Positions 1 through 64,000 of a stretch of 64,000 bases of DNA are shown in pieces. Origin of the DNA: Geosiphon pyriformis uo1. Taxonomy: Eukaryota > Fungi > Glomeromycota. Numbering within the stretch: the first letter of the stretch is position 1; each line of letters begins with the position of its first letter. Both the position numbers and the translations under genes were made by a program. The notes below the pieces were generated by a model. The model did no database searches, had not been told where the DNA came from, and worked only from the letters and a program-made list of their open reading frames with translations. The stretch is taken from positions 245,239 through 309,238 of the forward strand of contig JAAOMT010000227.1 in assembly GCA_016748015.1 (NCBI GenBank). Reading direction: 5' to 3'.

Positions 1-16
1 TTACTGGCACTGTAAA

Positions 17-400
17 TTATCTAGTTAAACCAAAACTTTGAGTTCTTCTTTCACTTTTTCCCAATTGTTCTCTGTTGTTTACTGATTGTAAACCCAAAAT
101 GTTAATTAAGAGTAGGTAAATTGCTTGGGCAATCTTTTCAGCATATTCAATCCTGAATAGTTTGTTTGTTTTATTCTGTAATATAATGATAATGTCTTCA
201 GTATATCTTGCATTTATAACTCCTCCTTTAACATTAATTTTTTTGCTTGCCAATGATGATCGAGAAGCAATTTGTACCATTGCTCTTGGTGGTATTTCCA
301 AAACAATTTTGAGATTGATTTTGGTTAAGAATTTTGGTTGAAGAACCAAAGTATCTTTGCCAAGATATCTTAGGTCATATTCTGCATCAATTTTGTGAGC
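17..400 (-). pseudogene. dUTPase domain of element A
   Basis: DAEYDL, ASRSSLA, GGVINARY, EKIAQAI and RTQSFG match dUTPase motifs 1-5. Confidence 0.85.
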
Positions 401-1493
401 TTTTTTTGGTTTTATTTCTTTTCCATTGTTGTTAAAGTATTTGAGTTGTATAGCAAGCTAGTTTTCAGTAAGATAGATTGGTGTGGTTGCAATTTTTTCT
501 TTTGTTTTTGGTTTTCCAAATTCAATTTCTTTCTGGTCATTTTCACTAAGTAAGGAGATGCTAAGAGCATAGCATTCTGAACACTATTTGTTATCACAAG
601 ACATGATGTATTCTTCACACAATTGAATGTTCATTTGCTCTAATCATTGAATTTAAGCTTCTTGGGTTGGATATGTGTGGCTTGCAATTTGGTAGTATGT
701 CTCTACCTTATCTTCATAGTTGAATCCAGCTAATTCTATTGTATATTTAATATATTCAGCTTCTTTCATTTGGTGGACATCTTCTTGGGTAGCTCTATTG
801 ATTAATGTCATTGCTAAGTCAAAAATTATTTTTGCATCATGAAGATAGTGGTAGAGTTTGTTGAGAGCACTGTTGTATGCTGCATCAAAAGATGTTCCTT
901 ATTTAACTTTTTTCGAAATTGATAGAGCATATTAACAGGTTTAGTCACATATTTTTTCTCTTATTGCAACATCAATCCAGTTGTATTCTTCTGGTAGCAT
1001 ATCTCCACATGTGAAGCAAGAAGTGTTATCCCATTTTCCACTTCTTTTTGGAGATCCAAATCATTTTTTATAGCATGCTTTGTAAAAGTAGCAGATGCAA
1101 GTTTCATATTTCTTTTCTGGAGAAATACATGCTCCCATTGATAAAAGTTTCTTGTTGCAATCTTTGTATTTGAATAGAATATAGGGTGGTTTTTTTTGTG
1201 GTTCTGGTGTGGAATACTGAACCTTCTTCTATCCTCTGATTTCTTCAAAAATTTTTTGTTCTGTTTCCTCAGCCCAATTGGATGTTGATCCAAGAGTCAT
1301 TTAGGGTTTCAGTAAGTGGCATTTCTTTTTTCTCCTCAAATTCGAATGCTGGGGCTTTTTCTGATCATTTGTTGAAAGTACTACAAGTAGCAAATACTAT
1401 GGTATATTGTCTTTAATATGAGATTTTCAATTCCTGGGTTTTCCAATCTAAATTTGCATTGGTCTTAAGAAGCCAATTATTTCCAACAAGTGC

Positions 1494-1955
1494 TTAGTAT
1501 TGTGGTATATCTATGACTAGAACTTTGACTGGAATGGTAATTCCATTAATAATGAATAGAAAATTGTCAATTTTTCTTACTGGTGTCTTTTTTATATCAT
1601 CTGCAGTGACAATTACAGTTTGGGCTGGTTTGTTAACAGTTTTTTGAAGCTGTTTTATTAATTGGTAGGTGATAATACTTCCAGCTAATCTACTGTCTAA
1701 AATTAACCAAATGGGTTTTCCTTTAACTTCAGCTTCAGTATACATTGCTGTAATTGCTTTTTGTTCATTAACTGTTGCATTGCTAAGCAAGAAAGATGAT
1801 TCATTGGCTTCAAATTCGAATGGAAAGATATTTGAAAGATTGGCATTTTGGGCAATTTGGGCTAATAAAATGGTGTTGTTGGAAGAGTTTGATTTTGGTG
1901 CTGCAATTTCACCTTTAGAAAGTGCAAGTTGTTGAAAATCCGATCCTTCAGGCAT
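1494..1955 (-). pseudogene. Retropepsin-like aspartic protease of element A
   Basis: IWLILDSRLAGSII (eroded DSG) and VIVTAD..KTPV. Confidence 0.8.
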
Positions 1956-1999
1956 TGTAAGATAACTGGGTTGAGTGTGATAGTGATTGGGTCTTTGTT

Positions 2000-3820
2000 A
2001 ACCAGAATTTTGGGGAACCAACTGGTTATTTGAATTGATTCTGTTGTTGGTATTCTGAAATTAATTTTGGAGTGTGAATTAGTTATGTTGAACCAATTTT
2101 CTGGCTAGTACTTAATATTGTTAAGTAGATGGTGTTTGATATTGCTGAATTGGTAAAAGTTGCTGATATTGTTGCTGCATTGGTTGTGGAGCTAGTTGAT
2201 AGTAATTGTTTTGATTTTGTGGTTTTGGTGAGTAATAAGTTGGTGGTAGAGGTTGGTAATAAAATTGTTGTGATGAAGAGTAATGTTGATTACTCCTGTT
2301 TTGTTGGTCTCTTTGCAATTTCCTGCAATTTCGTTTCTAGTGTCCTGGAATTCCACAATAATGACAATTTTGAGATTAGTTGTTGGATAGTGATCCAAAA
2401 TTGTTTTGGTTGTGTTGTTGTGGGGGTTGATATTTTTGTGGTTGTTGCTGTTGTTGTTGTTGGTTTGTGATGTAGCTTTCAACCTTTTTTGTAAGTTGGT
2501 CTATCTTCTTTTCAGCTGCTGAGCTGGTTTTTCTAATAGCTAGATTGACAAGTTTGGTGTGATTTGCTTTTTCTATTGCTATTTCATAGTTCTTTGCATG
2601 TCTAATGACAGTTGCTAAGTCTGCTGGAGCATGTAGACAAACTTTTTTGATTAATTTGTCTTTTAATCCTGCTATAAACTGATCCAAATCCTGGATATTG
2701 GAATAGTATTTATTGGTTTTCAATTGTTGAATTCATCAAAAAAGTTTGTTAAATCTTTCAAGATAGGTTATAACAGTTTTAGATGTTTCTTGTTTGATAT
2801 TGCAAAAGCAATTATGAAAAGTAATAGAGATGTTGTTGTTGGTAAATTGTTGTAAGAAAGCATTTTTGAATGCTTGCCAATTTTTAAATGGTTTTTTTAA
2901 GTTTTCAAACCATTTTCTTGCAGTTCCTTGGAAAAAGTATGGAATTGCTTTGAGCATTCTTGCTGCATTTTAACTATTTACATCTCCTGCTTTCTGAACT
3001 TTGTCAAGTCATTCTTGAGGGCTGGTATTATTATTTTCACCAGTAAATTCTGGAATCTTTGTAATATAAGCAGTTTTTATTTTTTCTTTGTTTTCTGTAG
3101 TTTTTTCTTGTTCTAATTCAGTTTCTTCACTTTCCAAGTTTTCTGAATGATTACTTTTGTTTTCCTGTAAGTAATTAATAATATTGGTGCTAGTTAATAT
3201 GGGTTTCTGCTGTTGAGTAGAATTTCTAGGTGACTGAAAATCTTCTGGTCTGGAAAAACGGTTAAGTGGTGAATTTGGTGTTTGTGATTAAACAAGTGAA
3301 ATTAGAAATAGTGTAATAGAAAGTGGTAATTTGACACTGGTTTCTTGTTCAGGTGTTTGTAAGTGTTTGGTAGTTGTTTTCAGTGTCTTTGGAGTATTTG
3401 GGGTGATATTTGAGTGTTGTTTCAGTTTTTGTTTGTCTTTGTTGCTTGCTTTTGTCTCTGATTCAAAGTCAATAAAGTATTAAGACTGTACTGGATATGT
3501 TTCTTCACAGTACTTGATAATGTTAAAATTAAGTTCTTAAAAGTAAGTGGCAAGTGTTTTACTGTTAAGATCTTTAGTTTCCAATTGTGAATAGTGCACT
3601 AAATTATTGTAAAGATTGCTTCTAACTTCTGAAATATTGTAATCTCCAAGAAGATAATTGTTGATGCAGTTTTTAATATATTGGTATACTGATTTCTTAA
3701 CAACTTTAATTCCGTCTGGAATGTTGAATCTTTGCTTGCAGTAAATGTAAATTGACTGATAATACTCTAGAGTTGTTATATCTAGTGTGGTCGCCACTTT
3801 GAAGTTATTATTGCTGTGTT
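2000..3820 (-). pseudogene. gag of element A
   Basis: ORF fragments 2736-2957, 2376-2723 and 3537-3797; capsid-like W-F and QFIAGL motifs, Q/Y/P-rich tail. Confidence 0.75.
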
Positions 3821-3822
3821 AT

Positions 3823-3840
3823 TTTTGTGGGAGAGCACCA
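3823..3840 (-). promoter_or_regulatory. Primer-binding site of element A (TGGTGCTCTCCCAC)
   Basis: TGG-starting tRNA-3'-complementary motif 2 nt inside the LTR end. Confidence 0.75.
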
Positions 3841-3842
3841 AA

Positions 3843-4813
3843 TGTTACTAGAGATTTTTGGTCTCTTTTTTTTAATGTTGTTAATGTTGATTTGCTGTGA
3901 ATTCACATTCTTAGGAAGTAGTTGGATCTCCAGTACTTGAATTTATCTTCAAATTATCTCCTATAATTTGAACTGCTGGGCTTATAAGTAGAATGGCTAA
4001 TTCTGTGTTAGTTACTTTGTGTAGTTATATTGTAGTAAATGTCAACTTTTTCCCAGGAATTGCTTGTCTGAAAGCTCACTAAAATGTGTAGTTACTTTGC
4101 TGTGAAAGTCAACTCTTCTACAGAAATCTTGTTTGTAGGCTATCCTAATAATTTGTAATAAAAAAAGAAAAAAAAATAAAAGAAATGTAAAAAAAATGTG
4201 ATTTTATCAAGAGAAAACATTTTCTATTCAGGCCTGGAGTTACTAACAGATTATTGAAATTGGTAGCTAATCAATTTCAAAACGTTAGTTGTGTTGAGAA
4301 AATTTCAAGTATAATAATTTAAAGATTTGGTTTTCGAATATTTAATTTTTATTTGAATGTGTAAAAAGTAATTTGTTTCAATTAAGATATCTAAAGTAAA
4401 GTACTATGATAAGATACTATGAGAAGATATATTTTTTTAAAGAGAGAAGCTCTTTTTTTATACAACTTGTTGTAGTACTAGTTTTTGAACTTGCACTTTT
4501 CTCTTTGCTATAATTTGGGTGAACTAAAAATATATTTTGGCAAACTACAAGTTATTTCACTGAACTATTGATTATTTCGGCCAATTTTCATTAATTTCGG
4601 CGAATTTTGACTATGTTAAATGGTTCAGGATATTGTGTAATTTAATCATCTTAATTTCTAGAGTACAAATCGGATTATTGATTGAGTAATAATATTTGAT
4701 AATTTGATTAAATAATAAGTGATAATCGAAATGATAATAATATATGCTAATTAATAATAGGAATTATAAGGGTAATTTCATGTTAATTAATAGCTAAAAT
4801 TCTACTGGTAACA
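3843..4813 (-). repeat. 5' LTR of element A (~970 bp)
   Basis: TGTTAC...GTAACA termini, next to the PBS; partner LTR lies outside the window. Confidence 0.7.
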
Positions 4814-5729
4814 ATATAATAAATTGTGTTAATATACAATTCTAATCAATGACTAGATACAAAAAAAAACTCCAATTAATAATGTCTGAAAACAAGTACT
4901 GAGATATTTAAAAAATTATTCACATAACAAACATGAGATTTGGAGAATAATAAGTGCCAAAATTGAAGATGCCTTTTTTAGTAAAATACTAGAAATCAAA
5001 AATAATCCACTAACACTTCCTAAACCTAAATTTATCTTAACTTTTAATATTTTCAATAATGTTATGGATGATTTTGAGCAATTTCACAAGCATTACCAAG
5101 ACCTAGCCCCAACTAAAAAAAAGCAAAAGCAGCATTTAAAACAATTAAACACAAGACTCTGTAAACAATATCTCATTTCTAATGACTTTAAATATTGTAA
5201 TAATTGTGATCTTATTTACAATCTACTATTATGCATAATCTTTTCAATTCCCAAAAAAAAAGCCAATCAGCAAATATGCATCAGAATTAAAATCAAAATT
5301 CAATTATAATTTAGACTTTGATGATAATAACAACAATGATTCTAATACTATTTAAAATGACAATCAAACCAATAATAATTCAAACTTTGACAAAAACTTT
5401 GAACAATATATCACACTCTCAAATCTTTCAAAGAAGCAGAAACTTAAATAGTTCAGTAATAATAATAAAAATATTATACCAGAACACATGTATAATATTA
5501 ATGCAGAATTTGATCTTAGATATCTAGAAAAAACTGTTATCAGATTGAAATCCTATTTGTGTGCCAATATAGATTTGAAAATAGCACTGAAAATTCTAGC
5601 AACAACAATAATTCAATTAACATTTAGATCTAACTTAGTAAAAAAAGATATTAATATTAGAAGAAAAATAATTGATGCAGGATATGTAAGAAATATAATA
5701 CTATAAAATGACTTAAAAAAGATATATAC
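4814..5729 (+). mobile_element. Internal fragment B of a D/E-family element (Cys-rich region and dUTPase motifs 1-3), cut by A and C
   Basis: FHKHYQDLAPT and AEFDLRY...IIDAGYV are homologous to E at about 18800-19710. Confidence 0.8.
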
Positions 5730-6430
5730 TGTTATGGGTTGAAGTAACAAGCTAATAAATAGCAAGGAAAACAAGATTGTAGGGTGATAAAAGAAATCAA
5801 AAGAAATTCAACTTTAAAGAGCAAATTGAATGAGTATGAATTCAATGTGTAAGATCAGTCTCATAAAATATCTTAGTCACTATACTTTTCAAAAAATAAC
5901 CAGGAAATCTGAAGGTAAAAAGATAATCTGTACTGTCAACAAATGATTACACACTGGTATAATTCTATGTCTTATGTTAGCACTTTTAAAATTCAATATC
6001 AGATATCAGATGTACTCTTCAGTCATGTTTTATTTAATAATTTTTAAATGCTACAATTATATATTTCAGAAAAAAGGTAAGAAATAACCAACAAATGATC
6101 TTTTATTCCAAGATGTTCAGATACTTGAAAGTAAGAAAAAAAAAATTAGTGAGAAGAGAAGAAATGAGATAAAGTTGTTATTTTATTTCTTTTTTTTTTT
6201 ATTCTTATATGTTTTTTTACAACTAAGAGATTTATTACTTATATAGCAATCAAAAGTGGTCAATAATCAGGTCAATGGCTAAGTCAATAATCAGAACAAT
6301 AATCAGATTATTAATCAAGTTAATGATTAGGTTAATAATTAAGTCAATAGTTAGATCATTGATTACTATCTAAAATAAAGTGGCTAATACATATGATAAT
6401 TAATAAAAAGTATAGATTTCAATTGTAACA
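5730..6430 (-). repeat. 3' LTR of element C
   Basis: TG...CA termini, preceded on the minus strand by purine tract GGAGAAGATGA; aligns to 35086-35762. Confidence 0.9.
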
Positions 6431-7043
6431 TCATCTTCTCCAAAGAGATTGAGCTCTGGTAAAATCAAGCTATTCATGATATAATTTATTTGAAAATTTT
6501 TATTTAATTCAAAGCTGACTAATTTGTTAAAGTCTTTTGTAGATAGAATATATAATACTTAAGGCAAAATGAGTTTTGTATTCAAGAAACTAAATTTTTG
6601 TATTAGAGTTTTGGCTTTTTTAATAATAATTAAAACTCTTGGGACATCTAATTGTATAATACCCAAAATTTCTGCCTGTATTTCTGAAATTGTTTTCTTT
6701 ATAAGTTTTATATTCTCTATGATTTCTCCAAAGTGACCATAGAATTCTAATTGTCTTTTATATGACAAATTTTTGTCTATAGGCAAGATTTCTTGGATTA
6801 TTTTTCTAATTGTGCTAGAAGATAAAAATATAACTGCTGTTATACTTTCTAACAAATATTTAACCAATTTTTTTTTTTGGTAGTAGTTTTTTTTGGTCTA
6901 ATAACAGTATGTGTTTTACTGTTATCAGTTATGGTAATTTGTTTTCCAATAGTCAGAGTAGTATTTGGATAGTTTTTGATCCAATATTTATGAAGAGTAT
7001 AAAAGGCATTTTGAATGTTTTGATCCAGAAAATAATTGTTCAT
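6431..7043 (-). pseudogene. ORF3 (post-integrase accessory ORF) of element C
   Basis: ORF pieces 6849-7079 and 6559-6867; TATAAATA at 7088-7081; ends DFTRAQ in the PPT. Confidence 0.6.
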
Positions 7044-7099
7044 GTTAATTGAAAATACCCTGTTTTGAGAATAATGCATTTATTTATACTTGATTTTTG

Positions 7100-8371
7100 C
7101 TGATCATTTGGGTTGGTATTACCACAACAGACAACCAATCAGATTATTTATGATATTTTTTGAGTTATGTACCATAAACAGAATGATCATTAAAGATTGT
7201 TTCAGATTGATCTTAAAGAATATAAAAACCATTGTTCAAAACTTTGTTGACTAAAAAGAGTTTTTTTCACCTGTTAGAGAATTTATCACTATAGACATTG
7301 TCTTTGTCTGAACAGTATTTCAATACCAAGTTAGCAATACTTAAAGAAAGTGTTTTATAGATTTTTTTCTTCTCAAGTTTTTCTTGGAACTGTTTTATCT
7401 TTTTAAAAGCAACTATTTGTGCTTCTACCAAAAAATTAAGAATAGTACCAAGTTTTCTTTGCAAAATGTTTTTATAATTTTCTATTGTGATTTTTTCAAA
7501 GGATATTGTTTTAATATCAGTTTCTATTAGTAGTGTTGCCATATATTCATAAAGCAAATAAAAAGGTTTATAATTTGTTATGTCATAATTCACAGTTCTA
7601 TAAGCAAACAAAGCTAAAGGCAGTACTTTGTCTTATAAGTTTGTTTCTTCACTGGTTTTGGCTAAAGTTTTACTAGGCCATTTGTTTGAGGGTAATAAAA
7701 AGAAAAAAATTTATGACATATTCCCATTTTTCTACAAAGTTTTTCAACTAATGTATTAAAAAAAGCTTTTCCTCTATCAGATAAAAGTTTTTTGGGACAT
7801 TCATAATGGCAGATAATATCTTCATAAATGAAATTGGCTATTGAGACTGCTATTTGGTCTGAAGTAGCTCTTGCTTCTATGTATTTTATAAGATAGTTGG
7901 TAGCTGTGATAATATATTTGTTGTTATCAAAAGTTATTGTTAAAAATTCAACAACATCTATACCAATTCTGTTAAATGGTTGACCAATAAAGATTGGATG
8001 AATATCTTTTTTGCAATTGGGTTTGTCTCTTCTTTGGCAGATGTTACAGGTTTTAATGTATTCAGCAATGTTTTTTCCCAAAGTAGACCAATAATAGTGA
8101 GCTAAAGTTTTCTGAATTGTTTTTGTTTTTTCAAAGTGTCCAGCTAATGGGTCAGTATACATGTTGTATATTACAATTTTTTTTTTTCAAACCTGATAAC
8201 TTTCTGAAAGCAGTTAGAATCTTTTCTGTTTCTTTTATATAATTGGTTCTAACAGATCAAATAGAAATTTGATTGTTTGCACAAATGTTCTCTTTGCTGT
8301 CAAGTGTATTTTGGTGGGTATTGTTTTTTACTCAAAAATTCTATTAAGGCAGAGTAGTTGTCCAAGTCCAT
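7100..8371 (-). pseudogene. Integrase of element C (own ATG at 8371)
   Basis: AGHF...CNIC (HHCC), IGIDV, LLSDRG, PQTNGLV. Confidence 0.85.
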
Positions 8372-8495
8372 TATTGTGTTTGTTAAAAGGGGAGTTACTA
8401 ATAATTAAGTTGGTTTGGTTTGAGAAACTTGTACTGTTACTGGATAATAAGTCTAAAGAGAGCATCAGCATTTTGATGATTTGCTCCTTTGCAAT

Positions 8496-9340
8496 TGTTA
8501 CAGGTGAATATTTGGGGTTTCAAATCAAATAACAAACCTGTAACTTAGTGCTTAATTGATATTCTGGTGTTAATATCTGAAGGTTTGGTTGATCTGAAGG
8601 TGTTGTTATGGAGTTCTTTATATAATAGACAGAGATTCAATAATTGTTTCAGTAGTCTCCCAGAATTGCAATTTTGTCAAATTTTTTTCTTAACATGGTG
8701 GCCAGTAATCTTTCTGGTAAGCTATCCTCAAATTTATGGGTGTTCTATCCTTGTTTTACAGGTCTTTTACCAGTCTCTATGACATCTGTATTTTAACACT
8801 TAATTTTTTAATCAATTAGTAAATAACAACAAAGAAATAAATAAAAATAAAAGAAATAAAAAATAAAAAATAAGCCAAGACAATAATAGTTAGTATTCTG
8901 TCAATAGCTGTGATCAAGAGTTATTGTTTCAGTGTGGTTAAGTATCAATTACTATCAACATGAAGTGTTAATAGTAGAAAGTGGATTTGAGATAAAAAAT
9001 AATTATTTATTAATATTTGTGAGTTGGAAGGTTACTTAGATCAAATCTAAACTGAAAGGTCTGTTTTTTTTACTTCTAATATTACTACTATATATACATA
9101 ATTGAGATTTCTCAATTCCTTAATTCTTCACACCAGAAATTTTGGAATTCCTGGAATCCTGCAATTTCTTTGAAAGAAATCTTGGAATTTTGAAATCCTG
9201 TGATTTCTTGTATGAGAATCCTGAAATTCTTGGAATTCTGCAATTTTTCTGAGAGAAATCCTGGAATTTCATATTTACTACAGTTACTTCTAATTGGCTA
9301 ATTTATATGCTAATATACTTCCTATATTTTATAAGTAACA
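8496..9340 (-). repeat. 3' LTR of element D
   Basis: TGTTAC termini; U3 has GGAATT/CCAGGA-type short repeats. Confidence 0.9.
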
Positions 9341-9354
9341 TTATTTTTTTCTTT

Positions 9355-9984
9355 TTAATATTGAACTCCATCGAGATTTCCTAATTTTAATTTTCTATTT
9401 TTGAGTATTTTTTGAATTTTTTTTTCAAGAATTACTTGTGCTATCTTGTTCTGTAATTCTTCAAATTAAGCATTGGCTATTTTTTCTATTTGGTTAATAA
9501 TAATGGAGTTTATTACTGGATTGAGTAAAATTTCTGATCGATCTTAAAATTTGGTGTGTAACCAATAAATGGCTCTTGCTTGTGTGGTCAAATTGTTCTT
9601 CTCCACAAATTGTTTTAGTTGTTATAGTATTGTTGTGTCAAATAATCATTTCATTTTATCTGTGTACAAGCCCTGAATATTCAAGTGTTGTCCTAAATGA
9701 AAGTAACAAAAGTTTCTTGGAAATTGTTGTATTCACCAATTCCAAGTTTTTATAGTCAACTCTTAATATTGGGTGACTTTTAGTTGTGTTTTTATTGCCA
9801 ATTTCACTTTTGTAATTATTTTGTCAACAGTGTTTTCTGTTTTTCTCTGTATTTTCTTTCATGGTCTTTTTTTGGTGTTTGTATATTTAATAGTTTGTTG
9901 GTTAATTGTAATTTCCATTTTCTGTTGTTGGATCAGTTGAAAGAGTTGTTGTGCTAGTGAGTAAATGCTGTCAGTAATCTTCAT
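9355..9984 (-). pseudogene. ORF3 of element D
   Basis: Homologous to E 23136-23771; TATATAAA at 10024-10017. Confidence 0.65.
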
Positions 9985-10039
9985 TTTCTGCTGTCTTTTG
10001 TCATGTATACTATGTCTTTATATACTCCTTGGTTGTTCA

Positions 10040-11419
10040 ATTTTATGTGTTTGGTTCAATGATTATAATTGGTTTTAAATTTTGTGGAATCTTATTTGGT
10101 TTGACCAGTATTTTCTGTACTTCTAATTGTAGAATATTACTGGTAAATAATAATACTATATGGTAATATTGTTTCAGTCAATCACCATGTACTGCTTTGG
10201 TTAAGATTTTGTTGTTCAACCTTAATTTATAAGCTCTATTTCCAAGAATTTCTTCTATGTGAAATGGTCTATCTTATTTGAGGTCAAATTTTCTACTCCA
10301 TTGTTTTTCCGCTTTAGTATGATGTAAAAATACTTTGTTTTCAATCTTGAATTTAACTGATTTCTCTGGTAGTTGGTTATCATGTCTTTCTTTTTGTTTT
10401 TTTTGTGACTTTTGAATATTATCAGCTGCTTTTTGCCATGTGTTTTCTAGTGTTTCTATTAAGTTATATGTTCTTTTCAACAATGTTCTTTGAAAATTTT
10501 CTTTTGTTATTGGTTCTGTTGGATATGTTTTAACTTCTATCTTAACTAGTAATATTGCTGTTCTACCATATACCAATTCAAATAGTGTTGTTTGTATAGT
10601 GTCTTGTTTTATTATCCAATAAGCAAATAATACTGATGGTATAATTAAATCTCATTTATCCTGGTTTTCTTGGCTGATTTTGGCAATGGCTTCACACAAT
10701 GTTTTATTGAATCTTTCAACTAACCCATTTGTTTGTGAATAGTGTGATAATGATAATAGTCTTTTTATTCTGAATCTTTGACTTAATTCTGCTAATGTTC
10801 TATTCACAAAGTAAGTTTCTTGATCTGATAATAGTTCTTTTGAACATCCGTGTTGACATATTAAATCTTGATGAACAAATTTGGCAATGGATTTTGCATC
10901 TGCTCTTTGAATGGCTTTTGCTTCTGGCCATTTAGTGAGATAATTTATGGCTATTGCAATATATCTGTTGTCTCTGCTGGTTATTGTTAATGGTCCAACT
11001 AAGTTAATTTTGATATGATCAAATGGTTGTTTTACTTTGATTAATCTTAATGGTTCACTGGATTTTGTTTTACTTTTTCTTTGACAAGCATTACAATTTT
11101 GAACATATTGAATAATGTCTGAATACATTAATAGCCAATAGTATCTTTTTCTGATTTTTTTTATGGTTGCTTTTTTGTAAAAATGTCCTGCTCTTGGGTC
11201 TAAATACATGTTGAATAATATTGTTTCTTTTTCTGATTCTGTGATTACTTTGATTAATTGATTTGGATTTTTTTTGTTCTTCTGGTAAAGTATATTTTGA
11301 TAATTGATAAAATATTTTAATTGCTGTTTTATGTTGTTTTGTTCTTTTTGAGATAATTTCTCCTTGAACAATTGGGTATTTATATAATGTTGGAGTTGTT
11401 GGTATTTTTGTATATTCAT
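10040..11419 (-). pseudogene. Integrase of element D (separate ORF)
   Basis: ORFs 10652-11419 and 10274-10576; GHF...CNAC, LLSDQ, QTNGLVERFN. Confidence 0.9.
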
Positions 11420-11450
11420 GTTTTGTTATATTTTTGGGTTGAAAATATTT

Positions 11451-12910
11451 TTAGATTTGTCTCATTCATGACAATCTATTAGTATTTCCGTTTTTTTTTT
11501 CTTTTTTATAATGCACTGTATAATTAAATGATAAAAGTTCTATTTTCTATTTGGCATGGTGATTGTCTGCAAATTCTTGTTTCTGGATTGAAGTTAATCC
11601 TTTGTGATCAGTGTACACATCAAATTTTTGACTCAAGTATTCTTTCCATTTAATGACAGTCCAATAGATAACTAAATATTCCAGTGCTGGAGTTCTATAG
11701 TTCTTTTAAGCTGGACTTAAGCTTCTATTGGCATAAGTTATCAGATGTTCTCTTTCATTTGGTTTTCTCTGTGATAGTACTGTTTCCAATGATTGGCCTG
11801 ATATATCAGTAGTGATAATGAATGGTTTGCTGTGATCTGGATACATTAACACTGAAGCTTGAATAAGCTTTCTTCTTAGTGTGTCAAACACTTTTTGTTG
11901 AGCTTCTGTCCATTCATATTTTATATTTTTAGTTTGTAAATAATGGAGTGGCTAAGCCAGTTTAGAAAAGTTCTTAATAAAATGGTAATAATATCCAGCA
12001 AATCCCAAGAATGCTCTTAGTTCTGTCAAGTTGGTTGGTACTGGAAAGTTCTTTACTATTGTGATCTTATTTGGATCTATTTTAATACTATTTTTGCTTA
12101 CTACATGTCCCAAAAACTTGAGTTCTGTTTTTCCAAAGAAGTATTTATTGGCATTTAGTTTCAATTCTGCTTATTTGAGTCTTTCAAATATTTGTTGAAG
12201 ATGATGCAAATAATCATCAAATGTTTTTGAGAACACATTGGTGTTATCCAAGTATATAACTATTAATTTCTATAGTAGTCTAATATAGACAATTTCCATA
12301 AGTCTCTGAAAAGTGGCTGGAGTATTTATTAAGCCAAATGGTATAATCTCAAATTTGAAAGCCATTTTCTCTTTATCTTCTGGTTTCATGGCTACTTGTC
12401 AATAACTGCTGTCTAAGTCCAAAGTTGAGAACCATTTTTTTCCTTCAAAAGCATCAAACAGCTCTTAAATCTTTGGAGTCAGGTAACTATTTCCTTTAGT
12501 TACTCTATTCAGTTTTCAGTAATCTACACAAAAGTGAATTTTCTTATTTTTCTTATGGATTAGTACTATTGGTAATAATTATAGACTCATTAATAGTTGA
12601 ATTAGCCCATTGTTAAGCATCTGATTGATTTCTTAATGAATGATCTCATGACTAGCTGGTAGTATTCTGTATGCTCTCTGTTTAATTGGCATTGCATCTC
12701 CAGTCTTGATTTGATATTGGATGATGTCAGTTCTGCCAAATTTGTTTTTGTTGGCAAAGATGTCATTGAAATTGTTAAGTAGCATCTTGAGTTGCATACA
12801 TTGTAGTAGGTCTAAATTTTCCAAGTTCATTTGTTTCAATTGTTTTGGTTGGAGCAGATAACATTCTTCTTGTCCATATATAGTTTGAGATGTGATATCT
12901 ACATATCCAC
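11451..12910 (-). pseudogene. RT-RNase H of element D
   Basis: YLDN (eroded YLDD), LKFLGHVV, FLGFAGYY, ITTDIS, YANRSLS. Confidence 0.9.
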
Positions 12911-13744
12911 TATTACTCATAGAAAGAAAACAGATATAGGAAAATAGTAGACCAATAAGCAAATAGTATGTAGCACATGAGCAATATCAGAAAACATGGC
13001 ATATTGCTCAGCAATGTAGAGCAATATCAGAAAACATGGCACATTGCTTAGCAATATGAAGCAATGTTAGAAAATTAGGGCACATTGCTCAGCAATGTGA
13101 GCATTGCTTAAAAAATCATAGCACATTGCTTGGAAATGTGAGCAATCTTATAAAACATCAATTATGTATATATAGTGATAACATTAGAAGTAGAAAAAGC
13201 AGAATTCATCAGTTCAAAACCTTCTACATCACAAATATTAATAAATAATTATTCATTATCCCAACCTACTTTCCACTATCAACATAAAGTGTTGATAGTA
13301 ATTAATACTTAACCATACTGGAACAATAGCTCTTAATCATGGCTATTGATGAGATATTAACTTGCAATTGCTTTTGTTTATGTCTTTATTTTCTTTTATT
13401 TTCTTTTATTTCTTTTTGTTATTTCTTTGATTTTACTAAATTGATTAAGAATTAAGCGCTGAGATACAGACATCATAGAGACTGGTAAAAGACCTGTGAA
13501 ACAAGAGTAGAACACTCATAGATTTGAGGATAGCTTACTAGGAGGATTACCAGCCATCACACTGAGAAAAAAATTTGATAGAATTGCTATTCTGGGAGGC
13601 TACTGAAAACAACTATTAAATCTCTGTCCATTATACAAAAAACTTCACAACTAAAACCTTCAGATATCAACACCTAAGTACCAACTAAGCACCAAATTAC
13701 AGATTTGTTATTTGACTTGAGACCCCAAATAATTATCTGTAACA
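12911..13744 (+). repeat. 5' LTR of element E
   Basis: TATTACTC (eroded TGTTAC)...GTAACA; closely matches 23786-24601. Confidence 0.92.
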
Positions 13745-13746
13745 TT

Positions 13747-13763
13747 TGGTGCTGCCTGTAAAG
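13747..13763 (+). promoter_or_regulatory. Primer-binding site of element E (TGGTGCTGCCTGT)
   Basis: 2 nt after the LTR; D and C carry TGGTGCTTCCTGT. Confidence 0.8.
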
Positions 13764-13804
13764 TATAATTCTACAGAGAACCAGCACCAACAAATAAATC
13801 AACA

Positions 13805-15990
13805 GTGGCAGAATCAAAAAGCATAGAAGCAAACCATTTAGAATTCACAAAATCCTTATTTCAACACTACTGTCAACACTTGAGATTAAACCACAATCAG
13901 ATATCAGCAGAATCAGTCTTCAATTTCTATGTCAATGAAAAAATTGTCTATTTGTTAGGAATACCAGTAAACACTGAATTAGCGAGAGAAACTTTTTACC
14001 ATAAATTAATCCAAAATACCAGCTTACTAACAAATTATAATTTCGCATTTATCATTACTAAGATTAATAAAGAAATTGAACATTACATACAACAAAGATA
14101 CCCAATCATTTATGCCAGTAAAGGCAAAGAAAAATTACAAACACCAGCAGTAACACTCCAACGGATCTAACCACCCATTTGGAAGAAACACAGAATTGAA
14201 TCACCAACAAATCCATCATACCACTATATATCTGGAAGCGCCATCAACATTACAGCAACAGATGTGTCCACATTACACACAGCATCAACCTTTGGATGAT
14301 TCTCATTTCAGAGTAAACAAAAGAAAAAAGATCTTCTAGGATCATATGGCACATATTTCAAAGGATTTAAGTTATGATCTTCAACACCATCAGGACTTTG
14401 ATCTCTGCTACAGCAACCAGATTTCAGAATCGCGAGTCTCTGGGAAGTAACGGATTCAAAAAAAGAACAAGAAGAAGAGAAAGAAGAATCTAAAGATCAA
14501 GAATTTACTTACCAGAACCTGATCCCAGAAAACCCAAACATTAAAACCCCAAATTTTCAGACTCAGCAAAATCCAAATTTGGAAAATCCAGAAATTGAGA
14601 CTTTGAATTTCTAAATGCAGCACAATCAGAATGATCACAACCCCAACATCAATGATCAATAACACTTACCTCCAGTAATCATGATTAATTCAGCTCTACC
14701 AATCGACAAACAGCAACAGCAGTTACTTCAACCACCTCAACAACCACAGCAGCCACTTCAACAGCCACAACAACAACTGCAACAATCAAACATTGATCCA
14801 ATGGTCTACACTCTGATAGTAAAACTTGAAAAATTTACTGGCAAAAAAAACAACGCCCAAGTGTGGCTAAACAATGTGGAGAAAGCCATTATAGCCAACA
14901 GCTGGAATGATGCCAGAGCCATACAGGCTATTTTTTACTTTCTTCAAAATACCGCCAATTTATAATATCAAAGCTTGGCTAACAAACCCCAAGATTTTGC
15001 TGCATTTAAGCTTGCATTCCTACAATATTTTAGCAACAATAATAGTATTAATCGGCTAGCAAACACTTTCACCACTATCAAACAAGGGGAAAATGAAGCA
15101 GTCACTACTTACCTAAAATGCTTCCATAGGAATCTGTGTCAGATTCAAGCAATCCAAGCTGACTATTTTACAGTGCCCCAAATTCTAAACCAATTTATTA
15201 GAGGCCTGTGCAGTAGCATCCTCCAATGCATATGTCCAATGCATCCAGCAGATCTTCAAGCCACAGTTACCAATGCCTGAAATTTTGAAACAGCTGAACT
15301 CAAAGCTAACCATGCCCAAGCCGTTAACCTAGTGATGAATAGATCATCTGAATTGAATTCCAAATTGAAACAATTCAGTGATTCCATCAATCAGAAATTA
15401 GAGGAATACTTAGTTAACAATCATGCAATTTATCAGCCACCCCAATGATGCAATAATTTAGGAATCACAAATCACCCACAAAATCAGTTGTGTTCCTCAT
15501 CATCATCCAATCAGCTATGGCAGCAAGAAATGCATATTTGCTACTACTGTGGTAAACAAGGACATTTGAGAAGCAATTGTCAGTTAAGAATAGAAAACCA
15601 ACGATTGAGAAATCAATATTGAAACTCTGATTACAGGTTTCTAACTCTGAATTATCAATCAAGCTCAGCAACATATCAACTGACTTACCTGCCAATAATG
15701 CAACAGCCAATATATCAACCACCCGTATATCAACTTCCAGTTTATCCACCACAGCCACTGATAATATATCAACTGCCACAGCCACAAATAATTTATCAAA
15801 CACCCGCAGTTCAAACACCACCATCAAATCCAGCTCAAATAACATCAGAGAACCCTAGATCAAGAGTCATCTAAAACTGGAGATCAGTAATGGTTGTTCA
15901 CCAACTGATTCTTAGTTCACCCAACCAGCCATTCGGATTACAACAGCAGAGTTCAGGAACTAGGTACACGTAAAACCCAAGTTCCCAGAA
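13805..15990 (+). pseudogene. gag of element E (N-terminal extension, capsid, CCHC knuckle, YQPP repeats)
   Basis: One frame broken only by point-mutation stops; KFTG..AQVWL, QFIRGL, CYYCGKQGHLRSNC at ~15531-15580. Confidence 0.85.
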
Positions 15991-18900
15991 CTATTTAAGT
16001 CTTCTGGTTACTCCAGAAAGTGCCTCACCCAACAACTGGGAACCCAAACAGAAGCAACTGCTTACCAATATTCTGCCAGCCATTGTCATGGAAGACGAGT
16101 CTCTAGCAGCTATATTTTCTTTTGAAATCAAGGAACTGACAGAAACTCCTTTGTTCAGTGAAGCTGCACTTGAAGAAAAACCTATTACAGTGATATACAC
16201 GGATGCCAAAATTGATAATCAGTCTATCAAACTGATCCTAGATAGTGGATTAGCTAGCAGCATCATTACAAGACAGCTCATGGACCAATTAGATTGCTGA
16301 GTTGATCAAGCTGCCAATGCAAGGATAATTACTGCTGATGGAGCCACCAAGACACCAATTGGTAAAATAGATGCCCTACCCATTAAAGTCAATGGCATTA
16401 TTATACTGATCAAGGTATTAGTCATGGAAGCCACTCAGTACTAAGCACTCATTGGCAACAATTGGCTGTCCAAAACCCATGTAATACTCAATTGGAACAT
16501 TCAAGAGCTTCAGTTTAGTCAAAATGGTTAATACACACATGTACCAGTCACATGTGGCCATTTCAAACCCATCACCACACCATCAGCACCACTCATCAAG
16601 TTTAAAGAAGAAAAAGAGAAACCTACTTGGGAAGTATACCAAGTCTCTTTGGCTGATGAAGACCACAATAAGTTGCCGCTAATACTCTCCTGAGATAACA
16701 ATAACAAAAAAAAGCAGGAGGAAGAACTTACCTGGAATATTGACCAAGCCTGAGAAACTGATAATGACCAAGACAAATCAGCACACTGGGAGTGGAAAGA
16801 AATGGACAAGGGAAAGGGAAAGGAGAAGAAAAAAGAAACTACCCCTACCAGCAGCACTTATAGTTTATACGCTTATACCTCATTACAACCACCCAATTAT
16901 TGTCAACCAAAATTAAAATGTGTCAATTGTGGCAAAAGATTGTCATCAATGAGCACTTGCTGTGGCAATGATAAAGAATATGCCATGGTCACAAAATTTT
17001 ATTGCCATCCATGCATTATAAAACACTTTGGATGACCAAAATGACAAGGAAAGTGGGATAATTAATTCTGTTTCACATGTGGAACTATCTTACCAAACGA
17101 AGAAATGTGGAATGACATTCCTGGGCACAGAGGAATATGCGACAAGACATGCCAGTACACTATCTTGATAAACAACTGAGTAAGCAAAAGAACACCAATT
17201 GACGACACCTGGAAAAGAGCATTGCAACAATTAGAAAGATACCTCCATGACGAACATGAACTCTGAAGAATGGCATATGCAAAAGCAGAAGGTGTGACCA
17301 TCAGCAAACTACTGGAAATCAAAAACAATCCTCTATCTCTTCCTGAACCCAAATATGTTCAAACTNNNNNNNNNNNNNNNNNNNNCCCGTATATCAACTT
17401 CCAGTTTATCCACCACAGCCACTGATAATATATCAACTGCCACAGCCACAAATAATTTATCAAACACCCGCAGTTCAAACACCACCATCAAATCCAGCTC
17501 AAATAACATCAGAGAACCCTAGATCAAGAGTCATCTAAAACTGGAGATCAGTAATGGTTGTTCACCAACTGATTCTTAGTTCACCCAACCAGCCATTCGG
17601 ATTACAACAGCAGAGTTCAGGAACTAGGTACACGTAAAACCCAAGTTCCCAGAACTATTTAAGTCTTCTGGTTACTCCAGAAAGTGCCTCACCCAACAAC
17701 TGGGAACCCAAACAGAAGCAACTGCTTACCAATATTCTGCCAGCCATTGTCATGGAAGACGAGTCTCTAGCAGCTATATTTTCTTTTGAAATCAAGGAAC
17801 TGACAGAAACTCCTTTGTTCAGTGAAGCTGCACTTGAAGAAAAACCTATTACAGTGATATACACGGATGCCAAAATTGATAATCAGTCTATCAAACTGAT
17901 CCTAGATAGTGGATTAGCTAGCAGCATCATTACAAGACAGCTCATGGACCAATTAGATTGCTGAGTTGATCAAGCTGCCAATGCAAGGATAATTACTGCT
18001 GATGGAGCCACCAAGACACCAATTGGTAAAATAGATGCCCTACCCATTAAAGTCAATGGCATTATTATACTGATCAAGGTATTAGTCATGGAAGCCACTC
18101 AGTACTAAGCACTCATTGGCAACAATTGGCTGTCCAAAACCCATGTAATACTCAATTGGAACATTCAAGAGCTTCAGTTTAGTCAAAATGGTTAATACAC
18201 ACATGTACCAGTCACATGTGGCCATTTCAAACCCATCACCACACCATCAGCACCACTCATCAAGTTTAAAGAAGAAAAAGAGAAACCTACTTGGGAAGTA
18301 TACCAAGTCTCTTTGGCTGATGAAGACCACAATAAGTTGCCGCTAATACTCTCCTGAGATAACAATAACAAAAAAAAGCAGGAGGAAGAACTTACCTGGA
18401 ATATTGACCAAGCCTGAGAAACTGATAATGACCAAGACAAATCAGCACACTGGGAGTGGAAAGAAATGGACAAGGGAAAGGGAAAGGAGAAGAAAAAAGA
18501 AACTACCCCTACCAGCAGCACTTATAGTTTATACGCTTATACCTCATTACAACCACCCAATTATTGTCAACCAAAATTAAAATGTGTCAATTGTGGCAAA
18601 AGATTGTCATCAATGAGCACTTGCTGTGGCAATGATAAAGAATATGCCATGGTCACAAAATTTTATTGCCATCCATGCATTATAAAACACTTTGGATGAC
18701 CAAAATGACAAGGAAAGTGGGATAATTAATTCTGTTTCACATGTGGAACTATCTTACCAAACGAAGAAATGTGGAATGACATTCCTGGGCACAGAGGAAT
18801 ATGCGACAAGACATGCCAGTACACTATCTTGATAAACAACTGAGTAAGCAAAAGAACACCAATTGACGACACCTGGAAAAGAGCATTGCAACAATTAGAA

Positions 18901-19029
18901 AGATACCTCCATGACGAACATGAACTCTGAAGAATGGCATATGCAAAAGCAGAAGGTGTGACCATCAGCAAACTACTGGAAATCAAAAACAATCCTCTAT
19001 CTCTTCCTGAACCCAAATATGTTCAAACT
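15722..19029. other. Assembly artefact: 15722-17365 repeated at 17386-19029 across a 20-N gap
   Basis: Identical ORFs offset by 1664 bp; N run at 17366-17385. Confidence 0.9.
16088..16560 (+). pseudogene. Aspartic protease of element E
   Basis: LILDSGLASSII, ALIGNNWL; same frame as gag. Confidence 0.85.
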
Positions 19030-19462
19030 TTTGACATCTTTGGCAACATCAAGAATGACTCAAAGGAATTTCACAAACATTACCAGCAATTAGCACCCAC
19101 TAGAGAAGAACAGAAACACCCAATTATGTGACCACTGTTTGATTCCATGTAATTTCTAGTATTGTAATGAGTGTGACCTCATTTACAATCCACCACCACG
19201 CATGATCTATACAATCTCAGAAGAAGACAAACCAATGAGCAACTGCACATTAGAATTGGAATCAGTTTTTAATTCTGATTCAAACTCTAATAATGACGAT
19301 AACAAAAACACTGGTTTTAGCTCTGCTCAATATGGCAACAAAAGTTTCAATGATTCAGACTCTGATTCAAATTTGGAAATATACATTGTGCTTCCTGATC
19401 TCTTTAAGGAACAAAAACTCAAATAATATAGTGATAATAATGAAGATATCATATCTGAATGC

Positions 19463-19850
19463 ATGCATGATACTGATACAGAATTTGATCTGAGATATTC
19501 AAGAAAAGATGCCATCAAAGTGGAACCAAATTCACACACATGTATTGATCTCAAAATAGCTCTGGAAATTTTAGCAACAACCATGGTTCAATTAGTATCT
19601 AAAAATAGCCTAGTGAAAAAAGAAATCAACATTAGAGGAGGAATAATTAATGCAGAGTATGTAGAAAATATCATTGCTATGCTACAAAATGACTCGGAAA
19701 AGACTTATACTATAGAACCAAATGAAAAGATAACACAAACAATATTTCTACTTTTGGTAAAAATAGCTTAGTTAGTTTCAGTGAGAAATAGAGAAGAATT
19801 AGGGATTACTGCTAGAGGGATACAGGGATTTGGATTAATGAGTAGAATAG
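19463..19850 (+). pseudogene. dUTPase domain of element E
   Basis: TEFDL, SKNSLV, GGIINAEY, EKITQ, RGIQGFG. Confidence 0.88.
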
Positions 19851-20259
19851 ATATACCAGTTAATATGACAGAAAAAGAGGTTATTGACAAAGGAGAAATT
19901 ATCTCAACCTGTCAATCAATCTCCATTTTACTATATAACCAGTATATGTTAACCATAAAAAGAGAAATAAGCTCAATTGTTTGAAGCAGAAGCCACTATT
20001 TGCGAATTAGAAGAGATTGGACTTACTAATCTCTATATCAGCCAAAAGCCTCAAAAATATCAAAATTCCTATCTACAACACAATAGAAAGTGTTATTGAA
20101 ATACTAAAAAAAACCATTATTGGATATTTAACCACCGAAGTTGAGGATCAACCACCAAACCAAATTCCAGATTTTCCACAGCTTTGTGAATATGTGGACA
20201 TCACATTACAAACTATTTATGGATGAAGCAAATGTTATCTGCTCCAACCAAAACAATTG

Positions 20260-21666
20260 GAACAGATAAACATGAGGAATCTAGACCCACTCCAACAGAT
20301 GCAACTAAAGATGTTAGCCAACAAATTCAATAACATCTTTGCCAGTGAAAATAAATTTGGCAGAACCAACATAATCCAGCATTAGATTAAAACTGGAGAT
20401 GCAATGCTAATTAAACAAAGAGCATACAGAGTACTACCAGCTAGCCATGAGATCATTTGTTAAGAAATTAACCAAATGCTTGACAATGGGCTAATTCAGC
20501 CATCAATGAGTTCATGGTCGTCACCAGTGGTACTAGTCCAGAAGAAAAATGGAAAAATCCACTTTTGTGTAGACTACTGGAAACTGAATGGAGTAACAAA
20601 GAGTGATAGCTATCCAACTCCAAAGATCCAAGAACTATTCGACGCTTTTGGGGGAAATAAATGGTTCTCAACACTAGATTTAGATAGTGGTTACTGACAA
20701 GTAGCCATGAACCTAGTTGACAAAGAAAAAACAGCATTTACCACAAGAAAGGGAAATTTTGAGTTTGAAGTCATGCTATTTGAATTGATGAATGCTCCAG
20801 CAACATTCCAACAGCTCATGAAAATTGTCTATACTGGATTACTATGGAAATCAGTAGTCATATACTTGGATGACACCAATGTGTTCTCAAAAACATTCAA
20901 TGATCATCTGCATCATCTCCAACAAGTGTTTAAAAGATTAAAAAGAGCCAAACTAAAGCTAAATGCAACCAAATATTTCTTTGGAAAAACTGAACTCAAG
21001 TTTTTGGAACATGTGGTGAGCAAAGATGGAATCAAAATGGATACAGATAAGATTGCAATAGTAAAGAACTTTTCAGTACCAGCAAACTTGTCAGAACTAA
21101 GAGCATTTTTGGAATTTGCAGGCTATTATCGACATTTTATCAAGGATTTTTCTAAACTAGTCCAGCCACTTTACCATCTACAAACCAAGAATGTGAAGTA
21201 TGAATAGACTGAAGCTCAACAAAAGGTGTTTGACACACTAAGAAGAAAGCTTATTCAAGCTCCAGTATTAATGTATTCAGATCACAGCAAACCATTTATC
21301 ATTACTATGAATGCATCAGGTCAAGCATTGGGAGCAGTACTATCACAGAAAAGACCAGATAGAAGAGAACATTCAGTAGCTTATGCCAGTAGAAGCTTAA
21401 GTCTAGCCAAAAAGAACTATGGAACACTAGCACTAGAACATTTAGCAATCTATTGAGCAGTCATAAAATAGAGAGAATACTTGAGCCAAAAGTTTGAAAT
21501 ATATATGGATCACAAGGGATTGACTTCAATCCAAAAACAAAAATTTGCAGACAACCATTATGTCAGATGGAAAATAGAACTTTCACCATTCAATTATACA
21601 GTACATTATAAAAAAAGAAAAGACAATGGAAATACTGATGGATTGTCGTAAATGAGACAAATCTAA
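20260..21666 (+). pseudogene. RT-RNase H of element E
   Basis: SSWSSPVVLV, FCVDY, LDLDSGY, YLDD, YASRSLS; TAA at 21664. Confidence 0.92.
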
Positions 21667-21698
21667 AAACATTTTAACTTAAAAATATATAACAAAAG

Positions 21699-23075
21699 AT
21701 GAACACACAAAAATACCAACAACTTCAGCATTATATAAATACTCAATTGTTCAAAGAGAAATTATCTCAAAAAGAACAAAACAACATAAAACAGCAATCA
21801 AAATATTTCATCAATCATCAAAATATACTTTACCAGAAAAGCAGAAGAAATCCAGACCAACCAACCAGAGTAATTACAGAATCAGAAAAAGAAACAATAT
21901 TGTTTAACATGTACTCAGATCCAATAGCAAGACATTTTCATAAAAAAGCAACCATAGAAAGAGCCAGAAAAAGATACTATTGACCATCAATATATCCAGA
22001 CATTATCCAATATGTTCAAAGTTGTGATGCTTGTCAAAGAAGAAGTAGAACAAGACCAAGTGAACCATTAAGACCAATCAAAATAGAACAACCATTCAAT
22101 CATATTGGAATTGACTTAGTCAGACCATTAACAATTACCAGCAGAGGCAATAGATATATCGCAGTAGCCATAGACTATCTTACTAAATGGCCAGAAGCAA
22201 AAGCCATTCAAAGAGCAGATGCAGAATCTATTGCCAAATTTGTTTATCAAGATTTGATTTGTTGACATGGATGTCCAAAAGAACTATTATCAGATCAAGG
22301 AACTCACTTTGTAAACAGAACATTAGCAGAATTAAGTCAGAGATTTGGAATCAAAAGACCATTATCATCACCATACCATCCACAAACAAATGAGTTAGTT
22401 GAGAGGTTTAACCAAACATTGTGTGAAGCAATCACCAAGATTAGTCAAAAAAATCAGAACGAATGGGATTTGTTCATACCATCAGTATTATTTGCTTATC
22501 AGACAATGAAGTAAGACACTACACAAGCAACACCATTTGAATTAGTATATGGTAGAATAGCAACATTACCAGTTGAAATAGAAGTCACTATTTATCCAAC
22601 AGAACCAATAACTGAAGACAATTTTCAGAAAACATTGCTAAAAAGAACATATGACTTAATGGAAACATTAGAAAATAAATGGCAAAGAGCAGCTAATAAC
22701 ATCCAGAAGTCACAAAAAAAACAAAAAAAAAGACATGATAATCAACTACCAGACAAACCAATTGAATTCAAGATTGGAGACAAAGTACTTTTATATCATA
22801 CCAAAGTGGAAAAACAATGGAGTGAAAAATTTGACTCCAAATGGGACAGATCATTTCACATAGAAGAAATTCTTGGAAATGGAGCTTATAAATTAAGATG
22901 GGACAACAAAATCTTAACCAAAGCAGCACATAGTAATTGACTGAAACCATATCACCAAATAGCATCATCATCTACCAATAACATTCCACAATTGAAAGTA
23001 CAATAAATACTAATTCAACCAGATGAGATTCCATGAGATCTGGAATCAATCATAATCATTGGACCAAACACATAA
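21699..23075 (+). pseudogene. Integrase of element E (separate ORF, 459 codons with point stops)
   Basis: HHCC remnants, IGIDLV, SDQGTHF, VERFN, eroded GPF/Y module. Confidence 0.9.
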
Positions 23076-23093
23076 TATCAAACAAGAGAAGAG

Positions 23094-23101
23094 TATATAA
23101 A
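23094..23101 (+). promoter_or_regulatory. Candidate internal TATA box for ORF3
   Basis: GTATATAAAG conserved in D, E and F; GTATAAATA in C; 40-45 nt before the ORF3 ATG. Confidence 0.5.
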
Positions 23102-23135
23102 GACACAGTATATGCGACAAAGGCAACCAAGAAAA

Positions 23136-23771
23136 ATGGAAATACCAGATTATATTCATGTCATAGCTCAACAATTGTTCCAGGCCTTAAGTGAACAACA
23201 GTTAAACATGGAAATTGTTATTAATAAACAAATAATTTGCTATCAAAACACCCAAAGAAAGACAAAGAACACACCATATCAGTGACCACCAAAGAATGAT
23301 AAAGACTGGTCAGATAACATAATAGAAAAAGTAAAGAACACTTTTGGAAAAATACTTATTATGGCACCAACAGAAGAACTTACAAAAAAAAATTGGAAGC
23401 AATGGACAGAACAACTTCTAATATCATACTATTACTACCAGTTAGGTCGAAAGTTGAATATTTAAGAGTTGTATATCAACAAATCCAAGAAAATATTTAA
23501 CCAAAACATAATACAGCAAATTGAGGAATTTATTGGGAAAAAGACAAATTCGACATTACATGTGAGAACAATTTATCAACTGCACAACATATTTCAAAAC
23601 TACCCAGAAATACTGTTACACTCTGACATAGAAACCATAATCATTAATCAATAAGGAAGAATGAACAATGTACAAGTAGAAGACATAAAAAATAAAGTTA
23701 AACAAACAATACTAGAAAAAGAAGTATTAGAGCTAATTCAAAATGAAGATTTCAATAGAGCTCAATTTTAA
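23136..23771 (+). pseudogene. ORF3 of element E (~211 aa, unknown function)
   Basis: Single frame MEIPDYIH...EDFNRAQF* with three internal point stops; the stop abuts the PPT. Confidence 0.7.
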
Positions 23772-23785
23772 AAAAAAAGAAATAA

Positions 23786-24601
23786 TGTTACTCATAGAAA
23801 GAAAACAGATATAGGAAAATAGTAGACCAATAAGTGAATAGTATGTAGCACATGAGCACATTGCTCAGCAATGTAGAGCAATGTCAGAAAACATAACACA
23901 TTGTTCAGCAATGTGGAGCAATGTTAGAAAATTAGGGCACATTGCTCAGCAATGTAAGCATTGCTTAAAAAATCATAGCACATTGCTCAGAAATGTGAGC
24001 AATCTCATAGAACATCAATTATGTATATATAGTGATAGCATTAGAAGTAGAAAGAGCAGAATTCATCAGTTCAAAACTTTCTATATCACAAATATCAATA
24101 AATAATTATTCACTATCCCAACCCACTTTCCACTATTAACATAAAGTGTTGATAGTAATTAATACTTAACCATGCTGAAACAATAGCTCTTGATCATGGC
24201 TATTGACAGGATACTAACTTGCAATTGCTTTTGTTTATGTCTTTATTTTCTTTTATTTTCTTTTATTTCTTTTTGTTATTTCTTTGGTTTTACTAAATTG
24301 ATTAAGGATTAAGCATTGAGATACAGATATCATAGAGACTGGTAAAAGACTCGTGAAACAAGGGTAGAACATTCATAGATTTGAGGATAGCTTACCAGGA
24401 GGATTACTGGCCACTATGCTGAGAAAGAAATTCAATGGAATTGCGATTCTGGGAGGCTACTGAAAACAACTATTAAATCTCTGTCCATTATACAAAAAAC
24501 TCCACAACCAAAACCTTCAGATATCAACACCTGAGTACCAACTAAGCACCAAGTTACAGATTTGTTATTTGACTTAAGACCCCAAATAATCATCTGTAAC
24601 A
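23786..24601 (+). repeat. 3' LTR of element E
   Basis: TGTTACTC...GTAACA after an A/G-rich PPT. Confidence 0.92.
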
Positions 24602-25698
24602 TCACACAGTTGTGGAAAGTCTGAAATGGTATTTGGCAGTTGGTCTTCAATTTCAGTGGTTAAATATCCAATAGTAATTCCTTCTGGTATCTTGATGACA
24701 TTTTCCATGTTGTTGTAAATAGGGATTTTGATGTGTTTGTGGTTTTTAACTGGTATGTGTAAATTGACTAATCCAATCTCTTCTGATTCACAAAGTGTTG
24801 CTTCTGCCTCAAAAATCTGAACCTGATTTTTTACTTTTCTCTCTATAGTCACCATGTACTGGTTATATGGTGGGATGAAAATTGGTTGATGGGTGGAGAT
24901 AATTTCTCCCTTGTTAATAATTTTTTTCTCTGTCATATTAACTGGTATATCTATTCTACCCATAGATCTGAATTCTTGTATTTCTTTTGCTGTTATCTCT
25001 AATTCTTCCCTGTTTCTCACTAATACTAATTGAGCTATTTTAACCAAAGATAGGAATATTGCCTGTGCTATTTTTTCATTTAGATCTATAATATATGTCT
25101 TTTCTGAATTATTTTGTAGCATAGCAATAATATTTCTTATGTATTCTGCATTAATTATTTCTCCTCTGATGTTGATTTCCTTTTTGGCTAAGCTACTCCT
25201 AGATGCTAATTGAACCATTATTGTTGCTGGAATTTCTGGTGTTATTTTAAGATCAATACAGATGTGCAAATGGAGTTTCAATTTGATAAGATCTTTTCCC
25301 GGATATCTTAGATCAAACTCTGCATCAATATTATGCACACATTCTGACATAATATTTTCATTATTATTGCTGAACCATTTAAGTTCCTGTTTCTTGGTGA
25401 GATCAGGAAGTGTGATGTATGTTTTGGGATTTGAATTGGAGTTTAAATCATTGTAATTTTTGTGGTCATTTGAAACAGAGCTAGAACTGTTATTTTCATC
25501 ATCATCATTATTAGAGTTTGAATCAGAATTGAAAGTTAATTTCAATTTTGATGTGCAGCTGCTGATTGGTTTTTCCTCTTGCAAGATTGTGTAGATTATA
25601 CATAATGGTGAATTGTAAATAAGGTCATACTCATTACAATATTGGAAGTCACATAAGATCAAACAATGGTTACATAGACTTGTGTTTATTTCTTCCAA
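24602..25698 (-). pseudogene. Cys-rich, dUTPase and linker region of element D
   Basis: 374-aa ORF with CNHC, DAEFDL, ASRSSLA, EKIAQAI. Confidence 0.88.
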
Positions 25699-26589
25699 CT
25701 GTTGCTCTTGTTTCTCTCTAGTGAGTGCTAATTTCTAATAGTGTTCATGGAATTGTTCTGGATCCAGTAGATTTATGACTGGTTCTAAGTCCCAATCAAG
25801 TTTTATAGGTTCTGGTGAATTGTTCTTTATTATTCTTATTTCTTCTGGTAACACTTCTTCAATTTTGGTGAGAGTTATTCACCAAATTTCATCATTATTG
25901 TATAGACATCTGTTCAAGCATTTGACTGCTTGTCTCTAGACAGCATCTATGAGCATTTCTTTTCTTATCCAGTTACTTATAAAAATCATGTACTGACACA
26001 ATTCATTGCATGTTTCTCCTCTTCCAAGAATGTTGTTCCACATTTTTTTGTCAAGAAGAGTTTTTTCACAAGCCAAGCATGGCTCATTATTCTATTTTCT
26101 AATTTGTTTTGGTCTTCCAAAGCATTCAATAAGACATGGGTGGCAATAGAACTTAGTTGCTGTCTGGTATTTCTTGTTATCATTACAGCATGTGCTTATT
26201 GATAACAATTTCTTGCCACAATCAATACATACCAGTTTTGGGTGGCAATAGTTAGATGATTTTGGTAGAGTATATGTGTATAGGGTATAAGTAGCAGTGG
26301 TGGTTGATATTGGTTTTTCTTCTTTCCTCTTTTCTTTTTTTTTTGTATTTTTTTCCTGCTTCCAATTTATTAGCTCTTCCTGGTTATTGTTGGTTTTCCA
26401 AATTTGGTCAGCATTTTAGGTAAGGTCTTTCTTTTGTTTTCTTTTTTCATTGTTGCCCCAGGAAGATATTGGTAGTAACTCATTGTGGTTACCTTCAGCC
26501 TATAACACTTGATAGACTTCTCAGGTGGATTTCTTTTCTTTTTTTTCAAACTTAATAAGTAGTGCTAGCACATTGGTGGTCTTGAAATG

Positions 26590-27087
26590 ACCACATATAA
26601 CAGGTACCTATGTATGTTGGCTGTTCTGGCTAAGCTGTAGTTTCTGTGTATTTCAGTTATTACCAACCAATGCCTAGTACTGCATAGTTTTCATTACCAA
26701 AACTTTGATTAGAGTAATAATACTGTTTACTTCAAAAGAAAAATCATCAATCTTACCAATAAGAGTTTTGGTCACTCCATCAGCCATTATTATTCTGGTA
26801 CTAACAGTGCAATCAACTTGGTAACCTAATTGGTCCATGAGTTGTCATGTGATAATGCTGTCTGTTGATCTATTATCCAGGATCAATTTAATGGTTTGTT
26901 CATCAACTTTGGCATCAGTGTATATTGCTGTGATAGGTTTTTCCTCAAGTACAGCTCTACTGAACAAAAGAATTTCTGATGGTCTTTCAATTTTGAAGGG
27001 AAATATAATTGTAAATGACTCATTTTTCATGACAGTGGCTGGTGGGATGTTGTTGATAATAAGTAGTTGTGTTTGTTTGGTTTTCAA
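26590..27087 (-). pseudogene. Aspartic protease of element D
   Basis: KLILDNRST (eroded DSGS), homologous to E. Confidence 0.8.
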
Positions 27088-27099
27088 GTTGTGGAATGT

Positions 27100-29250
27100 G
27101 GTGTCTTCTGAAGTTACTAGGAGACTTAAATAATTCTAAGAACTCGAGTTTTGGGTGTACCTGGTTTCTGAACTCTGCTGGCATGATCTCAATGGCTGGT
27201 TGGTAGACAACTATTGCTGATCACCAGTTTTGGGTGGTCCTCAATTTGGGATTTTCTGATGTTATCTGAGCTGGCAGTATTGAAATTGGTTGGGGTTGAT
27301 ATATTACTTGAGACTGCAGTTAATAGATAGATTGGGACTGTGGTTGATATATGACAGGTGTTGTCAACTAATAAATTAGAGCTTAATATATGGGTGGTTG
27401 ATAAATTGGTTGTTGTATCATTTGGGTGTAATAAAGTGAGTGTTAATCCTAATTTGGGTATTAATTCAGAGCTTAAAACCTGTGATCAGAGTTTCAATAT
27501 TGGTTTCCCAATTATTGGTTTTCTATTTTTAACCTACAGTCAATTCTCAAATGTTCTTGTTTACTACAGTAATAACAAACATGTGTCTTCTGCTGCCATG
27601 GCTAATTAGATGGTGGTTGAAAATATGACTGATTTTGGGAGCAATTCCTGTTTCCCTGATTATTGTATCATTATGGAAGTTGATAAACTGCCTGATTGTT
27701 AGCTAAATATCTCTCTAATTTTTTGTCAATGGAATCACTGAATTGTTTCAACTTAAAATCTAATTTAGATAATCTGTTCATCATTAGATTGACAGCTTGA
27801 GTGTGATTAGCTTTGAGTTTGGCAAATTCGAAATCCCATATATTGATAACTGTATTTTAAAGAGTTTGTGGGTGCATTGGGTGTATGCATTGGAGGATGC
27901 TACTGTGTAGTCCACAGATGAACTGGTTTAGAATCTGTAGCACTGTAAAATAGTCTGCTTGGTTTGCTTGAATTTGGCACAAGTTCCTGTAGAAACATCC
28001 CAAATAAGTGGTAACTGCTTCAGTTTCTTCTTGTTTGATTGTAGTAAAAGTGTTGGCTAGGTAATTAATACTGTTATTATTACTGAAATATTCCAAAAAT
28101 GCAATTCTAAATTCCTGTAATGTTTGAGGTTTAATGGCTAAACTTTGATACCACGAGTTAGTGGTATCCTATAAGAAATAGGGGATGGCTTGGAGTGTTC
28201 TGGTGTTATTCTATTCATTGGCTGTAATGGCTTTTTCCATATTGTTCAGTCACACTTGTGTATCATCCTTTTTGTCTGTGAATTTCTTAAGTTTTGCTAT
28301 TGGGACATAGGCCTTTGAATCCACATTTGGTTGTTATGGTGATTGAAGAAATAGTGGTTGAGATAATATTGGCAGCTGTTAAGGTTGTTCAGCAATCGGA
28401 TCAATTGGTTGCTGATTGATGATGATTTCTGGAAGTAAGTTTTCCTGATTAATTAACTCAGAGTTCGGATTATTTGGAGTTTGCTGGATTTGAATATTTG
28501 GGGTTTCAACTTCTGGATTTTCTGCAATTGGATTTTGATAATTAAATTCTTTATCCTTTTCTTCCTTTTCTTCTAATGCCATTACCTCTCAGGAACTTGC
28601 ATTTCCGAAATCTGGTTGAGGTAGTGGTAATTGGAATCCTAATGGCATTGGTAATTATGATTTAAATCTTTCAAAGTAATCACCATAAGTTTCTAGTAAT
28701 TCTGCTTTTTTTTGTTTACTTTGAAATGGGAGTTATCTAAATGTTAATGTTATGTTTAATGTGGACGTATCTGTTGAGAAGATATTGATAGCACTTCCTG
28801 GTATATAATAGTATGATGGATTAGTTGGTGATTTAACTCTGGTTTTCTTCCAAGTAAGTGGTTGTATCTGTCTTGGTGTTACTGCTGGTATTTGAAATCT
28901 TCTTTTGCTTTTGTCTACATAGGTAATAAGAAATTGTTGTTGGGTGTACTTTTTAATGGTTTGATTGATTTCTTTAATGATTGATGTAAAACTGTAGTTT
29001 CTTGGTAAGCTGATATGTTAAAACAATTCTGTATAAAAATTTTTTCTTGTAGATTCAATGTTAACTGTTTCTCTTAAGCAATCTGTGATTTTATTGTTAA
29101 TGTAGAAGTTAAAGACTGATTCTACTGGGAAATGGTTATTGTTTAATCCTAATTGTTGGCTGTACTGTTGAAACAAGAATTTGGTGAATCCTAAATGGTT
29201 TGCTTCTATGATTTTTGATTCTGCCACTTTTGGATGATTGTTGTTGGTGC
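27100..29250 (-). pseudogene. gag of element D
   Basis: ORFs 27857-28096, 28379-28582 and 29018-29227 homologous to E gag. Confidence 0.85.
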
Positions 29251-29289
29251 CAGTTCTTTGTAGGATTATATTTCACAGGAAGCACCAAA

Positions 29290-30015
29290 TATTACAGATG
29301 AATATTTGGAGTCTCAAATCAAATAACAAACTCATAACTTGGTGCTTGATTGATATTCTGGTGTTGATATCTGAAGGTTTGGTTGATCTGAAAATGTTGT
29401 TATGGAGTTTTTTGTATAATGGACAGAGATTCAATAGTTGTTTCAGTAACCTCCTGGAATCACAATTCCATCGAATTTTTTTCTTAGCGTGGTGACTGGT
29501 AATCCTCCTGGTAAGCTATCCTCAAATCTATGAGTGTTCTACCCTTGTTTCACGGGTTTTTTACCAGTCTCTATGATGTTTGTAACTTAGTACTTTAATC
29601 TTTAATTAATTAGTAAATAACAACAAAAAAATAAAAAAAAATAAAAAAAATAAAAAATAAAAAATAAGCCAAGACAATAATAGTTAGTATTCCATTAATA
29701 GCAGTAATCAAGAGCTATTATTCTAGTATAGTTAAGTATCAATTACTATCAACATAAAATGTTGATAGTGGAGAGTAAATTTGAGATAGAGAATAATTAT
29801 TTATTAATATTTGTGAGTTAGAAGGTTACTTAAATCAAATCTAAACTGAGAGGTCTGTTTTTTCTATTTCTAATACTACCACTATATATACATAATTGAG
29901 ATTCTTCAATTCCTTAATTCTTCACACCAGAAATTTTGGAATTTCATATTTACTATGGTTACTTCTGATTGGCTAATTTATATGCTAATATACTTTTTAT
30001 ATTCTATAAGTAACA
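29290..30015 (-). repeat. 5' LTR of element D (lacks ~120 bp of U3 repeats)
   Basis: Aligns to 8496-9340; PBS adjacent at 29272-29287. Confidence 0.9.
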
Positions 30016-31260
30016 CAGTATTGAATATTATAGTCAAATTCATCCAAATAAAGTATCTAACAAGTTATTTATTTGTGTTCCAGCTTCTTTTTATTGTGCA
30101 GTCAAACCAAAACTTGATAATCTGTTACCACTAAGATTTTTACACCAAGAAGATATTGATCTTAGTAACTAGTAGCCCAAATTACTGCTAAGCATTCTTG
30201 TTTAGTTACTAAATAATTTTTTTTTGCTGGTGTAAGGGATCTATTGGCATAAGTTATAGTATGTTTCCTGCAGTTTTTATCTTTTTGTGAGAGGACAGCA
30301 CCAAGTTTATAGTCAGATGTATCAGTGTAGAAAATAAAAGGTTGGTTCAGATCAGGTTGTTTAAGAATTGGTTCAGTAACAAGTTTTTCCTTCAGAATTT
30401 CAAAAGCTTTTTGTTGATAAGTGTTTCAGTGATAATTAACATTTTTTTTGAGTAGCTAATTGAGAAAAAAGGCAATTTTGGAGAAATCCTTAATAAATTT
30501 GCAATAGTAAAAAACCAAACCAAAGAAAGAGCATAGTTCAAGAATGTTTATTAGTTGTCTAATGTTTTGAACTTTTTCAACTTTAACTGGGTCAAGAAAA
30601 ATTCCATTTTTTGTAATAAAATGACCAAGAAACTAGATAAATTGACATCCAAAGAAAGATTTGATTGAGTTGATCTTAAGGCCAGCATTTCTGAGCAGGT
30701 CAAAAATCTTTTACAAATGTTCAAAATGTTCATTCCAGGTTTTTGAGTAGACTATTATGTTATCTAAGTAGACCAAAACAAAGTTTTTTTTTACTGATTC
30801 AAATACTTTGTTCATTAGGCATTGAAAAATGAGAGGGCATTGGTAAGACTAAAAAACATGACTGTAAATTCATAGGTGCCATATTTGGTAATCTTTACTT
30901 GCCAAAATCTAGCAGTTAAGTCAATAGTTGAGAAGAAAGCAGCACTATTGAATTTATCTAGAATTACATCAATTTTGGAAAGTGGGTATATGTCTCTTAT
31001 AGAGATGATATTTAATTGGCAGTAGTTAACACAAAAGCATAGGGTTTTACCTTTTTTGGATATTACTACAACTGGAAAAGCCCATTCACTCTTGGTTTCT
31101 TATATAAATCCAAGATCTTTTATCCAGTTTATTTCTTTCTTAATGAACTTATCATTGCATTGATTAAATTGATAAGACTTCAAATAAATAAAATAGGTTT
31201 CTTTAATAGTAATAGTGTGTTGTATCATATGAGTTTGTTTAGAGGCATCATCTTCTTTTG
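30016..31260 (-). pseudogene. RT-RNase H of element C
   Basis: LCFCVNY, VLVYLDN, FIFYTDTSDY, YANRSL on the minus strand. Confidence 0.85.
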
Positions 31261-31795
31261 AGATAACTAAGCTATTTCTAGCCAACAGATTTTCAATGTC
31301 TATTTTTCTTTCTTCAGAAGAAGGTTCTCTTTGTTTTACAACTAGTAATTGAATTTCAGATGGTTTATACTTAAAAAACTTTTGTACTTCTTTTAGTTTT
31401 TTTTTGAGTATTAAACTAATTGGCTTCCAATCTTTGTAATAGATTAGGCAAAACTTGTATTCATTACTAAGAGAATACAAAAATTTATTGCATCAGTATC
31501 TAACACAAGAACCATATTACCAATAGCTATATTTGGCTTTCTTGTTAGGCTTTCTATCAAAGGTTCTTCTGAGAATATTATAATAGAGCCAGCAAATCAG
31601 CTTTCCATTTATCATAATTCTTTTTTTGTCAGCTTTAATATTATCCAGTGGCTTGTTATTGCTAATGAAAATGATATAGGCGAGTTTAGCAGTTTCTTTT
31701 TGTTTTTCTTGATTTTCTTTATCATTACTCTCATTATTATTTGATTTATCTGATTGTTTTTCTTCTTGGTTCTGTTTGGTTACTAAAAGAGTTGT

Positions 31796-32242
31796 CTAAT
31801 GATGGCACTTAACTACAATGGATTTCTCATTACATCTGATTATTAACTTACAAAGTTTATAGTCAAGTAGTGCTTTAACTTTCTTGAGCCACTTATTACC
31901 AACAATAATAATATACTCTTTTGCTTTAAATACTTTCATGTCAGTTTCAATGTTAATGCTATTGATACAAACAGGAACAGCCTTAGCTATGCTTAGGCTT
32001 TTCTTCTTGTTACTATGTATATTGGTCATAGGCCAGATAGAAGATTCATCAATCTTTTTTCCAATAGCTTCCAGAAAATGTTTGGCAATTATACTAACAG
32101 ATAATCTACTATCTAGAATCAAGTCAATAAAATAACCAGCCACTTGGACTTTGCAAATAAGAGTGGTAACATTGCCATTGTCAGCAAGTTCAGTTTGGTA
32201 AGAGTGTTTATTGGTTTTTGGTGTTTTCTTCTTTGAAATCAA
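31796..32242 (-). pseudogene. Aspartic protease of element C
   Basis: LILDSRLSVSII, IIVGNKWL. Confidence 0.85.
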
Positions 32243-32299
32243 TAATTTGTGAAGATTTTTTCTAAACTGTGGATAAGTTATTAGTTGGCCAAATGTAAT

Positions 32300-35030
32300 G
32301 TGTGCTAAAGTTTCTATAAGATCTTTAACAACAAAATAGAGGCCAGATTTTTGTACTATTTCTGAAAGTTCTAACTTTGAAGGATTTTTAAAAACTTTAG
32401 CCTTTGGTGGCTCATTGTTATTAGCAGTTGATTTGGATGCTTTGTTTGAGTTCAGAACGAAATCAATCTTGGCTTTCTTTTTCTTTTTTGTTAATTTAGA
32501 GGTGTTAATTGCTAGTTCATTTATATCATGATCATTATCAATTATGTTAAAAGCATAAAAAAGGTTTTCTTCTAATTGGCTTGCACTTTTACTCTTTGGA
32601 GATGTACCTACCAGTTTAAAGGATAATAAACAGTGGCTTCAACTAGGGGATCTTTTCCAAAAAAATTAATATTGACATGATTAAGTCTTTGATTAAAGGC
32701 ATTGTTGTTAATAGTTCTGTTGATTTAATTGTTATTGTTTCTAGGAACTAAAGAAGACAATAGAGAATTGTTGCAATCTCTGGAAAAATATCTAATTAAT
32801 CCACAGTGATAGTACACAAGTGGGCCATGATTTTGCTGTCTTTGATAAGGGGATTGCTGAGGCTAATTAAAACGGAATTCAAATTTGGATCTTTGTGATT
32901 GCTAATTATTTCTGACTGCTTGGGCTAAGGGTTTTAATAACTGGGCAAGATTAGCTGTAAGCCTATATATTAATTGTTCATTGGGATTTGAAGTTTGGAC
33001 AGTGAAAGAAGTAGCAGCCATTTAAAGAGCAAAGGCCATAACAGAAGCAAAAGCAAAAACTAGTAGTATGGATCTTAAATACATTCTTTGGTTATTTTTA
33101 ATTTGTTGAACAAATTCAATGACTATGTTGTTACTCATAAAATATAGGAAGTATATTAGCATATAAATTAGTCAATCAGAAGTAGTTATAGTAAATGTGG
33201 AATTCCAGGATTTCTCTCAAGAGAAATTGCAAGATTCCAAAAATTGCAGGATTTTTGTACAAAAGAATCGCAGGATTCCAGAATTCCAGAATTCTTCTTA
33301 AAAGGAATTGCAGGATTCCAGGAATTCCTGGATTTCTGGTGTGAAAAATTGAGAAATTGAGGAATCTCAATTATGTATATATAGTAATAGCATTAGAAGT
33401 AGAAAAGACAAACCTCCCAGTTTAGATTTCATCTAAGCAATTTTTTAATTCACAAATATCAAATAAATAACTATTCTCTATTTCAATCTCACTTTTCACT
33501 ATCAACACTTCATGTTAATAGAAATTGATACTTAAACCACACTGGAACAATAGCTCTTGATTACAGCTATTAACAGGATACTAACTTGCAATTGCTTTCA
33601 TTTATTTCTTTATCTTTTTTCTTAATTTTTTTTATTTTTTTTTCTTGTCTTTGGTTTTATTGTTTACTAAGTAATTAAGGATTAAAATGCTGTATTATTG
33701 ATATCACAGATAGCCTAGTAAAAGACCCAGAAATAAGGGTAAGAACATATATTAATGAATAGCTTACCAAAAGAGCATGACTACCAGATTAAACCAGTCA
33801 CCATACTGAAGACAAAAATTGGAAAACCAATTTACCAACCAACTACCTCATCATTGAATTTCTGTCTATTATACAAAGAGCTCAATTCCAAAACCTTCAG
33901 ATACAACCAACATATTAGTATTACTAGCATTATCAAGATATTGAGCACCAAGTTACAGATTTGTTATTTGATGAGACCCTAAATAATCATCTGTAACAAT
34001 GTCTATTGTGGGATTATTTTTCAGGGCCAGAAGAGACCAAAGAGCATATGAGAGATCAGTTTTCAATTCTTTTGTAAAAAAGTGAATTTTCTGTTCTTCT
34101 GTCCAGTTTTTTCTAAAGTTTATTTGTTTGATTAGTTTTTTAATGACTTTGTCATATTCAGTCACAATTTTATCAGGGCCTTAAGTTCTTCTTTCTAATT
34201 GCATATGCTATTTAGATATCAAAATAGGAGTTCTAAATTTTATTTTAAACTAAGTAGTAAAAAGATGTTATCTTCTCCAGCATTTGCCAATGTCTATCTA
34301 ATGATTTTTTGCTGAGCATTGGCATTAGTTTTTTGTAAGAACCAAGTAGCAAAAGAGCCCTAAAGATAGCCACCAATAATTTGGAACTTGTATTCATTAT
34401 TATATTGGTTGGCTGTGATAGCTCTTTCAAAGTTATCCAACCATTCAATTGAATCTTGGGCATCATCTCTGAATAATAGTAATAGGGCATTGTTTCTTCA
34501 TCCTAAAGCAGTTTGTATGCCTTGAAAAATGACCAGAATGTTTTGTTGTATAGGGTCTTAAACCATTGGTTCAGAAATAACTGTTTGTATAGAATGTTCT
34601 GATTCACTTGAGAAGAGATCAAAAACAGGAGCAGTTTAATAGCTTTCTTCTTCTGTTTTAAAGAGTGTTTTAGTTAGCTAATGAGCAGCAATCCAAATGT
34701 GAATTTGGTAATTTAGGTATTCAGAATCAGAGAGCTGTTGTTTAAAGATTGTGAAGTATAAAAGTTGATTGATGCTGTTATTTCTTTCTTCAAAGTTGTC
34801 TTCAAAATAAGCTTGGTCAAAGTAATAAGTTGTATAGACTGTATAGATTTTAGCTGAATGCTCATTCAGAAACCAGTTCTAAAAGTCTTAGAATTGTTTA
34901 CTGGATTTTTTTTAATGGGAAAGCAAATTAAGCAGAAGGACAAAAAATTGAGTTCAATAAAGTCTAAATTGTTTTTGTTGTGTGCTTCAAAGTGTTCTTT
35001 TAATTGTTGTGGCAAGTATGCATAATTACT
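32300..35030 (-). pseudogene. gag of element C, interrupted by a solo LTR
   Basis: Eroded CCHC at ~32770-32815; QKIHFFTKEL; W-type capsid motifs. Confidence 0.7.
33129..33998 (+). repeat. Solo LTR of the D family
   Basis: TGTTACTC...GTAACA with perfect ATGT TSD (33125-33128 and 33999-34002). Confidence 0.92.
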
Positions 35031-35085
35031 TATACAATAGAAAATAAAGTGGATTTTGACAACCTTACAGGAAGCACCACTTTTA

Positions 35086-35762
35086 TATTATGAATTGGAG
35101 TAACAAGTTAATAGATAGCAAGAGAAAACAAGATTGTAGGATGATAAAAAGAATCAAAGAGAATTTAACTTTAAAGAGTATGAATTTAATATGCGAGATC
35201 AGTTTCATAAAATATTTCAATTGCTATACTTTTTAAAAAATAACTAGGAAATCTGAAGGTAGAAAAATAGTCTATATTGTCAACAAATGATTACATACTG
35301 GTATAATTCTATGTTTTATATTGACATTCTTAAAATTCAATATCAGATATCAAATGTACTCTTCAGTCATGTTTTATTCAATAATCTTCAAATGCTACAA
35401 TTATTTAAATTAGGAAAAAGATAGATAAATACCAACAAGTAATCTTTTATCCCAAGATGTTCAAATACTTGAAGGTAAAAAAAGAAAAATTAGTAAAAAG
35501 AGAAGGATTGAGATAAAGTTGTTATTTTATTTCTTTGATTTCTTTGATTTTTATATGCTTTTTTATAACTAAGAGATTCATCACTTATATAACTATCAAA
35601 AATGGTCAATAATCAGGTTAATAACTAAGTCAATGATTAGGTTAATAGTCAGGTCATTGATTAGGTCAATAATTACTATCTAAAAATAGGGTGGCTAATT
35701 ATATAACATCAATGACTAATACATATAATAACTAATAAAAAGTATAAATTTCAATTATAACA
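35086..35762 (-). repeat. 5' LTR of element C
   Basis: Aligns to 5730-6430; PBS TGGTGCTTCCTGTAAGG at 35079-35063. Confidence 0.88.
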
Positions 35763-35769
35763 ATATAAT

Positions 35770-38700
35770 TATTGTTTAAAAGTTGTTTTTTGGTTATAAT
35801 TTTTGGTTTGTATACTTATATTATTTTGAAAAAAAGTTGGTTTAAGCTTATAGCATTAATTTAATATTAATTATAACTGTAAAGAATAATATATTTGTAA
35901 TTTTTAGTAGTAATTTTAATAAAAACAACTCTAATTATTGTGTAAGTTTCAAAAAAAAATTGGATTTAAATTTGTTTAACTCTTTTAGCAGTTTTTTTTA
36001 GCAAATACTCTATGTAATCCAATTTTAAAAGGATTATAAAATATATTAACATTGTTTTAGTTAATAATAGTTTTTGTAATTTGAATTTTAACTAGTCTGC
36101 TTATTAATTATATAAGTTTTTTAATACTAATTATTTTGTTATTTTTATAAATGTTAATTCAGAAAGTTTTTTTAATTTTTAGCTTAATTTTATATAAAAA
36201 CAAGCCAATAGAAACAAATAAAAATACAAAATTTATGGTATTAATATAAATATTTAGGAAAAATTTGGTGGTTTGTTTTTAATAAATACAAAATTATTAA
36301 TAATTTCAATAGAAAATAGAGATTATTTATTTAAATAATACATTCTGTAATTAATATTACACTCTTAAAAATATAATATTAAAGTAAAAAAATGATTAAA
36401 AATTTTATATCTTTTAAATTTTTAAGATTTTAAAAAATTTTAAGTCTGATAACTTAGAAAATTTTCAGATTTTGTTGAACAAATAAATTAAACTAAATCT
36501 AAGTTGAGCTGTAAAATTTAAAGATTTATTTAATATTGGTTTTAGTAAATTAAATATAAAATAAATATTAATTCAATTTAAAAAAATTTACAGATTTTAT
36601 AAGATGTTAAAAGCCAATTTTACTAAAAATAATGATATTAAAATTTTTATTACCAAACACATAAAAGCTTTATTAACAATAAAAAACAAATAATTAAAAA
36701 TATACTAGAAAAATTTTTTTAGAAAAATTATATTAAATAATTTAATTAATAATAATAAATTGATTTTAAAGCTTAATTTTATTAAAAACAAAATAAATTC
36801 AATTATAAAAAACTGAACCAGAAAATACATTGTCAAAAATATTGTTTTTTTTCTTAATTGTAATAGTTTGTTTTACTTAATCATATTAACAATAATACAT
36901 TTTTTAATATTATGAAAAAGATTGGTTTAGATAAATATTTACTGGTTATTAATAAGTTTTTTTTGATAGTAAAGCTGTGAATTTGTCTAAGCTATTTAAT
37001 AAAATATAAAAATATTGTAAAAGTTTTATGTTAAATCTCTTTTAAGTTTGTTTAATAAGTGTTTAAAAAAAAAATGGTTTTTAATATTTAAAAAAAATCT
37101 GAATATTAATAATTCCTAAGTCTAATGAATAAAAAAGCATTTTAATAAATACTAGACTTATTGTTTAAATAAAAACTATGAAAAAAATACTTTTCAAAAT
37201 TTTATTTAATTATATATTAAAAATTTATAATAAATTTAATGTCTTAAGAGAAAACAATTTTTTAGTTTTAAAAAACATATTTATTTAATTAATATTTAAG
37301 AATGTTTTAAAAAAAAACAAAAAAATTTGGTTGGTGCTTCAAAATATGTACAAAACATATAACTCTGTAAATTAAATATATTTGAAAAATAATTTAATAA
37401 TAATAAAAATATATAACAAATTTATTAAAATCTTTGAATATATATATAATAGATTTCAGTTTGTTTATTAAATATAAAATTTATGATGACTTAAATTAAA
37501 ATAAGATTTTTTTTCTTTTTTGTAAATAATTTTTTGCAACTTTTTTTTGTATAAAATAAAAAAACATGAATTTTTTTTAAATATTAGATTAATTCTAAGT
37601 TTATAATAAAAACTACTAAAATTAAATCTAATATAAATCTAATCTTGTTTATAGTTATTGGTATATTTGTTAATAGCATAATTAAAATTAATAATAATTA
37701 TACAATAATACAAAATATTTTAAATATTGCTAATAAGTTTTTTGAGATTAATAATATAGTAATCAATATCAGAATTAAAAATATTTTTATTAAATATAAA
37801 TAATTCTCTTATTTTAATTGTTAAATCTGATAAAACTTACCAATATTTAAGTATTTATTTGTTAACTAATAATTTTTTTGGCCTTAATTTGAAGAAAACA
37901 AATTTAGATATAAAGTTTTTTTTAATAGTTTTATAAAAAACCATTTTTGATAAACAGTTTTTATATTTGGTTTTAACTGTCTTATAACTTATTATTGATT
38001 ATAAAATTTATTTTAGGTTTGTCAACAAAAGTATTTATAAAAGATAAAATTATTTAATTAAAAAATTTTAAAGTTAAAGACTAATTTGTTCCAAAATTTT
38101 TCGAATAAGATTATATATTATTCATTTTTTTATAATTTAAAGTTTTTTAATTAGATTTAAATAAAAAAAGATGGTTTTAGTTATAAACTTTGTTAATGCT
38201 AATAAAATTTTTGACAGATTTTTCAAATATAAATTGTTTAATTTACAAGTTTTAAGTTAGATCTTTTAAAATCCATTTTAGTTTTTAATTAAATTGAAAA
38301 TCAATCTTTTAAACAACTTTTTGGTTAATATTACCAGAATTTTTTTGATTAATAAAGTTTTTTTGATAGTTTACATATTTAGTACATTCTATTTTAAATA
38401 TAATATTCTTGTTTTAGAAATTTTGAATTATATTAAATATTTTAGAATAGTTAAATCTCTTAAATATTCCAGCATAATTTTTGTTAATTAATTTCTGAAC
38501 AGTTATAAGAAATATTTTACTTAAAAAAACTTTTGTTATTAGAAATAGTTGAATCTCAAAAACTTTGTTTCTTTTTGGTTTTTATTAATTTTTAAGTTTA
38601 TTATTACTAGTTATCTGGCTAAAAATTATTTGTTATTTTTTTAATTATTTAAAATAAAAGTATTATATACAAAAATTTTTAATACAGTTTATTTTGGTTT

Positions 38701-40800
38701 AAAAAATATTTGTTTGCTTAAATTACAATTTTTACAGATAGTTTAATTAAAAAATTTAGTTTGTTTAATATAGTTAATAGTATGTTAACTTATTTTTCTA
38801 AATATAAATATAAATATAAAAATTCAAGATTTATTTTTTTTGACTTTAATTAAATTATAGATCATAATTTTAATTCTTAAATGTGTTTTAATATCTATTA
38901 AAGTTATAATTTACTTAGGCAACCAAACAATTTTAAATGTTTGTTAAATAAAATTGAATTTTATTGTGCTTAATTTTTGCAATAATTGCTAAGTAAAATA
39001 TTATTATATAAATAATATATTTAATAATAAAAATATTTTATTAAGATAATTAAAAATAAAGACATTTTGCTGTTTTTAATAATAAATATACTAATTAACT
39101 AGCAAAAATTAGATTATTTTTTCTGATTTAATATTATTGACTAATATTAAAAAATTTTTTTAAATACAAATAACAAAATTGTTTTTAATAATATATATTA
39201 CTTTATTAAATTTATAAATTATACAGTTTAATATATTTTGTAAAAAGTTAAATTTGGTTTTAATATTGTAAATTTTTATATATTAATAATATTAATTAAT
39301 ATTTTGCCATTTTGGTTTGGTATTTTAACTTATATATAATTATTAAATATATTAATATTATTATTATTAGTTTATACATATATATAATAAAAATTTTATA
39401 TAAAAAGTTGACTATTATAATTAAAAAAAGATTTATAACAAGTGCTATTAATTTTATTTATGAAATAAACCAGAAAAAATAAAATAAAAGAATATAATAA
39501 AAATAATTAATAATAGAATATAAAATTATTAAAGTATATAATATTAAAAATTCCAGAAATTTTAAAAATATCAACAAAAATACCAAAAATTTCAGAAATA
39601 TTAAGAATTTTAGCAATAATTCAAAAGAATTATAAGAATTTTAAAAATTTTGTATTATAAAAATTTATGTATATATAGCAAAAATATTAAAAACAAAAAA
39701 AACAAACAAGTTAAGTTTTATTTTATAAAATAATTTCTATAGTTAATAATTTAATACTTAAAATCTATAATTATTTTAAATAAAATTATCAATTATATAT
39801 ATATATATATATATTTTTTTTTATATAAACACAACTTTATGTATTTCAATTTATTTTATTAAATCTTAATTAATTTTATATTAATATTAATAATATATAA
39901 TATAATACTATTAATAATATTAAAACAATAATTTTTAATTATAATTATTAATAAAATATTAATTTTTATTATATTTTTTTCTTTTTGTTTTGTTTATATT
40001 TACTAATTAATTAAAAAAAAACACTAAAATTATAACATTAAAAATTGTTTATAAAAAATGTTAAGATAAAATATAGAATATAATTAAAAAAACTAAAATT
40101 GCTTATTAAAAAAGTAAAAAATACCAAAATAAACTGGTTATTATATTAAAAAAATTAGATATTAAGTATTATCTACTATTATATTAAATCTTTGTTTATT
40201 ATATAAAAAACTTTATTATTAAAATTTTTAAATTAACTAATTAATAAATATAAATACAAAGTATATATTATAACAATATGAAATTTTTTATTTATAGTTT
40301 TATATATAGCTTGAATTTTTGTATTTATAAAAAATTATTGTAAGTTTTAGAAGTCTTTAACTAATGTAAACTTGTTATTTTTTGCTGTATTTTAATTTTG
40401 TATTTAAGTGCCAATAATATTAACTTATATCTGGTTCTGAATAAAGGTTTTGTGTTTAAGTTTTGGCTGGCTAAAGCTAAAGCTGTTTTTGTAAATATAA
40501 ATTGGCCATTTTCTATTTAGTTGATTTTGTGTATAGTTTGGTCATAAGTTACAGAAATAAGATTTTTTTATCCAACTCAAAACTCCGAGTGGAATTGGAA
40601 AAATGTGATTTGTTGTATAATGTGAGATCAGTGCTAATTGTCATTTGATTGCCTTTTGAAAGAGATGGCTCATTTATTAGAAGTGGTAGTTCCAGAATTG
40701 GATATTTGTTTTTTACTAGTGCTAGCATGTAAATCTAGTTGTATAGTATTGTCTTGATCGGCTGAGTGGCTGGTCACATTTAATTTAGAACTCTATGTAG
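35770..40800 (+). mobile_element. Heavily AT-eroded non-LTR (LINE-like) retrotransposon
   Basis: Remnants GIFVNS (FVDD-like) at ~37660, ILNIANKFFEIN, YQYLSIYL, DKQFLYLV, and C-terminal NKGFVFKFW at ~40440; limits approximate. Confidence 0.55.
39452..40275 (+). repeat. Very eroded solo LTR of the D/F family within the LINE
   Basis: AATTCCAG-type U3 repeats, AATTTATGTATATATAGCA as in the F LTR, ends TATAACA. Confidence 0.5.
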
Positions 40801-41374
40801 TCATATTGTATTATATAGTGATTGGGCTACACTCGTAAATAATAAAGAAAAAAAACAAAAAAAACAAATAAAAAACACAAAACTGAAAATAAAAGTTTGG
40901 ATTAGAAATTAAAAATAAAGCAATAATAATCAGTCTTAAGCAACTTTTTATTTTTCTATCTATATTTGTAATTAAATTATTATTATTATTATTATTATGC
41001 TTTAACAAAGTGAGGTCCTTCCACAACCTACAAAACACACGTGTTCTACAATAGGCGCTTTCTGCACGTGACCAGTCACCTGGACTAAGCATTATCGAAA
41101 TATAAGAAACTGAAACTGAAACTGAAACCGAAGTAGCAACATATAATTAAATTAATATAGTTTTAATTAAAAATTATTAGTAAATTACTTATATCAAATA
41201 TTGAATAATTTATTAATTTAAAGTATTACACAAATTCAATATATTTTATTTAAGTAATTAAAATTAATCTTAATAATTTAATTAGATTTCTTGAACAAAC
41301 CTCAGATAACATTATTATTGTAAAATAAAAATTAAATGACTATCTATTGTAACATGACATAGGCCCAAGCCCAA

Positions 41375-43782
41375 TTAGACCTGCACTTTCGCTTTTTTCG
41401 GAGTTGGCATACACATATATAGATGGCACTGATTTTCGTTTCGAAATCGTTTTTGGAGCCCAGCCTCCTCAAGTGATTGGATCGTTGGACCTTTTGGTTG
41501 AACTGCCTTTATTGTCTCTCGCACCACAGCCTGTCATTCATAAATACTTTAGCTTTATACATTATAACTGATATTTTAGACAATCTTACCTTTGCATTCA
41601 GAATGGATGCCAAGATTGTTAGAACAGAAGGAAATTTTCCTGCCTTATCTGGCACTTCCATCGAATCACTACGTCGAACTCGACAAATATAACCTTTTGG
41701 CTTGTCCAGATATAACATCGTCATCATCAAACCTTAAATGTTGACAATTTAGTATTTTAATTAATATAAAACTTAAATGCATGAACAACATACCTCCATG
41801 AATAATGCCAACTGTTTGTATTCTGGAACATTTTTCTTCATCCCAATCCACCTTTTCCATCAATTTTATTACCATATCCTTTAGTATTTTAGGAAGCTTT
41901 AATCCTATTTCCCTAAGAAACTTTGTTCCATGACGATCTATGCAGTATCTTCCTGCTTCTCCAGCCCCATACTCATCTTTTTCACCACTACCAATGGATC
42001 TTAGAATCCAGTCACTCCTATGACCAATTTTCTGCCGTACTCCTTAAAGTCTTTTGTTATTTTTTCGAATGGCCGTTGCTATACTCGTACTTTCTCCCCT
42101 AATTATTTTTTTTAAACAAGTAAGAAAAAAAGTCATCAGATCTATTAAAGCAAGCAATTTAAAAACTTAATACCTGACTACTGATAGTCCTTCTACATTT
42201 GAAAAACATTGGTCAACAATTATGCTCCATATGTGACAATTAAACCAATTTTCAAGATTGGTTTCTTCTAGCTTTTTACTTTCAATTTCGCTAATCCTAT
42301 AAAGCAATTTTAGTTAAATTCTTATTGTAAGTTTTGCACAAAAATTACTTACAGAGCATGTAGAGCAAAACATATGTAGTCGACATCATGATGTTTTTCA
42401 TAGTTATAATCAGTACCAAAAGTTATCTCCTTTAAAATACTTCGGATCTCCTTTAATTCAGTCTATTACAAAAAAAAAACTTGAATACATATATATTTAT
42501 CATAATGCATAATGCATTAATAAATTTTCCAAGACAATCAATAACATCCTCTGCAAGCTGAGGTACTGGTGGGATATGTGTATGAATGATTTCATCAAGT
42601 TCTCCTTTGTTGAAATGCTGCTTAATCGCCTCATCATCAACATCTATGATGAATGAATGTGCGGCACTAATAAATAAAACTTGGTTTAGTTTTTATAATA
42701 AACCAAACTTAATTTCATGAATACTAACTGTTCATATTTTAATTTTTTTCCCAACGCATACAATTCCTCTTCGACGTATCTTCCACTTGATAACCTCCAC
42801 ATGCGTTTCTTTTTCATTAATTTGAATGTGTTTTGAATTTCTTGTTGATTTTTTTTATCGAGGCGAAATGGACCAGTCTACATTATAATACAGAAGCGAC
42901 AAGCAGTAATAGAAAGTATAAAAAAGTAATCAAATAAAATGAAAAGATAAAAAAAAATCAAAAACTGGAATCTGCAAAAATTACCTTGTTCTCCTTTATT
43001 AAGACTTCCTCTTCTTCGTCTTTTTCATCATCATCATTTTCTTTTTTGTTTTCTTTGTCTTCTTCGTCTTCCTCATCTTTTTCGTCTTCTTTATCTTTTT
43101 CGTCTTTTTTATCTTCTTCGTCTTCTTCATCTTCTTCGTCTTCTTTATCTTCTTTGTTATTTGCATAGTTCTGTATTTATTACAAAAAACAAATTAAGTT
43201 ATGTAACAATGAAGCTAACAGATTTGCGAAAAGATTGCTAACCTTTATGGTAGCAATTTCATCAGTATTTGGTTCTCTATGATTAAACTCATCTTTGCCA
43301 TCAAGTGAAAGGCGTGATCTTGCTAATTGTCTAAATGCAAATAGAATATTACTAAACCCAAAATTTAAGAGATTTGTATAAAAATAACTACTTACAATGA
43401 ATTTAAGTTTCGCTTTGTCCACGATCATCATTTTTTTATGAACTTCCATTTTTTCTTCTTGGGCGTGAAGATCCTTCCAAAAGTTTTCAGTTGATCTTGA
43501 GCAGAGACACCTGTTGAGATTACAAAGCAACTTTTGCACCTGGTATTTTAAATTTGTATCCTCAGCTGCAATGGAATCCAGGGCTTGACGTAAAACTTCT
43601 TCAGCTTTTGCTCTAGCTGAATAGGTAAACTGACCCATTTTGAAGAATTTCACTACAGTAAAATTCCCTTTGAGAAGCTCCCGAAGAATATCGATATATT
43701 TCTATTAACACGCAGAGTAAAAAGATAGTACTGTAAACAAAAAAAATTGCAAACAAAATGATTCAACACTAACCGATGACAT
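41375..43782 (-). pseudogene. Multi-exon gene for a PD-(D/E)XK-like nuclease protein (Crinkler-associated REase-like family), probably inactivated
   Basis: ATG at 43782, GT-AG introns, acidic exon; motifs WRLSSGRYVE, HSFIID, ENWF..IW..VDQCF, GESTS...RKN, SDWILR, EYGAGEAG, LKLPKILKDM; ends PTPKKAKVQV*. In-frame TAA at ~42047 and +1 nt at ~43309. Family assignment from memory. Confidence 0.65.
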
Positions 43783-43863
43783 AGTTTATTAATATCTGAA
43801 GCTCTTGTTTTTGAGAGATACGTGTAAGTAGTAAGTAAAAGAAAAAAATCATGAAAGTATATA

Positions 43864-44362
43864 GGTTGTCACATCAACACCAGGAAGGTCTGATGTAACT
43901 ACGTCAATAGCAACACACAAAGACAGCCATAGCATCCTTGGGCTTTACAGGCGTTAAGCATTAGGTTTGACACCAGAACCTTATAAAAGTATAAGATTGT
44001 TACATCAGCACCGGGAAGGTCTGATGTAACTACGTCAATGGCAACACACAAAGGCAGCCATAGCATCCTAGGGCTTTACAGGCATTGAGCATTAGGTTTG
44101 ACAGCAGAACCTTATAAAAGTATAAGATTGTTACATCAGCACCGGGAAGGTCTGATGTAACTACCTTAAGGGCAACACACAAAGGCAGCCATAGCATCCT
44201 TGGGCTTTACAGGCATTGAGCATTAGGTTTGAAACCAGAACCTTATAAAAGTATAAGATTGTCACATCAGCACCGGGAAGGTCTGATGTAACTATCTCAA
44301 TGGCAACACACAGAGGCAGCCGTAGTATTCTCGAGCACTAGGTTTGAAACCAGAGCCTATAC
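43864..44362 (+). repeat. 131-bp tandem array, ~3.8 units, each with an internal hairpin
   Basis: Units start at 43864, 43995, 44126 and 44257; GTTACATCAG-N12-CTGATGTAAC. Confidence 0.95.
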
Positions 44363-44794
44363 ATCTTTCGAAAGCTGATAAGCATCTATGAGACAACTTA
44401 CCATGTGAGTCAGAAGTTGAAAGCGACGCGAACGTGAAAAAAATGAAAAAGTGAGTATTTCATTTGGATGTAGTGCGCGACTATACTCTTTTGTTGATAT
44501 ATCAAAATCCATTGTTTTTATTAGCAGAATTTATACTGATAGATAAAAGATCTTCAGAATGGATCTTTTATCTATCAGTATAAATTTTGCTAATAAAAAA
44601 TGCTTGACTAGATAATGGATTTGAAATATCAACAAAAGAGTATAGTCGCGTCAGCCAGAGGCGACGTACACTACTACACATCCAAATGAAATTCTTATTT
44701 TTTCATTTTTTCATTTTTTTCACGTTCGCGTCGCTTTCAACTTCTGACTCACATGGTAAGTTGTCTCATAGATGCTTATCAGCTTTCGAAAGAT

Positions 44795-45293
44795 GTATAG
44801 GTTCTGGTTTCAAACCTAGTGCTCGAGAATACTACGGCTGCCTCTGTGTGTTGCCATTGAGATAGTTACATCAGACCTTTCTGGTGCTGATGTGACAATC
44901 TTATACTTTCATGAGGTTCTGGTTTCAAACCTAATGCTCACTGCCTGTAAAGCCCAAGGATGCTATGGCTGCCTTTGTGTGTTGCCCTTAAGGTAGTTAC
45001 ATCAGACCTTCCCGGTGCTGATGTAACAATCTTATACTTTTATAAGGTTCTGGTGTCAAACCTAATGCTCAATGCCTGTAAAGCCCTAGGATGCTATGGC
45101 TGCCTTTGTGTGTTGCCATTGACGTAGTTACATCAGACCTTCCCGGTGCTGATGTAACAATCTTATACTTTTATAAGGTTCTGGTGTCAACCCTAATGCT
45201 TAACGCCTGTAAAGCCCAAGGATGCTATGGCTGCCTTTGTGTGTTGCTATTGAAGTAGTTACATCAGACCTTCCTGGTGTTGATGTGACAACC
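44795..45293 (-). repeat. Mirror copy of the 131-bp array
   Basis: Reverse complement of 43864-44362 with the same unit order. Confidence 0.95.
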
Positions 45294-45373
45294 TTTACAC
45301 TTTCATGATTTTTTTCTTTTACTTACTACTTACACGTATCTCTCAAAACAAAAGCTTCAGATATTAATAAATT

Positions 45374-46415
45374 ATGTCATCGGTTAGTGTTGAATCATTT
45401 TGTTTGCAATTTTTTTTGTTTATAGTACTATCTTTTTACTCTGTGTGTTAATAGAAATATACCGATATTCTTCGGGAGATTTTCAAAGGGAATTTTACTG
45501 TGGTGAAATTCTTCAAAATGGGTCAGTTTACCTATTCAGCTAGAGCAAAAGCTGAAGAAGTTTTACGTCAAGCCCTGGATTCCATTGCAGCTGAGGATAC
45601 AAATTTAAAATACCAGGTGCAAAAGTTGCTTTGTAATCTCAACAGGTGTCTCTGTTCAAGATCAACTGAAAACTTTTGAAAGGATCTTCACGCCCAAGAA
45701 AAAATAAAGAAAGTGAGACAAAAAAGGAAGTTTATAAAAAAATGATGATCGTGGACAAAGCGAAACTTAAATTGATTGTAAGTAGTTATTTTATACATAT
45801 CTCTTAAATTTTGGGTTTAGTAATATTCTATTTGCATTTTAGATAATTAGCAAGATCACGCCTTCACTTGATGGCAAAGATGGGTTTAATCTTGGAGGAC
45901 CAAATAATGGTGAAATTGCTGTCATGAAGGTTAGCAATCTCTTTGGAAATCCGTTAGCTTCACTGTTACATAACTTAATCTGTTTTTTTTTAATAAATAC
46001 AGAACTATGCAAATAACAAAGAAGGTAAGGAAGATGATGAAAAAGATAAAGAAGACGAAAAAGATGAAGAAGACGAAAAAGATGAGGAAGACGAAGAAGA
46101 CAAAGAAAACAAAAAAGATAATGATGATGATGAAAAAGACGAAGAGAGGAAGTCTTAATAAAGGAGAACAAGGTAATTTTTGCAGATTCCAGTTTTTTTT
46201 GTTTTTTTATCTTTTCATTTTATTTGACTACTTTCTATTACTGTTTTTCGCTTCTGTATTTTAATGTAGACTGGTCCGTTTTGCCTCGATAAAAAAAATC
46301 AATAAGAAATCCAGAACACATTCAAATTAATGAAAAAGAAACGCATGTGGAGGTTATCAAGTTGAAGATGCGTCGAAGAGGAATTGTATACATTGGGAAA
46401 AAAATTAAAATATGA
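45374..46415 (+). pseudogene. Truncated inverted copy of the first five exons of the nuclease-like gene
   Basis: ATGTCATCG-GTTAG at 45374; TGG to TGA at ~45677; homology ends at 46415. Confidence 0.85.
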
Positions 46416-46463
46416 GAGGACTTTATGAAAATAATTTGCGGTAACTCGGGAAAGAATAATATT

Positions 46464-46990
46464 TTAATCAGAATTATACTCATTTGCTCCATAAACTCTA
46501 TTGAAATGCACAATATTCAATGAATTAACTTCTCTTGAAGATAAATGTGAAAGCCAAAAGCCCAAATTTACAATCCGATTCAATCCGAAAAGTCGCAAGC
46601 GATGCCCAGTCACCCTTTTTGGACATTGTCTACGAACCTCGGCCATTGTCTCTTCCTCATTTTGATACTTTGTAATGCGAAACCTTTCGGCAAAATTAGA
46701 CGCAAAGAAAACGGAACTAGAACTTAATAAATATTCTTTTGGAGTGTGACTATGGGAAGAGTTAGATGAGACTGATGAAGGGGTTTAAGATAATCAATGT
46801 GGATCGGTTCGGAGCCAACCGGAAAACAAAATTCGTCTTCTTCATCGACTACTTTAGTAATTATTGTCGGTTGATGATCATCTAATACGGATGTAAAAGG
46901 AGCTGGTTTCTGAAATAGCTCTGAATGTTCAAAAGTAAATATAGGCTGAAGAGTCGACACGACAAGAGGTATGCGCTTCTCTTTGACCTA
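46464..46990 (-). CDS. 3' exon(s) of an unidentified gene or pseudogene
   Basis: CpG-retaining sequence, ORFs 46724-46960 and 46464-46646, TAG acceptors at ~46988 and ~46717. Confidence 0.4.
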
Positions 46991-48499
46991 GATATATAAG
47001 ATGAACTTGGTAATACTCGCTCAAAATATCAAAACAAATCAGGTTAAACTGGCTGTTTTTATTTCAAAACATAAGAAATACAGAACTTAACAACTTAAAA
47101 AATCGGTTTTACGTATATAACAAAAGATTATGTATCTACAAAATAGAATTTATAAATTTTAAGTTTTATAAAATTTTAAATAAATTAGTTTAATATTATA
47201 TTTTGAGAAAAAAATTACACAATTGCTTAAACTACAAGAAAAAAACTCAAAATCTAATATTAAAAATTATTATATTTAGTATAATAGCTTTATAATTATT
47301 ATAAACGTTTTTTCTATTTTCAGATTTTTTTGGAAAAATTAACAACTGAGTTTTTGAAATTAATTATATTTATTGAAGTGTTCACTTATTTCATTAATTT
47401 TACATTGTTTTTAGTTTCTCGTTTATCTGTTATCTATTTGAACCAAAAATTAGCATAAGATTATTCTTATTATCTTATTATTTATATTAATTATTTTTGT
47501 CTTTTATTTTATCAATAACTCAATAGCAATTTACATATACAATTAAATATTATATTTAAGTCATGTATTATTTCAAACTACATAACAATAAATATTTTAA
47601 AAATTTGTCAAAAATTTTGCAAAAAATAATACTCAAAAAGTGCATTTTATAATAATTAAGAAGTTTAGATATTTTTAAAAAATACAATTTACTAATACAA
47701 ATCTCTTTTATTTAAAAATAAAATCAACAAAAATATTTTTTCAATATTTTCATTACACTATAAATTAATAACTAATATTAATGCAGTTAAAACTAATTTA
47801 ATTTAAATTTCTTAATCTTATAACAAAATTTTCAATAATTATATTAAGATAATTAAATAAACCAAAATTTTAAGGTTTTGTGTTTGGTTTAGGCAAATTT
47901 TTTTTAATTTGAAACAAAAATAAAATTTGTAATTTTGAGCAAAAGAAAAAAATCACTAAGTAATTTTTGTTGTTTCAATGGCATATTAAATGATCAAAAT
48001 TTTCATAAATAGTTACATTCAAAATCTTCTTTTCTTATGCTTGCTGTTTCGATGTCATGATTCTAAAGAATTCAAATGAAATAAATAATTAATTTCAAAA
48101 TAATTTCACAAATCAAAAAACTAAAAATAAGTACATTTACCTATTTTAAATTGCCAAATATTTACTTAATGGTTTCATATTACTGTGCACCCATCACAAA
48201 ATTATAATCAACGATAAAAAAATTAATAATATTGTAACTTTGCAGAGATAATTTGCTTTATTATTATTAAATAATAAGTTATAAGTCATAGAAATTTTTA
48301 AGTTACAATAAAGCTAGATAGTTTTTATAAAAAATATTTGTATTCAAATGAAAAAATTAATGAAAATTCACAAAAGGCAGCACTCATTCTTTCATTACCT
48401 CATTTCATTCAATCTTAGCATTTTTTGGAAAACATTGTTAATTATTAAAATATACTATAATATTTATTGTAGCAGGCCAGAAAGTATTGTTTGGTAAAA

Positions 48500-49560
48500 C
48501 AGTAGCAGTAAACCTAATTTGAAATATTCCATAAGTTATTTAGTCTCCATATGATTACATAATTTTACAGTGAGTAGATTCTAACAATTAATGATCTGTC
48601 ATAATACAGGATAATATTACTATTATACACCGTGTTATACTTTAATACGGTTCCACTTTGCAGAAATGATATTGGAATTCCAATTTTATTGTTAGTTTCA
48701 ACTTTCCTTTTCCATAGGCCAAATAATATTCTCTAGCACTATGCATTTCTATTGAAGTCTGTATAAATCAGTCCACCATATTTTTTGTTCGAAGTTTGCA
48801 GATCGACTCAATCTAAGATTTCTAATAATTGCATACATTTAGAGTAGATATTGTTCGAGTCCAGTGTGAGTCACCATGAGACATGCCATTATGATGAATT
48901 ATAGTTACTCTATATGCAATACCAAATGCTATTTGCAATTTATGAGGCTAATGGGGAGAATAAATATTTTAATAATGAGCCTTATTTTAAGTCGATATCC
49001 GACGGAAGTAAATTAATTAAAGGATTTTAAAATAATTGATAAAATTTAATTCTCTAATTGAGAAGCCTATCAAACAAATTAATTAATATGAATTTTATTA
49101 GCTTTAGTCTTAGATTTTTAATATTCTCTTGATGAAATTAATTATGTTCATATTTCATTCAAGATTTTCTTTTTAGGAAATCATTGCTTAAAACTCTAAA
49201 CTCAAAATGGTGATTATAACCCCTGGGAAGAATTTCACAATGAGCTGGAGATGGTATCATCAATTTTTATGCCTAAAACAGTATTAACAGCTATATTGAA
49301 TACAAAAAATAACCATATTATTCATTTATCTTCTTTCTATTTCAATATAAAATAGAAATTAGAGTTTAAATTCTAAATAGTGCTAGAAAAATAAAATTAA
49401 GTAACACTCTAAATAATTATTATTCTTCGAAAATTGCACTATGAAAAACTAATAAATGATTGAATTTTAAGACTGTTACTAGTTAAATATCTTTATTTAA
49501 TACCCGGTATATGGTATCATTGAAGAAATAACGATATAAATATATTTTATTCATGTTTCA
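48500..49560. pseudogene. Possible protein-kinase remnants
   Basis: Minus strand: KLQIAFGIA..IHHNGMSHGD, AIIRNLRLSR. Plus strand: LKTLNS..EEFHNELEM. Confidence 0.3.
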
Positions 49561-51090
49561 TCAATAAGAAATAATTGATTAGATTTCGCTGTAAAACAAT
49601 AAAAAGTATGAACAAGTTTATTATAATTTATTTCAAATTTTTTATTTATAAATTTGAAAATATTTATAATTTTATGAATATATTAAAAATTATTTTGAAT
49701 AAATTTTCTTATGAAATTTTAAATTTGGTTGAAGAAATATATAAATAAACAAAACTTTAGATTTAAGTGTCAGGTATAATTTTTTATTATAAATAAAACA
49801 TATAACTAAATAGTAATTTTTGAAATTTAATTTTTATTTCCTAATTAGAAATATCTTAATTTCATGCCTTTTTTAATAATTAACACAAAACTTGAGTTTA
49901 TTGACTACATTTAAATACTTTTTTAAAAAATCTGTGCTCATTTAACTAAAAAAATTAATTAACTTATAGAAACCAAAAGCCGTAATAAAGTTGGATCAAT
50001 CAATTAATCAATATAAATATTAATAATTAATTCAAAAAGAAGATAAAAAATGATTTTTATCAAATACACATCAAAATTGATAATTTATTTCTAGATTATA
50101 ATTAAAAGATGATAATTATGTATTTTTAAATTAATAATATTCTTTAACATTTTAGTGTTATTATTTTTAAAATAAAAAACTTGAAATTTTTTTTTAATTA
50201 TTATTTAACTTGCAAATTAATAAATTTAAGTCTGAAACTAAAAAATTTATAAAAATAAAATTATTTTATTTAAGAAAATTCACAAATATTTAATTCGAAT
50301 AATTAAAAAAATAAAAGAGATTTAACAAGCAGTACTAGTAATTTAAAATTTTTCTTTAAATTAGAAAAATAAAAATAAAAATAATAAAAGTGAATTAAAT
50401 TGCTAATATTTAGATGATTAAATTACTTTTCTATAGCTTTGAAAAGGTTTATTTATATATTATCAATAGTTTAGTCAATAATCAAATTAACAATTGGAGT
50501 AAAAATATAATTAATAGCCAAATTATTAATCAAATTAATAAAAATATTAATAATTAATGCTAAAAATAAAGTGGTCAAAGTATGTAATATTAATAACTAA
50601 TATAATTAAAAATAAATTTTATAAAAAAAAGAAAATCTATTTAAATATACAAATTTTTTAAGGCTTAAATTCAATTTAGAAAAGAGTAAAAATATACACA
50701 AACAAATAAACTTTCAATTAGATAAAATAATAGTTAAAAAAACATAATTAAATATTTTTAAATTATTATTATAATATTTCTATATTATTAAGTGTAAAAT
50801 AATTTGTTAACAACAATGCTTAACACTATTTGTTTAAGCTTATATTTGATAAAATATACTATTAATATATATTTGAATGTATTTAAAACAATTCTTAGTC
50901 TTAATGAATCTTAAAATGGTACAAAAAAAGCAGAAATACAAGTTTTTGGTTTGTTATAACATGTTATGAATTTCAAAAAAAAAAAAAAAAAAATTTTATC
51001 ATTTAGATACTTTTATTATCATAATACAAGTGGTGTTTAACATCATTTTTTTTTGATGAATTGAGTTAATTTAACATTAATTCTTAATTA

Positions 51091-51375
51091 ATGAGACAAA
51101 CTATATTAGTATTAAGCTTTTATCAATAAAACAAACTAAGTTAGTGTCAAGCTTCTATTGATAAGACAGGCTAAATTAGTATCAAGTTTTTATTGATAAG
51201 ACAGACTAAGTTAGTATTGAGTTTTTATTGACAGAACAAATTAGATTAATATCAAATCTTTATTAATAAAACAAACTAGGTTAATATTAAGCTTTTATTG
51301 ACAGAACAAACTAAGTTAACATTAACTCTCTATCAATAAAACAAACTAGATTAATATTGGATCTTTAGTGATAAA
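51091..51375 (+). repeat. 35-bp minisatellite, ~8 diverged units
   Basis: ATAAGACAGACTAAGTTAGTATTGAGTTTTTATTG-like units at 35-bp period (51161, 51196 ...). Confidence 0.85.
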
Positions 51376-51649
51376 TAATTTTATGTTATCATGGACAAAT
51401 AATTTGTCTGCACACAAAATTTGAATTCTAAATTGGTTAAATGCTTAAATTTTTATGTCTTTTTTTTTGGAACATCTAGTTTTCTTTAATTTTAAACTCA
51501 AAAATTTTTTATATATAAAAACTTTTAAATATTTTAATTAAGCCCAATTATTAAACATAAAAATTTTTCTTATAAATATAAAAAATATTTTGAGTGTTTA
51601 TTAATTTATTTTTTGTAAAAATTAAATAAATATTTGTAATTTTTTTTAA

Positions 51650-51695
51650 AATTTATTTATTATTTATTATTTATTATTTATTATTTATTATTTAT
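51650..51695 (+). repeat. (TTATTTA)n microsatellite
   Basis: Seen directly. Confidence 0.8.
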
Positions 51696-54600
51696 ATAAA
51701 ATGAGTATACACACATACTTTTAACAAATCTAATCCTAAAGCTATAGATTTTTTGACTTTTATTGTTACCAACAGAATTAAAATAACTTTACTTGTAATT
51801 CTGATCTGAGATTTTTAATCTTCATAAATGTCTTAAATTTATGATTAAGTATTAAGTAGACAATATTAAACAAGCTGCTAAATATTTGCTATAAAAGAAT
51901 AAAAGAAGTTATATCTAAACTTTTTGTTTTTGTTGCTGTTAACAAATTAGCAGCCAATAATAATTAAGGAATATTTATAAGTAAAAAGGCTTATGTCATA
52001 ACAAAGAGAAATATCAATGTGGTTGCAAATGTAATGGAAAACACTAAAGTAAATCTAATATAGAGAGTTCAAATTTGATTAGATTATTATTAAAGAATTA
52101 ATACTTATGTTTTGTTTCTATTATTATTATTGTTTTAGATGGTTTTTAAATTGCATCTAAATATGGATAAAAATAATTAAAAATACTACAGCCTAATAAA
52201 TAACAAATTAAAGATTAATGTTCATGTTTTTTTAATGAAGTATATTATTCTAAAAAAGTAAAATTTGTTGGAATGTATTTTAAAATATTATTTAATTGAG
52301 TTTTAATGTGAGTAAAGTTTGTCTAAACAGAAATATGTTCTTCTATCTTAAATGAAAATTTAACTCATAAATAATATTTTTCTTTTAAATCAATTTAAAC
52401 CAATAACAAAATTAAATACCAATTGTTTACTTATTTTTGTATTTGTTTTTAACAGATTTTTATTGTAATTTTTTATTTTTATAATAGAACTTCAAACTAG
52501 AAAATAGTTAATATATTAGATTTTGCTGTAATTTTCAAGTTTTTATTAGAAAAAATTGTTAAAGTAAAAGTTATTTTTGTCTTTATACTCAAAAAAAAAT
52601 ACCTTTAAATGTTCTAAAAAATAAAATAGTAACATGAAAAAAGGTTTTCTCAATTTTGTAATATGTACTTGGTTGTTCAGCTTGCTAGAATCAATTAAAA
52701 ATTGTTGGTAATCTTGTTAAATTAACAAAATCTAAGGAGCAATACAAAAAGTTCAGAAAATTTTAAATAGTTTAAAAAAAAAACATGATTAAAATTGGTT
52801 TAACAATTAAGTACCAGCTTTATTAAACAATTTAAAAAAAAAACTGCTAAAAAAATGATTTTTATTATGTTTTTAAATTGTTTTATTATGTGTAAATTTA
52901 TTTTATTAGCATATTTATTGCTCTTATTGATATACAAACTTTTGAATACTATTTTTATTATGACTTTTATAAATGCAAATAAATTAATTCTTTAGTATTA
53001 TAATTTTGAGCAAAATATAAATGTATTTGTTTAAATCATATTATTAATTAAAATTTGTAAGCAATTTTTTTGTGCTTGTTAATTTTGTAATTATTATTTA
53101 TTTATTTATATTTTTTAGCTTAATTAGTAAAAAAATAGTATTTTAAACATAATAAAATTATTATGCAAATTTTCTATATTTATTTAACATTTTGAAAAAA
53201 TATTTTATAAACTAAATATTTAAAATCTTAATTTTTATAAAATTTTACTTATTAAGACTATTTTTTAACAGTATTATATTTTTTTTAAATAAGTTTTGAA
53301 ATTAAGAATTTTTTTTATATAAATACATAAGCTTTAAAACATATTAAACATTTTTAAAATTAGTACTAAACATCTTCATAAAGCTTTTAATATTAAAATT
53401 TGTTTTTTTTTGTTTTTTATTTGCACAAGTTTTGTTGTTTATATAAGTCTAAAAAAGTTTTATTTTTCAGACTATAATAAAAACTGATTATTTAATTCGA
53501 GTTTTACTAATTTTTAATTTAAAAATAATAACTGATTATCTAGTAAAATAAGACTTTTAAAATCTGTTTATTCATAAATAACATTGATGAAAATACATTT
53601 TAGAATTAATAAAACTTACATTTAAAAATAAAATTCTATATGGTAATATTTAAGTATATTTTAAAATAAATAACATCATTATGAAAATGCTCAATGATAA
53701 AATTTATTAATTATATACATATACTATTAATTTTAAATCTATAAAATAGTAATTAAGTAAAAAAATTTTTTTAAAGACTATATTAAAATGATTAATAAGC
53801 AAAAATTTCAATAAATTTTTTAAATAAATATTAGCTAGCTTACTTACTTTGTTGTTATGTTTTTGGCAAATAAATTAAAAAATAATATGAAATTAAAGTT
53901 GTGTTTTTATTATTACATAAATATTGATAAAATTTAGTTTTAGAAAAAAAAATAACTTAATTTAACTAAATATTTCAATGAAAAATTTTTAGTAGATAGA
54001 TCAAGAATATTAAAACAAATTATAATATTATTCAAATATAAAAAAAATTTATTAAATATTTTTGGCTTTAGAATTTAATTTTTTCAATTTAAATTAATTT
54101 TTTGTTATTTTTATAAAAAAAATATAATTTAAGACAATAAAAATTAATTTTTAACATTTTTTTTAACTCTTTAACATTATTATTAAAATTATATTTCACA
54201 AAAATAATATTGATTATAGCTTTTTACAACCAGTTTTTTGAAATTTGGTGTTGTAAGTATGTTATACTTTTTTGGCTCCATTTTTGCAGTAGAATGAAAC
54301 ATAGCACAATTTGGTCTAAAATGCATTAAAGATAACAAAAAGTGTGTTAAAACTTGTAAGAAAAACCAAAAGCTGTTCAAATAATATTGACATATTAAGA
54401 TGACCAATTTTTATTATAATATATATATCATTATATAAAAATGTGATGAGATAAATATAATATGTTGCTCTATTAAGCTCTTATTAATATGATTTTTGAT
54501 AAAAAAAAAACTGATATTAAAAATTTTACCAATGACTTAAAATTTGAAAATATAAATCATGTTAAAAAAATCAATAGCATCTTTATTAAACACAGCTACT

Positions 54601-56912
54601 TGGACAAAATTAGTGCATAGATTATAGAGATTATTTATTTTTTCTTGCACTTTTATCTTACTATATTCTTTGCTTGAACTCTAAGAAAATTGATTAGTAA
54701 CATTAATAATGGCATCTAGTTGCTTGGCTTTCTGTTAACTTTTTATCTTTGAATTCTAGCACTTTTTCATTGAAATATTGCAAAAATACACTACAATCAG
54801 AATTCCCAAAAATTGGGCTAAAAATTGGATCTATGTAAATAGTATATAGTTTTATTTTTCTAATAGAAAATTTTAATATTATTGTTAATACTTTTGAATA
54901 CTAATTGAAATGTATTAATACTATTAAATAACTTTTTTTTTTCTATAATTTAGTCTACTTTTACATGTTTTCAATAGCCTGTATAATAGTGTACTCTCTA
55001 TAAGCACAATTAATTATAAGCATTTTTTTTCTTTGTAGGTACTATAATAAAAAAGATATATATTTAAATTTTCTCTTTTTATCACATTAAATAAGAGCAA
55101 AAAAAACAAAATATTTTGACAATAGGAATAATTTTTAAGAAAACTTTAATATCAAACTCTGTTTTGTACTTAGTAAGTTTTTGCATAATATTTTTGTATA
55201 TCATATTCAATAATTTAACACAAAATATTTTAATCATTAAAAAACAATGTTATTTGAACTTTAATAAAAGAATATATTATAAAGATCTATAATATAAAAT
55301 TAAAAAAGAGTTTGAAAATAGTAAAATAAAATAAATAAAAAAATAAAAGCATAAACAAATTTTAAAATAAAAAAATTGAAACATACAATATCTGTTGAAC
55401 ATGGCTTTCAAAAAAAAACCATTATTCTTTATTAATTTTAAGGATTTCTTCTTAAATATATGCTATTTTTAAAAAATATCTAAATTGTTTATGAACCATC
55501 TAAATTTTTTACAAGGCAAAAATCTTAATTACGACTTTACTATATTATTAATAATAATAAGACAATGAATTTGTATACTTGAAGTAACTAAATTAGAGTC
55601 TGCTTTATTATCAAAAATGTCTCCAATATTTCGAAGTAATGAATATAATAAAAATAGTGGTAAATAAGTAGAATATTTTCTTGTCAAAAAATTAAGTGTC
55701 TAAAAAACAGAGTAAATTTTAATATCATTTTTCCTTTACTATGTTTTAAAAACAACTCATTGTCATTTATTTGAAATTTTTTTTTCTCATCAACATTTGT
55801 TTTTAACTACAAACCAACAAACAATGATTAAAAAATTGGTTAAAAGAATCTGTTGTAATTTAAAATAAAAGGTTGAAAAAATTTATAATTGTACTTTTTT
55901 CTGTGCTAAAAAAGCTTGTTTTATTTTATTTTATTATATTAAAAATAGTACAAAAATTTAAACCATTTTACTGCTCTAATTTACTTATCTTATTAAAAAC
56001 ATTACATTTTTCAAGACTGAAAATTTTGGAATCAATTGCATCAAATTTGCAGCTTTGAATAATATAATCCCAAAAAGAATATAGTTGGCTATTTTCTAAA
56101 AACTATAATTATTGAAACATAATAATTAATATTTGTGCTAATTAATTTTTTTATCCATACAAAAAAACAAAACATAATAATCTTTTAGTTTGAATCTTTC
56201 TATTGTAACATCTCTTTAGCCTTGTAAAAAAAATACTTTTGTCAAGCATTATTAAGACTGGTTTATTTATCTAAAAAAAATGACAATATGATAATTTTAG
56301 TCTGGTTAAATCACAAAAAATGCCAATATAAACATTTTTCAAAAGAAATTTTCTTAAAATACTTGATAAAAACTGTCAAAAATAGAAATAAAAAGTTACT
56401 AGTTCAATTATTTCTCTTGCCAAATAAGGTTTTTTTCTTTAATACTTACTATTTTTACTAGAAAAGGTGTTAATAATTTTTTGTTATTAAGACTTTAAAA
56501 TTTATAATTTCAAGATATTGGGCAAAACATATGCTTAAAAAAAAACAAATTCAAAATAAAAACACAAAAAAAATACAGTTTAAAAAAAAACAAGCTTAAA
56601 AATAAATACACTCAAACATGTTTAAACATGTGAGATCTAAGATTATAAAATTTTGTGTAAAATCAAATATTTTGTTTTGAATATTTTATTAATATAAATA
56701 TTTATATAGTTATTTTATATGTTTACTTTAGATATTGTAAATTTCAACTGCTGTAAACTCTCTAAATATTATCAATAATACAATATACAATGTTATAAAA
56801 AATTTATTTATATTATATTGTTGTACTACCATAGAATAAACTCTAAAAACCCCTATAGAATCAAAATTTTATTTCAAATTAAAGCACAAATCTGAATAAA
56901 TGACTTATATAT

Positions 56913-57807
56913 TATTATAAATGATTATTTGAAGTCTGAAAACAAATAACAAATCTGTAACTTAGTGCTTAATAGCTAATATTATTAATTATATTTGAAG
57001 ATTTTCGTATTTAAAGGTGTTGGTTAAGTTCATTATATAATAAACAAAAATTCAATAGTTGTTTTAATAGTCTTCCAGAATCACAATTTTGTTAATTTTT
57101 TTCTTGGCTTAATGACTGGCAATCTTCTAGTAAGTAATTCTTAATTTCAAGTATCTACTCTTTTGCAAAAGTTTTTTATCAGACAATTCTTGATTTTAGT
57201 AACTCAGTGCTTTAATCTTTTAATCAATTAGTAATTCTACAATAAACAAAACAAAATAAAAAAAATAAAATAAAAAAATAAAAAAAATAATAGAAAAAGA
57301 AAATAAAACAAGTCAAGACAAAAAAGAATTAGTATTCTATCAATAGCTGTGATTAAGAGCTATTAGTTCAGTGTAATTAAGTATTAGCAACTATTAATAT
57401 GAATTTTTAATAGGAGAAAAATAAATTGTAAAGGTTTAATCAGTATTTTATTAATATTTGATGTTTTTACTTCAAGTCATAGAATACTATTATATAAAGA
57501 AATAGATAAGAATTTGGATTTTTAATTGGGAATTCTACTTTTTTTGCTTCTAATACTACTGCTATATATACATAAATTTTGTTATATAAAATTTCTTGAA
57601 TTTCTTAATTTTTTAGCCAAGAATCCTGGAATTTCTCAAAAGAAATCCTGAAATTCTGGAATTCTGCAATTTTTTATACTGAAATCTTGTAATTCTGAAA
57701 TCTTACAATTTCTTTGAGAAGAATCCTGGAATTCTACTTTTATTATGTTTTCTTCTGATTGGCTAATTTGTGTACTAATACATAATTCTTATATTATATA
57801 AGTAATA
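56913..57807 (-). repeat. 3' LTR of element F
   Basis: Homologous to D LTRs; eroded TG..CA termini. Confidence 0.8.
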
Positions 57808-60800
57808 TTATCTCCTCTTTTTAATATTGAACTTTGTTAAAATCTATTTTATCTTCTAATTTTTCTTCTTTAATTAACTCTTAAACTTTTTTTATAAGAA
57901 TTACTTAGGTTATTTTAATCTGTAATTCTTCAAATTAGGCATTGATTATTTTTTTTATTGATTGATTGTAATTGTGTTCATTACTGGATAAAGTAGTATG
58001 GCTGATCAATCTTGAAATTCTGCATATAGCTGATATATGGCTTGTGCTTGTATAGACAGATTGTTCTTTTTTACAAATTGTTTTAGTTATTGTAGTATTA
58101 TTATATTGAATAATTATTTTGTTTTATTAGTATATAAATTCTGAATATTGAGAGTCTGTTTCAAATAGTAATAGCAAAAGTTTTTTGGATATTGTTGTAA
58201 CCATTAATTCCAAGTTTCTTTGATTACTTTTTGGTATAGTACAGTTGTTTTTGATGTTTCTATTAATAACTTTACTTTTGCTATTATTTTGTTTATGATA
58301 TTTTCTAATTTTCTGTGTACTTTGCATTGGATTTTCTTTTGATTATCTTTGTATCAAATAGTTTATTAGTTAATAGTGATTTCCAGACTTGTTTGTTGAA
58401 TCAATTAAAATAGTTGTTGTACAAGTAAATAGATGTCATTGGTAATTTCCATCTTTTATTGTTGCTTTTGGTTATGTCTATCATCTCTTTATATACTATT
58501 CTGTTTAATCAATTTGATATTTTTGTATTAATGACTATGATTGGTTCAAGATCTTATGGAATTTCATCTGGTTGTACTAATATTTGTTGTACTCCTAGTT
58601 GTAGAATACTATTGGTAAATGCTAATGTGTAATAATAAAGTTTTAGTCAATCATTATGTACTGCTTTGGCTAAGATTTTGTTGTCCCATCTTAGCTTATA
58701 TGTTCCATTTCCCCAAATTTTTTCAATGTAGAATGATCTGTCCCATTTGGGATCAAATCTTCTACTCTATTGTTTTTCTGCTTTAATACAATATAGAAGT
58801 ATTTTGTCTCTAATCCTGAATTCAACTAGTTTATTTGGTAATTAGTTATCATGCCATTTTTTTTGTTTTGTTTGTGACTTTTAAATATTATCAGCTGCTT
58901 TTTGTCATTTGTTTTTTAGAGTTTCTATTAGTTTGTATGTTCTTCTTAGCAATATTTTTTGAAAATTAGCTTCATTTATTGGTTCAGTTAGATATGTTTT
59001 GACTTTTATTTCAACTGGTAATGTTGTTGTTCTATTATAAACAAGTTCAAATGATGTTGCTTGTATAGTATCTTGTTTTATTGTTTGATAAGTGAATAGT
59101 ATTAATGGTATGCAAATCTCATTTATCCTGGTTTTTTTGACTGATTTTGGCTATTATTTCACACAATATTCTGTTGAATTTTTCAACTAAACTATTTGTT
59201 TGTAGATGATATAATAAAGATAATAGTCTTTTGATTCCAAATTTTTGACTTAATTCTGTTAGTGTTCTGTTTACAAAGTGAGTTCCTTGATTAGATAACA
59301 ATTTTTTTGGACATTTATGTCGACAAATTAGATTTTAATGAATAAATTCTGCTATGGATTCTGCATCTGCTCTTTGAATTGCTTTTGCTTCTGGCTATTT
59401 AGTGAGATAATCAATGGCTACTGCAATATATTTATTTCCTCTGCTAGTTATTGTTAATAGTCCAACTAAGTTAATTCTAATTCTATCAAATAGTTGTTCC
59501 ACATTAATTGGTTTTAGTAGTTTACTGGGTCTTGTTTCTCCTCTTCTTTAACAAGCATTACAATTTTGAATATATTGGATGATATCTAAATATATTGATG
59601 GCCAGTAATATTTCTTTTTGGTTCTTTCCATGATTGTTTCTTTATGAAAATGTTCTGTTGTCAGATCTAAGTGCATATTATATAGTATTGTTTCTTTCTC
59701 TGGTTCTGTGATTACTCTGAGTAATTAATCTGGATTTTTTCTGTTTTTTTAATATAATATATTTTGGTGAATGATAAAATATTTTGATTGTTGTTTTATG
59801 TTGTTTTGTTTTTTTTGAGATAATTTTTTTTGAACTGCTGGATATTAATATAATATTAGAGTTGTTAATATTTTTGTGCATCTATCTTTTGTTATATTTT
59901 TGAGTTGAAATGTTCTTAAATTTGTTTTATTTGTGACAAACTGTTAGCATTTTTATTTTCTTTTCTCTTTTTATAATATACAGTATATTTAAATAATAAA
60001 AGTTCTATTTTCTATCTGGCATAATAATTATTTCCAAATTTTTGCTTCTGAATTGATGTCAATTTTTTGTAATCAGTGTATATTTCAAACTTTTGGCTTA
60101 AATACTCTTTCCATTTTATAACTGTCTAATAAATAGCTAAGTGTTTTAATACTAGTGTTTCATAATTTTTTTCTGCTGGACTCAAACTTTGGCTGGCATA
60201 TACTACTAGATGTTCTCATCTATCTGGTTTTTTCTGAAATAGTATGACTTCTAATGTTTAACCAAATATATTGGTAGTAATGCTAAATGGCTTGCTGTAA
60301 TCTAAATAGATCAATACTGGTGCTTGAATAAGTTTTTTTCTTAAAATATTAAAAGCTTTTTGTTGAGCCTCAGTTTATTTATATTTCATATTTTTAGTTT
60401 GGAGTTGGTGAAGTAGTTGAGTCAGTTTAGAAAAGTTTTGGATAAAATAGTAATAATATCCAGCAAATCCTAAGAATGCTTATAGTTCTGTCAAGTTTTT
60501 TGGTACTAGAAAGTTCTTTATTATCTCAATTTTATCTGGATCTGTTTTAATGCTATTTTTGTTTATAATATGTCTCAAGAATTTTAATTCTGTTTTGCCA
60601 AAGAAACACTTGTTTGCATTTAACTTTAATTCAGCTCTCTTTAATCTTTTAAACACTTACTAAAAATGGTGAAGATAGTCATTAAATGTTCTTGAAAATA
60701 TATTTGTATTGTCCAAGTATATGACTACTAATTTTCATAGTAATTTGATGTAAACAATTTCTATGAGTTGTTAAAAAATGGCTGGTATATTGGTTAAGCC

Positions 60801-63800
60801 AAATGGCATGATTTTAAACTTAAAATTTCTTTTCTTGATAATAAATGCTGTTTTTTCTTTGTCAGCTAGATTTATGGCTACTTGCCAGTAACCACTATTC
60901 AAATCCAGTGTCAAGAACTATTTTTTTTTTCAAAAGCATCAAATAATTCCTGAATCTGTGGAGTCAGATAACTGTCTCCATAAGTAATATTATTGAGCTT
61001 TCTGTAATCTACACAAAAGCAAATTTTCCCATTTTTTTTATAAACTAGTACTACTAATAATGACCATAGGTTTATTAATGGTTGAATTAACCTATTGTTC
61101 AATATCCAGTTGATTTTCTATTAAATAATTTCATGACTTGCTAATAGTACTCTGTATGTTTTTTGTTTAATTGGCATTGTATTTTTTGTCTTGATCTGGT
61201 GCTAAATGATATTGGTTTTGCCAAATTTATTTTCACTGGCAAAGATATCAGTAAAATTGTTAAGTAACATCTTGAACTGCATTCATTAAAGTGGGTCTAA
61301 GTTTCTCAAGTTTATTTGTTCTAATTGTTTTTGTTAGAGCAAATAGTATTCCTCTTATCTGTATATTGTTTGTGATGTGATATCTACATATCTACACAAT
61401 TGTGCAAAATCTAGAATGGTGCTTGGTGGTTGGTCTTTAACTTTAGTGCTTAAGTATTTAATAGTAGTTTTTTTTTGTATTTCAATAGAGTTTCCAGTTG
61501 TATTGTGAATAGGAATTTTAATGTGTTTATGGTTTTTAGCTGGTATGTAGAAATTGGTAATAACAATCTCTTCTGATTCATAAATAGTAACTTCTGCTTC
61601 AAAAATTTGGGGTTGATCTCTTACTTTTTTTTCTATAACTACTAAATACTAGTTATATGATAGAATAGAAATTGATTGATGAATGGAGATAATTTTTTTT
61701 TGTTAATAACTTTTTCCTCTGTTATGTTAACTGGTATATCTATTCTACTTGTGGATTCGAATCCATTTTTTCTTTTAACTGTAATCTCTAATTTTTTTCT
61801 TGTTCTTATTAATATTAACTGAGCTATTTTTATTAAAAATAAAAATATTGTCTCTGCTATCTTTTCATTTGGTTCAATAATATATGGTTTTTTTAAATTG
61901 TTTTGTAATATTGCAATGATATTTCTTATGTATTCTGCATCAATTATTCCTTCTCTAATGTTAATTTTTCTTTTTGCTAAACTAGATCTAGATGCTAATT
62001 AAACCATAGTTGTTGTTAGAATTTTTAGTACTACTTTTAAATCAATATATATGTGTAAATATGGTTCTAATTTAATAATATCTTTTCTTGGATATCTTAA
62101 ATCAAATCTTGCATCAGTATTATGTATTTATTCTGGCATAATATCTTTGTTGTTATCACTGAACTATTTTAGTTTCTGTTCTATTAACAAATCTGGGAAT
62201 GCAATATATTGTTTAGAGTTATAATCAAAGTTTGAATCATTTTTGTCATTGCCATAGTAAATGAAGTTGAAACCAATAATTGTTGTCATTATTGAAGTTT
62301 GAATCAGAGTTGAATTTTGATCCTGATTCTGCTGTACATTTGTTAATTAGTTTGTCTTTTTTGGAAATCAAATAAATCATTTATAATGGTAAATTGTAAA
62401 TGAAGTCACAATCATTACAATACTAAAAGTTACATGGTATTAAACAATAATCACATAATCAGGTGTTTAATTGTTCTAAATGCTGTTTTTGCTCCTTTTT
62501 AGTAGGTGCTAATTCTTAATAATATTTATAGAATTGTTTAGAATTTATTATGTCAAAGATAATATTGGGATTTGGGACCCAAATAATCTTTTTTGGTTCT
62601 GGTGAGTTGCTTTTGATTATTTTGATTTCTTTTTGTGTCACACCTTTGATTTTAGCAATAAACATTCTCCATATTTTGTCATTATTGTATGAACAATCAT
62701 CTAAATGTTTTATAGCTCTTCTTTAAATAATATTTATGGGTGTTTTTTTCCTTACCCAATCACTGATCAAAATTATGTATTGACATAATTTGTCACATGT
62801 TTTTTTATGACCAGAAATGTTGTTTTATATTTCTTTGTCTAGAAAAGTTTCCTTACATATAAGACATAATTTATTGTCTCATTTTTTTTGTCTTTTTGGT
62901 TGTTTAAAGCATTTAAGAATGCATGAGTGGCAGTAATATTTAGTAACTGTTGGTTATTTCTCATTATTATAACAGTATGCACTCATTGATGACAGTTTCT
63001 TGTTACAATTAACACATACTAGGTTTGGTCAACAATAGTTGGAGCAATTAGTGTTATTTGGAGTATAAGTGAAGGTTGTGGCTTGGGATTTGTTTTTTTC
63101 TCTTTTCTTTCTATGTAAATATTAATAGTAGATTGTTGTGATTAGTGTTAGCCCATGAGACTTGATAGGCTTCCTAGGTAGATTTCTTTTCTTTTTCTTC
63201 TAATTCTATTAGTAATGTTAATATGTTGGGTTTGAAATATTCACAGGTTGCCAATACTTATGTATGCTGGCCATTCTAACTAAGCTAGAGTTTTTATATA
63301 GTCCAATTAAGTATTGTATTGGTCTTGGATAGACAGTTGTTACCAACTAGTGCTTAGTATTAGGTGGTATTCATCACAAGAACTTTTATAGATACAATGA
63401 TACTATTGATTTCAAACAGAAAGTTGTCAATCTTACTAATAAAAGTTTTAGTTGCTCCATTAGCTGTAATAATTTTGGTGCTGGCAGTACAATCAATTCA
63501 GCAATTTAATTAGTCTATAAGTTGTCTGTTAACCTACTATTCAGGATTAGTTTAATGAATTGTCTATTGACTTTAGCATCAGTATACATTGCAGTAATAA
63601 GTTTAGTATTAAGAACAGCTTTACTAAATAAAAGTGTTGTTGTTGGCTCCTCAAGTTCAAAAAAAAATATTGCAGCTAGTAATTTGTTATTAGTAATGAT
63701 TGCTGATAGTATGTTGCTAATGAATAAGTTATGGTTGGTTTTCAAGTTTTTGAATGAGGCATTTTCTGAAATAACTAACTTACTTAAATAGTTCTGAGAA

Positions 63801-64000
63801 TTTAGGTTTTGGGTGTATTCTGTTTTCAAACTCTGCTGCTGCAATTCTGATAGTTGGCTTGCTAAGCTAAAAATCAGTTGATACATTACTATTGCTGATT
63901 GCTAGTTTTGTTGAATATGTATTATTTTTGGTCTTGAGTTCTTGATTGACACAGTAGTTTGAAGTGGTGTTTAAATTTGTTGAAACTGATAAATTATCTG
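56913..64000 (-). mobile_element. Ty3/Gypsy element F (D/E family), more eroded, runs off window end
   Basis: 3' LTR 56913-57807, PPT AAAAAGAGGAG, ORF3 57821-58452, IN to 59885, RT/RH 59916-61260, dUTPase ~61740-62130, PR ~63250-63650. Confidence 0.88.

Follow-up and report, generated by a model that had tools for sequence, protein, structure and literature searches.

A 3.7-kb palindrome beside a nuclease-fold gene of Geosiphon pyriformis as a probable fold-back rearrangement scar

A 3.7-kb palindrome in the genome of Geosiphon pyriformis uo1 is probably a fixed, fairly old inverted partial duplication of the fold-back type, i.e. a rearrangement scar. We examined it in a 64-kb stretch of contig JAAOMT010000227.1 (assembly GCA_016748015.1), referred to here as the window, and extended the searches to the whole 128-Mb assembly. 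Among the origins offered in a preliminary description of this DNA, a fold-back repair scar is the one that the analysis supports: one arm lies on a full gene, the other is truncated at a foreign outer junction, a 9-nt spacer separates them, and a paralogue with an unrearranged centre points to an inverted microhomology of 2 nt.

Anatomy and divergence of the two arms

The palindrome occupies positions 42732–46415 of the window. An inverted-repeat search resolved a left arm (42732–44552, minus strand) and a right arm (44562–46415, plus strand), both of them covered by eight contiguous inverted-repeat pieces (I1, I2, I5, I8, I9, I17, I23 and I25). The innermost pair (44515–44552 and 44562–44599) is 38 nt long and 97% complementary, and encloses the 9-nt spacer TTCAGAATG (44553–44561), the putative loop of a fold-back hairpin. 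Global alignment of arm against arm gave 1715 matches, 76 substitutions (52 of them transitions) and 13 indel events totalling 93 bp, with an identity of 95.8% over aligned bases. The length and similarity of this inverted repeat are beyond chance, and the search and the alignment together bear out the initial account of ~1.8-kb arms set 9 nt apart. These are two adjacent inverted copies with a short single-copy spacer, one still on its original flank and the other at a novel junction.

The left arm, which would be the parental one, carries exons 1–5 of the gene, the upstream region and one array of 131-bp tandem repeats, and its outer end runs on into the rest of the gene. The right arm, which would be the copy, holds the same upstream region, array and exons 1–5 in inverted form and terminates at 46415 within exon 5, 4 nt before the donor site of that exon. 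Tandem Repeats Finder placed 3.6 units in each array (43854–44325 on the left, 44832–45303 on the right), in the same unit order but mirrored; the presence of 5' exons and an upstream 131-bp array in each arm was thus correctly recognised from the start. Each unit contains a hairpin with a 10-bp stem (TTACATCAG...CTGATGTAA) and a TATA-like stretch. Metagenome scans with the junction and with the array core returned no matches, and a search of Rfam gave only sub-threshold look-alikes of miRNA precursors, located on the central hairpin.

Divergence between the arms is uneven. An inner tract of ~1 kb (43478–44452, partner 44704–45678) has a K2P of 0.023, as against 0.069 farther out and 0.086 adjoining the centre; that it is more alike than its flanks suggests that arm-to-arm gene conversion homogenised it. 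The tract contains the ~660-bp array-bearing segment, which a paralogous fragment elsewhere in the assembly (C545) lacks. Indels cluster beside the centre: its nearest 100 bp (44453–44552) account for 4 of the 13 events. The right arm has 13 additional nt at ~44600–44612 and 23 at ~44651–44673, so the extra bases first noticed at ~44601 and ~44651 are real. Both segments are common to the right arm and the C545 outgroup, which makes them left-arm deletions rather than right-arm insertions. Relative to the same outgroup, the left arm carries 16–17 derived changes and the right arm 9–11. The two arms have diverged independently and, with substitutions, indels and derived changes on both sides, do not form a fresh copying chimera, as had been surmised.

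The gene copies within the arms differ in their condition. The preliminary description had given each its own lesions; this holds for the right copy, whereas the left copy is intact. Exons 2–5 on the right form a truncated pseudogene (45518–46415, plus strand) with three in-frame stops, at 45677–45679 (TGA), 46303–46305 (TAA) and 46363–46365 (TGA), and a 17-nt indel at ~45705–45721. Exactly where the right arm ends, at 46416, homology begins to contig C639: a 0.63-kb copy (46416–47043, minus strand) of an internal gene fragment (C639, 508489–509160; K2P 0.033), with a reading frame antisense to the right pseudogene. A single event would be compatible with both K2P values (0.069 in the outer arms, 0.033 here) if the functional gene on C639 is slow to evolve; the lower value of the fragment may also mean that it was added later.

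The intact gene and its family

The left copy corresponds to the public model G9A89_015798 (P0051, 546 aa; 41375–43638, minus strand). Its exons match that model at 97.6–100%, and it is open in every conserved exon. Beyond the arm it continues into exons 6–12, covering all conserved exons of the gene family. The gene has more than 10 introns, and an ATG at 43780–43782 marks a candidate additional first exon. Genes near the palindrome consist of Gypsy debris only.

The C-terminal ~350 aa of G9A89_015798 fall into a family that is widespread in arbuscular-mycorrhizal fungi (Glomeromycotina) and Endogonales, is uncharacterised, and has a predicted fold like that of restriction endonucleases. We queried exons singly rather than as a spliced model, and used the public natural proteins P0051, P0008 and P0023. 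Pfam gave no match for the exons or for full-length P0008 or P0010, and had no precomputed domain for P0051 or the other family matches; NCBIfam gave no match for P0051 or P0023; and PDB sequence and profile searches with the gene family returned nothing. An AlphaFold2 model of the orthologue P0023 (41-sequence alignment A2; pLDDT 74.7) was matched by VIA-align 2 to the DrdV nuclease domain (Z 8.4, 142 aligned), BpuSI (Z 7.4) and EcoRI (5.7), with HsdR, BbvCI, NgoMIV, SgrAI, NucC and D212 among the lower matches. The predicted core runs alpha-beta-beta-beta-alpha-beta, as in the PD-(D/E)XK superfamily. Support for this fold is moderate, since Foldseek had no match in the PDB at E ≤ 0.001. Residues D201, E214, E219 and K231 of P0023 are nearly invariant and lie on or adjoin predicted strands 202–206 and 214–220, with a spacing that is not the canonical (D/E)XK. 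The early label 'nuclease-like' is apt at the level of the predicted fold only, with no curated nuclease-family match in Pfam, NCBIfam or the PDB.

Within the assembly, every occurrence of exons 1–4 lies in a copy or fragment of this single gene, and the exon-5 stretch is conserved in orthologues. The nuclease-like domain (exons 8–12) was matched at 17 other places in the assembly and is absent from the palindrome arms. Four of the 16 paralogous loci carry local inverted partial duplications of their own, unrelated to the present palindrome, and two of these four (L020 and L032) have the inverted copy on the downstream side of the gene. Such duplication might be a recurrent trait of the nuclease-fold family, either because the arrangement yields hairpin RNAs that keep the family silenced or because the family's own nuclease activity breaks DNA near its genes, but we judge this improbable; if it were so, the present palindrome would belong to a class that is functional or self-inflicted, as a member now in decay.

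Proposed fold-back priming and the alternatives

In the C545 fragment the centre is non-palindromic: the fragment follows the left arm as far as the spacer and the GA after it, and diverges from there on. The identical stretch is 39 nt long and, in the whole assembly, this motif is present only here and at C545. With C545 as a proxy, albeit a paralogue and not an orthologue, the inverted microhomology at the centre is 2 nt (GA versus TC). Divergence at this point agrees with priming by fold-back across a 9-nt loop and a 2-nt microhomology. The C545 sequence beyond the centre (18768–20023) has no other copy in the assembly, in keeping with a loss of the distal flank at the palindrome locus. C545 and the palindrome differ by ~12% when columns with gaps are left out; with gaps counted, BLAST identity is 78–80%. 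C545 is itself rearranged: exons 4–7 are missing and the 5' part is inverted relative to the 3' part, such that the 5' fragment (minus strand) and exons 8–12 (plus strand) flank the same centre point. Because of this rearrangement, the C545 breakpoint could be a second event at the same spot instead of the ancestral state. A conserved promoter element at the centre was considered and dropped: 2 mismatches in 49 nt are not significant at ~12% gap-free divergence (Poisson ~0.06), and an identical run of the 39-nt type is expected ~0.5 times per 700 nt.

We infer the following course of events. A break or stalled fork just upstream of the gene would have yielded a 3' end finishing ...GATCTTCAGAATGGA, whose terminal GA could have paired with the TC nine bases back to close a 9-nt loop. 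Synthesis would then have copied ~1.85 kb of its own locus backwards, taking in the upstream region, the 131-bp array and exons 1–5. A template switch 4 nt short of the exon-5 donor would have carried synthesis to a gene on another contig, where ~0.63 kb would have been copied before the end was rejoined. Later, the right copy would have decayed, acquiring three stops and several indels; gene conversion between the arms would have homogenised the inner ~1-kb tract; and deletions would have gathered beside the centre, breaking the symmetry outside the innermost 38 bp. These centre-proximal deletions probably stabilise the palindrome.

The proposed 9-nt loop and 2-nt microhomology lie inside published ranges. 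Short-loop fold-backs in yeast have loops of <15 nt and stems down to 4 bp, always with a subsequent secondary rearrangement (PMC7467729). Human inverted duplications have 2–8 bp of inverted microhomology at their junctions, 2 bp being the commonest, and have lost distal sequence (PMC3907307). By chance, a 2-nt microhomology would be found at ~1 in 8 junctions (PMC3907307). Against the fold-back model we count the use of a paralogue as proxy, the weak 2-nt match, the rearranged state of C545 and the fact that the C639 fragment has diverged less than the outer arms. A lack of the hairpin-opening factor Sae2/CtIP was ruled out as a cause, a SAE2 domain being present in the assembly. Helitron-type capture of the right arm and C639 fragment was also rejected: the mirror image lies exactly at the source of the copy, and the sequence that would be the 5' end has no repeats elsewhere.

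The palindrome might instead descend from an originally complete head-to-head pair of full genes that predated the C545/C686 duplication, was kept alike by arm-to-arm conversion and then decayed differently by locus, with truncation of the right copy here and centre-initiated deletions in C545. Palindrome centres are known break sites, the oppositely oriented parts of C545 do flank the same centre point, and there is a conversion-like tract between the arms. We nevertheless regard this history as unlikely, though deserving of some weight: more steps are needed, C545 is missing the ~660-bp array segment common to both arms and has no trace of a second arm past the GA, and the C639 fragment is diverged to a degree compatible with the age of the outer arms. 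A different proposal is that the palindrome now serves as a hairpin-RNA locus, small RNAs from a double-stranded transcript silencing the gene or its family. The ~1.8 kb of near-complementary sequence spans exons 1–5, the inner low-divergence tract could mean maintenance, and inverted partial duplications recur at 4 of the 16 paralogous loci, where the downstream copies at L020 and L032 could pair after read-through. Yet the copies here are head-to-head, with their own promoters transcribing outwards and both in sense, and a hairpin needs read-through from outside; the arms are decaying (7% divergence in their outer parts); and, with exons 1–4 confined to copies of this gene and the family-shared domain of exons 8–12 outside the arms, they could target little except this gene's own copies. 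A present silencing role therefore seems to us quite doubtful.

The preliminary description had also suggested the fused ends of a nuclease-carrying mobile element, that is, the junction of a foldback transposon, a long-TIR element or a hairpin-telomere concatemer bearing the nuclease-like gene and subterminal 131-bp repeats. The symmetry, the tandem arrays near the centre and the nuclease-fold gene invite this reading, and a genome-wide search for the 131-bp unit and the centre had been suggested as a check. Whole-assembly searches with the array, the centre and the hairpin core of the unit revealed no repeat family: the core occurs eight times in 128 Mb, every time within this palindrome; the 39-nt centre motif recurs at C545 only; and multiple copies with shared termini, subterminal repeats and target-site duplications, which would mark a foldback or TIR transposon, were not found in the assembly. 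Moreover, the outer ends are asymmetric, the left running into exons 6–12 and the right adjoining an unrelated gene fragment; the intron-rich gene is of host type, with relatives across Glomeromycotina and Endogonales; and Gypsy debris is all that the nearby genes comprise. We consider a mobile or hairpin-ended element very improbable. Still less credible is an artefact of assembly or amplification (an adapter that was missed, a fold-back read of chimeric origin or a chimera from displacement amplification). Inverted chimeras with almost no spacer are well known among artefacts, but a chimera of a single template should give identical arms, whereas the 76 differences here show a 2:1 transition bias and are accompanied by indels of 8–23 nt; there are arm-specific derived changes relative to the outgroup, and the right arm has kept two ancestral segments that the left has lost.

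Comparison with known systems

Inverted-repeat loci that arise from inverted gene or pseudogene duplicates yield endogenous small RNAs, a single promoter driving transcription through the two arms. The Geosiphon locus resembles them as an inverted partial duplicate of a coding gene beside its parent, and differs in being head-to-head with divergent promoters. Gene conversion between arms maintains some palindromic segmental duplications, such as those of primate sex chromosomes. With these and with a palindromic duplication of mouse chromosome 12 (PMC13688818), the locus shares inverted gene-bearing arms and a low-divergence tract that suggests conversion. Such palindromes differ in having arms of tens of kb to Mb, intact genes in both arms and long spacers; in Geosiphon, one of the copies is a dead fragment and the arms are diverging over most of their length.

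Human constitutional inverted duplications likewise have a parental copy followed by an inverted one, but with spacers of 766–70,466 bp (median 3.4 kb) and duplications of kb to Mb with terminal deletions (PMC3907307), compared to a 9-nt spacer and 1.8-kb arms here. In fold-back inversions of Saccharomyces cerevisiae (PMC7467729; PMC10622511), as in the course proposed for Geosiphon, the inverted copy directly adjoins its template, the loop is <15 nt, the stem or microhomology is very short, and a secondary rearrangement or a switch to a template at another locus terminates the inverted segment. The putative Geosiphon stem, deduced from the paralogue, is only 2 nt (at most 4), unlike those of the yeast fold-backs. 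The yeast events are also fresh, chromosome-scale and selected in mutants, whereas the Geosiphon event is small (1.85 kb), interstitial, fixed in a wild fungal genome and several percent diverged.

Fold-back inversions are known mostly from yeast mutants, tumours and human patients. We found no comparable scar in Glomeromycotina in the literature searched, and fixed natural fold-backs that can be read base by base, with an outgroup of the unrearranged junction, are less often described. The locus is most likely an ordinary rearrangement scar and reveals no new kind of element. If the fold-back model is right, it displays the whole life of such a scar, from the 9-nt loop and a second template switch through decay of the copy to a conversion tract and deletions eroding the centre.

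The palindrome and its two gene copies

An inverted-repeat search tiled the palindrome at 42732-46415 with a chain of adjoining pieces, giving arms at 42732-44552 and 44562-46415 around a spacer of 9 nt, TTCAGAATG; the innermost 38 nt flanking it are 97% complementary. Global alignment of arm against arm gave 1715 matches, 76 substitutions (52 transitions) and 13 indel events amounting to 93 bp. The preliminary description of ~1.8-kb arms about a 9-nt spacer is confirmed, as is its 131-bp array in each arm, with 3.6 units apiece. Folding of a single 131-bp unit beat 200 of 200 shuffles (z -4.5; stem TTACATCAG...CTGATGTAA), and each arm holds four copies of the unit's hairpin core, in mirrored order. 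The window as a whole is AT-rich eukaryotic DNA with much Gypsy-type debris, in which the palindrome forms an island of 31-37% G+C flanked by low-G+C stretches. At 36000-40000, G+C is just 12-14% and the sequence belongs to a repeat family present dozens of times (70-92% identity); an AT-rich repeat of ~0.75 kb at 47246-48026 has at least eight copies on other contigs (80-89% identity).

Leftwards from the left arm, the minus strand carries a string of open exon-like stretches to ~41378. Because the exons match P0051, the product of public gene model G9A89_015798 from Geosiphon pyriformis (546 aa; 41375-43638, minus strand), at 97.6-100%, the left copy is the annotated gene. All its conserved exons are open. 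The lesions, three in-frame stops and a 17-nt indel, are in the right copy, contrary to the earlier claim of different lesions in both, and this copy ends 4 nt short of the exon-5 donor. Here the intact gene reads AAAATATGA/ACAGgttagt (the slash marks the junction) and the right arm reads AAAATATGA/GAGGACTTTATG... From GAGGAC onwards, the sequence (46416-47043) is a 0.63-kb copy of C639:508489-509160, the internal part of a gene on another contig of the assembly; an adjoining exon of that gene has a weak CASTOR ACT-like match (21.5 bits, under the cut-off of 27). With one base in common (A), the outer junction looks like a template switch or templated insertion. The fragment is antisense to the right pseudogene, so a transcript from the pseudogene promoter could continue into antisense of the C639 gene.

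The gene family and its predicted fold

The queries were single exons and natural proteins from public records. A word search with exon 10 returned short fragments only, whose clusters led to full-length proteins of Funneliformis caledonium and Rhizophagus diaphanus. A second search, with a full-length protein query, gave 64 relatives, all lacking a Pfam domain, from Glomeromycotina, Endogonales and one Mucorales. The family has several copies per genome, with acidic, variable N-terminal halves and a conserved C-terminal ~350 aa. Some members are labelled C2H2 zinc-finger factor in Rhizophagus clarus records.

Family placement by sequence found no match in Pfam, NCBIfam, PDB sequences or a PDB profile search. 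The natural orthologue P0023 was modelled with AlphaFold2 from a 41-sequence family alignment, at a mean pLDDT of 74.7; Foldseek found no match for the model in the PDB. In an exhaustive VIA-align 2 search, two mitoribosomal chains ranked top; next came DrdV (Z 8.4) and BpuSI (Z 7.4), each with its N-terminal nuclease domain, and, further down, EcoRI, HsdR, BbvCI, NgoMIV, SgrAI, NucC and other restriction-endonuclease-fold proteins. The matches of this fold all span residues ~110-335 of the model, and D201, E214, E219 and K231 are nearly invariant and lie on or beside predicted strands. A restriction-endonuclease-like predicted fold is supported for the conserved C-terminal ~350 aa, making this a putative nuclease at the level of fold only; the original label of nuclease-like stands on the structural matches and finds no counterpart in a sequence family.

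This domain lies wholly outside the palindrome arms. Matches to the exon-10 domain number 18 across the assembly, counting G9A89_015798 itself; exon 2 occurs in the two arms and contig C545, and nowhere else; exons 1-4 are confined to copies or fragments of this single gene, and exon 5 is kept in orthologues. Both copies are read outwards, and a hairpin transcript therefore cannot arise from the promoters they carry themselves. The proposed hairpin-RNA locus silencing the family, a candidate small-RNA role, would thus need read-through from outside. There is no evidence for a present function of the palindrome.

Divergence of the arms and related fragments

K2P divergence was 0.069 +/- 0.010 in the outer arms and 0.086 +/- 0.031 in the 100 bp beside the centre, and 0.023 +/- 0.005 in the tract 43478-44452. 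Arm-to-arm gene conversion leaves a low-divergence tract between higher-divergence borders, and the pattern fits this; the tract includes the array segment missing from C545. The 100 bp nearest the centre contain four of the 13 indels (~0.7 expected) and the near-perfect stem remaining is just 38 bp, which would agree with erosion of the palindrome centre. For the C639 fragment, K2P was 0.033 +/- 0.007, about what either outer arm would gain by neutral change along its own lineage; under constraint on the C639 gene this would be compatible with one event, and it would also allow a later addition.

Further fragments lie elsewhere. C684:20563-21091 copies the exon 4-5 region (42680-43237), with K2P of 0.023 to the left arm and 0.066 to the right; it extends 52 nt past the arm boundary, adjoins a run of N and is a partial copy made later from the left gene. 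Contig C704 holds 134 nt of the gene at 85%. C545:26090-38120 is a ~91% collinear copy of 35762-41572 (the 3' end of the gene with its 3' flank), split by a 6.6-kb insertion; the 38-kb contig ends while this copy is still within the gene. The assembly yielded no contig that continues it, so the locus may have a second, unassembled copy.

Local inverted partial duplications of their own, including or abutting gene parts, occur in 4 of 16 other family loci (L020:6427-7335, L022:2722-7376, L029:3599-7049 and L032:5264-7486), with arms of 260-730 bp, 92-99.5% identity and spacers of 0.4-2.1 kb. They are non-homologous between loci, and the L032 segment is single-copy in its closest paralogue, L024. 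None was found in ~120 kb of other sequence, a control too small for a background rate. Loss of hairpin processing was rejected as a cause, an SAE2/CtIP domain being present in the assembly.

Origin of the palindrome

We read the locus as a genuine inverted partial duplication of the fold-back type, several percent old, which took in the 5' half and promoter region of a host gene. A chimera of assembly or amplification has one template, and identical arms are expected from it. With C545 as outgroup, 16-17 derived substitutions fall in the left arm and 9-11 in the right, and segments of 23 and 13 nt are common to the right arm and C545 and missing from the left arm. These arm-specific changes and retained ancestral segments rule the chimera out, upholding the earlier argument from arm differences; the extra bases noticed in the right arm are real, and were lost from the left. 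Fused hairpin ends of a nuclease-carrying mobile element, also proposed, fail in this assembly because unit and centre belong to no repeat family, the outer arm ends are non-equivalent and the gene is intron-rich and phyletically widespread. An array-plus-centre query matched only the two arms and 46 nt on C545. All eight occurrences of the hairpin core in 128 Mb are within the arms, and the 39-nt centre motif is present here and on C545 only (shortened versions gave scattered one-mismatch matches).

The remaining proposal, a fold-back repair scar, is supported by the C545 centre, the 9-nt loop and the truncated right arm with its templated outer junction. C545 (18092-18767 and 20024-21085) holds a relative of the gene that is older and broken, at 75-80% identity (BLAST: 78-80%), with ~12% of gap-free columns differing. 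Its upstream region is alignable to the arms but lacks the ~660-bp array-bearing segment (43806-44468, mirrored at 44690-45350), whose sequence is unique in the assembly. CTCT stands at both borders of this segment in the window and once in C545, as either an insertion in the window or a microhomology-mediated deletion in C545 might leave it. C545 and the left arm are identical for 39 nt, a stretch that takes in the spacer and the two bases after it (...GATCTTCAGAATGGA); beyond this, C545 is unrelated to the window. The 1.26 kb after the centre in C545 is unique within the assembly, as loss of the distal flank from the palindrome locus would predict. C545 is itself rearranged: a 5' fragment (exons 2-3) on the minus strand is followed by the 1.26 kb of unique DNA and then by plus-strand exons 8-12, and the relative there lacks both exons 4-7 and the 131-bp array. 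Pieces of opposite strand on the two sides of unique DNA could stem from a complete pair of genes, older and head-to-head, that broke at its centre, a descent that we consider improbable since it requires more events and leaves the missing array unexplained.

If C545 represents the unrearranged state, fold-back would begin with a 3' end in GA pairing with TC nine bases upstream; from the paired GA, synthesis would then run back with the same strand as template, giving ...GATC TTCAGAATG GATC... In human inverted duplications, the commonest inverted microhomology is 2 bp (PMC3907307). Short-loop fold-back inversions in yeast have stems down to 4 bp and always a secondary rearrangement at the end, and the 9-nt loop here falls in their short-loop class (PMC7467729). 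The kind of rearrangement is already known, and is unusually legible at this locus.

Follow-up and report, generated by a model that had tools for sequence, protein, structure and literature searches.

Autoregulatory elements are known from several pre-mRNAs, among them the yeast RPL30 intron, the U1A PIE with its two like loops, and the P element, in which the third intron is retained. One motif recurs in many loops of CsrB-type RNAs, and TIGR guide arrays combine a conserved scaffold with short variable segments. Type III toxin-antitoxin systems (ToxIN, CptIN, and TenpIN) place tandem structured RNA repeats upstream of a nuclease gene, according to the accessible text of PMC6315513. Crinkler-related (CR) proteins join a header domain to a restriction endonuclease (REase), as described by Zhang et al. 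2016 and relayed in the accessible sections of the review PMC5289972.

The locus compared here lies in a window of 64,000 nucleotides (C686:245239-309238 of G000, a 128-Mb eukaryotic assembly that includes it). Like type III toxin-antitoxin loci, as the accessible text of PMC6315513 presents them, it has tandem repeats co-transcribed upstream of a nuclease-fold gene; unlike them, it consists of 131-nt units in a eukaryotic, spliced gene with a predicted restriction-endonuclease fold, the likeness being one of layout. With the CR proteins, as portrayed in the accessible sections of PMC5289972, the gene family shares a variable helical N-terminal header, a C-terminus of restriction-endonuclease fold, expansion, and the joining of headers to different C-termini. 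It differs in showing no ubiquitin-like header, NTPase, kinase, or Pfam match, and no LXLFLAK motif of Crinklers (CRN) in alignment A1, and those sections mention no intron RNA element for CR proteins. With its header plus REase architecture the family may belong to the CR proteins in the wide sense, and it may stand in the supplements of Zhang et al. 2016. As in the RPL30, U1A, and P-element cases, a structured element lies near a regulated splice site, and retention or alternative splicing leads to a non-productive or truncated product; here, however, the loop is diversified between paralogues and uniform over the 4-6 stems of a gene, and the reader protein is putative. As in CsrB and TIGR RNAs, a motif is displayed in many loops and a conserved scaffold holds short variable segments, which here are intronic, lie in cis, and are alike within a locus rather than diverse. 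Taken alone, the array in the window could be ordinary. The larger result came from its paralogues, which hold a covarying intron RNA with gene-specific loops; it is apparently undescribed, no description having been found in literature listings, subscription papers and Zhang et al. 2016 apart.

The gene (41375..43782, minus strand) is spliced and encodes the helical header, an acidic linker, and the domain of predicted restriction-endonuclease fold; a truncated inverted copy, also spliced and with a stop and indels, occupies 45375..46415 on the plus strand. Contigs of three runs bear on their expression, namely X1, a DNA run, and X2 and X3, which are taken as RNA solely because their contigs lack GT-AG introns still present in X1. 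Two early stops of the left copy fall inside a spliced intron, for which reason a reading of the stops as glutamine was rejected, and contigs of X1, X2, and X3 do not show the stop that lies in the nuclease exon. An intron near 42512-42463, devoid of a donor consensus, is retained in both spliced runs and ends the frame ahead of the nuclease core. Elsewhere in G000, a contig end truncates another near-identical copy of the 3' end of the gene (C545:36581-38120), and a fragment at C684:20563-21091 departs from the window sequence at 43237, continuing with another 5' part. Spliced contigs near the 3' end carry the letters of the C545 end at five of five sites. Both window copies look damaged, and the locus is expressed but probably decaying.

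Relatives of the gene are labelled Glomeromycota and Endogonales, and 42 homologues sharing its C-terminal part are 58-70% identical to it, except for one that is identical and bears the label Geosiphon pyriformis. A profile search (E up to 0.001) sorts the family into 1792 clusters at 50% identity; it is mislabelled in databases, has no Pfam model, and gave no Pfam family match in 31 members. The size of the family raises the question of how a cell copes with so many genes of this kind. The nuclease-like fold proposed in the initial annotation is supported by the model of a homologue, P0023 (pLDDT 88.7), which aligns to restriction-endonuclease folds: mitoribosomal chains of that fold (Z 10.5 and 10.4, rmsd 4.5-4.9, about 205 aligned residues), BpuSI (Z 8.9, rmsd 3.5, 154 aligned), and DrdV (Z 8.8, rmsd 3.6, 142 aligned). 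Foldseek gave no match at E 0.001. The family is accordingly predicted to have a PD-(D/E)XK restriction-endonuclease-like fold with an alpha/beta core. Residues 90% conserved in 100 sequences (E144, D201, E214, E219, K231, K239, K242, and D246) form no canonical D-x(n)-E-x-K string. The model of P0002, a mis-spliced database protein, was set aside at pLDDT 48. Searched against the protein atlas, the header returned nothing above 0.76, and viral contigs contained neither a relative nor the intron element.

Upstream of the gene, Tandem Repeats Finder recovers the tandem array at a period of 131, with 3.6 copies at 43854-44325 (93% matches) and 3.6 copies in a second arm at 44832-45303 (91% matches). 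The left arm (43854..44360, minus strand, the transcribed strand of the leader intron) comprises three full units and a degenerate one, and its mirror copy spans 44799..45306 on the plus strand; the distance of 82 bp given initially is correct, the ATG lying at 43782. The 10-bp stem described for each unit is present in eight of eight, its perfect form GTTACATCAG-N12-CTGATGTAAC in only four. The motif TATAAAAG stands at five of six unit junctions and is missing from one, and the letters of a GGTT..AACC mini-hairpin are visible in the sequence, its folding being inconsistent. A compensatory change in the 10-bp stem was looked for across the units and none was found; over the whole unit, variants break ten predicted pairs and keep eight, with one two-sided change. 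A single unit folds with z between -1.5 and -3.1 relative to shuffles, the leader intron with z -6.7, and the array at -185.6 on the transcribed strand versus -159.9 on the other. Each unit presents a C-UUCCC-G loop followed by CUGAUGU, the loop being repeated because the unit itself is tandemly duplicated; it occurs in one stem context only. CpG is depleted in the array (0.2-0.3 in one count, an observed/expected ratio of 0.34 in another). A DNA search of G000 at BLAST sensitivity matched the unit at eight places only, all in the two arms of the window. Rfam 15 gave sub-threshold matches only for the array region, the best on the palindrome centre.

Several candidate identities for the array were rejected. 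A guide array of CRISPR or TIGR type would hold unrelated spacers, and here just a few bases separate one variable 9-mer from another; one variable 9-mer position pairs with another variable site. Subterminal repeats of a transposon were set aside at a single locus in G000 with no dispersed copies that share ends. A loose stem pattern, ACATCA-N10-16-TGATGT, occurred at 96 places against 19 in controls and was dropped, most of the matches listed belonging to another repeat.

The two arms belong to a fold-back inverted duplication of about 3.7 kb (42732..46415, no strand assigned; 91% over 3779 columns), whose centre (44528..44586) has a 9-nt spacer, 44553-44561, between perfect 25-bp arms. Template switching is known to produce fold-back inversions, and the locus resembles such events in its short spacer, in the two letters shared at the switch, and in an unduplicated paralogue where the old junction persists; no difference was seen, and fold-backs recur beside this gene family. 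The decayed paralogue on C545 crosses the same spacer into unrelated sequence and X1 contains both continuations, from which we infer that the right arm is a fold-back copy primed at the two shared letters; the X1 contig across the junction has 30 letters on its left side, where the rule asks for 31, and X1 may underlie the assembly. An assembly artefact was rejected as the source of the arms because these differ by substitutions and indels and X1 holds arm-specific contigs without mismatch. The initial claim that a mirrored variant order makes the array older than the inversion is borne out by unit identities. Mirror units agree at 128-130 of 131 positions and different full units at 116-126, and since mirror units are thus more alike than neighbouring ones, the array is the older and the palindrome a later fold-back copy. 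The C545 copy is without the array segment, which, judging by its sequence, looks as if it was lost by microhomology deletion.

Both gene copies are transcribed outward from the palindrome centre. Of 15 splice joints listed out of 16, ten are GT-AG on the left arm (minus strand), four are GT-AG on the right arm (plus strand), and one is non-canonical; all 14 canonical joints read outward and none inward. The non-coding first exon of the left copy (44402..44500, minus strand) has a CpG observed/expected ratio of 2.0, and its mirror in the right copy (44643..44755, plus strand, represented by an X2 contig of the same extent) one of 1.85. Outward TATAAAT boxes lie at the centre (44535, minus; 44579, plus), which is likely a bidirectional promoter, and the lack of X2 or X3 cover over 44522-44584 is a weak hint. 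Little remains of the idea that the units are multimerised TATA promoters firing inward, which we regard as very improbable. The recurrence of TATAAAAG at the junctions speaks for it; however, the canonical joints, which bear on spliced RNA, all read outward, the boxes and CpG-rich first exons at the centre point the other way, and TATAAAAG, whose frequency in controls is 0.16 per kb, amounts to a used splice acceptor read on the opposite strand.

This acceptor, CTTTTATAAG before G, lies at a unit junction (reverse strand of TATAAAAG at 44244). One leader intron of 598 nt (43804..44401, minus strand, GTAAGT..AACAAG) removes the entire array, and an alternative of 160 nt (44242..44401, minus strand) shares this donor but ends at the first unit junction, TTTTATAAG before G, leaving three units in the mRNA leader. 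The 598-nt joint was read from one contig of X2, whose shorter flank has 29 letters, and the 160-nt joint from one contig of X3, where it has 30; contigs attest presence alone. The unspliced donor at 44401 is also present in X2, and two more junction acceptors of the same sequence (43980..44111, minus strand, AG ending at 44111 and 43980) were not seen in use. With the start taken as 44500, the leader measures 120 nt with two upstream ATGs when the array is removed and 558 nt with 17 when three units are kept. A layout in which each unit is an exon plus a 54-nt intron was discarded, there being no such joint among those listed. On the right, spliced contigs run beyond the end of the arm (46411-47070), and X1, X2, and X3 all carry several letters between 46700 and 46905 that depart from the assembly.

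The reading that we favour, at a probability of roughly 0.5, is that the array RNA is a splicing and translation brake on the nuclease-fold gene, whose own protein is its likely reader. The hairpin unit, expanded in tandem within an alternatively spliced 5' leader, would act at the RNA level: from the one donor at 44401, the distal acceptor removes the array and the junction acceptor keeps three units. The long leader would presumably be poorly translated or degraded, and acceptor choice would therefore set nuclease output. A protein that binds the repeated hairpin loops could shift splicing, and by analogy its simplest candidate is the gene's own N-terminal helical domain, because the intron RNA of the paralogues, named scaffold I below, travels with the header exon and not with the nuclease domain. 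In that putative analogue several hairpins follow the header domain, the loop is uniform within a gene and different between genes, the intron often stands behind a weak GC donor, and retention would give a header-only peptide. Counted against the brake are the absence of a model match, the position of the array before the header, the closest header paralogue (C700) with no leader array, the C545 copy without the segment, the damaged gene copies, the ten pairs broken to eight kept, and leader joints on single contigs with 29-30 letters.

The main rival is a neutral local expansion, in which a segment with branch point and acceptor was tandemly duplicated within a gene undergoing decay, alternative splicing being a side effect, a reading to which we assign clearly lower odds, without dismissing it. 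It accords with the single locus in G000, the missing match to the family element, the CpG depletion, the damaged copies, and a stem free of compensatory change. Against it stand the composition of the unit, which is GC-rich and structured along its whole length, unlike the other introns of the same gene, and a survey in which 20 stretches surrounding paralogues were set beside 40 controls taken at round coordinates fixed in advance. GC-rich arrays occurred in five of the former versus one of the latter (p 0.013; one array accounts for two of the five, two have a unit in common, and one stretch is without a family match), and the single control array turned out to be an intron that follows a similar header exon. 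The suggestion that structured repeats are linked with the nuclease genes is upheld at the level of the family, in GC-rich arrays beside paralogues, a conserved intron RNA, and gene-specific loops. The arrays at C783, C536, and C667, which are of unrelated sequence, occupy the intron that follows the header exon. Folding favours the gene's strand in all 14 arrays and intron elements, a bias that may partly reflect G+T-rich introns. No tandem array was present in 20 short metagenome loci.

Further repeats were noted in passing. Tandem arrays of 129, 56/43, and 65/136 bp lie in, or derive from, post-header introns (L096:3959-4590, L094:4123-4351, L093:3289-4128, and L161:7404-8350). A GC-rich 170-bp array with a gap and at least seven copies lies behind a truncated paralogue (L082:6160-7883), with about one unit in L085, and three short tandem arrays (41, 41, and 67 bp) precede a paralogue fragment at L172:2763-3494. 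Inverted partial duplications of family genes were seen in L088, L090, L093, L096, L172, and L176, several of them tail to tail; such tail-to-tail copies could give rise to hairpin RNA.

In genes with a P0011-type header, the following intron holds two to four three-way modules, each with two hairpins that bear a five-base loop, with four to six such loops per gene. This scaffold I was aligned from 11 sequences, nine from G000 and two metagenomic. It occurs at L163:3525-3745, L162:4905-5120, L164:3505-3720, L168:4985-5135, and L088:3665-3815, in L166, L165, L167, L173, L209, and L087, and in the metagenomic L148 and L160. In the alignment 88.5% of cells are paired and 17 of 50 pairs are changed on both sides; none of 500 shuffles scored as high and slid controls reached 27-41%, statistics that are favoured because the structure was drawn from the same 11 sequences. 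One-sided changes are G-U compatible on the transcribed strand, and scaffold I therefore points to RNA. In G000 the core pattern was matched at 11 places, ten of them in genes with this type of header, against none in the control, and scaffold I is also present in two of 20 metagenome loci. The covariance model located more modules at C669, C463, and C659, against only 28-nt partial matches in 39 controls, and Rfam 15 returned no match for six paralogue loci. Loops in different stems (for example UCUUC, UAGAA, UGCUG, CGCUC, and UCUUA) are 0.74 identical within a gene (78 pairs) versus 0.45 between genes (762 pairs; permutation p 1e-4), and the scaffold itself is 0.71 identical between genes. 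With splice sites inferred from sequence, eight of 12 post-header introns have a predicted GC donor, and the frame ends inside the retained intron in eight of eight tested.

Another header type is followed by a second scaffold, in which each of three genes (L206:3065-3185, L207:3135-3275, and L208:3345-3485; loops UGCUA, UCUUA, and GGAAA) shows four like loops; two of the three fold otherwise in the minimum-energy model. A scan for clusters of pentaloops found them in the sense strand of 12 of 50 family loci and the antisense of nine, with one in 39 controls; at 12 versus nine, it gives no strand. In other post-header introns, one loop recurs in different stems at L081:4990-5100 and L142:590-700 (UCGAGG; CUUUCAUC or CUUUUAUC).

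These properties bear on two further readings. If the dyads were DNA sites that the protein binds or cuts, cutting in cis would account for the fold-backs as well, and inverted duplications of at least 200 bp do occur in four of the 20 paralogue stretches versus none of the 40 controls (p 0.01; two flank assembly gaps), with two of 20 in a later batch. We nonetheless hold this to be quite improbable, given the G-U compatible changes on the transcribed strand, a fold-back point about 200 bp from the array, and the fact that the loop, not the dyad arms, stays fixed within a gene. Improbable as well, to a lesser degree, is an excised or processed intron RNA that acts on the nuclease as an RNA antitoxin, a decoy of its target sequence, or a short bipartite guide. 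The loops of a gene change together and faster than the scaffold, as a specificity determinant would, and the layout of co-transcribed structured repeats upstream of a nuclease-fold frame resembles that of type III toxin-antitoxin loci in the accessible text of PMC6315513. Scaffold I, however, accompanies the header exon even where no domain of the nuclease family lies within 9 kb, the loop complement stands at no constant place in ten loci, and five to seven bases are short for a guide.

A wider proposal, which we advance tentatively and at less than even odds, is that fungal header-plus-nuclease genes carry a cognate intron RNA, a multivalent hairpin element whose five-base loop is a gene-specific code that the protein reads as lock, antitoxin, or guide, on scaffolds that differ between subfamilies and are sometimes amplified; the 131-nt array would then be an amplified element moved to the leader. 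A comparison of header residues with loop bases gave one suggestive position, picked afterwards and left out of account. Should a small header indeed read a five-base loop code, it would constitute a new programmable RNA-binding module, and an intron RNA cognate to its protein would mean diversifying protein-RNA recognition inside single eukaryotic genes. The gene-specific loops offer a direct test, namely a loop swap between genes with splicing or binding as the readout.

By homology, the array in the window is no member of scaffold I. The best score of the first covariance model within it was 2.2 bits (E 7.6), and the second model gave no match there; the array sits in the leader intron, before the header, versus after the header exon for scaffold I, and window contigs run unbroken through the header end. 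The C-UUCCC-G loop with its CUGAUGU resembles one scaffold I arm, and the array is GC-rich and lies in a long 5' intron, with a C-N5-G loop that recurs in its sense-strand hairpins. The same loop in different stems is not a property of the array, and a 13-base motif common to it and C701 was chosen after both sequences had been viewed. It is an analogue at best, and may work alike.

Much of the window is decayed Ty3/Gypsy retroelement, with several decayed LTR elements of this group, bearing a dUTPase domain, at 5000-35800 and 56900-64000. A direct duplication of 1644 bp at 15722-19029, 100% identical and flanking a gap of 20 N, is likely a scaffolding artefact, and an AT-rich 35-bp tandem array of 8.7 copies lies at 51071-51375.
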